From contig NC_086098.1 of NCBI RefSeq assembly GCF_963921235.1, positions 242,668,001 through 242,732,000 on the forward strand: 64,000 nucleotides of DNA, in the 5' to 3' direction. A program made the position numbers and the translations under genes. Below are positions 1 to 64,000 of the stretch, one piece after another (positions within the stretch are counted from its first letter, which is position 1; every line of letters begins with the position of its first letter). The notes below the pieces were generated by a model. It saw nothing but the letters and a program-made list of their open reading frames with translations, was not told where the DNA came from and searched no databases. Source of the stretch: Mobula hypostoma (lineage: Eukaryota).

Positions 1-590
1 GAGAGTAGGATAATAGAATGAGAGGGATAATAAATCAACCACGATGGAACGACGGAACAGACTCAATGGGCTAAATGGTCTATTTCTGATCCTATATTTA
101 TCGTCTCTTATGGTCTTCTAATGATAGCCAGGTGTGTTGCAGGAAGAGAACGCAGGCCTCTGATCAAAGGCAACACACTCAAAATACCAGAGGAACTCAG
201 CAGGTCAGGCAGCATCCACGGAAGGGAATAAACAGTCAGTGTTTCAGGCCGAGACCCTTCACCAGGACTGGAAAAGAAAGGGGCAAATGCCAGAATAAGA
301 AAGTGGTGGGAGGGGAGGAGTACAAGCTGACAGGTGATAGGTGAGACCAGGTGAGGGGAAGGATGATCAGCATCGTCTGTGTTGCTCTAAATTTCCAGCG
401 TCTGCAGAATCTCTTGTTTTTGAAGGGTTGTGGGAGATGGAAAGGGTTATAGAAACAGGGAAGTAATTCACTTCCTGGTATTCCTGTGACCCTGACTGAC
501 TGCTGACAGTGCCTTCAGAGACCTCTCTCCCTACCTCTCCTCCCCTGCCTGACCTTGAACCTGACCAGCACTGCTTCTCACTGGACTCAC

Positions 591-743
591 CGCATGCTGT
601 GTGCGGACGGCCTCCACGGGGTAGGCACCCTTGGCAGTCTCAGCAGACAGCATAATGCAGTCCGCTCCATCCAGGACGGCGTTGGCCACATCACTGCTCT
701 CTGCACGGGTGGCTCGAGGTCTCTGCACCATACTCTCCAACAT
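591..743 (-). CDS. PKLR: PKLR coding exon 8 in window ([51 protein letters not shown])
   Basis: Acceptor cag at 744-746, donor gtgagt at 590-585; 153 nt, phase 0/0. Confidence 0.95.
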
Positions 744-1195
744 CTGCTGGGGGTTCACATCAGTCAGAGAGGCTGCAGAGTCAGGGTCACTGCCACCCCA
801 CCAATGTCCAAACCATCCCCCTCTAAAACAAGCTCGTCCCAGTGTGTGTACGTGAGAGAGAGAGAGATTGTGTCTGCTGGAGTTTGAATGTGTGTGTGGG
901 AGTTTGTGTGCATGTGCATGTGAGACCCATCCCTAGTGAAGATTTCTATGTGTGTTTGTGTGCATTAGTATTTGTGTGTGGGAGTTTGTGTGTGTGATTT
1001 TCCCCCCGTGAGGGTCACTCTGTGTGTGTTTGTGTGATTTTTCCCCCAGTGAGGGTCACTCTATGTGTGTCTGTGGGAGTTTGTGGGTGTGGGGGAGTTT
1101 GCATGTGAGACCCGTTTCCTAGTGAGGGTCAGTGTGTGTGTGTGTGCGCATGCGTTACTTGCCCCAGTGAGTGTCCCCCCCACTCCAGAACAGAC

Positions 1196-1346
1196 CTGTG
1201 TGGCACAGATGACCGGTTTTCCAGCGTAGTTACATCGGCCAATCATCATTTTTTGAGCCAGAAAGACTTTCTCCGGCGGGATCTCGATCCCCAGGTCGCC
1301 CCGAGCAACCATGATCCCGTCACTGACTTCCAGAATCTCGTCAAAC
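1196..1346 (-). CDS. PKLR: PKLR coding exon 7 ([50 protein letters not shown])
   Basis: AG at 1348-1347, GT at 1195-1194; 151 nt, phase 2/0. Confidence 0.95.
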
Positions 1347-2068
1347 CTGCACACAGAGACTCCGTACTGTGGGGTTGTGACCTTTGCAATCCTCTCCATC
1401 TCAATGAGACCGGTGCAGCCCCTTCACTTACCCCACCCACTAACCCTTGACCCTACACACTGACTTCACCTGTGTTCATATGCTGAATCCCGACCCTACA
1501 TGCTGACATCTGACCTTTCACCTGGCCCTTGAACTATGACCCTATAATCTGACTCTTGACCTCATTCCCTGAACCTTAAATTGCTTCACCAAGTTCACAC
1601 TGACCCCAAATCTCACCCCAATACTCTGACACCTGACCCTGCACATTGAAGCCAATCTCCCACCACAAACCTGGCGTGTTGACCCTGTAAACTACTTCCT
1701 GACCTCGAGCACACACCCCTGACCCTGTAACTCTAACATCTGATTTCTCAACTTGGAAACTGACCCCCAACCCCTGAAACAGGTACTCCAGCCTCTGAAC
1801 CCTGCACTCTGACTCCTAAATCCCACATTCTGACCCTTGAACTCTGGCCGCTTAATCCCATAGACTGACCTAAATCCCACAATGACCCCTAAAATCTGAC
1901 CCCCTGTCCTGCGTTTAGACCCCTGAACCCCATACTCGGACACCTGGACCCTCCCCTCAGGGTCAGAATGCAGTCTTCAGGGGTCAGAGATGGATTTAGG
2001 GTCAAAATCCTGTTCTAATCCCTTAAATCCTGACCCCAGAACCCTGGCTTTTGACCCTGCCCACTTAC

Positions 2069-2339
2069 TGCCGCACTCCTTCGTGATTCTCGATCTTGCT
2101 GATGATCTTGATGTCCTTGCCTTCCTCCCCGAGGATCCGGCGGATGATCCGGACATCCTCTGCCCTCTGGACAAAGGAAGCGAAGACCATATCGATCCCA
2201 AGCTCCAGACCGAAGCGCAGGTCACGGGCATCGCGCTCCGAGACGGCCGGAAGGTCAAGGGCCGCCCCGGGCAGGTTTACGCCCTTCCGGCTGCACAGAA
2301 CCCCTCCGTTCTCCACCTCCGTCAAGCACTGATCTGGCC
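2069..2339 (-). CDS. PKLR: PKLR coding exon 6 ([24 protein letters not shown]...[13 protein letters not shown])
   Basis: Acceptor ttag at 2343-2340, donor gtaagt at 2068-2063; 271 nt, phase 1/2; contains the PK active-site signature KIISKIEN. Confidence 0.95.
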
Positions 2340-2519
2340 CTAAGCAGGCACACAGCCGGTCAAAGGTCAGCTGGACAACCCCTGCCCCACAATCAGCTGC
2401 GGCTCAGTGCACTGTCCCAGAAGGTCAAGGGACAAGCACAAATCCGGAGACTGTTTAATACAGACAAATAATGCAAGATAATTATGTTCAGTTCTGGTTC
2501 CCTCATTATAGGAAGGATG

Positions 2520-4260
2520 TGAAAGCTTTTAGAAACACAGAAAACCTACAGCATAATACAGGCCCTTCGGCCCACAAAGCTGTGCTGAACATGCTTTTAC
2601 CTTAGAAATTACCTTGGGTTACCCTTAGCCCTCTATTTTTCTGCGCTTCACATACCTGTCCAGGAGTCTCTTAAAAGACCCTATCGTATCCGCCACCACC
2701 ATTGTCACCGGCAGCCCATTCCATGTACTCACCACTCTCTGCGTAAAAAACTTACCCCTGACATCTCCTCTATACCTACTTCCAAGCACCTTAAAACTGT
2801 GCCCTCTCTTGCTAGCCATTTCAGCCCTGGGAAGAAGCCTCTGACTATCCACATGATCAATGTCTCTCATCATCTTATACACCTCTATCAGGTCACCTCT
2901 CATCCTTTGTCGCTCCAAGGAAAAAAAGGCTGAGTTCATTCAACCTATTCTCATAAGGCATGCTCCCCAATCCAGGCAACATCCTTGTAAATCTCCTCTG
3001 CACCCTTCCTATGGTTTCCACGTCCTTCCTGTAGTGAGGCGACCAGAACTGAGCACAGTACTCCAAGGACCAGGGTCCTGTATAGCTGCAACATTACCTC
3101 TCGGCTCTTAAACTCAATCCCACGATTGATGAAGGTCAATGCACCGTATGCTTTCTTAATCACAGAGTCAACCTGCGCAGCAGCTTTGAGTGTTCTATGG
3201 ACACACACCCCAAGATCCCTCTGATCCTCCACACTGCCAAGAGTCTTACCATTAATACTATATTCTGCCATCATATTTGACCTACCAAAATGAACCACCT
3301 CACACTTATCTGGGCTGAACTCCATCTGCCACTTCTCAGCCCAGTTTTGCATCCTATCAATGTCTCGCTGTAACCTCTGACAACCCTCCACACTATCCAC
3401 AACACCCCCAACCTCTGTGTCATCAGCAAATTTATGAGCCCATCCCTCCACTTCCTCATCCAGGTCATTTAAAAAAATCATGAAGAGTAGGGGTCCCTGA
3501 GGCACACCACTGGTGACTAACGTCCGTGCAGAATATGACCCGTCTATAACCACGCTTTGCCTTGTGTGGGCAAGCCAATTCCAAGCAATGTCCCCTTGAA
3601 TCCCATTCCTCCTTACTTTCTCAATAGACCTTGCATGGGGTACCTTGTCAAAAGCCTTGCTGAAATCCATATACACCACGTCTACTGCTCTACCTTCATC
3701 AATGTGTTTAGTCACATCCTGAAAAAATCCAATCAGGCTCGTGAGGCACGACCTGCCTTTGACAAAGCCACGCTGACTATTCCTAATCATATTATGCCTC
3801 TCCAAATGTTCATAAATCCTGCCTCTCAGGATCTTTTCCATCAACTTACCAATCACTGAAGTAAGCCTCCTGGTCTATAATTTCCCGAGCTATCTCTACT
3901 CCCTTTCTTGAATAATAGAACAACATCTGCAACCCTCCGATCCTCCGGAACCTCTCCCATCCCAATTGATGATGCAAAGATTATTGCCAGAGGCTCAGTA
4001 ATCTCCTTCCTCGCCTCCCATAGTAACCTAGGGTACAGCTCTTCCAGTCCCGGTGACTTATCCAACTTGATACTTTCCAAAAGCACATCATCTTTTTTAA
4101 TATCTACATGCTCAAGCATTTCAGTCTGCTGTAATTCATCCCTACAATTGCCAAGATCCTTTTCCGTAGTGAATACTGAAGCAAAGTACTCATTAAGCAC
4201 CTCTGCTATCTCCTCCAGTTCCATACACACTTTTCCACTGTCACACTTGATTGGTCCTAT
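2520..4260 (-). mobile_element. CR1-type LINE 3' part (degenerate RT)
   Basis: ORFs with YMDFSKAFDKVPH, SGVPQG, KFADDT, FFTQRVV..WN.LP. An oppositely oriented CR1 piece abuts at 4255-4720. Confidence 0.9.
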
Positions 4261-5112
4261 TGAGAGGGTGCAGCGGAGATTTACCAGGAGGCTGCCTGGA
4301 TTAGACAGCATGGCTGATGAGGAAAGGTTGAGCGAACTAGGGATTTTATCTTTGGAGAGAAGGAGGCTGAGAGGTGACTTGGTAAATGTGTACAAGATGA
4401 TAAGAGGCATATATCAAATGAGTAGCCAGAGACCTTTCCCAGGATGGAAATAGACCAGAAGACATCCTTTTAAGGTGATTGGTGGAAAGTAGGAGGGGGT
4501 GGCAGATGTAGTTTCTTTTAAAACAGAGAGTAGTAAGTGCATTGAACAGGCTGCCGGGGGTGGGGGGTAGAGGCAGATACATTAAGGACATTAAGATAGG
4601 CACATGGATGAAAGAAAAATGGTGGGCTATGTGGGAGGGAAGGGTTAAATTGATCACTGAGTAGATTAAAAGGTCAGCACAACATCATGGACCGAAGGGC
4701 CTGTACTGTTCTATAAAGTTGCTAAACGTATTGAACATGGAAGATATTGGTAGTGATGTGTTTTGCCTGAAAATCTAATGGAGCGTTACAAAGTTATGAA
4801 GTGGGGCGAAAGAGGGCATGGGTGGGGGAAGAGGAGAGGTGTGGTAAGGAGGAGGTTGTCTGGAGGGGTGTGGGGGTAGATGGGGGAGAGAATGTGAGGG
4901 AAAGGAGATGGGAGGGGAGATGCAGGGGAGATGAGAAAGAATGGAAGAAGAGTGGTGTGAGGGAGAGGAGTGTGGCAGGGTAGAGGGAAGGGGAGGGGAA
5001 GGAGGAGGAGGGAGCTTTGGGGGAGAGGAGAAGGGGAGGAGGTGGATGCTTGGGGGAGAGAGAAGGGGGGGAAGGAGAGGAGGAGGAAGAGAAGGAAGAA
5101 GGGAGGTCCTAC

Positions 5113-5299
5113 CAATCTCCTTGATGAGCAGCGAGATGAGCCCGTCATCCAGGAAGATCTTCCCTCCGACACTAACCACCTGCGGGAGGTTGGCGTAGTC
5201 CACGAAGATAATACTCTTGTCACATTGTTCCTCGAAGCTGCGGTCAGTGGTGACTGTGACCTCCGACCCCTTCACCAGCTCAACCTGCCCCGACTCGCT
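5113..5299 (-). CDS. PKLR: PKLR coding exon 5 (SESGQVELVKGSEVTVTTD...KIFLDDGLISLLIKEI)
   Basis: Acceptor cacag, donor gtagg at 5112; 187 nt, phase 0/1; B-domain DDGLI motif. Confidence 0.95.
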
Positions 5300-5961
5300 C
5301 TGTGTGACCCAAGACCAGGAGGTGGGTGGATCCAGCCAATATCAGTGTCCCGACCCTTGACCAACCTCCCCCAACACTACCACCTGAACCGTGACCCCTG
5401 AACCCGGCACCTGACAATGTTATCCCACCCAAACTCTCAACACTTGTACCTGACCCCTCAACCCCCAATACCAGTTCCCTTACATGAAACCAAGATCCCA
5501 TCATGTAACCCACTCCCTGAGATCTCTTATTCCATACACAAATCCTCCTGTACCCCCAGATTAAATCCCGGCCTATAACTCAATCCCAGGGATCTGTTAT
5601 TCTATATATAAACCCCCTGAACCCTTGGATTAGACATCGGCTTTAACTCACTTCCAGAGATCAGTTATTCTATATACATAGCCCCTGACTTCCATATTAT
5701 ATTGCACCTCTTGATTTCACTCCATCAATCGATCAGTTGATCCCAATCCTTCCCAGCCAATCCCCAAATCCGTGAATGGATGTGCAGGGCATAGGAGAAA
5801 CCCAGAGATCCACAAGCCTGTGTATTGAATCCTCAGCCTCCAATGTCCAGTCTGAGAGAGCTGGACCCCTGGTCCTAGACCTATGTGGTGGGCCAGCCTC
5901 AGTTGGGTCAGGCGACCATTAACTCCACACTCTGTCCCCCCCCCCCCCAATGGTCACTCAC

Positions 5962-6093
5962 CCCTCTGACGAGTCCAGTACGGATTTCGGGTCCCTTGGT
6001 GTCGAGGGCGATGCCCACTGTCCTGTGGTACAAGGGGCTTGAGGAGAAGCTCTTCAGAGCCTGTCGCAGATTGTTGACAGTGGTGGTATGGTA
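5962..6093 (-). CDS. PKLR: PKLR coding exon 4 (YHTTTVNNLRQALKSFSSSPLYHRTVGIALDTKGPEIRTGLVRG)
   Basis: AG at 6095-6094, donor gtgagt at 5961-5956; 132 nt, phase 0/0. Not present in the ORF track in this frame; translated by hand. Confidence 0.95.
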
Positions 6094-6834
6094 CTGCGGT
6101 CAAGGGGCAAGAGGAGTAGAGAGTCAGATTGACGCAAAGTGACAGGTTGGTCAGTGGGGTGAGGAGTACTCTACTACGTCCCCATCACTCTCCCACCCAG
6201 CCAGAGCCAACGGGAGGGAGGCAAAGTTAGCTGAAGTGGGAGAGGATCATTGGGATCCAAAGATGCAGGGCCCTCAGCGTTGTCAATAAGCCCTCCCATC
6301 TGTCTAACGAACTCTTTGACCACCTACCATCGGGGAAGTACCACAGCATCACAGCAAGAACTGTTAGGATGGGAAACAGCTTCTTCCCATGGGTTGTGAG
6401 ACTACTGAACTGCCTGATACCACCCACGTCTCATCACGTATAAAGTGTTGTACTGTTTACTCTTTAAAGTTGTGTCGTAAATGCTCCTTATTATTTGTTT
6501 ATTTACTAGTGATAATATTACTGTATGTGTTAGGTGTGAGAGTTAGGTACTGTGTTGTGTCCAGAGGAACATTGTTTCGTTTGGCGGTATGTTGTGTACA
6601 GTTGAATGACAATATACTGAACTTTAACTTGAACTGGGGAGGGGTTTAATCTTTGCCCTGAACCAATTCACACATTCCCCTTCTCCCAAGAAGGGACAGG
6701 GGACATCAGAAATTGCAGAAAACAGCCTTCCCTCCATTAACTCCAACTGAAATTCCCATTGTCTAGGAAAACACTCAATATAAATCAGGGAAACATACAC
6801 AAGATGCTACAGGAACTCAGCAAGTCAGTCAGCA

Positions 6835-7315
6835 TCTTTATACTTTATACTTTATTGTCGCCAAACAATTGAGACTAGAGCGTAGAATCATCACAGTGAT
6901 ATTTGATTCTGCTCTTCGTGCTCCCTGGAGTACAAATCTATAGTAAATATTAAAAATTTAAATTATAAATCATAAATAGAAAATAGAAAAGGGGAAGTAA
7001 GGTAGTGCAAAAAAACCGAGAGGCAGGTCCGGATATTTGGAGGGTACGGCCCAGATCCGGGTCAGGATCCGTTCAGCAGTCTTATGGAAAGAAGATGTTC
7101 CCAAATCTGGCCGTACGAGTCTTCAAGTTCCTGAGCCTTCTCCCGGAGGGAAGAGGGACGAAAAGTGTGTTGGCTGGGTGGGTCGTGTCCTTGATTATCC
7201 TGGCAGCACTGCTCCGACAGTGTGCGGTGTAAAGTGAGTCCAAGGATGGAAGATCGGTTTGTGGGATGTGCTGTGCCATGTTCACAATCTTCTGCAGCTT
7301 CTTCCGGTCTTCGGA
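6835..7315 (-). mobile_element. Rex1/Babar-type LINE 3' end
   Basis: DTTHPANTLFVPLPSGRRLR; highly similar by eye to the 48726-49403 copy. Confidence 0.8.
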
Positions 7316-8008
7316 CAGTGGAGAGGAATAGAATGTTGGCCTGAAACATTGTCTCTTTATTCCTCTCCATAGATGTTGCCTGACCTGCTGAGTTCCACCA
7401 GCATTTTGTGTGTGTTACTCCGGATTTCCAGCATCTGCAGAATTTCTTGTGCTTACAATATAGTCGGGGACCCCTCCCGCCCACCCCAGACATTCTCTCT
7501 TGTCCCCTCTCCCATCAGACGGAAGATACAAAAGCCTGAAAGCATGAACCACCAGGCTCAAGGACAGCTTCTATCCCACTGTTATCAGACTGTTAATGGG
7601 CCTCTCACCCTAAAGATGAATTCTTATCCTCTCTATCTACTTCATCATGGCTCCTGCACTTTGTCTGTCTGTATCTGTAACACTCTATTCTGTATTCTGG
7701 CACTGCTTTTCGCTTTGTACTACGTCTATGTACGGAGGTTTGCAATCGTCTGTTTGGATGGCAAACAAATGTTTTCCATGCTATCTCAATATACATGGCA
7801 ATAAGAGGCTAATTACTAATATCATTGATTCCTTCACTGGGGTAACCTTTGCTTTCGATTCAGTTCACTGGTCCTCCAACTCTTGAAAATGGACCCCTCC
7901 CCACTTTTGGGGGCGGAGGGTGGAGTTGTTCAGCAGGGGAGGTTGGAGTGTGAACAGGATTACTGGGGTTTCAAGGCTGAGGAGGGGGTGGTGGATTTTG
8001 TGTCTCAC

Positions 8009-8100
8009 CTGGTGCGTCCCATGGGAGAAGTTGAGGCGCACGATATTCATGCCAGCTTTCACCATCTCCTTCAGCGTTTCCACCGTTTGGGATGCTGGCC
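8009..8100 (-). CDS. PKLR: PKLR coding exon 3 ([30 protein letters not shown])
   Basis: AG at 8102-8101, donor gtgaga at 8008; 92 nt, phase 1/0. Confidence 0.95.
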
Positions 8101-8339
8101 CTGCAATCCAGAGGGAGAGAGGAAGAGAGGGGGAGGGGTGGGGGGAGAGAGAGAGATTGATTGATTCAGACTGGTATGGTACAGTCCAGAGACGGGCTAG
8201 TACCAGCTATGATCAGAGAATGGCCAACCCCGGAATACCACCATTCCCTCTGGCTGTTCCACCCTGGAATAAAGGTCGTTCTACCAGAAACGCAGAGAAC
8301 AGGAGGCACACATGCCTTCCTCATTCAGAGCATCGAGTA

Positions 8340-9090
8340 GAAGAGTCAGGAAGTCCTTGGGTTGGTTTCACTTGGAGGATTGTGAGCAATTCTGGTCACC
8401 CCATTACAGAAAGGATGTGGAGGCTTTGGAGAAGTTCACCAGGATGCTGCCAGCGATAGTGCTGGAAGCAGATTCAGTTACTGGTGTTCAGGAGGCTGTT
8501 AGATAGACACTTAAATTGTTTTCGGTTCTGGTCGTCTCGCTATAGGAAGAAATGAGAAGCTTTAGAGAGGATGCAGAGGGGATTTACCAGGGTACCGCCC
8601 AGATTACCGCAACTGTAACAAAAATTGATCCCCCTGGGATCAATAAAGTATGACTATGACTATTAGAGAGCATATCTTATGAGGATAGGTTGAGCGAGCT
8701 AGGGCTTTTCTCTTTGGAGCGAAGGAAGACGAAAGGTGACTTGATTAAGGTGTATAAGACAATAAGAGGCATTGACAGAGCAGACCACCGGAGATCTTTT
8801 CCCATGGTGGAAATTATGAGGGGCCATAATTTTAAAGTGATTGGAGGAAAGTATAGTGGGGATGTCAAGGGTAAGTTTTTTTTCGCACAGAGAGTGGGTG
8901 TGTGGAACACGCCACCAGGAATGGTGATAGAAACTCATACATTAGGGACATATAGGAGATTCTTGGGCAGGCAAAGAGATGCAAAAAAAATGGTTATAGG
9001 CTTTGTAAGAGGGAAGGGTTAAATTGATCTATGTCAGTACACTATCGTGGGCTGAAAGCTTTGTTCTTGTGCACTACTGTTTTATGTTCA
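8340..9090 (+). mobile_element. CR1 3' fragments
   Basis: LGLFSLERR..GDLI.VYK and FF.QRV..WN motifs. Confidence 0.8.
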
Positions 9091-9400
9091 TCCGATGTGG
9101 CTTCTCAGGACCACGCTCCCACCCCTCTCTCCTTGGTGGGAGTGCGGGAGGAACACAAGGAGAATGGGTTACCATAAATTAGAAAAGTATGCAAAAAGAG
9201 AGAGAGGAGGGAGGGGGGTGAGGGGGGAAGAAGGGGGAGAGAGGAGAGGGGGAGGGCTGGGTTCCATACAAAGCAAGCTCGGATCCTTCTTACACCAGGG
9301 CAGGACCACTGGCCTGAGAGGCCATATGTAGCTCCTGTTCATTCCTCCCACTGCTACTGCTCCACCCTCCACAGTCCGATCCTGGGCCCCAGCAGCTTAC

Positions 9401-9592
9401 CGATGGTGCAGATGATGCTGGTGTTGCGGGCGCTGGTGGGCTCGGAGTCGATGTCCAGCAGGCACAGGTGCTCCAGGAAACTGGTGGCCAGCTCGGCCCT
9501 CAGCTGCTGCCGCTGCACGAAGGCCGTTCCCATCTCCTGGAAGAGCTGGTCCCGGCTGCCCCAGGCCTCTCCGCTGAAACGCCGGCCAGACT
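9401..9592 (-). CDS. PKLR: PKLR coding exon 2 ([63 protein letters not shown])
   Basis: Acceptor tgttgcag at 9600-9593, donor gtaagc at 9400; 192 nt, phase 1/1. Confidence 0.93.
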
Positions 9593-9639
9593 CTGCAACA
9601 CAAAACATATGGAGCATCTCAAAGGGTCAGGTCTTTTAT

Positions 9640-9975
9640 AAAGATTAAAGAAATTAATTTATTTGTCTTTATTTGTCCCATGTACGAAGAAACATACAAT
9701 GAAATGCGACATTTTGCATTAAAAGCCAACAGCAAAAAAAAGTGCTAGGGGCAGCTCGCAAGTGTCACCATGCTTCCAACGCCAACACATCAAGCCACAA
9801 CTCAGTAACCCTAAAATGTACATCTTTTTGGACTGTGGGGGGAAACCAGAGCACCTGCGGGAAACCCACGTGGTCACGGGGAGAACATACAAACTCCTTA
9901 CAGACAGCCCCGAGAATTGAACCCCAATCGGTGAGCACTGGTGCTAATGATTATACTAACCACTACGCTACTGAG
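9640..9975 (-). mobile_element. SINE-like repeat (related copies at about 29340-29580, 32470-32700, 41040-41230, 50100-50280)
   Basis: Shared core ggaaaccagagcacc..gaaacccac..ggtcac.gggagaac.tacaaactccttacag. Confidence 0.6.
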
Positions 9976-10894
9976 TCACAATCAATGGAGGAAAGGGCAG
10001 GGGAGGTGAAGATCCAAACAATACATTGACAGCAAGGATGTTTGGAGTTTTCAGTGGGGTGAATGAGTTTAATACAGAGAAGCCTGACTCATGAAAAAGA
10101 TCCAAAGGCAAACCATCAACTAAACGGAGAGAATGCCGGTGAAGTGGTAGAATTGGTTTATTAGATAGATAGATTGACATACTTTATTGATCCTTGTCAC
10201 ATGAACCAAAATACAGTGAAAACCTTGTCTTGCTTACTGTTTAAATAGATCTAATCAATACACAGTGCATTGAGCTAGAGTAAGGTAAAACAAAAACAAT
10301 GCCAAATAAAGTGTAAAATCCACAGAAAGAGTGCAGTGCAGGTAAATGATAAAGCGCAAGATCATAACAAGGCCACAAGGAGTCCATCTTATCATACAAG
10401 AGGTCCCTCCAAGAGTCTGGTAACAGTGGGATGGGACAGAAGCTGCCCTTGAGGTAGTACTTTGCTTCCAGGCAATTGTATCTTCTGCCCGATGTGAGAA
10501 GGGAGAAGATTGAGGTGCTCTAGTGCAGAGTTAGCAAGCAGGGGAAGCTAGTGGTGAGGAAGGCAGACTTGACTGTCGAAGAAGGTTTTTGAAAGGGTAC
10601 AGGTTACAGTCGCGCAGGGTGTTGGTCAGGGATAGGATCTAATTGCTTCTTGAATCCAGTCGACCAAGTCACCATGGATTCCTCATGCCTCAATCTTCTG
10701 GATTAAGGTGTCATGAAAGACCTTGTTGAATTAAAGAAATTAATGGTATGTTTCTGAAAAATTGGAGGGTTGAGGACAAAGGGAACAGGTATAGGAGATA
10801 TGAGACAATTGTATAGAGTGGCAAGGCAGGCTTGAGGGACTGAGTGGCTATTTTCTAGTGTTCTTCGAAGGAAAGCTGTTCTTTGCCTGTGAGG

Positions 10895-11463
10895 TTGGGA
10901 GGGGATTAGAGTTACACTGTAGGTGGGGGGGGGGATTAGAGTTACACTGTAGGTGGGGGAGGATTAGAGTTACACTGTAGGTGGGGGGGAATTAGAGTTA
11001 CACTGTAGGTGGGGGGGAATTAGAGTTACACTGTAGGTGGGGGAGGATTAGAGTTACACTGTAGGTGGGGGAGGATTAGAGTTACACTGTAGGTGGAAGG
11101 GGGGGATTAGAGTTACACTGTAGGTGGGGGGGGATTAGAGTTACACTGTAGGTGGGGGAGGATTAGAGGTACACTGTAGGTGGGGGAGGATTAGAGTTAC
11201 ACTGTAGGTGGGGGAGGATTAGAGTTACACTGTAGGTGGAAGGGGGGGATTAGAGTTACACTGTAGGTGGGGGGGGATTAGAGTTACACTGTAGGTGGGG
11301 GAGGATTAGAGGTACACTGTAGGTGGGGGGGATTAGAGTTACACTGTAGGTGGGGGAGGATTAGAGTTACACTGTAGGTGGAAGGGGGGGATTAGAGTTA
11401 CACTGTAGGTGGGGGGGATTAGAGTTACACTGTAGGTGGGGGGGGATTAGAGTTACACTGTAG
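10895..11463 (+). repeat. G-rich minisatellite, about 28-bp unit (gattagagttacactgtaggtgggggag), 20 copies
   Basis: Counted directly; unit length varies with the G-run. Confidence 0.95.
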
Positions 11464-12038
11464 ATTTGTGGTTGCTGAAATCATGGGGGTTGGTTTGGTG
11501 GGCAGATTTTGGGATTGAAGATGGGAGAGTGAAAGATTTCTGTAGTTAGACAATTGGGAGAGGGTATTAGGAAGTCAGAAGAGCAAAGAGAAAGAAAAAA
11601 AATTGAAGAGTGAGGGAGGGAGAGAAAGACCATAAGACATAGGAACAGAATTAGACCGTACAGTCCATCTACTCTGCTCCTCATTCTATCACGGCTGATT
11701 TATTTTCCCTCTCAACCCCATTTTCCTGCCTTCTCCTCGTAACCTACAAGGACCCATCAACTCCGCTTCAAATATACCTCGTGACTTGGCCTCCAAAGAC
11801 GTCCGGGCAATGACTTCCACAGATTCATCCACTCTCTGGCTGAAGAAATTCCTCTATATCTCTGCTCTGAAGGAACATCCTTCTATTCAGAGGCTGGGCC
11901 CTCTGATTGTAGACTCATTTTGGAAAGTTAGAGGAAATGAGAGAGGGAGAGAAGGAGGATAAGAGAGGAGGGGAGAGAGAGAGAGAACGAGAACCCCAGA
12001 AATTCTTCTCGAGCCCTTTTCCATCTCTCTCTTGAAAT

Positions 12039-13272
12039 AGAAACATAGAAACATAGAAAATAGGTGCAGGAGTAGGCCATTCGGCCCTTCGAGCCTGCAC
12101 CGCCATTTATTATGATCATGGCTGATCATCCAACTCAGAACCCCGCCCCAGCTTTCCCTCCATACCCCCTGACCCCCATAGCCACAAGGGCCATATCTAA
12201 CTCCCTCTTAAATATAGCCAATGAACTGGCCTCAACCGTTTCCTGTGGCAGAGAATTCCACAGATTCACCACTCTCTGTGTGAAGAAGTTTTTCCTAATC
12301 TCGGTCCTAAAAGGCTTCCCCTTTATCCTCAAACTGTGACCCCTTGTTCTGGACTTCCCCAACATCGGGAACAATCTTCCTGCATCTAGCCTGTCCAATC
12401 CCTTTAGGATTTTATACGTTTCAATCAGATCCCCCCTCAATCTTCTAAATTCCAACGAGTACAAGCCCAGTCAATCCAGTCTTTCTTCATATGAAAGTCC
12501 TGCCATCCCAGGAATCAATCTGGTGAACCTTCTTTGTACTCCCTCTATGGCAAGGATGTCTTTCCTCAAATTAGGGGACCAAAACTGCACACAATACTCC
12601 AGGTGTGGTCTCACCAAGGCCTTGTACAACTGCAGTAGTACCTCCCTGCTCCTGTACTCGAATCCTCTCGCTATGAATGCCAGCATACCATTCGCCTTTT
12701 TCACCGCCTGCTGTACCTGCATGCCCACTTTCAATGACTGGTGTATAATGACACCCAGGTCTCGTTGCACCTCCCCTTTTCCTAATCGGCCACCATTCAG
12801 ATAATAATCTGTTTTCCTATTTTTGCCACCAAAGTGGATAACTTCACATTTATCCACATTAAATTGCATCTGCCATGAATTTGCCCACTCACCCAACCTA
12901 TCCAAGTCACTCTGCATCCTCTTAGCATCCTCCTCACTGCTAACACTGCCGCCCAGCTTCATGTCATCCGCAAACTTGGAGATGTTGCATTTAATTCCCT
13001 CATCCAAGTCATTAATATATATTGTAAACAACTGGGGTCCCAGCACTGAGCCTTGCGGTACCCCACTAGTCACCGCCTGCCATTCTGAAAAGGTCCCGTT
13101 TATTCCCACTCTTTGCTTCCTGTCTGCTAACCAATTCTCCATCCACATCAATACCATACCCCCAATACCGTGTGCTTTAAGTTTGCACACTAATCTCCTG
13201 TGTGGGACCTTGTCAAAAGCCTTTTGAAAATCCAAATATACCACATCCACTGGTTCTCCCCTATCCACTCTA
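12039..13272 (-). mobile_element. Young 5'-truncated CR1 LINE in PKLR intron 1, 6-bp TSD
   Basis: RT ORFs 12135-13268; (TTTCTATG)n 3' tail; TGAAAT at 12033-12038 and 13273-13278. Confidence 0.92.
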
Positions 13273-13515
13273 TGAAATGATCAATGTGTGCGAGTGTGTA
13301 AGTGTCAGAGGCAGTGGAGAGAATCTCAGACCTTGTTCCCTCCTCACCTCATGAGTGATGTGGCTGATGAGACACCGGGGGAGGAATTGAGCAAGGGAGG
13401 AAGGGGGCAAGCAGTATGAGGGGTTGCCTGATGGGGAGGGAGGACTGCTGGGTGAGATGAGGGTAGTAGAGGAAGGCAGGGAGGGGAGCTGAGGGAAACA
13501 AGAGCGGCTACAAAC

Positions 13516-13522
13516 CTGCCAT
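13516..13522 (-). CDS. PKLR: PKLR liver-type first coding micro-exon (ATG GCA G)
   Basis: Minus strand reads gaaaATGGCAG|gtttgt: strong Kozak context, 7 coding nt, phase 1, which joins exon 2 in frame (MAESGRRFS...). Mirrors the 7-nt mammalian L-type exon (ATG GAA G). Confidence 0.75.
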
Positions 13523-13614
13523 TTTCAGCAATTTCTCTGATGGGGTTCTGTCCTACGCAGTGTCCCTGAGCTCTGAGCACAGTTCAATGTCCGTCTGTGA
13601 GATCTGAGACCTGG

Positions 13615-13628
13615 GGTAATAATTAACC
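13615..13628 (-). promoter_or_regulatory. HNF1-like site in the putative L-type PKLR promoter
   Basis: Minus strand GGTTAATTATTACC, 12/13 match to the HNF1 consensus GTTAATNATTAAC, about 95-105 bp upstream of the ATG. Confidence 0.65.
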
Positions 13629-14124
13629 CTACAGATAGAATGCAGGAGCACCCTGCTCCCTCCTCCCAGTTAGCCTCTAGCCCACATTTCCCATTCCTGT
13701 CTGTGGTCCCTCTCTCCTCCACATCCCTTGCCCTCCCATTCTCTCCTGCCAGTCTCTGTCACTTCCCAGGTCACTATCCAGTGACCCCAGGGTTAGAGAG
13801 AGAGGGGGTATCAGCCAGTGTTTCTGCTCCCCATCACTGCCCAGTGACCCTGGGGTTAGTGAGAGGGGGTGAAATCAGCCTGGGGCATCACCCTCGACCT
13901 TCAGCCAACTGGAGCCTAGAGCCAAAAATCCCAGAACTCTGGGGTGGGGGAGAGGGGGTGCTTCATTCTGGAGTGAGCTGCACTGGACCAAGCGGGTCGA
14001 GGGCACAGAAATGGATGAAGGGATCTCAGAGGGACTGAGTGGGTCTATGAGGGGATGTCGAGGGACTGAAGCGGATCTCAGAGGGACTGAGGCAGATAGA
14101 AATACAGAAAACCTACAGCACAAT

Positions 14125-14510
14125 TGTGTTCGTCCATTGTCAACGTCGATGAGGACCTCAACACCATTTTGATGGTGTTGAGACTAGCGCGTGATTTGGA
14201 TTTAAGTGAGGGAGAGTTGCGCAGCGTCAGCCTCACTCTCTCTTCCCAATTCCCATCTGGATCCAGTGGCAAGACAGATTCGAGACGGCTGGAGATGGGA
14301 CGAGGCGCAGTGGATGACCAGGACGTCTTCTGTGTCTTGTCCTGCTCTACACAGTTCTATGACACTTGCAGAGACCGCCTTCTTGACCGTTGGACCTTCC
14401 GTAGGTCTCGTCCGCTCAATCCGCCGGAGTCTGTCTTCACATGCTGGAATAGACAACTCCCAATATCACCGAGGGTTTGAGACCCGTCGGCTACCCTCAC
14501 CTGGTTTAGC
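14125..14510. mobile_element. Probable RTE-clade retroelement UTR fragment
   Basis: ttggatttaagtgagggag...cagcctcactctctc...tccagtggc and ccctcacctggtttag resemble RTE-family non-coding sequence as recalled; not verified. Confidence 0.45.
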
Positions 14511-14980
14511 TAGGGAAGGGAGGGGGAGGGAATTACCGGAAGTTGGAGAATTCTATGTTCATACCAAGGGGCTGGAGACTACCTAGACAGTATATGAAGT
14601 GTTGCTCCTCCAACCTGAGTTTAGCCTCATCATGGTAGTACAGGAGGCCATGTGTAGACATATCCGAATGGGAATGTGAAGCAGAGTTGAAGTGGGTGGC
14701 AACCAGGAGATCCTGTCTGTTGTGGTGGATGGAGCAGAAGTGCTCGACGAAGCCGTCCCCCAATCTGCGTCGGGTTTCACCGATGTAGAGGAGGCTGCAC
14801 TGGGAGCACCGGGTGCAATAGATGACCCCAACAGACTCACAAGTGAAGTATTGTCTCACCTGGAAGGACTGTTTGGGGCCCTAAATGGTGGCAAGAGAGG
14901 AGGTGTAGGGACAGGTGTAGCACTTAACGCTTACAGGGATAAGTGCCGGGTGGGAGATCTGTGGGGAGGGACGTGTGGAT
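14510..14980 (-). mobile_element. Penelope-like element fragment (GIY-YIG endonuclease region)
   Basis: ORF 14533-14859: GVIYCTRCSQCSLLYIGETRRRL...LRLEEQH...LQPLGMN. Confidence 0.85.
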
Positions 14981-14984
14981 CAGG

Positions 14985-15570
14985 GAGGGGATCTCAGAGG
15001 GAGTGAGGCAGATCTACAAGGGGATCTCAGAAGGAGTGAGGCAGATCTATGAGGGGATCTCAGTGAGGCAGATCTATGAGGGGATCTCAAAGGGACTGAG
15101 GCAGATCTATGAGGGGATCTCAGAGGGACTGAGGCAGATCTATGAGGGGATCTCAGAGGGACTGAGGCAGATCTATGAGGGGATTTCAGAAGGGACAGAG
15201 GCAGATCTATGAGGGGATCTCAGAGGGACTGAGGCAGATCTATGAGGGGATCTCAGAGGGGCTGAGACAGATCTATGAGGGGATCTCAGAGGGAGTGAGG
15301 CAGATCTATGAGGGGATCTCAGAGGGAGTGAGGCAGATCTATGAGGGGATCTCAGAGGGAGTGAGGCAGATCTATGAGGGGATCTCAGAGGGGCTGAGAC
15401 AGATCTATGAGGGGATTTCAGAGGGAGTGAGGCAGATCTATGAGGGGATCTCGGAGGGAGTGAGGCAGATCTATGAGGGGATCTCAGAGGGGCTGAGACA
15501 GATCTATGAGGGGATCTCAGAGGGAGTGAGGCAGATCTATGAGGGGATCTCAGATGGACTGAGGGATCTC
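14985..15570 (+). repeat. 33-bp minisatellite (gaggggatctcagagggactgaggcagatctat), about 17-18 copies
   Basis: Seen directly; produces the spurious YEGISEGLRQI ORFs. Degenerate units also at 14015-14098. Confidence 0.95.
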
Positions 15571-15749
15571 TGAGAGACTGAAGGAGTTCGCTGGGGGTCA
15601 GAGGAGTACAGAGGGGTTCCCTGTCAAACCAGGGGAGTCTCTGGGGAAATTGCAGGGATTTCTGAGAGGCATGGGGTTCTCTGGCGGACTGAGACAATGA
15701 CAGAGGCTCTGAGGTGATATTCCCCGCCCACCCCGAGGGTCATTCATTC

Positions 15750-16144
15750 CCATCTTCACCCCATTCCATTCGGTAGGCGGGACCACACCCTGCCCTGCTC
15801 TCTTATTGGTTAACTCCTCTCCCGCCTCTCCGACCCATCTGACGTCACGAACACTGCTACGCGCCCGATTGGTCATCGCCGCAGTTTCCCCATTCTCGTG
15901 CGATGCCGCCAGACCAATGGGGAAGCGGGAGATGGCGAGAGCCGCCTGGCAGAAGTCGGCGCTTTGGACGTCGGGAGCTGTAGTCTACTCGGCTGGACTA
16001 TATCGCGGTTTGGTAGGAAGCGGGAGGAGTAGAAGACGACAATTCCCAATACGACCCTCGGCACGGTTTTTTGACGCAAACTCAGTACCCGCACCTGGTA
16101 CTGTAAAGTGAACGGGAAGCAGAGTGACTGAGAACTGGAAGAAG
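15750..16144 (+). promoter_or_regulatory. FDPS: FDPS CpG-rich promoter and probable non-coding exon 1 (donor gaag|gtgggt after 16144)
   Basis: ATTGG at 15805 and 15868, CCAAT at 15914, CRE palindrome TGACGTCA at 15840-15847, SRE-like CTCGTGCGAT at 15895-15904, ACTAYRNNNCCCR motif at 15972-15984 (minus), high CpG content. Confidence 0.7.
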
Positions 16145-16216
16145 GTGGGTGTCGGGGATTCCGGCTCCGGGCTGATGGAGGCTATCCGGAGATCACGGGA
16201 CGATCCCTGACTCGGG

Positions 16217-16500
16217 GTGCTGCGGAAGAGAGATGTCCCCCGGCCCAGGGTGTTGGGTGCTGGGGAAGAGAGATGTCCCCCGGCCCAGGGTGTTGGGTGC
16301 TGGGGAAGAGAGATGTCCCCCGGCCCAGGGTGTTGGGTGCTGGGGAAGAGAGATGTCCCCCGGCCCAGGGTGTTGGGTGCTGGGGAAGAGAGATGTCCCC
16401 CGGCCCAGGGTGTTGGGTGCTGGGGAAGAGAGATGTCCCCCGGCCCAGGGTGTTGGGTGCTGGGGAAGAGAGAGTATCCCCCAGTCCAGGGTGTTGGGGG
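16217..16500 (+). repeat. 40-bp minisatellite (tggggaagagagatgtcccccggcccagggtgttgggtgc), about 6.5 copies
   Basis: Near-perfect tandem copies just inside FDPS intron 1. Confidence 0.95.
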
Positions 16501-17453
16501 GAGAGAGAGAGATTTTTCCCAGCCCAGAGTATTGGTGGAGGTGGTGGGGAGAGAGATTTCCCCTATCCCAGGTTGTTGGGAGGGCTGACACAGTTGATGT
16601 AGGGGAGGGGGAGGGTCCTAGGGTAGAGGGGTTTGGGGATCTGCAGACACTAGGGTAGGGGTGTGGGAGAGTTCCGTCCCCCCACCAGTCCCAGAAAGAT
16701 CCTGCATTCAGGGCGGTGGGAGAGGGGACGGAAGTTGAGGGAGGTGAATGGTGATCTGGTCAGGATCTGGAGGCATGGATGAGTGGGAGCGGGAGGTGGA
16801 GGTGGGTAATGCAAAGGAAGGAGGGGCTTGGGTTAGATTAAGATGGGGGTGGAAAATGTGGGGCTGGATTGAGCGGGAGGTCCTGGGCACGTGGGTGCAG
16901 GAAGAAATGGACAGCAGCAGGGAGTAGGCTGAAAGGTGATTGGGAAGGGATCCTGGCTACAGCATCACTATGTGAGCAGGGAGTTTTGTGTCCACGTTTG
17001 GGCTGTGAGGAGATCCTGGCCCCAGAGGCCCCATCGTTCTGAGGGAGATGGGGTGGAGAGGCTGCTAGGAACAGGGAGCGCCGTGCTGCCGGAGAGGCAG
17101 TGAGTGGAGAGAGCCGCGCTGTGGTAAAGGCGGCGAGGAGGGAGCGCTGTGCTGTGGGGGTGGAAATGAGGAGGGAGAGCCGCACTCCAGAGAGGCAGCA
17201 AGAATGAAGCGCTGCGCTCGGGGAGAGGCGATGAGGGAGCACTGCCCTCCGTGAGGGGCATCTTCCCCCAGCTAACCTTCCTCCCTTGCACAACGTGACA
17301 GATGAACATGCAGTGTGGAGGACTGTGGTATCTTGCTGTGTGCGTTGCAGTGGCCCGGGGTGTAGGGAGTGAGTCTCCGGCCGCCCTCCCCGCCCCAGCG
17401 TTAATGGCCGTGCCCACGCGGGCCGCTGTTTGTTGTTGTAGAGCCGCCATGCC

Positions 17454-17538
17454 ATGTTCCGCCAGATGCTGCGAGCCGTGATGCTGGCTCCTCGCCTGGG
17501 CCACTGTGCCAAGTGGAGGGAGCTCACCTGGAGTCCCG
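17454..17538 (+). CDS. FDPS: FDPS upstream coding exon giving an N-terminal extension (MFRQMLRAVMLAPRLGHCAKWRELTWSP)
   Basis: Acceptor ttgtag ending 17441, donor G|gtaagc after 17538; 85 coding nt, phase 1; splices in frame to 22121 (G-R-L-T-M). Confidence 0.7.
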
Positions 17539-20500
17539 GTAAGCTGGGCCACGAAGGATGGGGGCTGCCCGTGGGGAGGAGACTACCCATGTTCCCATGG
17601 CCTGTTGACCTGTTCTCAACCCCATTTTGACCCGCATAACCCCTGACCCTGTCTTGACCCTTTCCTAACCCGCATGTTAGAGTCACTTTGCGCTACAGCA
17701 CAGAAACTGGCCATTCGGCCCATTGAGTCTAAGCTGGCCTGGTATTCTACTTGGTTCCATCTGCCTACACCCGGACCATAGCCCTGCATACCCCTCCCAT
17801 CTGCATTCTTTTCAAAACTTCTCTTGCATGTTACAATCAAACACGCATCCATTACTTCCACTGGCAGCTTGGTTCACGTTCACACCACACTCAAGTTCCC
17901 CTTAAATATTTCATTTTCCACCCTGAACCAATGACCTCTGGTTCTAGGCTCGTCCAAGATGAAGGGACGTCCAAGATGCCTGTCTGTAGCCATCATAATT
18001 TTTTATACCTCAAAGGTTCATTTTATTATCAAAGTATGTGTGCAGGATGTGTGAGATTCGTCTTCTCCAGATCCATGAAATACAGAAAGACCATGGACAT
18101 CATTGAAAGAAAAGACATCAACCCCCCCACCCCACAAGAAAAAGAAACAAAAGCTCGCAAACCCTAAACTCCCCCCTTGCACAAAAACGAACAGATCGCC
18201 CACATGGAAAATGGCAGCTAGAGCACCAAATCCCCAATCCCCTCCCTCGCAAAAAAAACTTAACATATTGCCCTCAAGGAAAACAAAACAGGGGAAAACC
18301 CTGACGCCCCCCCCCCCCGGATACAGAAAAACACTAACAAGAACATTAATCCCCAAATCCCCATCCCCTCCCTCGCACAAAAATGAACATATCGCCCACA
18401 AGGACATCAAACCCCCGACCCACCAATCGGCAACACGAAAGAAAACTGAAGGAGACCAATGTAAACTACACTCCACACCAATAATCACATAAATCTCAGA
18501 ATTTCAAAACCATCCTCCATCAGCATCGAGGAGAACAACTGCTTGGAATCAGTTCTTCTGTGGAAAGTGTCCACCAACCAGGCCTCCTCCACATTCGCCT
18601 CGATAAGACCTCCCCTCATTCTCCTACGCTCCAAGAAATAAAGTCCTAACCTATTCAACCTTTCCCGAGAACTCAGGTCCTGGCAACATCCACGTAATCT
18701 TCCTTAGTACTCTTTCAAGCTTACTAATATAATTCCTGTAGCTGGTGACCAGATATCCACACGATACTCCAAATTTTCCCTTGCCAGCATCTTATACAAT
18801 TTCAACATTACATCCCAACTCCTATACTCAATACATTGATTTATGAAGGCCAATGTGCCGAAGGCTTTCTATTCTATCCTATCTACCGGTGACACCACTT
18901 TCAAGGAATTATGGATCTGTATTCCCAGATCCCTCTGTTCCACCACTCTCCTCAGTGCCCGACTGTTCACAGTGGCCTACCCTGGCCAGCACCTCACACT
19001 TGTCTGCACTAAGTTCCATCTGCTATTTTTCCAGTTGGTCCAAATAACTTTGCAAGCTTTGCTGGGCTTTCTTGCTGCCCAGATTTTGACCCACATAAAT
19101 TCGTGTCCCCTGCTCAAACCTATGCTGGCCCCACCTTGACCCCCATAACCTCCCTAATCCTGTATTAACTCTTCCTCGACGCTGACTCCGAATCTAAATA
19201 CCGTGACCCTTGTCCTGTCTCCTCTTCAATCCCACCTTGACCCCCGACCTCACCTTGAACTTGCTGTGATCCCCACGACCTCAACCCCAACTTGGCTTCG
19301 CCCCGCCGGCCCCAACCCCAGACGCCCCGCAGTCGGTGCAGAACCGGCGCTCGAAGGTCCAGCCCTCACACCTGGCCAAGTGCGGGCAGCGTAATGCCAG
19401 TACACAGCAAGATCCCACAGCTCTTCCCATGCAGTTGGCCGTGGGTTGAAATGTTTGCTTCCTCATTGCGTGTAGTGGGGTTTGCTGACAATGTGGATGG
19501 TGGCCTTGGGTAGTGAGGTGATGAGAGTCACACAGCATGAAAACAGACCCTTCAGCCCATCTCGGACCATGTTGTCCAGCAAGCAAGTTCCCCCTGCCCA
19601 CAGCTCTTTACACCTCCCCTTATCTAGATGGCTTTTAAACTTTTCTAATGTGCCTGCTTCAACCACGATTTGTGACAGCTCGTTCCAACTACCCACTGCC
19701 CCTGAAATCCCTTTCAAGCCTCTCCCCTCTGATCTTAAACCTATGCCCGCTTGATTTTTCTTTTTGTACCCCCTCTCCAGGGGGAGGAAAGACTGTGTGT
19801 TACGTGTCCCACACAAAATGCTGGAGGAACTCAACAGGTCAGGTGGCACCTATGGTACGGAATGAGGAGTTGACGTCTCGGCCCTTCATCGGGGCACAGG
19901 ACAAAGGTCTCGGCCCGAAACGTCGACTCTTTATTCTCCTGCATAAGTGCTGCCTGGCCTGCTGAGTTCCTCCACCTTTTTGTGTGTGTTGCTCTGGATT
20001 TCCAGCTTCTGCAGAATCTCTTTTTTTTTTGTGTTTCATTGTTTGAAATGCAAAACCTCGGATTAAATTCCTTTTGCCGCTGCTCAGTCAAACTTTCCAT
20101 CTGAATAATATCCTACTTTTCTCGCTGTCCTCAACACTAGTCTTCTCATCGCCTGAGGGAGCGTATGTGGGCTATAACTCTGATAAATGTTAGGAGATGC
20201 ATTCTAATGAGGGCAAGACATGCCCAGGAACGGTGGGGTCTTGGGGAATTCTGGGGACCCTTGGTATTCAAGCCTGATGATCCTTGAAGGTGGCAATGCA
20301 GGTGAAGGCACACGGGTTACGGGCCTCCACTGGACACCTTGTACTCTGTCTCTATAAGCCACCGGCCAGACCTTGTGTGTGCAGACCTGGTCACTGCACT
20401 ACAGGAAGGATGTGATGGCGTTAGAGAGAGCGCAGAGGAGATTCCCCAGGATTGTTGCCCGTTAGGAATGTTTCAGTTAATTGGGAGGCTGGGTCTGTCC

Positions 20501-20619
20501 TCCCTGGAGCAGAGGAGATTAAGGATGGAGATGATTGAGCTGTATAGATAGGGTAGATGGCAGGATTCCCCAGGTCAGAGGTCAGACAAGGTTTACAGGG
20601 GGAGGGGTAAGAGATTCTC

Positions 20620-21548
20620 AGAGAATCAGAATCCTTTATTATCGCCAAGTCTGTGGACACATACAGGGAATTTGATGCCGTTTTCCCTGAGCTCTCGCTG
20701 TACAGAATCAAAAAGCAAACAAAACAATAGTGCAAATGATCGTGAATTATATACAATGAGGTATACCTGTGTATGTACAGGTGGACTTGGTTTATAATAG
20801 ACTAAAATTTGAGTGTTCATAAGACTGATGGCATACGGAAAGAAACTGTTCTTGTACCTATTTGTCCTGGCACACTGTGATCTAAAACGCCTACCGGAAG
20901 GAAGGAGTTGGAACAGGTGATGTCCAGGGTGGGATGGGTTTACAATGATGCTGCTTGCTTGCTTCCTGACTCTAGATGCATAGAAGTCCTGGATCGAGGG
21001 CAGCTTCACACCAATAATCCTTTCCGCAGCCCTGACAGTTCTATGGAGTCTATTCTTGTCTTGTTTCGTAGCTGATCCAAACCAGACAGTGATGGACGAA
21101 TAGAGAACAGACTGGATTATTCCTGGATAGAATTGAATCAGCAGCTCCTGAGGCAGGTTGTACTTCCTGAGCTGACGTAGGAAATACAAACTCTGCTGAG
21201 CCTTTTTGATAAGAGTGTCCGCGTTGGGTGTCCACTTCAGGTCCTGGGAGATTGTGACACCCAGAAACCTGAAGGTCTCCACAGCAGACACAATACTGTT
21301 GAGTACAGTGAGTGGGGGGAGTATTGGGGGGCTCCTCCTGAAGTCCACTGTCATCTCCACAGTCTTGAGCGTATTTAGCTCCAGATTGTTCTGACCACAC
21401 TAAAGGGCCAGCCGTTTCACCACCCGTCTGTATGCAGACTCATCAGCGTCTCAGATAAGGCCAATGACAGTTGTGTCGTCTGCAAACTTCAGGAGTTTTA
21501 ACAGATGGATCCTGTGTGGTGCAGTCATTAGTGTAAAGGGTGAGAGGG
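20620..21548 (-). mobile_element. Rex1/Babar-type LINE 3' part inserted in a CR1 remnant
   Basis: ORF 20626-21360: VDFRR, FRFLG..IS.DLKW, KKAQQ.LYFLRQLRK, SITVWFG, LLPSGRR; (GATTCT)n-like tail. Confidence 0.85.
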
Positions 21549-22120
21549 ACCTTCACCCAGAAAGTGGCAAGTAGCTGGAAGACACTGCCAGAAAGAGCAG
21601 AGTCACTGACACCAGTTAAGACTTGTCTGAGTGGGCACTTGAATTTCTCTCCCCACCCTACCCCAATAGAGAGGCCTGTGGACCAAGTGCGGAGAGGGTG
21701 GGATTTGTACAGATGGGTGCCCACTGGTCGAATGATGAGCTGGCCTGAAGAGTTTGTGTCTCTGCTGTGTAACTCTAAATATATTACATCTACCACGCCA
21801 CCCATAGTGACCCTCCTGCCCCCTCCTGCTGTTTGAAAGTGTTCAAGGTTTGTCCAGTGAACTGATTAATATGGACGGGTGCCCGCAGGTCAGCGCCATG
21901 CTGTAGGTGAGGTGGTGAGGAAGGAGTGCCGTGCTGTGGGAGGGACGGTGAGAAGAGAGCGCTGTGTGTAAGAGAGTGCGCCATGCTGTAGGAAGGGTGG
22001 TGAGGAGGGGGCGCCACAATGTTAGAGGGGTGGTGAGGAGGGAGCACTGCACAACAGCACTCCAGAGTCCTGGGCCATGATGCCCAGCGTGACCTCTGCC
22101 CTGACCTCTCACCCCTGCAG

Positions 22121-22269
22121 GCCGCCTGACCATGAATTCAGACAAGAGGCCCCGGGTGAATGGCGACAGCGAGGATTTTGACCGTATCTTCAATCAGGTG
22201 GTAGGCGACCTGACCCAGGAGGACCTGAAGCACCCAGAGATCGGGGATGCCATCAAACGGCTGAAGGAG
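22121..22269 (+). CDS. FDPS: FDPS exon with the short-isoform ATG at 22132 (MNSDKRPRV...HPEIGDAIKRLKE)
   Basis: Acceptor ctgcag ending 22120, donor gtgcgg at 22270; HPEIGDAI is typical of the vertebrate FPPS N-terminus. Confidence 0.92.
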
Positions 22270-22394
22270 GTGCGGTTGTGGCTGGCGGGGGGGGGCGAAG
22301 GGTGGGAGGGTGGAGACCACAGCCCAGGGTAGAGACCAGTAACCCCTGGCTGTGGGACTTCAGACCAGGTCCCTGTGATGTGGAGACAGGGTAA

Positions 22395-22832
22395 AGGCTG
22401 ATTTATACTTGTGTGTCAACTCGATGCCATAGGTACAGCATTGCCGCGGATCCCTACGCGAACCAACGCAGACCGCAACAACTGTGATTGGTCCACTTGG
22501 TAGCATCGCATTTCCTCCTACGCTGCAATAGCTTCCCATTGGGCGACTGAAGGGCAGGGAAGGAACTCTGGCTGCAATGCTTTCCATAAAGATTTACAGA
22601 TCCCCGAAATTATGGAGGACACATTTTGCTTTTACGAAAAAAGACGCTCGCTTTAAACTTGTTTACCCCAAGAAAAACTACCATGACCATGAAGCCTTGC
22701 GACTGCAGGTGTGTGCGCATGCGTGACGTGCGCGAATTGCAGAGCGATGCAGACACACCGACGCACAAGTATAAATGCTCACAATGTGCATAGGTTACAG
22801 CGTCCGTTTAACGCAGAAGTATAAATCAGCCT
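22395..22832. mobile_element. PIF/Harbinger-like MITE, 438 bp
   Basis: TIRs AGGCTGATTTATACTT / AAGTATAAATCAGCCT; 3-bp flanks TAA / TGA (TNA type, one mismatch). Confidence 0.75.
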
Positions 22833-23087
22833 TGAGCATGTGGAGGGCAGATGGGATGGGCTGTGGGAAGGGTCTGACTCACCAAACTAACTGATGAAAT
22901 ACTAACTGGCTTTCACCTTTCTGCTGTTCCCTACTCCCTCCTTCCTATCCTCCTCCACTCTCTCCCTCTGCTTCCTCTCCTTCCCCTCCTACCCTTTCCT
23001 CCCCTCTCCTTCCCCTTTCTCACCCCCTCTCCCGCTCTGCCTCCTCGTTCCCGGCTCCTTGCATCCCCACCCTGGCACCTTGGACAG

Positions 23088-23228
23088 GTGCTTGAGTACA
23101 ACGCTCCCGGAGGGAAGAGGAATCGGGGTCTCTCGGTCATCGCCTCGTTCCGCGAGCTCGCAGCTCCCCACCAGCAGACTGAGGAGAACTTCCGTCTGGC
23201 GCTTATCGTCGGCTGGTGTGTGGAGCTG
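23088..23228 (+). CDS. FDPS: FDPS exon (VLEYNAPGGKRNRGL...GWCVEL)
   Basis: 141 nt, AG/GT, phase 0/0; GGKxNRG IPP-binding motif. Confidence 0.96.
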
Positions 23229-23379
23229 GTGAGTGTGTCTGCCGTACCCACTCCTGCCCCTCCCAGTCACCCAGACAACTCCAGTCTGAGAGGGTGCCTC
23301 CCTTCCGTCCTACATCCCCAACTCCACGCTGCCCTGCCGATTCCGACCTGAGAGCACATCTCCCCCACTGATCAACCCC

Positions 23380-24000
23380 CATTCATCTCTCCTTACCTGT
23401 CACCCCGACTACTCCATAACCTCCACCTTCCCCCTATCCACACCCTCTCCCCCCTCCCCTCCCTCCCTCCCTCCCTCCCCCCCTCCCCCCATCCATCTCT
23501 CCTTACCTGTCACCCCGACTACTCCATAACCTCCACCTTCCCCCTATCCACACCCCCTCCTCCCCTCCCCTCCCCTCTTCTCCTCCCCTCTTCTCCTCCC
23601 CTCTTCTCCTCCCCTCTTCTCCTCCCCTCTTCTCCTCCCCTCTTCTCCTCCCCTCTTCTCCTCCCCTCTTCTCCTCCCCCTCCCCTCCCTCCCTCCCTCC
23701 CTCCCTCCCTCCCTCCCTCCCCTCTCCCCTCCCTCCCTCCCTCCCCTCTCCCCTCCCTCCCTCCCTCCCCCATCCATCTCTCCTTACCTGTCACCCCGAC
23801 TACTCCATAACCCCCACCTTCCCCCTATCCACACCCCCTCCTCCCCTCCCCTCTCCTCCTCTCCTCCTCCCCTCTCCTCCTCCCCTCTCCTCCTCCCCTC
23901 TCCTCCTCCCCTCCTCTCCTCCCCTCCCCTCCTCTCCTCCCCTCCTCTCCTCCCCTCCTCCCCTCTCCCCTCTCCTCCCTCTCTCCCCTCTCCTCCCTCA
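23380..24000 (+). repeat. Polypyrimidine (C/T) simple repeats with three copies of a ~60-bp anchor
   Basis: The anchor catctctccttacctgtcaccccgactactccataacc recurs near 23385, 23493 and 23775. Confidence 0.85.
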
Positions 24001-24176
24001 ATTGGAGGGTGACCCCAGAGAGCTGGGCTGATCTGCGTTCTCTGCCTCTCTGTCTTTCCATCCCTCCCCATCCAACCCCCATTCCCCATCCACCCCCCCC
24101 GTCTCCCTGCCCTCGGTGCCGTGGGAGAGGGGCGACCCCAGAGACAGGGCTGACCTCCACTCTCTCCTGTGTCTAG

Positions 24177-24257
24177 CTACAAGCCTTCTTCCTGGTCGCG
24201 GACGACATCATGGACAATTCTGTCACCAGGCGGGGTCAGGTCTGCTGGTATCGGAAG
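24177..24257 (+). CDS. FDPS: FDPS exon with the first Asp-rich motif ([27 protein letters not shown])
   Basis: 81 nt; FARM DDIMD with Phe-Phe at -5/-4, the chain-length determinants of a C15 FPP synthase. Confidence 0.97.
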
Positions 24258-24730
24258 GTGAGCCTGTGTCCACCTCCCTCGCACAGCGATGGGACAGTGT
24301 CTGTCTACGTTTCTGACATCCCAAAATCGTGTCAGGTTGGGGTCTGCGTCTGTGACTAACTCCCCCACGGTGACAAGATGAGTGTCTGACTCCTTTCCTT
24401 CTCCACATGGTGACAGGTCCGTGTGTGACTCCCCCCCGCCAACCCGGTGACAGGATGGAGTCTGTGTCTGTGTTTAATACCCTCACATGGTGATGGGAGA
24501 GGGTCTGTATCTGTGTCTAACTCCCTGTATTCTCCACATGGTGACAGGTGCCTGTCTCCCCCCACACAGTGACAGGACAGGGTCATGTCTGTGTCCCTGC
24601 ACGGTAATGGGACAGTCTGTGGACCTAACTCCTCCACACAGCACCGGCACTGGGTTTGTACCTGCAACACCCCCACAGAATGATGGGGAGGGACAGGATG
24701 GAGTCTGTGACACCCCCACACGGTTTAGGG

Positions 24731-24977
24731 CAGTGGTCCCCAACCTCCGGGCCGCGGACCAATACATTGCCGCGGAGAATGCAGCGGTAGCCGGGGCGCA
24801 CACAGCACATCTTTAAGAGAAAAGTTGAAATAAACAAGCTAATTAATTAGGTGCCGCCCGGCTTGTAAATGTCAGCCTTTTTCTTAAAGATGTGCTGTGT
24901 GCGCCCCGGCTACCGCTGCGTCTCTGCATGCTTCGCGGATCGGTGCCGGTCCGCGGCCCGGAGGTTGGGGACCACTG
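24731..24977. mobile_element. hAT-family MITE, 247 bp
   Basis: Perfect 30-bp TIRs beginning CAGTGGTCCCCAACC; perfect 8-bp TSD GTTTAGGG at 24723-24730 and 24978-24985. Confidence 0.92.
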
Positions 24978-25126
24978 GTTTAGGGTTGCGTCTGGGACCT
25001 CTGCCATAGATATCTGGTGGGAGGGGAGTTTGCCCACACCTGGGTGTTGTCACTGAGTGAAGAGGTGCAGGAGAGAGGATGAATTTAATATTTACCATCT
25101 CCCCCCTCCCTGCCCAACCCCCACAG

Positions 25127-25249
25127 GAAGGAGTGGGTCTGGATGCCATCAATGACTCCTACCTCCTAGAATCCGCCGTTTACCGCCTCCTCCGCAGGTA
25201 CCTGAGGTCCCATACCTGTTACATTCACCTGCTAGAGTTATTCCTCCAG
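25127..25249 (+). CDS. FDPS: FDPS exon ([22 protein letters not shown]...LLELFLQ)
   Basis: 123 nt, AG/GT, phase 0/0. Confidence 0.96.
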
Positions 25250-25519
25250 GTGAGAGGGGGAGAGGTGGTAAGGGGAGGGGGCAAGGGTGAGTGGGAGGGT
25301 AGGGGCTGCGGGTGGTGAGGGTGGGGGAGAGGGAGAGATTGAGGGTGGTGAGAAGTGACGGGCTGAAGGTGTTGGAGAGGGAAAGGGGAGGGTTTGTGGG
25401 TAGTGAGAGACACAAGGGGTGAGTAGGGTTAAGGGTTAGTGAGAGAGAGATGGGTGGGGAAGGAGGGGGTGATGAGGTCGAGGAGATCACATTCATCTCA
25501 CCTCCTCCTTCCCCCTCAG

Positions 25520-25608
25520 ACGTCCTACCAGACGGAGCTGGGACAGTCACTGGACCTGATGACAGCCCAGCCCAGCCGTGTGGATCTGGACCAGTTCACT
25601 GAGGAGAG
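25520..25608 (+). CDS. FDPS: FDPS exon (TSYQTELGQSLDLMTAQPSRVDLDQFTEE)
   Basis: 89 nt, phase 0/2; GQxLD motif. Confidence 0.96.
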
Positions 25609-25890
25609 GTGAGCCGCCCCCACCCTCTCACCAACTCTCCATCTTGTGAAACCCCCTCTCCTCTCCCCCCACCTAATCCTGCATCCTCTTTCCACCAGCT
25701 CTCTTCTCTTCTCCCTTCCTTCCTTCCCATCTCTCCATCCTCTTTCCTCTCTCACTCCTCCCTCCTGCCATTTCTCTCTGCCCTGGGCATGACTGCAATA
25801 TGAACGTCCCCCCACAACCCTGTTCCTGTTTCCTGGGTGAGGAGGGTTCTGACTCGGAAGACTGACGACTGACCCTCTGTCTCGCCACAG

Positions 25891-25963
25891 GTACAAGGCC
25901 ATTGTAAAGTACAAGACTGCCTTCTATAGCTTCTACCTGCCCGTGGCTTCCGCCATGTACATG
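25891..25963 (+). CDS. FDPS: FDPS exon (YKAIVKYKTAFYSFYLPVASAMYM)
   Basis: 73 nt, phase 2/0; KT motif. Confidence 0.96.
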
Positions 25964-26019
25964 GTAAGGACCAGTCGCGGCTCGGCTGGGGGTCAGGAGT
26001 CGGGGCCTCAGTGAATCTG

Positions 26020-28170
26020 TGGGAAGATAGAGGATTGGGAAGTTCTTAAAAACCTGCAGAGCAACTGAAAAAATTAGAAGGGAAAAGATGAAATATGAAA
26101 GTGAGCTAGCAAATAATATCAAAGTGGACAGTAAAAGTTTTTTCAAGTACGTTTAAAAATAAAAGAAATGAGAGTGGATATAGGACTGCTAGAAAATGAG
26201 GCAGGAGAAATAATAACGGGGGATGAGAGTGGATTTAGGACTGCTAGAAGAGGCAGGAGAAATAATAACGGGGGATAAGGAGATGGCTGATGAACTAAAC
26301 AAGTATTTTGCATCAGTCCTCACTGTGGAAGACACTAGCAGTATGCCTGGTGTTACAGTGTGTGAAGGAAGAGAAGTGGGTGCAGTTACTATTACAAGGG
26401 GAGAAGGTGCTCAAAAAGCTGAAAGACCTAAAGGTATGTAAGTCACCCGGACCAGATGAACTGCACCCTAGAGTTCAGAAGGAGGTAGCAGTAGAGATTA
26501 TGGTGGCATTAGAAATTATCTTTCAAAAATCATTGGACTCTGGAAAATTGCAAGTGTCACTCCACTCTTTAAGAATGGAGGAAGGCAGCTGAAAGGAAAT
26601 TATAGACCAGTTAGTCTGACCTCCGTGGTTGGGAAGATGTTAGGTTCTATTGATAAGGATGAGGTGATGGAGTACTTGGTGAAACAGGACAAGACAGTAC
26701 AAAGTCAGCATGGTTTTTATGTGGATAAATGTGAGGTTATCCACTTTGGTGGTAACAACAGGAAAACAGATTATTATCTGAATGGTAGCCGGTTAGGAAA
26801 AGGGGAGGTGCAATGAGACCTGGGTGTCATTGTACACCAGTCATTGAAAGTGGGCATGCAGGTACAGGGTGGTGAAAAAGGTGAATGGTATGCTGGCATT
26901 CATAGCAAGAGGATTCGAGTACAGGAGCAGGGAGGTACAAGGCCTTGGTGAGACCACACCTGGAGTATTGTGTGCAGTTTTGATCCCCTAATCTGAGGAA
27001 AGACATTCTTGCCATGGAGGGAGTACAAAGAAGGTTCACCAGATTGATTCCTGGGATGGCAGGACTTTCATATGATGAAAGACTGGATCGACTAGGTTTA
27101 TACTCGCTGGAATTTAGAAGATTGAGGGGGGATCTTATTGAAACGTATAAAATGCTAAAGGGATTGGACAGACTAGATGCAGGAAGATTGTTCCCGATGT
27201 TGGGGAAGTCCAGTACGAGGGGTCACAGTTTGAGGATAAAGGGGAAGCCTTTTAGGACCAAGATGAGGAAAAACTTCTTCACACGGAGAGTGGTGATTCT
27301 GTGGAATTCTCCGCCACAGGAAACAGTTGAGGCCAGTTCATTGGCTATATTTAAGAGGGAGTTAGATATGGCCCTTGTGGCTAGAGGGATCAGGGGGTAT
27401 GGAGAGAAGGCAGGTGTAGGGTTCTGAGTTGGATGATTCAGGCTTGAAGGGCCAAATGGCCTACTCCTGCACCTATTTTCTATGTTTCTAAAGGTTAACT
27501 TGCAGGTCGAGTCGGTGGTGAGGAAGGCAAATGCCATGTTAGCATTCATTTCAAGAAGTCTAGAATACAAGAGCAGGGATGTGATGCTGAGGCTTTTTAA
27601 AGCACTGGTGAGGCCTCACCTTGAGTATTGTGAACAGTTTTGAGCCCCTTATCTTAAAAAAAAGATGTGCTGGCATTGGAGAGGGTCCAGAGGAGGTTCA
27701 CAAGGATGATTCCAGGAATGAAAGGGTTATCATTACAAGGAATGTTTGATGGCTCTGGGTCTGTACTCACTGGAACTTAGAAGGATGAGGGGGGATCTCA
27801 TTGAAACCTTTCGAATGTTGAAAGGCCGAGACAGAGTAGATGTGGAAAGGATGTTTCCTATGGTGGGAGAGTCTAGAACAAGAGGGCACAACCTCAGGAT
27901 AGAGGGGCACCCTTTCAAAACAGATGTGGAGAAATTTCTTTAGCCAAAGGGCAGTGAATTTGTGGAATTTGGTGCCACATGCAGCTGTGGAGGCCAGGTT
28001 ATTGGGTGTATTTAAGGCTGAGATTGATAGGTTTTTGACTGGACATGGCAGCAAAGGTTACGAGGTGAAGGCTGGGAACTGGGGTTGAGGAGGAGATAGA
28101 AAAAGGGCCAGCTATGATTGAATAGCGGAGCGGACTTGATGTGCTGATGGCCCAATTCTGCTCCTATGTC
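26020..28170 (+). mobile_element. Stacked CR1 LINE fragments in an FDPS intron
   Basis: RT C-terminal ORFs 26223-27427 and 27746-27943; the 26720-27490 part belongs to the same subfamily as 42465-44471. Confidence 0.88.
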
Positions 28171-30204
28171 TTAAGGAATCTCCATCAGCTTCGCTGGCAC
28201 CTCACCCCCTCCCACCGCAGCCTGGGTTCCCTCCCTTTCTTTCAGGAGGAAATGCTGAAGGTGGAGATTGTAGCAGAGGAACAGAGAACCAGGTGGGGGT
28301 GCTGGAGGTGTGGGGGTGGGGGCTGTGGTTGGACACTGGAGACGGTAGACTGATGCAGCAGGATCTGGAGGGGAAGAATGGCCTGTTTTACAGCTCACAT
28401 TCTTGTGATTGGGTAGCGCAGTGAGTAGAGGCACTACCTCATGGCTCCAGAGATTCGGGGTTCAATCCCCAGCTCCGGCACTGTGAGTCTGCACGTGTGT
28501 CCTACCCCCCCGTGACGATCGGTGTGTGTGTGTGTAGTCTTGGAGTTCACACTTCTCCCTGTGACTGTATGCTTCCCCTCTTCCCATCTCCACAGGCTCC
28601 ACATTCATGCCATGTGCAAGGTCAGTGAGTTAATGGGCTGCTGTAAATTGTCCCTCTGAGTGTGTGGGTGGGTGAGGGGGAGAAGGAGGAGGAGGTGACA
28701 GGAATGTGAGAGTAGAACAGGATGAGTGTAAATGGGTACTTGGTGGCCAGCAAGGACTCGATGGGCTGAAGGGCCCGTTTCTGTGCTGTATCTCTCGAAG
28801 ACATTGTGACTTGGGTATTTGCAAACATAACCACTTCCCAACAGGACCTGGAGATGATTTACGCCTGACCTCTAACCCCAATCCCCTCCCCTCTTCATCT
28901 ATAACGGCGGTTTGTTATGCAGAAGACACAGAAAAGGTGTTGTTGACAGTGAAAATGATTAGATATTGCAGGGGGATTTTGATCAGTTGGGTAAGTGGGC
29001 CAAGGGATGGCAAATGGAGTTTAACTAAATAAGTGTGAGTTATTGAATGTTTTTGAAAGTCAGATCAGGGTAGGATGTACACGGTGAACGACAAGGCCCT
29101 GGGGTGTGCTGTAGGGCAAGTGGGGCCTCAGAGTTCAAGTATGTGGTTCCCCGAAAGTGGTGTTACAAGCAGATGGTGAGGTGAGGGGGCACACTGATCT
29201 TCATCAGTCAGGACATAACATTGCAGTTACTGAGGCCACACTTGCAGTATTCATCACCCTGCTATGGGAAAAATGTTATTAAACTGAAAAGAGTCACAAG
29301 GTGTCGCTAGGACTTGAGGGACTGAGTTACAGGGAGAGGCACAGTGGTGTGGTGATTACTGTAACGTACAGTGCTAGTGATCAGTGTTCAATTCCCACCA
29401 TTGTCTCTGAGGGGTTTGTTAATTCTCCCGTGATGGTGTGGGTTTCCTCACGCATTCCAAAGACGTACAGGTTAGTATGGTGACACTTGCAGGCTGCCCC
29501 AAGGACAGCCTCGGACTGCTGTGGTTGTTGACACAAATGACGCTGTATGTTTCGATGCACATGTGACAAATAAGACTAATCTTTTTTTTAAAAAGGTTGA
29601 GGGTGTGTTAGACCGTAGGAGACTGAGGGATGATCTTATTGAGGGGTATAAAATGATAAGAGGCATAAGATGGATGCACAGTCTTTTCTCAGAGTTGGGG
29701 AATCAAGAACTAGAGGGCACAGGTTTAGGATGAGAGGGGAGAGATTGAATTGGACCCTGAGGGTGCCCAGTATCCAGTACGGGCTGCCACAGAAAGTGGT
29801 TAGAACATAGAAGAATACAACACAGGAACAGGCCCTTCGGCTGGACCAATTGAATTAGTAACCAAATGGCTAACTGATGATCTCTTGTCCACTCAATGTC
29901 CATACTCCTCACATTCTATATATTTGCTGCTACCACCATCCCAGGCACCCACCACTCTTGTTTTTTTTTTAAAAAAAAACAACAAACTTTGCCCCTCACA
30001 TCTCCTTTAAAATAGCTCCCCACTTCTTAAATGGCTGAGGCAGGTACATTGACAACATGGAATAGACACTGTGGTGAGGAAAGGTACGGGGTAAGTGCGG
30101 GTGAATGGGACTGGCTTGGCTGGGACGTTGTGGTTGGCAGCGACCAGTTGTGTGAAAGGGCCTTTTTCTGTGCTGTGTGACCCTGACCGCCCCTCTATCC
30201 ACAG

Positions 30205-30282
30205 GCTGGGATCGACGGCGAGGAGGAACATCGCATTGCCCAAACCATCCTCCTGGAGATGGGGGAGTTCTTTCAGATTCAG
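30205..30282 (+). CDS. FDPS: FDPS exon (AGIDGEEEHRIAQTILLEMGEFFQIQ)
   Basis: 78 nt, AG/GT, phase 0/0. Confidence 0.96.
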
Positions 30283-30464
30283 GTAGGGGACACTTCCAAA
30301 TCATCGAATGTCTTTCATGTGGCCCCTAATCTTCTCCGCCCTATCCTATGCCAGCGAGCTCGGTCCATAGGTGCCATTGAGATGTGGCATCTCCCCATTG
30401 CCCCCACTCCCTCCCTCTCTTTTCATCCGCCCAGGTGTGTCTGAGCTCTCTTGTTGCATCCTAG

Positions 30465-30599
30465 GACGATTACCTGGACTGCTATGGAGACCCTGAGGTG
30501 ACCGGTAAGGTCGGTACAGACATTGAGGACAACAAGTGTAGCTGGCTGGTGGTTCAAGCACTGAAGAGTGTCACTCCCAAACAGAGGAGGGTGTTAGAG
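30465..30599 (+). CDS. FDPS: FDPS exon with the second Asp-rich motif ([30 protein letters not shown]...)
   Basis: 135 nt; SARM DDYLD; donor gtaagt. Confidence 0.97.
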
Positions 30600-30892
30600 G
30601 TAAGTGCCCCTTGAGCAACAGCTCTGAGCAGAACAGGTCCTGCGGCCCATCGCTTGGCTGCAATATTGTGAGCACATAGAGCTGTATAGGCCCTTGGCCC
30701 ACAATAGTGTGCCAACTATATAAATTTACTCTGGAAAGGTGCAAAACACTGAAAAGTTTCCATAAGACATCGACGTAGAAATCAGCTATCGCTACTGCTC
30801 CACCATTCATTCATAGAACATTCCAGCACAGTACAGGCCCTTCGGTCCACGATGTTGTGCCGACCTTCTAACCTACTCGAAGGTTAATCTAA

Positions 30893-31519
30893 AACAACAG
30901 GAATTCTGCAGATGCTGGAAATACAAGGGAAAGCAGGATCTCCCAGTGGCCACACATTTTGATTCCACATCCCATTCCCATTCTGACATGTCTATCCACG
31001 GCCTCCTCTACTGTCAAGATGAAGCCACACTCAGGTTGGAGGAACAGCACCGTATATTCCGTCTGGGTAGCCTCCAACCTGATGGCATGAACATTGACTT
31101 CTCTAACTTCCGCTAATGCCCCACCTCCCCCTCGTACCCCATCTGTTATTTATATATATATATATACACACACACATTCTCTCTCTCTCTCCTTTTTCTC
31201 CCTCTGTCCCTCTCACTATACCCCTTGCCCATCCTCTGGGTTCCCCCTCTCCCTTTTACTTCTCCCTGGGCCTCCTGTCCCATGATCCTCTCGTATCCCT
31301 TTTGTCAATCGCCTGTCCAGCTCTTGGCTCTATCCCTCCCCGTCCTGTCTTCTCCTATCATTTTGCATCTCCCCCTCCCCCTCCCACTTTCAAATCTCTT
31401 ACTCACTCTTCCTTCAGTTAGTCCTGACGAAGGGTCTCAGCCTGAAACGTCGACTGTACCTCTTCCTAGAGATGCTGCCTGGCCTGCTGCGTTCACCAGC
31501 AACTTTGATGTGTGTTGCT
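30893..31519 (+). mobile_element. 5'-truncated Penelope-like element with a 13-bp TSD, nested in a CR1 3' fragment
   Basis: TSD AAGGTTAATCTAA at 30880-30892 and 31520-31532; encodes the GIY-YIG C-terminal segment (LEEQHRIFRLGSLQPDGMNIDFSNF); starts with an inverted terminal segment. Confidence 0.85.
31420..31455 (+). ncRNA. Minimal type I hammerhead ribozyme motif within a Penelope-like element
   Basis: AGTC-CTGACGA-A-GGGT(CTCA)GCCT-GAAA-CG-TC|GACT: complete core, helix I AGTC/GACT, short helix II, palindromic helix III (ACGT). Confidence 0.7.
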
Positions 31520-32699
31520 AAGGTTAATCTAATTCTTCCCTCCTACATAGCCCTTAATTTAATCATCCATGTGCCTTTTTGAGTCTTTTAAATGCCCTTA
31601 GTGTATCTGCCCTGTACCACCAGTCCTGGCTGTGTGTTCCACATACCCACCATTCTGTAAAAACACCCAACTTCAAATTTTCCTCGTCACCTTAAATGGA
31701 CGTCCTCTGGTATTGGCCATTGCCACCCTGGGAAAAAGGCACTGACTGTTCACTGTATCTCTGCTTCTCATAATCTTATACGCCTTTACCAAGTCACAGC
31801 TCATCTTCCTTTGCTTCAAAGAGCCCCAGCTTGCTCAGCCTTTCACATCTGGAGTACTGTGTGTCCTGTTATAGGACGGGCGTGGAGGCTCACCAGGACT
31901 GGACGACAAGAGGTTGGGAAACTCGGCTTGTTTTCTATTGAGCGGTGAGACTGAGGTTTATAAAATTGAGGGGCAGGATAGAGATTTTTTTAATATACAG
32001 AATAGAGATTCCTATTGCCAAGATAGAAATGTCATACATGTAAGGCAAGTGGAAGAAAGTATAAAGGAGATGTGTGCGGCAAGTTTTTTTTAATATATGC
32101 ACAGTGAGAGTGATGGGTGTCTGGAAAGGGCACCCAGGGGTGGCGGTGGTGGGGGCAGATATGATGGTGGTGAATATGCAGGGAATGGAGAGGCAGAAGT
32201 AGTTTAGTTTAATTCGGCATTGTGTCCAGCACAGACAATGTGGGCCGAAAGGCCTGTTCCTGTGCTGTAATGTTCTATTTACAGTAGTCCCATTCACCAG
32301 CATTCGATCTGTACCCTTCTCTGCCTTGGTGATTCAAGTGCTCGCCCAGATACTTAAACCTTGTGGGTCTCTGCTCCCACCAACCACTTGGGTTGCGTTC
32401 TTGGGTCCCACTTCCCCATGGGGGGGGGGGAATAAAATTCCCCCTCAAGTCTGCTTAAAGATGCAAGATCTAAAGATTAGCTTTATTGGTCATACATACA
32501 CCATACAGTGAAATTCATCATTCGGTTGATGACTACCGCAGTCTGAGCAAGTGTTGCTATGCTTCCAGCACCAACGTGATATGCCCACAACTTACTAACC
32601 CCGTTAGCCGAGGAAATTAGAGCACCCAAAAGAGATTCGCGTGGTCCCAGGGAGAATGTACAAACTCCTTACAGGCAGAAGAGCACTATGCTAGCAGAT

Positions 32700-33195
32700 A
32701 TGCCACCCCATCAGGAGGTACAGGAGAGGAACCCAGTGTGACCTTCTGCTGCTGTAGCCCATCCACTTCAAGTTTCAAAGTGTTGTGCAGAGATGTTCGT
32801 CTGCACACCACTGTTTGAACAGGTAGTTATTTGAGATATTGTCATCTTCTTGTCAGCTTGAACCAGTCTGTCCATTCTCCTCTGCCCTCCTTCATTAACA
32901 AGGTGTTTTTACCCACAGAACTGACACGCACTGGATTTTTTTTTCAGAACCATTCCCTGTTTAAATCTAGACTGTTGTGTGTGAAAATCCCAGCCGATCA
33001 GCAGTTTCTGAGATATCAAACAACCCTGTCTGGCACCAACAATCATTCCACAGTCATGGTCACTTAGATCACATTTCTTGCCTGTTCCGATGTTGGTCTG
33101 AACCTCTTGACCATGTCTGCATGCTTTTATGCATTGAGTTCCTGCCACGTGATTGGCTGATTAGATGGTTGTACTAATGAGCAGACGTACCTAAT
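32700..33195 (-). mobile_element. Tc1/mariner-derived non-autonomous remnant
   Basis: Minus ORF GKKCDLSDHDCGMIVGARQG resembles a Tc1 transposase N-terminal HTH segment. Confidence 0.65.
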
Positions 33196-33245
33196 GTACC
33201 CGAGTGTTTCCCCTGACCTTGTTCTTTCTCTCCCCGCGGATGCAG

Positions 33246-33446
33246 GAGAACTACGGCCAGCGGGAGCCGGAGAAGGTGGCGAGGGTGAAGGCTCTGTACA
33301 AGGAGCTGAGACTAGCTGAAGCCTTCCATCAGTATGAAAACCAGAGCTACCAGCAGCTGAGGGGGCTGGTGAGCGAGCACTGCAGCCGCCTGCCTCAGGA
33401 CGTCTTCCTCACCTTCGCTGACCGCATCTACAAGAGGAAGAAGTAG
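33246..33446 (+). CDS. FDPS: FDPS last coding exon (ENYGQREPEKVARVKALY...RIYKRKK*)
   Basis: 201 nt ending in TAG; basic C-terminal tail typical of FPPS. Short-isoform CDS totals 1059 nt (352 aa). Confidence 0.96.
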   Translation, partial: ENYGQREPEKVARVKALYKELRLAEAFHQYENQSYQQLRGLVSEHCSRLPQDVFLTFADRIYKRKK

Positions 33447-33705
33447 ATCGAAGGAGCGCGACTTTCCCTTCGCCCTGGTGCTAATCTCCAACCCGAGGGT
33501 CAAGGACCCAAAACTGTACATAGGGGAAGGGGATGTGTATGTATTGTAACGTGGGAACAGACTGTCTGAGGTTCACCGTGGGGGGAGAGCGAGCGCTGGT
33601 GGGAATAATTTATTCTGAAGTAAACCCAATGGGCATCAGTGGAAAATTATTCTGTTTGATGGGACGGTGTAGAGGGAGCTTCACTCTGTCTAGTGTGTAA
33701 CTATA

Positions 33706-33711
33706 AATAAA
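33706..33711 (+). terminator. FDPS: FDPS polyadenylation signal AATAAA
   Basis: First AATAAA, 260 nt after the stop, followed by T/GT-rich sequence. Confidence 0.6.
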
Positions 33712-33916
33712 TACTTAAAAACTGTCGTAACTGATGCCACTTTGTGCCTGCCTTTTGCATCAGCCGTGACTTGCTCCAGTGAAAGTCACACCAGAGATTG
33801 CTGCCAGGGCGGGAGGGGGAAACACCCTCAACAAGTGTCAGTTCAAAAGGGGTGGGCTTTCTGACAGAATGCAGAGCGCCATCAGCACAAACAGCCAAAC
33901 GCCGTTGTCACAGCAT

Positions 33917-33922
33917 TTTATT
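33917..33922 (-). terminator. RUSC1: RUSC1 polyadenylation signal AATAAA (minus strand)
   Basis: TTTATT on the + strand, about 610 nt past the RUSC1 stop. Confidence 0.55.
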
Positions 33923-34534
33923 GAAGAGCAGCGTTCACATGTACTGGAATCCAGTTTTACAGCAAGAGACGGACACGGAGAGTGGGGGCGGGGGTGGGTG
34001 GTTTCTCTTGTCACGGTCCTATACACAGACAGACATCAGTCATATTTGAGACGTGGGTCCAATCCCACTTCGAGGAGAGTGCACATGCAGGAGGGATGGA
34101 CATTGGCGCATGGGGAAGATCGGTGTTCCAGGAACCCATTCGCCGGAGAGGGGTGGAATGGAAGAAAACTCTAAACCTGAAGTCATCACCACCAAGAACT
34201 TCCCCTGGAGGGGGTCGGTACACCATGAATTCCTTCCTCCCTGGAGGTGGCTGGAACCGGTTTCCCTGGGTAGAGTTATCACCCGAGAGAGGGTCAGTGC
34301 AGCAGGGACTTCCTTCCCCTGGGTCATCACCCTCAGGAACTTCTTCCCAGAAGAGGGTCACTGCAGCAGGAATTCCTTCCTCCAGGGGATGGGAGGAAGG
34401 CTTTGAGTGGGAATGGTGTGGGTGGGAGCAGAGCCTTAAGACTTGCCCTGGATGAGGGTCAGAAATCCCACTGACAGTCAGGGGCAGCGGGACCCTGTGG
34501 TACAGTGGTCGGTGGGCCCCCCAGCCAGGCGCAG

Positions 34535-34700
34535 CTAGACGAGCGATGTGTACTCGATGGGCACCAGTCCCAAGGCATCTCCACGTCGACAACGAATCCA
34601 GGCATCATCCACGTTGCCCAAAACCTCCAGGGTGTCACCCTTCTGGAAGCCGAGGTGTCCTGGCTCTGGAGCCGTGTGGTCGCACAGAGTCCGCACCGTC
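34535..34700 (-). CDS. RUSC1: RUSC1 last exon, SH3 domain (TVRTLCDHTAPEPGHLGFQKGDTLEVLGNVDDAWIRCRRGDALGLVPIEYTSLV*)
   Basis: AG at 34702-34701, TAG at 34537-34535, phase 2; SH3 pattern (LCDH, L.F.KGD, W, GLVP..Y). Confidence 0.93.
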
Positions 34701-35327
34701 CTGGGGCAAAAAGGGAGGGGGAGAGAAGAGAGGAGAACTGAAGTCAGCAGACAGATTGAGATGGCGATCGTGTATGATAGCCTCTACACAGGGGGAGGGG
34801 GAATATCCAGCGCACGCTCACACCACTCCCCAACCACACTTACTGCCCCCCCTCCCTGCCTTCCCCCAACCTTAGTGCAAGGGCTTCCACCCTTATTCAC
34901 AGTTACACTGGGGCACTTTAGCAGGAGCGTTCACCAGCCAGCCTTGTTTCCTGGTGTGGAGGAGATTTAGCCTGGAGTGTCCCAAACTCTGCTGGCAAAC
35001 ACCACAGAAACAGGCCATTCAGCCCCACTGCCCCTGCTGGCTTTTGCCCGCCAATCCACCCTCTACCCCTTCATCGGTCTTCCTTGGATCAACCTCCTGG
35101 TCCACTTGCGTCAACCATACCCCGGGGAGCACAAGACACTCCCAAGATGAAGTAGTCTCTTCCCAACCCCTCCATTTCTGGCGACAGGATTTACGCTAGG
35201 AACGTCTGACTCCAGTGACAGAAACGTCCATGAGCAACCTCTATTTGGTCAATATTGACTTCCCCTCCAACAGGTTGGAGATGGGCTGAAAGGCCTTCCA
35301 GTCCTTGCCCAGAGATGGTCACCCTAC

Positions 35328-35459
35328 CTCACTGCTCTGCTGGCTCTCTGGGGCGGTGGCTTCGTTTCTGCCAGTCCAGTGGGGTGGGGGCCGGACTTCT
35401 CCACTTGTGGGGCTCCCCACAGGCGCTCGATGTTAACCCACAGCCATTCCGAGGGCAGC
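35328..35459 (-). CDS. RUSC1: RUSC1 penultimate exon (LPSEWLWVNIERLWGAPQ...RAV)
   Basis: Acceptor gcgcag, donor gtaggg; 132 nt, phase 2/2; RLPSxWL motif of the RUSC family. Confidence 0.85.
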
Positions 35460-35624
35460 CTGCGCACACAGAGGAGACAGGATATCTGATGAGATCAGGC
35501 CGCCTCTTCCATCCACGCTGCACCCAGACCCGTCCTCGAAGATAACAGCGCCTCTCCTGTTCCCTCGCCTCCATTCCTGCCTTCCTCCACCCTTGAGATG
35601 TACTAAACCTTTTCTGAGACATAA

Positions 35625-36140
35625 ACACAAGAGATTCTGCAAATGTTGGAAGCCCAGACCAACAGAGACAAAATGATGGAGGAACTCTGCAGGTCCGCTA
35701 GCAAATCTGGAAGGGAATAGTTAATGCTTTGGATCAAGACACTTTGGGACTGGGAAGGAATGGGGAAGAGGTGGGGGGGGGGAAGGTAGGTGGGTGCAGG
35801 AGGGGCTGATGAAGTAAGAAGCTGGTTGGGGTAGGTGGCAGAGGTGAGGAATCTGATAGGAGAGGACAGTGACCATGGGAGAAAGGGAAGGGCACCGGGA
35901 GGTGAGGCGAAGAAAGGGAGTGGGAGGGAAACCGGAATAGTGAATGGAGGAAGGGGAAGAGGGGAGAAATTGCCAGACGTTGGAGTTCATGCCATCAGCT
36001 TGAAGGCTATTCAGATGGAATATGAGGTGTTGCTCCTCCATGGTAGCCATGGACAGAGATGCCAGAATGGGAACCTGAATTGAAACGGATAGCCACTGGG
36101 GAATCCCATCTTTTGGGGCAGATGGAACAAAGGCTCCCCC
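35625..36140 (-). mobile_element. Degenerate Penelope-like 3' fragment
   Basis: EEQHLIFHLNSLQADGMNS segment plus the terminal repeat shared with the 31450-31519 copy. Confidence 0.65.
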
Positions 36141-36604
36141 AAGTCTCTACGCTAAAAGATAAACTCTTGGTCTTCAATCGTCATGGCCCTCACATTTCAT
36201 TTGTCTGTGTGCAACTCACTTTCCCTGTGACTGCATTCAACAGAAACAGGCCCTTTGGCCCATCTAATCCATACCCAGCAAGCTGCCTATCTAACCTAGT
36301 CCCATTTGCCCATGGTTTGGCCCGTAATCCTCTGACCCTATCCTATCCACTTACCTGTACACATCGTTAAACATTGTGATTGTCTCACCTCCACCACTTC
36401 CTCTGGCATCTTGGACCATATCCCACCCTCCACATGGAAAACTAGTCCTACAGGTCCCCTTTAACTCTTTCCCATCACTGTCAATCTCGTTTTAGATTCC
36501 TCTATGCTGGGGTGACCCACCCACCCTACATCCTGTTGTGATTTCATAGAACTCCACTGGAGAGAAAGGAGGGGGGAGGGATAGGAGATGGTGAGGGAGA
36601 GGAG

Positions 36605-37007
36605 NNNNNNNNNNNNNNNNNNNNNNNNNNNNNNNNNNNNNNNNNNNNNNNNNNNNNNNNNNNNNNNNNNNNNNNNNNNNNNNNNNNNNNNNNNNNNNNN
36701 NNNNNNNNNNNNNNNNNNNNNNNNNNNNNNNNNNNNNNNNNNNNNNNNNNNNNNNNNNNNNNNNNNNNNNNNNNNNNNNNNNNNNNNNNNNNNNNNNNNN
36801 NNNNNNNNNNNNNNNNNNNNNNNNNNNNNNNNNNNNNNNNNNNNNNNNNNNNNNNNNNNNNNNNNNNNNNNNNNNNNNNNNNNNNNNNNNNNNNNNNNNN
36901 NNNNNNNNNNNNNNNNNNNNNNNNNNNNNNNNNNNNNNNNNNNNNNNNNNNNNNNNNNNNNNNNNNNNNNNNNNNNNNNNNNNNNNNNNNNNNNNNNNNN
37001 NNNNNNN
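36605..37007. other. Assembly gap (403 N)
   Basis: N run inside a RUSC1 intron; the flanking exon phases (2/2) close without a missing exon. Confidence 1.
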
Positions 37008-37044
37008 TTGGGTGAAAACACAGGGGTCGCCTGCTCCTCGTTAC

Positions 37045-37678
37045 CTGCGCCGCTGCCCGGACGGTTTCTGCGCCTCCACCTCGCCAGGGGAGTAGGTGGA
37101 GGGGATCCTGGCGCCAAAGAGCGAAGCCAGCTGCAGCGGCCTGGCCTCCTGCTGCCTCCCAGGGCCTCCTGCGACGCTGCACCGCGCGCCAGGGCCTGGT
37201 GGGGTACGGTACAACTGGCAGCTCTCGCTCAGCTGCACCCACCAGCCTGGCTCCCCGACCCGGGTCTCCGGGGCTGGCTTGCGGTCTTCCTCCGACTCCT
37301 GGCGGGGCCCCGGCTCCAGCATGGCACGCGCCAGCCTCCCCGCCCAGCGGGACACCTGCTCAAACGTCTCCTGTAGCCGGTAGCCATCTGCTTCCCCTGG
37401 CAGCTCCCTGGCCGCTGGCCCGCTGGTCGGGGCTCCCTCCTCGCTCCCCAGACCATTCCCGAGCCGCCTCTCCCCGTCCTCCTGGACCGGATCCCGCTCC
37501 CGGGCGCTGCCCCTCGCCAGGAACTGGTGGGGGTGGTGGTACTCAAACAGCGGATCCAGCTGGAAGGCGAGGGCAGACAGGGGCTGGAGGAGGAGCAGGA
37601 GTTCCTCGAACGCTCCGCAGTCCGAGGAGCGGGCCGCCCAGAGGAAGGCCGACGGCGTGTAGTGTGTCTTCAAGACCT
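37045..37678 (-). CDS. RUSC1: RUSC1 exon: end of the RUN domain and linker (VLKTHYTPSAFL...LLLLLQPLSALAFQLDPLFEYHH...WWVQLSESCQLY...)
   Basis: 634 nt, phase 1/2, AG/GT; LLLLLQPLS.L.F.LD.LFE RUN C-terminal block. Confidence 0.9.
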
Positions 37679-37689
37679 CTGTGGGTGAG

Positions 37690-38430
37690 AGTGAGAGAGA
37701 GGGGCGAGGGAGGGTGAGAAAGGGAGAGGGGGAGGTGAGAGGGTGAGGGAGAGATGAAGGGAGAGGGGAGGGACAGGTGGGATGGTGAGGGAGAGAGGAA
37801 CGAAGGAGGAGGACAAGGGAGGTAGGGGTGAGGGTGAGAGGCAAGGGGGAGGGAGGGAAGGGTGAGGGTGAGAGGCGAGGGGGAGGGAGAGGGGAGAGAT
37901 GAAGGGAGAGGGAAGGGACAGGTGGGATGGTGAGGGAGAGAGGAACGAAGGAGGAGGACGAGGGAGGTAGGGGTGAGGGTGAGAGGCAAGGGGGAGGGAG
38001 AGGTGAGAGGGTGAGGGAGAGATGAAGGGAGAGGGAAGGGACCAGTGAAATGGTTAGGGAGAGAGGAATGAAGGAGGAGGATGACGGAGGGAGGGGAAGG
38101 GTGAGAGGCGAGGGGGAGGCAGGGAGAGGTGAGAGGTTGAGGGAGAGATGAAAGGAGAGGGGAGGGACAGGTGTGATGAAGGAGGAGGACGAGGGAGGGA
38201 GGGGAAGGGCGAGGGTAAAAGGAGAGAGGGAGGGAGGGGAAGGGCGAGGGTAAAAGGAGAGGGGGAGGGAGGGGAAGGGTGAGGGTAAAAGGTGAGGGTA
38301 AAAGGAGAGGGGGAGGGAGGGGAAGGGTGAGGGTAAAAGGAGAGGGAGAGGGAGGGGAAGGGTGAGGGTAAAAGGAGAGGGGGAGGGAGGGGAGGGGCGA
38401 GGGTGCGAGGAAAGGAGAGGGAGGAAAGGG
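37690..38430 (+). repeat. Polypurine (G/A) low-complexity tract with internal duplications
   Basis: Seen directly; similar tracts at 4800-5100, 46550-46900 and 47440-48150. Confidence 0.8.
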
Positions 38431-38833
38431 GTCAGAGACCTGAGTGTCGGCTCCAACACAATCCCAGGGATAATCACGGGGGGGGGGAATGCTACACGGC
38501 GAGGGGGCAGCAAAGTGGAAGGGGCGATGGGGAGGCAGGAGGGGAGGGAAATTTAAAACTCACTCTGGATCGATAACCCTTGCCATCCTGTCAGAGGGAG
38601 GTTTGGTCACGAGCTGGGGAAGAGGTCGGCACTGAAGCTCGAGGTGAGGGTCAGGCTGGACCAGCGGAGGAAGTGAGGGTGGGCACGATACCCAGAGAAG
38701 GGTAGGGAGGTTCAGGGGTGACAGAGAGAGGGCAATAAAAGTGTCATTAACCTAAGCATTACCCTCCCCAGTCCCCCACCCCACAAAGACCGTAAGGACA
38801 AGGGAGGGGGTGACAGATTCATTGATGTCTCAC

Positions 38834-38880
38834 CTGTGCAGCCGTACAAGGACACCATCCAGACGTCAAGCAGCTTGAGG
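38834..38880 (-). CDS. RUSC1: RUSC1 RUN exon (LKLLDVWMVSLYGCT)
   Basis: 47 nt, phase 2/1, tag / gtgaga. Confidence 0.88.
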
Positions 38881-39182
38881 CTACAGGAGGGAGAGGGAAG
38901 AGGTGAGACTTCATCATGATGGTGTGTACAGAGGGGGAGAGGGAGAAGGACACAGAAAGAGGGGGAAGAGGGGCTGGGATGCGGGCAGGAAGGGGAAGGA
39001 AGGAGGGGAGAGAGGGTGTGAGGTGAGGCAGATAAGGAGTCAAAGAGCGAGTGAAATAGAGGGAAAGGGAGGAGGAGAGAGAACAAAATGGAAGGAAAGG
39101 GGTAGGAGAAAGACGGAGAGATTGAGGGGAGGGGTCAGAGAGGGCTGGAGGTGGAGAGAGAACCCTACCTCCCAACACTCAC

Positions 39183-39288
39183 TTTAACAGTGTAAATATG
39201 AAGGCATTGAACTTCTTCTGGGAGCTCTTGAGCTGGGAGAGTTGGTCAAACTGCTGAACCAGATTGTACAGTTTCCCCATGGACTGAT
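39183..39288 (-). CDS. RUSC1: RUSC1 RUN exon (QSMGKLYNLVQQFDQLSQLKSSQKKFNAFIFTLLN)
   Basis: 106 nt, phase 1/2, tag / gtgagt; F.AFI..LLN RUN motif. Confidence 0.9.
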
Positions 39289-39714
39289 CTACAGGGGAGG
39301 GGAGAGAGAGAGAGAGACAGAGACCATAAGAAAGATGCGCGTCTGAAGGGTTCCCGTCCCGACAACTTTGTTTTGGTCACCAATGCTGAAATCGAGAGGA
39401 CTGAGGGTGGATGTGTGTGGGCCTTTCGGAAGTCCTTGTGTTGGCTGATCAAGGTGGGAATTTCTGGGATTCAGGCCCAGCAACAGTGAAGTAATGGCCG
39501 GGATGCTTCCGAGTCGGGATGGTAGAGATGGAAACTGCAGGTGGTGGTTCACTCCTGCCCCCTCTACGCTTGGGGGTTTGGGGAAGTCTGGGAGGCTAGC
39601 CAGGTACTGGTGGTGTTCTGCAAGGGTCGCTGTTGGGTCCACTACTTTTCAAGTTATATGCTAATGATCTGGATAATGAAATTGATGGCTTTGTGGACAA
39701 TTATGAAGGTGGTG

Positions 39715-39995
39715 GGATGGAGATGGAGGTGTGAGGTGCTCCTTCTTTCCGCTAGCCTGCAGGTCACCCTTGGGCAAGGTGTAGCACCTGCTTGGCCCCC
39801 CGATCAGGGTCACATGAAGCCATGGACCTAGGTGGTGGATGGTCGTATGAGCAGCTGGCGCACATCACAAGTCCTGGTTATGCGACCACAGATGCCAGGC
39901 AGACAATCTCTGAAGAGTATTAATAATGGCTGGGGTCACCCGTCTTGTAAAGACACTGCCCAGAAGGCAATGGCAAACCACTTCTGCAGAAAAAC
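39715..39995 (+). mobile_element. RTE/BovB-related SINE-like fragment
   Basis: Ends in GAAGGCAATGGCAAACCAC, a motif recalled from Bov-A and Sauria-type RTE-associated SINEs. Confidence 0.45.
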
Positions 39996-40900
39996 TTCAT
40001 TGCATCCCAAACAGCTTTTGGTCTAGTCTTTATTCTCGACCACCACACGGAGTGAGACTCCTCATCATAACCGCACCCTGGTGTCCTTCATGCAGATTCT
40101 CTAACACTCTGGTGCGCAGTTTAGATCCACACATCAGCGTGCTTTCATATACAGACAGTTGGTCTCATCTCGCTGAGAACTCTGGAAACACAGGGTTACC
40201 ATGAGCTGGCCATCCTTGCATGATGTCAGAGACTTCTGACAGTGTCAGCTCATTCTCTCCTTCTCTTTGTATTTCAGAATTTGTTACTGCCAACTGGTCC
40301 ACCGGTGGAATGGAACACCTCTGCTGGGTCAAAGAATGAAGAATTTTCTTCTTCAGTTGCCAACAGTAGAAGACGTGACAAGCCATCAGTGTTGCTGTGT
40401 TGTTTGGTGCCTAAGTCAGAAGAGTGGTCTCTAGGAAAAATGCCCAACTTTGCAACTGGGTAGCAGTCATCACTGGAATTCCCTTCCTGGGAATTGGACA
40501 TGAGAGGCTGGTGGTCTGTCACTAGCATAAACTTTGTCCGTAGAGGTAGTGACGGAACTTCTTTGTTCCCCATACTAGACTAAGGGCCTCTTGGTCAATC
40601 TGTGCGTAGTTGCGTTCTGCACTGGTCAGTGATCTTGAAGCAAATGCAATTGGGCGTTCAGATCCATCTTTCATAACGTGAGGCAAAGCGTCACCAATGC
40701 TGTAAGGGGATGGATGAGCAGAGATGGGTGAGCAGTTCATCTGATGTTATTAGTCTCTTTGTTTCCTTGAATGCTCTTTCACATCTTTCTGACCATTCCC
40801 ACTTTGCTGCTGTCTGTAACTGCAGCACCGCAGCAACGTTTGAGAGAAACCGGTGCTAGTAGTTTACAAGACCCAAGTATGGCCCGAGTTGTAACACATT
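39995..40900 (-). mobile_element. Ty3/Gypsy LTR-retrotransposon pol remnant (RNase H to integrase start)
   Basis: GSERPIAFASRSLTSAERNYAQIDQEALSLVWGTKKFRHYLYG, LVTDHQPL, HSNTDGLSRL; frameshifted. Confidence 0.85.
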
Positions 40901-41399
40901 TTCCAGTTTGGGTGCCTACTGCACTGCTTCAATCTTCTCTTGTGACTTATGTAAGCCTGCTGACGGCAGAACAACAGATCACTGTGCATGGGTAAGCTAT
41001 CACTCAATACGTAGTGCTGGGGGCTGGGGGGGGATCACTGCGCTAAAAGAAATAGATCCTTACATTACACCGAGCCTGTACGTCTTTGAAATGCAGGAGG
41101 AAACTGGAGCACCCGGAGAAACACACACGGTCACAGGGAGAACATTCACATTCCTTACAGATAACGGCGGCAATTGGACCCGATTCCTTGGCGCTATGAA
41201 GTACAAAGCTGAACATACTGCCTTTTAGTTATTCTTGTGACATGATAGGAGCAGTGGGGGGTGGATTTCTATGGAGCAGGGGACAGGAGAAGGAGAGGGT
41301 CATGGGGAGGATTCCCAGCAAGAAGGCGGTGGATGGGCCTGGAGAGAGGGAGAAGAGAGCTGTTCTTGCAGTTAATGCAAAGGCCCTAATGCGAACATT

Positions 41400-42430
41400 T
41401 TTGGAGAACAGGTGCCCAAATTAGGCAAAGGAATGGCAGATGGCAGTGTCGAGAAGTGTATGGTCATGCACTTTGGAAGAAGAAATTAAAGAGTTTCAAT
41501 TCAATAGGTACATTTCATGTCAGAGAAATGTATACAATATACATCCTGAAATAATTCTTCTTCGCAAACATCCACGAAAACAGAGGAGTGCCCCAAAGAA
41601 TGAATGACAGTTAAATGTTAGAACCCCAAAGCCCCCCAGCTCCTCCCTCCCACACGAGCAGTAGCAAAGCAACGACCCCCCCCCACCACCATTTTTTCTA
41701 AATGGAGAGAAAATTCCAAAACCTGAGGTGAAAAGGGACTTGGGAATCCTTGTGCAGGATGCCCGAAAGGTTAGTTTGCAGGTTGAGTCAGTGGTGAGAA
41801 AGGCAAATGTGATGTTAGCATTCATTTCAAGAGGACTAGAATATAAAAGCAAGGATGTAATGTTGAGACTTTATAAAACAATGGTGAGGCCTCAGTTGGA
41901 GTATTGTGCGCAGTTTTGGGCCCCTTATCTTAGAAAGGATGTGCTGAAACTGGACAGAGTACAAAAGAAGGGTTACGAAAATGATTCCAGGATCTAATGG
42001 CTTCTCATATGAAGAGCGTTTGATGGCTCTGGGCTTGTATTCTCTGGAATTCAGAAGAATGAGGGGTGACCTTATTGAAACCTATTGAATGGTGAAATGC
42101 CTCGATAGAGTGGATGTGGAGAGGATGTTTCCTCTGGCGGGATAGTCTAAGATCAGAGGACACAGCCTCAGAATAGAGGGGCCTCCTTTTAGAACAGAGA
42201 GGAGGAGGAATTTAAGCCAGAGAGTGGTGAATCTGTGGAGTTTGTTTACACAGGTAGCTGTGGAAGCCAAGTCTTCATGTGTATCTAAAGCAGAGGTTGA
42301 CAGATTGGGATATGTGGGAGAAGGCAGGAGATTGGGGCTGAGAGGAGAATTGTATTAGCCATGATGAAACGGCGAAGCAGACATGATGAGCCAAATGGCC
42401 TAATTCTGCTCCTATATCTTATAGTTTTAT
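41400..42430 (+). mobile_element. Older CR1 3' fragment with an internal insertion
   Basis: RPQLEYCAQFWAPYLRKD motif; frameshifts. Confidence 0.8.
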
Positions 42431-42464
42431 AATCCCATTAAAAAAATTTAAGCAGAGAATGAAT

Positions 42465-44471
42465 TAGTATCAATTCCAAAGAAGTAGCATACAAATTAGC
42501 CAGAGAAAGTGGCTCACCTGAGGACTGGGAGAAATTCAGAGTTCAGCAGAGGAGGACAAAGGGCTTAATTAGGAAGGGGAAAAAAGATTATGAGAGAAAA
42601 CTGGCAGAGAACATAAAAACGGACTGTAAAAGCTTTTATAGATATGTAAAAAGGAAAAGACTGATAAAGACAAATGTAGGTCCCCTGCAAACAGAAACAG
42701 GTGAATTGATTATGGGGAGCAAGGACATGGCAGACCAATTGAATAATTACTTTGGTTCTGTCTTCACTAAGGAGGACATAAATAATCTTCCAGAAATAGT
42801 AAGGGACAGAGGGTCCAGTGAGATGGAGGAACTGAGCGAAATACATGTTAGTAGGGAAGTGGTGTTAGGTAAATTGAAGGGATTGAAGGCAGATAAATCC
42901 CCAGGGCCAGATGGTCTGCATCCCAGAGTGCTTAAGGAAGTGGCCCAAGAAATAGTGGATGCATTAGTGATAATTTTTCAAAACTCGTTAGATTCTGGAC
43001 TAGTTCCTGAGGATTGGAGGGTGGCTAATGTAACCCCACTTTTTAAAAAAGGAGGGAGAGAGAAACCGGGGAATTATAGGCCGGTTAGCCTAACGTCGGT
43101 GGTGGGGAAACTGCTGGAGTCAGTTATCAAGGATGTGATAACAGCACATTTGGAAAGCGGTGAAATGATCGGACAAAGTCAGCATGGATTTGTGAAAGGA
43201 AAATCATGTCTGACGAATCTCATAGAATTTTTTGAGGATGTAACTAGTAGAGTGGATAGGGGAGAACCAGTGGATGTGGTATATTTGGATTTTCAAAAGG
43301 CTTTTGACAAGGTCCCACATAGGAGATTAGTGTGCAAACTTAAAGCACACGGTATTGGGGGTAAGGTATTGGTGTGGGTGGAGAATTGGTTAGCAGACAG
43401 GAAGCAAAGAGTGGGAATAAACGGGACCTTTTCAGAATGGCAGGCGGTGACTAGTGGGGTACCGCAAGGCTCAGTGCTGGGACCCCAGTTGTTTACAATA
43501 TATATTAATGACTTGGATGAGGGAATTAAATGCAGCATCTCCAAGTTTGCGGATGACACGAAGCTGGGTGGCAGTGTTAGCAGTGAGGAGGATGCTAAGA
43601 GGATGCAGGGTGACTTGGATAGGTTGGGTGAGTGGGCAAACTCATGGCAGATGCAATTTAATGTGGATAAATGTGAAGTTATCCACTTTGGTGGCAAAAA
43701 TAGGAAAACAGATTATTATCTGAATGGTGGCCGATTAGGAAAAGGGGAGGTGCAACGAGACCTGGGTGTCATTATACACCAGTCATTGAAAGTGGGCATG
43801 CAGGTACAGCAGGCGGTGAAAAAGGCGAACGGTATGCTGGCATTTATAGCGAGAGGATTCGAGTACAGGAGCAGGGAGGTACTACTGCAGTTGTACAAGG
43901 CCTTGGTGAGACCACACCTGGAGTATTGTGTGCAGTTTTGGTCCCCTAATCTGAGGAAAGACATCTTTGCCATAGAGGGAGTACAAAGAAGGTTCACCAG
44001 ATTGATTCCTGGGATGGCAGGTCTTTCATATGAAGAAAGACTGGATGAACTGGGCTTGTACTCGTTGGAATTTAGAAGATTGAGGGGGGATCTGATTGAA
44101 ACGTATAAGATCCTAAAGGGATTGGACAGGCTAGATGCAGGAAGATTGTTCCCGATGCTGGGGAGGTCTAGAACGAGGGGTCACAGTTTGAGGATAGAGG
44201 GGAAGCCTTTTAGGACCGAGGTTAGGAAAAACTTCTTCACACAGAGAGTGGTGAATCTGTGGAATTCTCTGCCACAGCAAACTGTTGAGGCCAGTTCATT
44301 AGCTATGTTTAAAAGGAAGTTAGATATGGCCCTTGTGGCTACAGGGGTCAGGGGGTATGGAGGGAAGGCTGGGTTCTGAGTTGGATGATCAGCCATGATC
44401 ATAATAAATGGCGGTGCAGGCTCGAAGGGCCGAATGGCCTACTCCTGCACCTATTTTCTATGTTTCTATGT
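42465..44471 (+). mobile_element. Young 5'-truncated CR1 LINE with an uninterrupted RT frame (557-aa ORF 42706-44379)
   Basis: KSPGPDG, NYRPVSLTS, QHGF, YLDFQKAFDKVPH, GVPQGSVLGP, KFADDTKL; (TTTCTATG)n tail; no endonuclease domain. Confidence 0.95.
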
Positions 44472-44785
44472 AAAACAATAATTATGGACATTTTTAAGGA
44501 AATTTGTAACAATAATTTGAAGGAAATAATTTAAAGCAAATTAGGAACAACAATTTTAATGAATTAGTAACAAAAAGTCCATAATCGTTATTTTTCTAGA
44601 CTTTTTATAAGGAAAAAAGATTAATCATGTGTAGTTATTTTAACATTAATAAAATTATAACAGATTAAAATATATTATTTTTGAAAACCATTTCAAAAAT
44701 GATTAATCTTGTTAAAAGATTAATAATTTCTAAATAATATTGTTAATGTTTCATCTATAACAAAAAATAGAATGTGAAATTATAA

Positions 44786-44984
44786 AAACACAAACACGAG
44801 GAATTCTGCAGATGCTGGAAATTCAAGCAACACACATAAAAGCTGGTGAACGCAGCAGGCCAGGCAGCATCCATAGGAAGAGGTACAGTCGACGTTTCGG
44901 GCCGGGACAGGTCCTGACTGTACCTCTTCCTATAGATGCTGCCCGGCCTGCTGCGTTCACCAGCATTATTTATGTGTGTTGCTC
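44786..44984. mobile_element. Palindromic Penelope-terminus mini-element with an 11-bp TSD
   Basis: TSD TGAAATTATAA at 44775-44785 and 44985-44995; two inverted copies of the terminal repeat. Related pieces at 170-420, 7370-7455 and 19805-20035. Confidence 0.75.
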
Positions 44985-45287
44985 TGAAATTATAAGCTTG
45001 TTGCATATTCACAGAAGATCAAATATTGAAAGTATAGCAGAGTTTAAGATGAAGAAGCCTTCAGAAAACCAAAAAAATTATTTAATATTTTAAAAGATTT
45101 TTATTATGAGTGGGGTTTGAAGAGTCAAGGGCAACGGGCACTGCATGGCGTGTACCAACAGAATGTTTGCAAAGGTGTGGGTGCCATAGGTTCGCCACCG
45201 CTGTCCCAGGCCGGGGAGTCTCGGGGAGAGGAGTCTGTACATGGGATGCCCCCCGCCCCCCCCCCACGTATTGAACAGGGTCCTTAC

Positions 45288-45462
45288 CTGCCTTCACTGA
45301 AGCTTCCACCACCGACCAGGGGGAGGTACTCCTCCGCCCGACAATCAGGTCCTGCCGGTAGGGTTTCAGCCCGTCCCAAATCACCGCCGAGAGCGCGGGG
45401 CAAAGGCCCGACAACAGCAGGCGGCCCACCTGGGGGGTGAGGCGGCTGTCCCCCAGCTGCGT
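45288..45462 (-). CDS. RUSC1: RUSC1 RUN exon (TQLGDSRLTPQVGRLLLSGLCPALSAVIWDGLKPYRQDLIVGRRSTSPWSVVEASVKA)
   Basis: 175 nt, phase 0/1, cag / gtaagg. Confidence 0.93.
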
Positions 45463-45657
45463 CTGTGTGGGGTGGGGGGAGGAGGGAGACAGAAGGCACC
45501 AGAGGTAGTGAGAGGAGACCAGGTACATTGTCCATTCATCCTCAAAGACCCTCTGCCTGCAAACAGAACATCCCGCACAGTGCGGATCTCCCTCTCCCAG
45601 GCCGGTGAGCCCCACCCGTCCTCCGCACAGATACCCCTTGGAAATTTCAACACAAAC

Positions 45658-45734
45658 CTTCTGCACCACGTTCCGAGCGGCGCTGAAGTGAGCAACAATC
45701 TCGTCCACGGCCACACTGACCGCCCACACCAGTC
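45658..45734 (-). CDS. RUSC1: RUSC1 exon (LVWAVSVAVDEIVAHFSAARNVVQK)
   Basis: 77 nt, phase 1/0, cag / gtttgt. Confidence 0.92.
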
Positions 45735-45779
45735 CTGAGGGCAGGAAAACACACGGTCATATTCAGCTCCCACAGCGCA

Positions 45780-46105
45780 GCACTCCAAACTCACCACCCC
45801 TCCCACAGCACAACACTTCAACCCCATCACCCCTCCCACAGAACTCCCCACTCACCCTCCCCCCCCACATAACTCCCCCCCACCCACCATCCCACAGAAC
45901 TCCCCCCTCACCCACCCCCACATAACTCCCCCCCACCCACCATCCCACAGAACTCCCCCCTCACCACCCCCTCCCACAGAACTACCCCCCACCCACCATC
46001 CCACAGAACTCCCCCCTCCCCCACCCTCCCACAGAACTCCCCCCTCACCCACCCCCCCACATAACTCCCCCCTCCCACAGAACTCCCCCTCCCACCCCCC
46101 CACAT
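45780..46105 (+). repeat. C-rich degenerate minisatellite (cccacagaactccccc...)
   Basis: Seen directly. Confidence 0.8.
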
Positions 46106-46149
46106 TAGTGAGGATGGGGCCACACACGACTCCCCCCTCAGCCTCTCAC

Positions 46150-46284
46150 CTTTCTTGTGTTGTCGACTGAACGGAGGGGCTCTGTCCCCAGGGTGGGGTG
46201 GACGGAGAGGGGGGCTTGAGGACGGTTCAGACATCCCACACTGTCCTGCACAGGGATCCCCAGGTAAAGGATGGCTCCCAGCCG
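46150..46284 (-). CDS. RUSC1: RUSC1 exon (AGSHPLPGDPCAG...FSRQHKK)
   Basis: Branch point ctgac, pyrimidine tract and tacag acceptor; donor gtgaga; 135 nt, phase 1/1; ends in QHKK|G like the RUSC family (..QKK|GL). Confidence 0.75.
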
Positions 46285-46990
46285 CTGTAGGACACAACAC
46301 AGAGGTCAGGGGGACAAGGTCTCACCTCCCACAACAACCCACCTGCCACACAGCCCCAGCACAAGGTAAAGGGTCTAAAACAGGGTCACGAGGCCATTCA
46401 GCCCTACTGGCCAATACTGTCACACTTTCCAGCTCCCCACTCGCACCTGACCCCAGGCAGGTGAATATATCCACCTATGTTGCTGCGTGAGTAGTGGGGA
46501 CGCCCCCATCTCCCGGACCAGGAAAAACTGGAAAACAGAGGGGGTGTGAGTGAGGGAGAGGGGAGGGGGCAGGGGGCGGGAGGGGGCAGGGGGCGGGAGA
46601 GGGGAGGGGGCATACAGGGGAGGGGTGCTTGGTGCAGGAGTGGGGGGGGCTCAGGATGCAGGAGAGGAGGGCGGGGTGCAGGGGAGGGGGCAGGGCACAG
46701 GAAAGGGGAGGGGCATACGGGGGAGGGGGGCAGGGCGCAGGACGCAGGAGCGGGGAGGGGCATACAGGGGAGGGGGTGCTTGGTGCAGGAGTGGGGGGCT
46801 CAGGATGCAGGAGAGGGGGACAGGATCAGGGGAGGGTGTGGGGTGTGTTGAGGGAGGTGTTTGGGTAAGGTTGGAGAAGAGAGTAGGGGAGGGAGGGAGC
46901 CGAGGATGAGCAGAGCAGGAGGGTGGCGAGGGGGGCCGTGGGCACGAGGGGCTGCAGGAGGCATCGGCCGTGAGAACGAGAGCCACTTAC

Positions 46991-47434
46991 TGCCAGCGTT
47001 CCAAACGGCGGACCCTTCACCCGCACCTTCCGATCCGCCGTCTCTCCGAGCAGCTTCCATCAGGGTGGGGAGGGCAGGGGCCAGGCCCAGGAGCTGCCCG
47101 AGGGGGGACGGCTCCTTGAGGAGGAGGCGGACAGGGGTGGGGGCGATCAGGGGGGAGGGGAGGCTCCATGCCCTGGGTCGGGTGGGGGGGCACGGTGAGC
47201 CGAGGCCTGGAGACAGGGCCAGGGACAGCGGAAGTCTCCCTCGCTGAGGGGGAGTGTACGCCCCGACCGGCGAGGGACGTCCAGGACACGGGCCGGCCTG
47301 AGGATCAGACTGTCCGTCCACAGCCGGGGGAAGGGGGACAGGGGAGAGGCTGGGCGTTGGGAACGACAGGCACAACAGGACGGGCTGGAGGGGAAGGGAC
47401 TGCGGGCGCTGGTGGACAGCGCACAGGGGGGAGG
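46991..47434 (-). CDS. RUSC1: RUSC1 exon (SPLCAVHQRPQSLPLQP...RPSPVGAYTP...RAWSLP...LMEAARRDGG...)
   Basis: The only nearby phase-1 acceptor I found (ctccctcatcag ending 47435); donor gtaagt at 46990; 444 nt open. Confidence 0.68.
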
Positions 47435-48289
47435 CTGATGAGGGAGAGGGAAGAGGGTGGGGGCGGGGGGAGGACAGTGAGAGGGCCAGAGACAGGGGAT
47501 GAAAGGAAGGGAGATTAGTTGGAGGTGAGGGGGAAAGGTGGTGGGGTGGGGGAGAAAGGAAGGGTAAAGAGATGAGATGATGAGGAGAGGATGGGGGAGA
47601 GGGGTAGACGGACGGGGAGTGTGGGGGGGGACGGTCGGGGAGAGTGGGGGGGATGGACGGGGAGAGTGGGGAAGTGGGATGGGGAGACAGATGGGGAAAT
47701 TGACAGGGAAGAAGGGGTCACGGACCAGGATAAGGATGGGGAGTGGGGGTAAGAAGGATATGGGGCATATGGACGTGGAGAAGGGGGAGATGGACGGTGA
47801 GGAAGGGGCCATGGACAGGGAGAAGTACAGGAAGTGTGGGGAGGGGAAGGGAGGAGGGGAGAGAGGGGGCAGAGAATGGCAAGGAAAGAAGAGTTAGTCC
47901 AAGAGTGGATCAGTGAGTTTGAGAGGGGAGCAAGAGAGAGAAGGGGGATAGTGCAGAAGGGAGTATGGGTCAGGGAGGCAAGGGTCGGGTAAAAAGGGAG
48001 TAGGAGGTGGAGATGGACAAGTTGGAGACGAAGGTTCACGTCACAGACGAAACGATGGAACAAATACACAGTCGACGTGAATTCGGGGAGAGGGAGGGGG
48101 GAGGGGCATTGGGAACAGCCGAAGCCGGGGGGAGTGGGAGGGAGAGAATGGAGAAGAGAATAACCATGAGTTAGTCACAACCAAGACACAATGAGACATT
48201 CAGAAACAATGAGAAAGACAGAGAGAGACCAGAGCCACGCCCTGAAATGGGGTAATAGTTACCGAGTGGTCACCAGGCTGTGGTGGGGA

Positions 48290-49740
48290 GCAGGAACCCT
48301 GCCTGATCTCTACATCGGGCTGCTGTTTACTGATTACAGCTCGTACCCTCAAGTTCTAATCAACAAGCTCTGAAACCTGGGTCTCTGCACCTCCCTCTGC
48401 GACTACGTACTTGTCTTCCTCATCAGGAGATCACAGTCCGTGTGGATTGGTTTAATAGCTCCTCCTTGTTGACAATCAACACCGGTGCACATCTAGGATG
48501 GCTGTGTGTTTAGTCCACTGCTCTCCTCTCTCTGCACCCACCACTGTGTGGCTGGGCACAGCTCAAACACCATCTATAAACCTGCCAGTGACACAACCAT
48601 CGTTGGCAGAATTTCAAATGGTGAGGAGAAGGTAGATAGATCAGCTGGCGGAGTGATGTGGGCACCAACCTGCCACTCAACATCAGCAACATCTAGGAAT
48701 TGATTGTACACTTCAGGAAGGGTTATACTTGATACTTTATTGTCACCAAACAATTGGTACTAGACCGTACAATCATCACAGCGATATTTGATTCTGCACT
48801 TCCTGCTCCCTGGATTACAAATATTAAATATTAAAAATAGTAAAAATTAGTAAATATTAAAAATTTAAATTATAAATCATAAATAGAAAATAGTAAAATG
48901 GAAAGTAAGGTAGTGCATAAAAACCGAGAGGCAGGTCCGGATATTTGGAGGGTACGGCCCAGATCCGGGTCAGGATCCGTTCAGCAGTCTTATCACAGTT
49001 GGAAAGAAGCTGTTCCCAAATCTGGCTGTATGAGTCTTCAAGCTCCTGAGCCTTCTCCCGGAGGGAAGAGGGACGAAAAGTGTGTTGGCTGGGTGGGTCG
49101 TGTCCTTGATTATCCTGGCAGCACTGCACCGACAGCGTGTGGTGTAAAGTGAGTCCACGGACAGAAGATTGGTTTGTGTGATGTGCTGCGCCGTGTTCAC
49201 GATCTTCTGCAGCTTATTCCGGTCTTGGACGGGACAACTTCCAACCAGGTTGTGATGCACCCTAGAAGAATGCTTTCTACGGTGCATCTATTAAAAATTA
49301 ATGAGGGTTTTAGGGGACAGGCCAAATTTCTTTAGTTTTCTCAGGAAGTAAAGGCACTGGTGGGCCTTCTTGGCAGTGAACTCTGCTTGGTTGGACCAAG
49401 TCAGGTTAAGTCGAGGAAACACACACCAGTCCTCATCGAGGGATCAGAAGTGGAAAGGGTGATCAATTTCACGTTCCTGGGTCTCAATGTCTCTGAGGAT
49501 CTATCCGGGCCCAACATATTGCGCAATTAGAAGGAAGGTATGACATTGGGTATATTTCATTAGGAGTTTGAAGAGAATTGTTATATCATGAAAGATACTC
49601 ACAAATTTCTACAGATGAACAGAGAAGAGAGCATTCTAACTGGTCGCATCAACGGAGGGGCCACTGCACAGGATCAGTAAAAGTTGCAGGAAGTTGTAAC
49701 CCATCACAGCCACTCGTCTCCCCAGCATCCAAGACAGCAA
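48290..49740. mobile_element. Degenerate Rex1/Babar LINE (plus) interrupted by a younger Rex 3' end (minus, about 48726-49403)
   Basis: The host sequence resumes after the insert; possible GGTTA duplication at 48721 and 49404. Confidence 0.75.
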
Positions 49741-50419
49741 GCAACCCTGGCTTAGTCCTCCCTCTCTAACCCCAGGGTCACCGGGTAATGACTATAAGCA
49801 GGAATGCTGGCTGGTTCCCCCTTCTCTCAAATCCTCTCTAGCTGCCCTGTCTAAATCCCCCCTTCCAAGCAACATTCCTCAAATACTCCCAGCTACTCTG
49901 CATTATATACAGCGGCTCCCCCAGAGTTCCCACCTCAGAATCAAGGAACAGAAAATTGGAGGGTTCTGTGGGAGGGAAGGGTTAGATTGATCTAGGAGCA
50001 GGTTAAAGGGTCAACACTAAATTGTGGGCTGAAGGGCCTGTGCTCTAAAATACTAACTGCTTTATTTTTCATATATTTATTTATTTATTCAGCAATTCAG
50101 CCCTTCTGGCCTAATGAGCCCACACTGCCCAATTAACCTATTAACTTGTATGTCTTTGGACTGTAGGAGGAAACCAGAGCACCCAGAGGAAACCCACATG
50201 GTCACCTGGAGAACATACAAACATGGGTGGGAATTGAACGCGGGTCGCATGCCCTGTGGTATGCCCATCGTGAACGCATATCTGACACGAAAACCCACCT
50301 TGACAGACACACACAACCACAGAAAAGAAAACCTGCTGGAACCTAATAAACAGCAAAGAAAAAGGCCCTTCAGCCCGAGACCATGCTGTCCCTCAACATT
50401 CTCTTTACATTGATCCCAA

Positions 50420-52575
50420 TATATTCGGTACCAGAGGTCCCAACACACGAGGCCACTGCTACACTACAATAAGGAATGCCTATCGTTACTTTCTGAGTCC
50501 GCGTTTTGGCAAATCTGACCACTTGGCTGTATTCCTGCTACCTACACACACACAGAGCCTAAAGCACAGGGCTCCAGGGATCAAGACAACTAAGAGGTGG
50601 TCACGGGAGGCTGAGGAACGGTTACAGGATTGCCGTGAGTCAGTGGACTGGGCCGCGTTCACGAACTCATCTGAGGATCCCAATGACCACACCAGGGTCG
50701 TAACGGACTTTATTAAAACAGCTGGTGGTGAGTGTGTCCCCACAGATTCCTTCAGGGTTTTCCCCAGTCAGAAACCCTGGATGAACAATGAAATCCAGAA
50801 GCTGCTGAGAGCCAGATCAGAGGCTTTCAAGTCCGGAGATCGGGAATGCTACAAGAGGTGCAGGTATGATCTCCGGATAGCCATGTCTTGGGCGAAGTGG
50901 AGATTCCAGACCAGGCTGGAATCAATGAGGGATGCTCGGCAGCTGGGGCAGGGTTTGAATCCTATAACCTTGCAACCTAGGGGACAGCAGATCTCCTCTT
51001 CCAGATGAGCTTGATGCCTTCTATGCTCGCTTTGATCACCAGAACAGGGAGGAACCATCACACACACTCCCATGTGTCCTTTGCTCTCAGTACCTGATGA
51101 CGACGTGCCGGCTGCCTTCAAGAGAGTGAATCCAAGGAAAGCATCCGGTCTGGATGGAGTACCTGGCCAAGTACTGAAGACCTGTGTGACCAACTGGCTG
51201 GTGTGTTCACGGATATCTTCAACCTCTCACTTCAGCAGCGTGCGCTACCCAGCTGCTTCAAGCAGGCTTCAATCGTACCGGTGTCCAAGAAGAGTGTGGT
51301 GACTATCGCCCAGTGGCACTTACGCCCACAGTGATGAAGTGTTTTGAGAGGCTGGCACATCAGCTCCTGTCTGAATGGAGACTTGGATCCGCTCCAATTT
51401 GCCTACCAAAGCAACAGATCTACGGCAGATGCTTTCTCGTTGGCCCTTCAAACAATCCTGGAACATCCGGACAGTAAAGATCTTTATCGATGCTCTCTAA
51501 TCGATTACAGCTCAGCATTTAATACCATCATCCCTTCAAACCCAATCAGCAAACTCCAAGACCTTGGCCTCAATACCCCCTTGTGCAGTTGGATCCTGAA
51601 TTTCCTCACTTGTAGACCCCAGTCAGTTCGGATTGGCGAAAACATCTCCTCCACAATCTCCGTCAGCACAGGAGGACCACAGGGTTGTGTGCTTAGCCCC
51701 TGCTCTACTCAGTTTACACCAATGACTGTGTGGCTAAGCTCAGCTCCAACACCATATACAAGTTTGCTAAGAACACCACTGCTCTGGGCTGTATTACGGG
51801 GGGGGGGGGTGATGAATCAGCATACAGCAGGGAGAGTGAAAATTCAGCTGAGTGGTGTCACAACCTCTCACTCAATGTCAATAAGACCAAGGAACTGATT
51901 GTGGACGTCAGGAGAGGGAAAACAGAGGTCCATGAGCCAGTTATTATCGGGGGATCAGAGGTGGAGAGGGTCAGTAACTTTAAATTCCTGGGTGTCACTG
52001 TCTCAGAGGAACCTGTCCTGGACCCATGATATAAATGTTATTGTCAAGAAAGGAATCTGCGGAGATTTGGCATGTCATCGAAAACCTTGGCAAACTTCTA
52101 TAGATGTGCGGTGGAAAGTGCGCTGACTGGCTTCATTACGGCTGGGTACGGGAACACCAATATCTTTGAGCAGAAAATCCTACCAAAGGTGCTGGATTCA
52201 GTCCAGTACCTCACAGGTAAAGCCCTCAGAACCATTGAGCACATCAGCATGAAATATTGCGGTAGAAAAGCACCACCCAGGCCATGCCCTCTTATTGCTG
52301 CTGCCAGCGGGAAGGTGGTACAGGAACCTCAGGTCTCACACCACCAGGTTCAGGAACAGTTACTACCCCTCAACCATCAGGCTCTTGAACAAAAGGGGGC
52401 AGCTACACTCATTTAAGGACTCTGTTACATTGTTATTTTGTGCTCGTTAATTATATCTGCATTTGTTCAGTTTACAGTTCCTGATGTTTACAATTTACAG
52501 ATTATGGTTTATAGATTTGCTAAATATGCCCACAGAAAAAGAATCTCAGGGTTGTATGTGGTGACATGTATGTAC
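50420..52575 (+). mobile_element. Degenerate Rex1/Babar LINE ORF remnant
   Basis: Frameshifted ORFs: [58 protein letters not shown]. Confidence 0.85.
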
Positions 52576-52599
52576 AGAGAAGGGGAGGGCAGAGGGGGT

Positions 52600-53478
52600 C
52601 ACAGAGATGGGGAGGGGTGTAGGGGATGGAGGGGGTCACAGAGACAGGGAGCGGTTTACAGAGGGGGAGGGGTACAGGGGATGAAAGGGGTTTCAGAGAC
52701 GAGGAGGGTTTACAGTGATGGGGACGGGGTTACAGAGGGGAGGCGTACAGGGGATGAAAGGGGTTTCAGAGACGGGGACGGGGTTACAGAGGGGAGAGGT
52801 ACAGGGGATGAAAGGGGTTTCAGAGACGGGGAAGGTTTACAGTGATGTGGACGGGGTTACAGAGGGGAGGCGTACAGGGGATGAAAAGCGTTTCAGGGAC
52901 GGGGACGGGGTTACAGAGGGGAGGCATACAGGGGATGAAAGGGGTTTCAGAGACGGGGAGGGTTTCAGGGACGGGGACGGGGTTACAAAGGGGAGAGGTA
53001 CAGGGGATGAAAGGAGTTTCAGAGATGGGGAGGGTTTACAGTGATGGGGATGGGGTTACAGAGGGGAGGCGTACAGGGGATGAAAGGGGTTTCAGAGACG
53101 GGGAGGGTTTCAGGGACGGGGACGGGGTTACAGAGGGGAGGGGTACAGGGGATGAAAGGGGTTTCAGAGACGGGGACGCGGTTACAGAGGGGAGGGGTAC
53201 AGGGGATGAAAGGGGTTTCAGAGACGGGGAGGGTTTACAGTGATGGGGACGGGGTTACACAGGGGAGAGGTACAGGGGATGAAAGAGGTTTCAGAGACGG
53301 GGACGGGGTTACAGAGGGGAGGGGTACAGGGGATACAAGGGGTTTCAGGGACAGGGTGACAGAGGGGAGAGGTACAGGGGATGAAAGGGGTTTCAGAGAC
53401 GGGGAGGGTTTCAGGGACGGGGACGGGGACACAGAGGGGAGAGGTACAGGGGATGAAAGGGGTTTCAGAGACGGGTAG
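52600..53478 (+). repeat. Complex G-rich minisatellite (48-66 bp variants of gggacggggttacagaggggagaggtacaggggatgaaaggggtttcagagac)
   Basis: Seen directly; a degenerate relative lies at 53980-54105. Confidence 0.92.
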
Positions 53479-54109
53479 ATAATTCACTTCCTGGTATTCT
53501 GTCGCTGACTGATACCGGCGCTGCCCGCAGCAACCTCTCTCAGCAAGGCCCCACCTCTCACTCACCTCCCACACACGGCCGGAATTCGGCCCGGAACCCG
53601 CTCCCTCCTGCCCAGCCGATGTGTTCAGCCGGGGGTGTGGAGGCCGGGTTCCTGGCTCCCTGCAGCCATGTCTGAGCCCCGGGAGTCGGGAGCCGGGAGC
53701 CGGGACCAGGAAGCGGCAGGAACGCGATCCAACGGGCCCGGGCCCCTCCCGCTCGCATCAGTACGCTGTTAACCCCTGCACCACCACAGCCCTGTCATCA
53801 CAATGGTTCTGTCCTTCTGTGAGAGAACACACAACTCACACCTACTCAGACCACAAGTCCACCCAGCCAGCCTGGTTCTGCACAGCGCAGTACCGACCCT
53901 TCGGCCCACAATCATGTGCTAACCATTTAACCTCCTCCAAGATCAATCTAACCCTTCCCTCCCGAATAGCGCATACAGAGGTGAGGGTTTGACACGGACG
54001 GGGAGGGTCTGATGCTGACTGTAAGGGTTTTACAGGGACGGGGAGGGTTTTACAGGGAATACAAGGGGTTTCAGAAGTGGGTAAATAATTCATTTCCTGG
54101 TATATTTGT

Positions 54110-55730
54110 GACACATTTCTCTAGCATTGATGTACCTGTCTGAGAGTCTCTTAAATGTCACCCCTGACAGCACAGACCACGCACCCACCACTCTCTGTAA
54201 AAAAAAAACTTACTTCTGACATCTCCCCTACACTTTCATCTAACCACCTTAAAATTATGCTCTCTTGTATTAGCCACTTCCACCCTGGGGGAGAAAGTCT
54301 CTGGCTGTCCACTCAATCAATGCCTCTTATCATCCAGTACACAAGTCACCTCTCACCCTCCGTTCCAAAGGGAAAAGCCCCAGCTCGCTCAACCTTCCCT
54401 CATAAGACACGCTCTCTAATCCAGGCAGCATCCTGGTAAATCTTCTCAGCACCCTCTCCAAAGCTTCCACATCTTCTCCACAATAGGGCAACCAGAACTG
54501 AACACGATACCCCAAGTGGGTTCTAACCAGGGTTTTATAAGCTGCCACATTACCTCACAGCTCTGGAACTCAGTTCTTCTACCATTCGACCATGACTGAT
54601 TTATTTTACCTCTCAACCCCATTCCCTTGTCACCTTTAGTCCTCAATAATCAAGGACTGGTTAGCATGAAACTCTGGTTAGGCCACACTTGGAGTACTGT
54701 GTCCAGTTCTGGTCGCCTCACTATAGGAAGGATGTGGAAGCATTGGAAAGGGTACAGAGGAGATTTACCAGGATGCTGCCTGGTTTAGAGAGTATGGATT
54801 ATGATCAGAGATTAAGGGAGCTAGGGCTTTACTCTTTGGAGAGAAGGAGGATGAGAGGAGACATGATAGAGATGTACAAGATAATAAGAGGAATAGATAG
54901 AGTGGATAGCCAGCACCTCTTCCCCAGGGCACCACTGCTCAATACAAGAGGATGTGGCTTTAAGGTAAGGGGTGGGAAGTTCAAGGGGGATATTAGAGGA
55001 AGGTTTTTTACTCAGAGAGTGGTTGGTGCGTGGAATGCACTGCCTGAGTCAGTGGTGGAGGCAGATACACTCGTGAAATTTAAAAGACTACTAGACAGGT
55101 ATATGGAGGAATTTAAAGTGGGGGGGTTATATGGGAGGTAGGGTTTGGGGGTCAGCACAATATTGTGGCCAAAGGGCCTGTAATGTGCTGCACTATTCCA
55201 TGTCCTATTACAGCTTGGGCACTCAAGTCAATTCCGACGCCATTCTGTAAGGAATCTCTTTACTTGCTCTCCATGGAACGTTCGAATATTCTCCAAGTCC
55301 ACCAGTTTCCCCCTACAGTGCAAAGACAGACCAGGTAGGTTAACTGGGCATTGAAAACTGTCCCGTGATTAGGTTATTGTTAATCGGGTTTGTCAGGCGT
55401 TTCTGGGGTGGTGTGGCTCAAAGGGTCGACTCCTCTCTCGATTACTAAATAGATAAATACACCTGTGCTTTAAATACACCCAGTGACTTGGCTCCCACAG
55501 CTCTGTGGCAATGAATTCCACAGATTCACCATGCTCAGGCTAAACAAATTCCTCCTCATCTCTGTTCTAAGGTTGTGCTTTCTGGTCTAGACTCCCCCAC
55601 TGTGGGAAACATCCTCTCCACATCCACTCCGTCTAGGCCTTTCAATATTCGATAAGTTTCAATGAAATCCCCTCGCTCCCCCCCCCCCATTCTTCTAAAC
55701 TCCAGTGAGTACAGACCCAGGGTCATCAAA
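54110..55730. mobile_element. CR1 3' fragments in alternating orientation (minus 54110-54600, plus 54660-55200, minus 55460-55730)
   Basis: ORFs 54330-54548 (minus) and 54689-55141 (plus) carry the same CR1 C-terminal motifs. Confidence 0.85.
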
Positions 55731-56369
55731 CTTTTTTAAAGTTCCAAAATGAACTTTACAAGAATAAGCCGTGCAATGCCTTTTCATTTTTACATTCAGT
55801 CACCATTTTCAGTACCGTTCTGTTACATTCATGAAAACCAGCTGCACTTTGCCATTCGTCTGTCCCCCTGAGGTGGGTACACTTCTACAGTAACTGACGG
55901 CCATCAGATGCAGCTCGCACCCTTTCATTCCCAAGATCATTCTCCTGAAACCCCGTCTGGACCTTCTCCAATGCCAGCCCATCCTTTCTAAGATAAGGAG
56001 CCAAATTTCTCACCACCCTCCAAATGCTGTCTGACCAATGCCGCCCTCATGCCTCAGCGTTCCATCCTGGCTGTTATACCAAACACCAACCGAAGTGCAT
56101 CATGGTGCAATCACTGGGGAGTCGGAGGTCTATTTCAGTGTCCTCTGCAAGCAGTTTGTACATTCTCCCCATGACCGCGCGTGTTTTCCTCCCCCAGTCC
56201 AAAGATGTACTGGTTAGTAGGTTAACTGGTCATGGTAAACTGTAGTGTGATCAGGCTGGTGCTAAACAGGTGGGTTGCTGGCCAGTGCTGGAACTTGCAT
56301 CCACTGAAGGTCAAAGAGACCGTAGGAGGCACGTCAACTCATCCAACGCTAGCAGGGAGTTTTGACAAT

Positions 56370-57230
56370 CATACTCTTAGTTCTGATCAACAAGCTCGAA
56401 AACCTGGGCCTCTGTGCCTCCCTCTCCAATGGGTACTTGACTTCCTCACCAGGAGACCACAGTCGGGAATAACGTCTCCTCCCCGCTGACAACCAACACT
56501 GGCTCACCTCAAGGATGTGGGTTTAGCCCACTGCTCTACTCCCTCTGCACCCACAATTGTGTGGATAGGCACAGCTCAAACACCATCAACAACCTTGCCA
56601 ACAACACAAGTTCCTCGGTGTTAACATCGATCAACATCTGTCTTGGATGCAATAACAAAGCAGGCACGACAGAGAGCTGCATTTCATCAGGAGTTTGAGG
56701 AGATGAGGTTTGTCACCAAAGACTCCTGCAAACGTTTACGTTTACAGTTGCAACGTGGAGAGCATTCTGACTGGTTGCATCACGGTCTGGGATGGAGGGG
56801 CCACTGCACAGGATTGGAAAAAGCTGCACAAAGTTGTAACCTCAGCCAGCCCCATCATGGGTAATAGACTCCCCAGCGTCGAGGACATCTTCAAAAGGCG
56901 GAATTCGTCACGAAGGACCCACACAACCCAGAACGTGCCCTCTTCTCATTGCTGCCATCAGGGAGGAGGTACAGAAGCCTGAAGACACACGCTCAGTGAT
57001 TCAGGAACGGCTTCTTCCCCTCCACCATCAGATTTCTGAACGGGCAATGAACCCACGAACACTACCTCACTATTTTTTCCTCTCTCTTTTTACACTACTT
57101 TTTAAAATTTAATTTTACATAACTTTTATTTATTGTAACTTACAGTTTCTATAATGTATTGCAATATACAGCTGCTGCAAGACAACAAATTTCACAACAT
57201 ACGTCAGTGATATTAAACCTGATTCTGAAA
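56370..57230 (+). mobile_element. Degenerate Rex1/Babar fragment
   Basis: VESILTGCITVW motif and the family 3' tail. Confidence 0.7.
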
Positions 57231-57664
57231 CTGGGGAGGAGTAGGCCACTCGGCCCCTCGACGCTATCCTGCCGGTCAGTATAATCCCGGTTGACCTGCC
57301 CCAGTTCTCATCTGCTCTTCCGTATCTGTTCCCCAACTACACACGCCAGTGATACTAAACCCAAGTCTGATTCTGTTCAACTGGAGTTAATGACAAGACT
57401 TGAAATGATAAAGCCCCAAACCACAGAAACGGGTCCTTTGGCCAAGCCAGATTATTAGTCTGCTTAGTCCCACACCTCTCCCACCCTGTACCTATCCAAA
57501 TTTCTCTTAACTGTTGCGATCAAGCCCACTCCCCTCACTTCCACTGGCAGCTTATTCCACACTCTTCACCACCCTCTGAGTGAGGGAGTTTCCCCTCATG
57601 TTCCCCTTAAACACTTCATCTTTCACCCTCAACCCATGTTCTAAGTCCCACCCAACCTCAGTGG

Positions 57665-58330
57665 AAAGACAATAGACAATAGGAGCAGGAGTAGGCCATT
57701 CAGCCCTTCGAGCCAGCACCGCCATTCACTGTGATCATGGCTGATCATCCACAATCAGTATCCACTTCCTGCTCGATCCTCATAACGTTTGATTCCACTA
57801 TCTTTAAGAGCTCTATCCATCTCTTTTTTGAAAGCATCCAGAGACTTGGCCTCCACAGCCTTCTGGGGCAGAGCATTCCATATATCCACCACTCTCTGGG
57901 TGAAAAAGTTTTTCCTCAACTCCGTTCTAAATGGCCTACCCCTAATTCTTAAACTGTGGCCTCTGGTTCTGGACTCACCCATCAGCGGGAACATGCTTCC
58001 TGCCTGCAGCGTGTCCAATCCCTCAATAATCTTATATGTTTCAATAAGATCCCCTCTCAGCCTTCTAAATTCCAGAGTATACAAGCCCAGTCGCTCCAAT
58101 CTTTCGATATACGACAGTCCCGCCATCCCGGGAATTAACCTTCTGAACCTTCGCTGCACTCCCTCAATAGCAAGAATATCCTTCCTCAAATTTGGAGACC
58201 AAAACTGCACACAGTACTCCAGGTGTGGTCTCACCAGGGCCCTGTACAGCTGCAGAAGGACCTCTTTGCTCTTATACTCAATTCCCCTTGTTATGAAGGC
58301 CAGCATGCCATTAGCTTTCTTCACTGCTTG
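57665..58330 (-). mobile_element. CR1 3' fragment nested in an older CR1
   Basis: ORF 57755-58333 (RPHLEYCVQFWSP...FFTQRVV); (CTATTGT)n tail. Confidence 0.88.
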
Positions 58331-58669
58331 CATTTACCCTATCTCTATACCCCTCATGGTTCTGTATACCCCTGTCAAATTTCCCCTCATTCTCCTGCAG
58401 TCCAGGGACGAAAATCCTCGCCTATTCACCCTTTCCCTGTAACTCAAGCCCTGGCAACATCCTATAGATTTTCCCTGCATTCTTTCACTCTTGCTGACAT
58501 CTTTCCTGTGGATAGGTGAACAGAACAGCACTCAGTGCTCCAAATTAGGCCTCACCAATGCCAGGCTCAACATCCTGTGGGGAGTGCTCTGACTTACGGA
58601 GGCCAATGTGCCAAAAGCTCTGCGACCCTATTTATGGCACAGGATCAGAATCGGGTCTGTTCCACTTAC

Positions 58670-60311
58670 CCTCCTCAGCCGGCTTGGCTCCCCCATCCGC
58701 CTTGCCCCGCTCTCCACTGTTCCCCTGCTCCGCTCCTGCCTCCTGGGACCCCAGGGTAGCTGCCCGGACCCTCCACCTCAGCTCCCGGAAGGTGACCACC
58801 GGCGGTGGGGGTCCAGTGACTCCGCGGGTGTCCGGAGCTGGGGGTCGGGGCACCGGGGGCGGAGGGCGGCGTCTCCGCAGCGCCAGTTCATGAAAGGTGG
58901 TGACCCGGGGCCTGTCTGACCCCTGACCCAGGGTCTCCAGGTGCGCTGAGGAAGTGGGGGAGTGGGACTGGGTGGAAAGAGCAGGGGAGGCTCCTGTGGG
59001 GCGGAAGGGTGTGGATCCCACACCACTCCCTGGGATAGCTGGGTCCTGGGTTTGCAAATGCTCAGGTGGAGGGGCGACCCCTGGGGAGGGAGAGGTTGGG
59101 AACCCAGGGGCCTCTGGGGAGGAAGTTGATCCCTGAGAAGATGGCAATTCAGAGGGTCCCAGACAGGAGGAGGCCTTTGAGGACGGACTGTCTGGGAATT
59201 CCAAGGGATGTGGAGATGGGGAGTTTGGGAATTCTGTCAGATGCGGAGATGAGGAAGCTTGGAATTCTGAGGGGTGCGGAGACTGGGAAGCTTGGAATTC
59301 TGAGGAATGCGGAGATGGGGATGGCCCTAGGGAAAGGGAGTCTGGGAATTCACAGAATCCCACAGATGGGAAGGCTTTTGAGGACAGGGCATCTGGGAAT
59401 TCTGAGGGATGCGGACATGGAGAAAGTCCCAGAGAAGGGGAGGCAGGGAACTCTGAGGGTTCCAGAGCTGGGGAGGCCTTTGAGGATGGAGTATCCAAGA
59501 TTTCTGAGGGGCCCGGAGATGGGGAATGTTCCAGGGAAGGGCAGGCCGGAAATTCTGTGGGAGCATTTGTGGGAGAGGCCGTTGAGGACAGAGCATCCGA
59601 GAATTCTGAGGGACCTAGAGAGGGGGATCGTCCCAGGGAAGGGGAGACCGGGAACTCTACGTGCCCTGTTGCTTGGGAGGCCCTTAGGGATGGTGTATCT
59701 GGGAATTCCAAGCAACCTGGAGATGGGGAGAAATCCATTGAAGGGGAGCCTTGGAATTCTAAATACCCAGTAGCTGGGGAGGCCTTTGAGGAGGGAGTAA
59801 CCGGGAATTCTGAGGGACCCAGAGATGGGGAAAGACTCGGGGAAGGGGAGTCTGGGAATTCAGTGGCAGTATTTGTTGGGGAGGCTTTAGACGACGGGGT
59901 ATCTGGGAATTCTGAAGAGGTGGGGAGAGGGGAGCGACTTGTGGAAGGGGAGGCTGGGAACTCTACAGGCCCTGTTGCCAGAGAGGCCTTTGAGGGTGGA
60001 GAGTCCAAAGACTCTGAGGTCCCCGAGGAGGGGGAGGATGAGGGTGGTGAGGAGGGTGGTGTCAGGGAGGCCTCTGCTCCCCTCTGGGACCAGCTCCAGG
60101 ACCAGCCAGCTACCCGGGGCCCGTTGCAATTGGTATCCAGCCCAGAGCCGAGGTCTTGCGCTGTCTCCCAGGTGCTGACGGTGGCCGCGGGGCTGGGAAT
60201 CAAGAGACCCAGGCAGCGACCCTGCACCCCCACTGCGTTGAGGTTGGGGAGGGAGCCTCCTGGCTCCAGGGCACGGGGGAGGTCAAACTCCCGAATGATG
60301 CAGGGCAGCAT
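58670..60311 (-). CDS. RUSC1: RUSC1 large first coding exon (Ser/Pro-rich N-terminus)
   Basis: aacATG at 60311; LPNLNAVGVQGRCLGL resembles the RUSC1 N-terminus (LCNLNHIHLQHVSLGL, recalled); VTTFHELALRRRR and VVTFRELR motifs; donor G|gtaagt at 58669, phase 1. Confidence 0.82.
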
Positions 60312-60639
60312 GTTGCCGGACAGAATGGGGTCAGGGGGTCAGTGGCAAGAACACGCTGGGTGGGGTTAGAGGTCAGAGAGTGAGGGGTGGGTGGGTGGTT
60401 ACGATCAGTGGTGGAGGATAATAAGTGGCGGTAGGTCGGGTCAGAGGGTGAAGACAAGTAGAGGGTCAAGGGTCAGGCTGAAAGCTCCGAGTAAGGGGGT
60501 TAAGGCTCAGAGGGTGAGAGTTGTGACGCAGGGCATTGCTGAGTTCAGGGTCAGGATTAGGGCTGAAGTTAGGGTCGATTCGGTCGGGGAAGGGGAGGGG
60601 TTTGCTGGGGAGGTCGGGGGTGCTGCTCCTGCGGGTCGA

Positions 60640-61500
60640 CACCGTCACCGTCGTCGCCGTCTTCACTGGGGGGGGGGGGAGGGAGAGAAGCAGCGGGTCA
60701 GTGACGCTCGCCCGCGACCCTCGGCCCCTGAACCCGCTCTACCCGGTACCGGAGCCGCGATCCCCGACCCCGCAATGCCCGGTACCGGCGCCGCGACCCC
60801 CGACCCCGCAATGCCCGGCACCGGCGCCGCGACCCCCGACCCCGCAATGCCCGGCACCGGCGCCGCGACCCCCGACCCCGCAATGCCCGGCACCGGCGCC
60901 GCAATCCCCGACCCCGCAATGCCCGGTACCGGCGCCGCGATCCCCGACCCCGCAATGCCCAGTACCGGAGCCGCGATCCCTGACCCAGCAATGCCCGGTA
61001 CCGGGGCCGGAGCCGCGACCCCCGACCCCGCAATGCCCGGTACCGGAGCCGCGACCCCCGACCCCGCAATGTCCGGTACCGGAGCCGCGACCGCGACACC
61101 CGACCTCGCAATGCCCGGTACCGGAGCCGCGATCCCCGACCCCACCCCACTCTGGGGTGCGGCGCTCGATCCCGAGACCCCGCCCAGTGCCGGTCCCTCC
61201 ACCGACGCTGTTCCCAGGCGATGGGAAGCGGGACCCAACCCTGCGGCGCGACCCGGACCTCCCTCCCCCTCGGGGGGGTGTCCCGGGACCGGGTGGGTCC
61301 AGACTTGGTCTCCTCTCCCCGCTCTCCCGTCTCCCCAGTCCCCGGACATCACCTGCTACCGCCGCCGCCTCGCTCCGTCTCTGCACCGCTCCGGCTCCAG
61401 GGCGGGGGCTGTCAATCACCGCCCGGCCCCGCCCCTCGTACTGCGGCGCTCCCTCCTCTCCGCCCCACAGGCCGCGGCGCTCCCTCGATCTCTCGGGGAC
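60640..61500 (-). promoter_or_regulatory. RUSC1: RUSC1 CpG island / promoter, with a probable non-coding exon ending at 61353 (cag|gtgatg) and acceptors at 60666 and 60356
   Basis: Very high GC and CpG content, GC box ccccgcccc near 61427, splice consensus on the minus strand. Confidence 0.55.
60745..61142 (+). repeat. 36-bp CpG-rich minisatellite (ccccgaccccgcaatgcccggtaccggagccgcgac), about 11 copies
   Basis: Seen directly; explains the overlapping PDPAMPGTGAAT-type ORFs on both strands. Confidence 0.95.
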
Positions 61501-64000
61501 AGGACGGGGTAGACACGAAGAGAAGGACGGATGGGTTATTCAAACCGGGGATGCTGCGCAAATAAATTCTAACCTCAGAGGCTGAAGGAGATCCTGGAAT
61601 TCCCGCCCCCGCGGGAGGTGAAGGTCACATCACCAGATTTATTTCAGGTGGGGATAGAGTCATAGAGTAATACAGCACAGAAACAGGTCCTTCAGCCCAT
61701 CTAGTCCGTGCCGAACCATCAATCTTCCTAGTCCCATCAACCTACGCCTGGACCATAGCCCTCCCATCCAAGTACCCACACTAACTTCTCTTAAATGTTG
61801 AAATCAATCGTACAGTCACTGCTGGCAGCTCGTTCCGCACTCTCGACCTCCCGACTGAAGAAGTTCCTTCCTTAAGTTCCCCATAAACATTTCACCTTTC
61901 ACCCTTAATGGAAGAACTGCGGGCTTTGGGGAAGCAGCTGACCGCAGACCCAAGGTTTCGACCCGAATTGTCACGGATTCCTCTCCCCCCCCTCCCCTAA
62001 GGCTGTTCACGCCCACTGAGTTCCCTCAGCTGATCGTTTGTTCAGGGTCGGAGGGACGAGGTGAGAGTAGGAGTTCGGCACGGACTAGAAGGGCCGAGGT
62101 GGCCTGTTCCCGTGCTGTAATTGTTATATGGTTATATGGTCTGCAGACATCAGCCAGGATCTATTGAATGGTGGAACAGGATCAATGGGCCGAGTGGTCA
62201 TCACCTGCACCCACTTCCATGTGTTCATGCGACACTGCCCTTCTCCCGCAGCACAGTGCTCCCTCCTTGTAGCTCAGTGCTTCCTCCTCTCTGTCCCTCT
62301 CCCTTAGTGTGGCATTCCCTCGTCTCTGTCCCTCTCCCTCAGTGCGGCGTTCCCTCCTCTCTGTCCCTCCCTCAGTTTGGTGTTCCCTCCTCTTTGTCCC
62401 TCTCCCCCAGTGCGGCGTTCCCTCGTCTCTGCCTCTCCCGTGTGGTGTGGCACTCCCTCCTCACCATCCTTTGCCTGTCACATCACTCCCCATCCGTGCC
62501 TCCCCTGCTTGGCAATGCTCCCTCCTCACTACCTGGTTCTCCTGGAAGGAAAAATGACTGGACTCAGTGGAAGTGCAGGAGGGCTGGGTAAGAGGTTGTT
62601 CAACACAGGTTGACAATCTCACTAAGTACTCATGGCTCCCTCCTTCCCCATCTCCCCCTACCCCCTCATCTCCAAGCCAAAACCCTCCAAAATCTTTCCC
62701 GTTTCTCTATTGCTCCCCAGACCCCTCTGAGTTCCAAATTCCCACCTGGGCTGTATCCGTGTACCCTGGAAAATGGCCTCCCACCTCCCCTCTCCCCTCT
62801 CTCCCCCTTGCCAACCTCCGGTTGAGTTTTCCCTCCAACCCTCTGGGTTGGAGAATGTTTTGGTGACATGGACAATACTGAAGGGGAAGTACAGGAGCTT
62901 GAAGACTCACAACTCAACATTTTAGCAACAGGTTCTTCTCTTGCACCACTGGATTTCTGAATGGACAATGAACCCATGAACTCCATCTCAATATTCCTCT
63001 TTTACACTATTTATTTATCCATCTGCTGGTCTACCTACCTAGACTGACAGGTATTCCGACAGATAGGTGGATTGCCAGGACTGCTCTTCGTTCCCAGCAT
63101 TGAGGACACTTTCAAAAGGAGATGCCTTAAGAAGGTAGAATCCATCATTATGTCCTATATGGACAGGAAAGGAATGGAGGGTTACGGGCTGAGTGCAGGT
63201 CGGTGGGACTAGGTGAGAGTAAGAGTTCGGCACGGACTAGAAGGGCCGAGATGGCCTGTTTCCGTGCTGTAATGGTTATATGGTTATTAAGGACCCCCAT
63301 CACCCATAACAAGCCCTCTTCTCATTGCGAGCATCAGAGAGATGGTACAGGAACCTACAGTCACCCTCTAAGTTTTGGAAGCAGCTTCTTCCCCTCGACC
63401 ATCAGGTTTCTGAACAGACAATGAGCCCATGGACTATCATTTTGCTCTCTTTTTGCCCTATTTGTAGTTTTTATTATAGTGTAATATAATATACTATATT
63501 ACACTATAATAACACAACATATGCCGGCCAGGATCTGATCTCTTTAGTTGTGTATTTATGTTAAATCCTGAGCGCAAAGTTTTCGGCCCATGGGTGCCCG
63601 AGACTTTTGCTCAGTACTGTAGTAATTTTATTGCTGCTGCCTCATAAAAAAAACCCAACAAATTTCATAGCAAATGTGAGTGATGATCAACCTGATTCTG
63701 ATACGGGTCTCTATTGTGGACTGACAGCGGGAAGGGGACGGGGAGGGGAATCATGGCTGGGAAAAGGCGAAGCACTAGAGAGACATTCTGTAATGATCAA
63801 TAAACCAATTGTTTGGAATCAAATGACCCTGGCTGCTGTGTCAGGGCTGGGTGTGTCTACACCGGCACCAGATCGGCCCCGACACTCCCGCCCTGCCTGC
63901 GGTCTGTTCTGACTGTACTGCTGCCACAGTGAAATTCGCAGCTATCGAGTGCTCTGTACTGGAGGTGAAATCAATGAAATCTGTTCGGCGGGGCGCGGCA

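What the first reader, a model, noticed from the sequence alone, without database searches (positions are those of the whole stretch)
31419..31456. Intact minimal hammerhead ribozyme core, sense to the FDPS pre-mRNA, delivered by a recent Penelope insertion
Seen: AGTC CTGACGA A GGGT-CTCA-GCCT GAAA CG TC|GACT. All core hammerhead nucleotides are present (CUGAnGA, GAAA, GUC triplet). Helix I has 4 bp plus a wobble, helix II is short, and helix III is reduced to the palindrome ACGU; predicted cleavage is after 31451. It sits in a 627-bp element with a perfect 13-bp TSD in the last FDPS intron, on the transcribed strand. Established: Penelope-like elements carry minimal hammerheads with a palindromic helix III that cleave mainly as dimers. 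Inference: this is the only copy in the window with an unmutated core, so it could cut FDPS pre-mRNA if it pairs in trans with other family transcripts; a lone copy may be inert.
Basis: partly seen in the sequence, partly recalled or inferred. Interest (0 to 1): 0.75.

Follow-up and report, generated by a model that had tools for sequence, protein, structure and literature searches.

The report
Penelope retrotransposon hammerhead in FDPS intron
A real but ordinary copy of the tiny "hammerhead" self-cutting RNA motif that Penelope-like jumping genes carry has landed, in the sense direction, in the last intron of the ray's FDPS gene. Alone it almost certainly cannot cut, so it is best read as a harmless passenger.

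Summary
At 31419-31456 (+) there is a complete minimal type-I hammerhead: CUGACGA, GAAA, GUC, helix I of 4 bp plus a wobble, and palindromic ACGU as helix III. A structure-aware scan finds it once in the window against 0.005 expected. It lies 64 nt from the 3' end of a 627-bp, 5'-truncated Penelope-like element (PLE) with a perfect 13-bp target duplication. The element sits sense in the 2,646-nt last coding intron of FDPS. All other family copies in the window have broken cores.

The functional reading is weak.
- The motif matches the published PLE "min-HHR", including the bulged base before helix II. Single copies of that motif show no cleavage in vitro, and dimers cleave poorly.
- This copy has no tandem partner.
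- Its helix II carries two CpG-type changes. One turns the conserved G10.1-C11.1 pair into G·U.
- Its lowest-energy monomer fold pairs core bases G5-G8 with the cleavage site.
- In a swapped dimer, the cut at 31451 would be made by the partner's core, not by this copy's own.

The available runs were contigs only, so RNA ends could not be mapped. The scan has already noted this family hundreds of times elsewhere in this genome. It is a new member of a known kind, of low interest.

The parts
31419..31423 (+). Helix I, 5' strand (U-AGUC). It pairs with 31452-31456 as 4 Watson-Crick pairs plus a terminal U·G.
31424..31430 (+). Core box C3-A9 (CUGACGA).
31431..31431 (+). Unpaired A between A9 and G10.1. 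This is the bulged nucleotide typical of PLE min-HHRs.
   Evidence: The feature is described in PMC4209133.
31432..31443 (+). Helix II hairpin GGGU-CUCA-GCCU (G·U, G-C, G-C, U·G), -2.0 kcal/mol. 31439 A and 31443 T differ from the closest relatives by CpG-type transitions.
   Evidence: (family depth carries G at 31439 in 72-90%).
31444..31451 (+). G12-A14, then the palindromic helix III ACGU (31447-31450), then C17. The predicted scissile bond lies between 31451 and 31452.
31452..31456 (+). Helix I, 3' strand (GACU-G).
30893..31519 (+). The 627-bp 5'-truncated Penelope-like element insertion.
30893..30928 (-). Inverted copy of the PLE 'tail'. This is the ~33-nt extension that follows ...GTGTGTTGCT in other copies. 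Here it sits at the element's 5' edge and faces outward.
   Evidence: same tail after the 3' end of the 44.8-kb (-) copy. (joints 30922/31519 on opposite strands in all four runs; the loose-end consensus behind 31519 is the reverse complement of 30903-30925).
30929..31116 (+). C-terminal end of the PLE ORF (end of the GIY-YIG endonuclease domain, ...LGSLQPDGMNIDFSNFR) and its stop codon.
   Evidence: 73% identity to the paralogous ORF 14536-14859(-); that ORF scores 0.95 to eukaryotic GIY-YIG clusters; the ORF continues upstream of 30929 in other copies.
31117..31418 (+). CT-rich untranslated region between the ORF and the hammerhead (pseudo-LTR part).
31457..31519 (+). 3' terminal segment with the best-conserved family block (GATGCTGCCTGGCCTGCTG ... 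GTGTGTTGCT). The element ends at the shared family terminus, presumably the internal reverse-transcription start.
   Evidence: the invariant columns cluster here. PMC11167929 for internal RT initiation.
30880..30892 (.). Target-site duplication, left copy (AAGGTTAATCTAA).
31520..31532 (.). Target-site duplication, right copy.
30600..33245 (+). Last coding intron of FDPS (GTAAGT...CAG, 2,646 nt), which hosts the insertion.

Best explanation
What it is. The motif is the standard minimal type-I hammerhead that Penelope-like retrotransposons carry in their pseudo-LTR. It is here because a 5'-truncated PLE cDNA was inserted into an older repeat inside the last FDPS intron, making a 13-bp target duplication. 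That cDNA comprised the end of the GIY-YIG ORF, the untranslated region, the hammerhead and the 3' terminus, plus a short inverted 'tail' at the other edge.

How it behaves. It is transcribed passively as part of the FDPS pre-mRNA and removed with the intron. Helix III is only the palindrome ACGU, so the motif cannot close a catalytic three-way junction alone. It would need a second family copy to form a strand-swapped double hammerhead. There is no such partner in the intron, helix II is weakened, and the monomer prefers an inactive hairpin. This copy is therefore most likely catalytically silent and without function for FDPS.

Shown: the motif, the insertion, its orientation, its homology to PLE ends, and the folding energies. 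Inferred: inactivity in vivo.
For: - Motif and significance.
- Insertion proven by the empty-site comparison.
- PLE identity. The ORF end is 73% identical to a 108-aa GIY-YIG-type ORF elsewhere in the window. That ORF resembles eukaryotic GIY-YIG clusters at 0.95.
- PLE ends. The family shares the 3' terminus, and an optional tail appears in other copies, as described for PLEs (PMC11167929).
- Match to the published min-HHR. [quoted passage not shown]
- Abundance. The hammerhead bin has the highest family depth in all four runs of two related species.
- Inertness from folding. The monomer MFE of -11.0 kcal/mol pairs G5-G8 with CGUC. The hammerhead-like monomer scores -7.0, and the double hammerhead -11.5 against -22 for two free monomers. 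In 115 nt of context no hammerhead fold forms and z is 0.27. Helix II is worth only -2.0 kcal/mol.
- Inertness from the literature. Single min-HHRs show no detectable cleavage and dimers cleave poorly (PMC4209133). The Anolis PLE hammerhead cleaves only with PLE protein, and no RNA-seq reads end at its cut site (PMC11167929).
- No second descriptor hit anywhere in the window.
- Intronic copies are commonplace: 42-44% of Xenopus retrozyme copies lie in introns (bioRxiv 10.64898/2026.07.22.740005).
Against: - All invariant core nucleotides and C17 are intact, and helix I is complementary. Activity in a dimer with an abundant family transcript, or with help from PLE protein or chaperones, cannot be excluded.
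- Nearest-neighbour energies ignore the tertiary contacts of the hammerhead core.
- No RNA-end data could be obtained. All available runs are contigs.
Confidence: 0.85

Rival explanations
1. The copy is active in trans. It pairs with abundant transcripts of the same PLE family, possibly helped by PLE protein, to form double hammerheads. The partner's core then cuts the FDPS pre-mRNA at 31451, and this copy's core cuts the partner, measurably lowering or modulating FDPS mRNA output.
For: The core boxes, C17, helix I and palindromic helix III are intact. The family is extremely abundant, and its hammerhead segment is the deepest bin also in runs guessed to be RNA. The PLE hammerhead is protein-assisted in Anolis (PMC11167929).
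Against: - The dimer has only 14 intermolecular base pairs and competes with a -11 kcal/mol intramolecular hairpin in each partner.
- The G10.1 pair is degraded to G·U.
- Dimers cleave weakly even in cis in vitro (PMC4209133).
- No cut-site ends were seen in Anolis RNA-seq.
- Cleavage inside an intron need not affect mRNA yield.
- The 'RNA' label of runs X5 and X12 is a guess.
Confidence: 0.07
2. The motif has been exapted as a conserved intronic regulator of FDPS mRNA biogenesis, like the intronic hammerheads of amniote RECK, CTCL and DTNB.
For: Sense orientation within an intron. Precedent reviewed in PMC6155905.
Against: - There is no Rfam hit to Hammerhead_1, HH9 or HH10, even at E<=10.
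- Helix III is not stable and the motif is not monomer-competent.
- The copy is accumulating CpG decay in helix II.
- The insertion still has a perfect TSD, so it is a young passenger rather than an anciently conserved element.
Confidence: 0.02
3. The hammerhead-like string is a chance match with no relation to ribozymes.
For: No Rfam hammerhead model scores it.
Against: Expected 0.005-0.01 per window against one observed. It sits at the homologous position of a repeat family whose other copies carry decayed versions of the same motif. It matches the published PLE min-HHR feature by feature.
Confidence: 0.01

Closest known systems
Minimal hammerhead ribozymes (min-HHR) of metazoan Penelope-like elements (Cervera & de la Peña 2014, PMC4209133; Lünse, Weinberg & Breaker, RNA Biol 14:1499, cited in PMC6765202)
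   Same: Type-I topology. CUGANGA / GAAA / GUC core. Unpaired nucleotide between A9 and 10.1. Helix III reduced to a palindrome (ACGU). Helix I of 4-5 bp. Location in the PLE terminal repeat next to an RT/GIY-YIG ORF. Dispersed mostly as single truncated copies.
   Different: In this copy the usually conserved G10.1-C11.1 pair is G·U. Helix II is short (4 pairs, two of them wobbles), where the Schistosoma families have 6-8 bp. No cleavage data exist for this family.
Poseidon PLE of Anolis carolinensis (PAc; Frangieh et al. 2024, PMC11167929)
   Same: Hammerhead near the pLTR-ORF junction. Insertions end at an internal RT start site. An optional 30-40-nt 'tail' is present in a fraction of copies. 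Both DNA strands can be primed, which fits the inverted tail at the 5' edge here.
   Different: In PAc the ORF start overlaps helix II. Here an ATG lies 20 nt downstream of the cut site, and whether it starts the ORF was not tested. Clade assignment (Poseidon or Neptune) was not made.
Conserved intronic hammerheads of amniotes (RECK, CTCL, DTNB; Rfam HH9/HH10; reviewed in PMC6155905)
   Same: A type-I hammerhead lying sense within an intron of a protein-coding gene.
   Different: The amniote motifs are canonical, with stable helices and loop-loop contacts. They are active as monomers and ultraconserved. This one gives no Rfam hit, needs a dimer, and is a lineage-specific transposon passenger.
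Non-LTR retrozymes (tandem type-I hammerhead repeats that give circRNAs; PMC7229834; bioRxiv 10.64898/2026.07.22.740005)
   Same: Derived from PLE terminal repeats. Same kind of hammerhead.
   Different: Retrozymes are tandem arrays whose adjacent hammerheads dimerise in cis. Here there is one copy, attached to an ORF remnant.

Membership tests
PLE minimal type-I hammerhead (min-HHR) | Core boxes CUGANGA and GAAA, with a UH cleavage triplet in type-I order. | tested here: met
   31424-31430, 31444-31447 and 31450-31451.
PLE minimal type-I hammerhead (min-HHR) | Helix III absent or reduced to a palindrome (15.1-16.1), so that two copies can form an extended helix III. | tested here: met
   ACGU at 31447-31450. 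The descriptor required a palindrome.
PLE minimal type-I hammerhead (min-HHR) | Unpaired nucleotide between A9 and 10.1 (a recurrent emergent feature). | tested here: met
   A31431. Feature listed in PMC4209133.
PLE minimal type-I hammerhead (min-HHR) | G10.1-C11.1 closing pair of helix II. It is highly conserved and typical, but was not part of the published search descriptor. | tested here: not met
   G31432 pairs with U31443. The relatives at 19897(+) and 44826(-) have C there, while those at 169(-) and 7310(+) also have T. The C is in a CpG, so this is a decay-type change in a homologous copy. It does not argue against common descent.
PLE minimal type-I hammerhead (min-HHR) | Short helix I (4-5 bp) flanking the core. 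| tested here: met
   31419-23 with 31452-56: 4 Watson-Crick pairs plus one wobble.
PLE minimal type-I hammerhead (min-HHR) | Self-cleavage, mainly as a dimer. | not testable with these tools
   Only contig-level runs were available. Energies disfavour the dimer.
Penelope-like element insertion | ORF ending in a GIY-YIG endonuclease domain upstream of the hammerhead-bearing terminal repeat. | tested here: met
   The ORF end at 30929-31113 is 73% identical to the ORF at 14536-14859(-). That ORF carries GVIY...YIG motifs and scores 0.95 to eukaryotic GIY-YIG clusters. Pfam GIY-YIG reaches only E=0.084, below its threshold. No RT domain is present in this truncated copy.
Penelope-like element insertion | Shared internal 3' terminus with an optional ~30-40-nt tail. 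Target-site duplication. | tested here: met
   Family copies end at GTGTGTTGC(T). The tail follows in the 44.8-kb copy and in many contigs.
Canonical type-I and intronic amniote hammerheads (Rfam RF00163, RF02275, RF02277) | Score to the covariance model at or near the gathering threshold. | tested here: not met
   No hammerhead family matched at the gathering threshold in the window, nor at E<=10 in 31300-31600.
Non-LTR retrozyme | Head-to-tail tandem repeats, each with a hammerhead. | tested here: not met
   There is a single motif in the window and no tandem copy.

The most novel reading that the evidence does not exclude
In ray nuclei, PLE-family transcripts and PLE protein are abundant enough that sense intronic min-HHR copies such as this one form trans double hammerheads. 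FDPS pre-mRNA would then be cut at 31451 by a partner's core, and this copy's intact core would cut other RNAs. That would be a transposon-imposed layer of pre-mRNA cleavage on a sterol-pathway gene.
Probability: 0.04. Interest if true: 0.6.

Novelty: new member of a known kind. Interest (0 to 1): 0.12.

Why it matters
As it stands it matters little. It is one more passenger copy of a ribozyme motif that Penelope-like elements have scattered in huge numbers through non-mammalian vertebrate genomes.

The case does sharpen one general and testable question: do sense-oriented, core-intact min-HHRs in introns of expressed genes cut in vivo? If they do, intact sense copies should be depleted from introns relative to antisense or core-mutated copies of equal age. 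This ray genome, with its very large family, would be a good place to run that test.

Tried and rejected
- Rfam, at gathering thresholds over the whole window and at E<=10 locally, gave no hammerhead hit. This is expected, because the models require a helix III hairpin.
- My first fixed-spacing pattern had the wrong gap length and missed the site. I corrected it.
- I scanned JGI metagenome contigs with an anchor downstream of the motif, hoping for unbiased family copies to test conservation. All 116 loci matched only the 19-mer by chance. A family-wide comparison of core and flanks could therefore not be done.
- The six in-window relatives are old and decayed. They show the downstream block, not the hammerhead, as the best conserved part. 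Among dead copies this reflects neutral and CpG decay rather than selection.
- The sequencing runs gave only Logan contigs, with their RNA status guessed. Read laying therefore showed no molecule ends (table 6: none).
- Read laying did not resolve whether the sister species (organism B) has the insertion. No bridging or skipping contig was listed among the rows shown.
- CpG observed/expected in the element (0.36) equals the intron background (0.37), so it does not date the insertion.
- Lünse et al. (PMC5785218) is not held in the library.
- Pfam did not recognise the 62-aa ORF end.

Full report
**1. The observation**

The window reads, from 31419: U-AGUC CUGACGA A GGGU CUCA GCCU GAAA CG UC|GACU-G.

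- All invariant hammerhead positions are present: C3-A9 at 31424-31430, G12-A14 at 31444-31446, A15.1 at 31447, U16.1 at 31450 and C17 at 31451.
- Helix I is 31419-23 with 31452-56: four Watson-Crick pairs plus a U·G.
- Helix III is only the palindrome ACGU.
- The pattern CUGANGA-N6-24-GAAACGUC occurs once, against 0.01 expected.
- An RNAmotif-like descriptor of my own asked for helix II of at least 3 bp with an optional bulge, a palindromic helix III, UH and helix I of at least 3 bp. On both strands it finds only this site, against 0.005 expected.
- Rfam's hammerhead models do not score it, at gathering thresholds or at E<=10 on 300 nt. That fits a motif without a helix III hairpin.

Helix II is a bulged A (31431) followed by G·U, G-C, G-C, U·G and loop CUCA. 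It is worth only -2.0 kcal/mol.

**2. The carrier**

A perfect 13-bp direct repeat (30880-92 and 31520-32) brackets 627 bp. When the flanks are joined with one repeat copy, four other copies of the surrounding older repeat run straight across the junction. This is therefore a true insertion with a target-site duplication.

The insert has two parts.

- **Inverted tail, 30893-30928.** These 36 nt are the reverse complement of the "tail" that follows the family's 3' terminus (...GTGTGTTGCT) in the copy at 44.8 kb and in many contigs. The contig evidence is the joints 30922/31519 on opposite strands in all four runs, and the loose-end consensus behind 31519.
- **5'-truncated body, 30929-31519.**
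  - It begins with the last 62 codons of an ORF and its stop. In other copies the ORF continues upstream of 30929.
  - Then come about 300 nt of CT-rich untranslated sequence, the hammerhead, and 64 nt to the shared terminus.

Evidence that the ORF is a GIY-YIG endonuclease end:

- The ORF end is 73% identical to a 108-aa ORF at 14536-14859(-).
- That ORF has GVIY...YIG motifs and resembles eukaryotic GIY-YIG clusters at 0.95.
- Pfam gives it only E=0.084.

A GIY-YIG ORF end, a hammerhead in the terminal repeat, an internal 3' terminus with an optional tail, and priming from both strands are the published signature of Penelope-like elements (PMC4209133; PMC11167929). There are no AATAAA or ATTAAA signals on the sense strand of the element.

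**3. Gene context**

Polyprenyl-synthase exons with the DDIMD and DDYLD motifs lie on the + strand. Pfam PF00348 supports them at 4.8e-11 and 4e-15.

- The exon ending ...KQRRVLE stops at 30599 before GTAAGT.
- The next exon starts at 33246 after a pyrimidine tract and CAG.
- That exon ends ...RIYKRKK*.

The hammerhead therefore lies sense, 820 nt into the 2,646-nt last coding intron.

**4. Other copies**

BLAST and nhmmer find six related 3' ends in the window. None has an intact core.

| Copy | State of the motif |
|---|---|
| 169-351(-) | CUGGUGA and GAAACACU |
| 7288-7415(+) | No 5' box; GAAACAUU |
| 19897-19993(+) | 5' box lost |
| 19815-19895(-) | CCGAUGA and no GAAAC |
| 44826-44931(-) | 5' box lost |
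| 44914-44983(+) | Starts only after the cleavage site |

Relative to its closest relatives, this copy has two derived CpG-type transitions in helix II.

- 31439 is A. The family carries G in 72-90% of summed contig depth.
- 31443 is T. This changes the otherwise highly conserved G10.1-C11.1 pair to G·U (feature from PMC4209133).

**5. How it most likely works, or does not**

With a two-base "loop", helix III cannot form within one molecule. The active form of such motifs is a double hammerhead with an extended intermolecular helix III (PMC4209133, PMC6155905, PMC6765202).

From the type-I strand order it follows that the dimer is strand-swapped. Copy A contributes C3-A9, helix II, G12-A14 and 15.x. 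Copy B contributes 16.x, C17 and the 3' strand of helix I. A's core therefore cuts B. This is my inference from the topology.

The intact core in the FDPS intron would thus cut a partner. Cutting FDPS pre-mRNA at 31451 needs a partner with an intact core. No such partner exists in the intron or elsewhere in the window.

Energetics:

| Fold | Energy (kcal/mol) |
|---|---|
| Monomer MFE: rod that pairs G5-G8 with C15.2-C17 | -11.0 |
| Hammerhead-like monomer | -7.0 |
| Swapped dimer | -11.5 |
| Two free monomers | -22 |

In 115 nt of context no hammerhead fold appears and the stability is unremarkable (z = 0.27).

Experiments on related motifs point the same way.

- A single min-HHR showed no detectable cleavage, and dimers cleaved weakly (PMC4209133).
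- The Anolis Poseidon hammerhead cleaved only with PLE protein. It was dispensable for insertion in vitro and left no RNA-seq ends at its site (PMC11167929).

I therefore rate the copy as an inert passenger that is spliced out with the intron (confidence 0.85). Trans activity with abundant family RNA remains possible (about 0.07).

**6. Age**

The perfect TSD bounds divergence only loosely. The probability that 13/13 stay identical is 0.26 at 5% divergence and 0.065 at 10%. Two of the five CpGs in the motif have already decayed. CpG observed/expected equals the background.

The orthologous intron exists in a sister species at about 97% identity (record 31). The rows shown do not tell whether the insertion is there.

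**7. Reads**

Only contig-level runs were available, so RNA ends, strand and level cannot be read.

- The bin containing the hammerhead has the highest summed family depth in all four runs. This confirms an extremely abundant family in two related species.
- Contigs of run X5 (guessed to be RNA) cover the unique intron flanks without mismatch (records 17 and 21). Their RNA nature is unproven.

**8. What is known, and novelty**

PLE min-HHRs are published for fishes, coelacanth, amphibians and reptiles, in thousands of mostly solitary copies (PMC4209133). In Xenopus, 42-44% of related retrozyme copies lie in introns.

Earlier notes of this scan record 436 hammerhead/Penelope findings in this same genome. 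Those notes call it a devil ray. They include an unchecked count of more than 80,000 intact-looking copies, and fold-back tail insertions like those I saw.

This is a new member of a known kind. The only particular point is its sense position in an FDPS intron, for which there is no evidence of consequence.

Noticed in passing
window 30893-30928: The first 36 nt of the insertion are an inverted copy of the PLE 'tail'. The insert thus looks like the product of priming from both strands of the target, with one arm aborted after about 36 nt. This fits the two-strand cleavage and extension and the two RT start sites reported for the Anolis PLE.
   Followed up: partly
window 44793-44983 and 19804-19993: Two head-to-head inverted pairs of PLE 3' ends, with their junctions in or at the hammerhead. 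At 44.8 kb the (+) arm begins at GACTGTACC, the first base after the predicted cleavage site. That could reflect cDNA run-off on ribozyme-cut RNA, or it could be coincidence.
   Followed up: partly
window 14533-14859 (-): A 108-aa ORF with GVIY...YIG motifs, which is the endonuclease end of a second, 76%-related PLE copy. The reverse-transcriptase part was not looked for upstream.
   Followed up: partly
window 17442-17630 (+): An ORF starting MFRQMLRAVMLAPRLGH... lies upstream of the first recognised FDPS coding exon (about 22.1 kb). Another first-stage note calls it a hidden FDPS presequence exon. If that is right, the PLE pair at 19.8-20.0 kb would also lie within the FDPS transcription unit.
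   Followed up: no
window 30808-30892 and 31533-31563 (also 4563-4720, 49960-50044, 53883-53970, 54895-55202): The PLE inserted into an older high-copy repeat, whose depth is also very high in both species.
   Followed up: partly
window 14943-15700: A 30-nt tandem repeat that is open on both strands (…RQIYEGISEG… and …SPHRSASLPLR…), immediately next to the PLE ORF remnant.
   Followed up: no
window 23350-24030: A long proline/serine/leucine-rich low-complexity repeat, open in three frames, inside an FDPS intron.
   Followed up: no
window 36605-37007: A run of 403 N (assembly gap or masked). It was left untouched.
   Followed up: no
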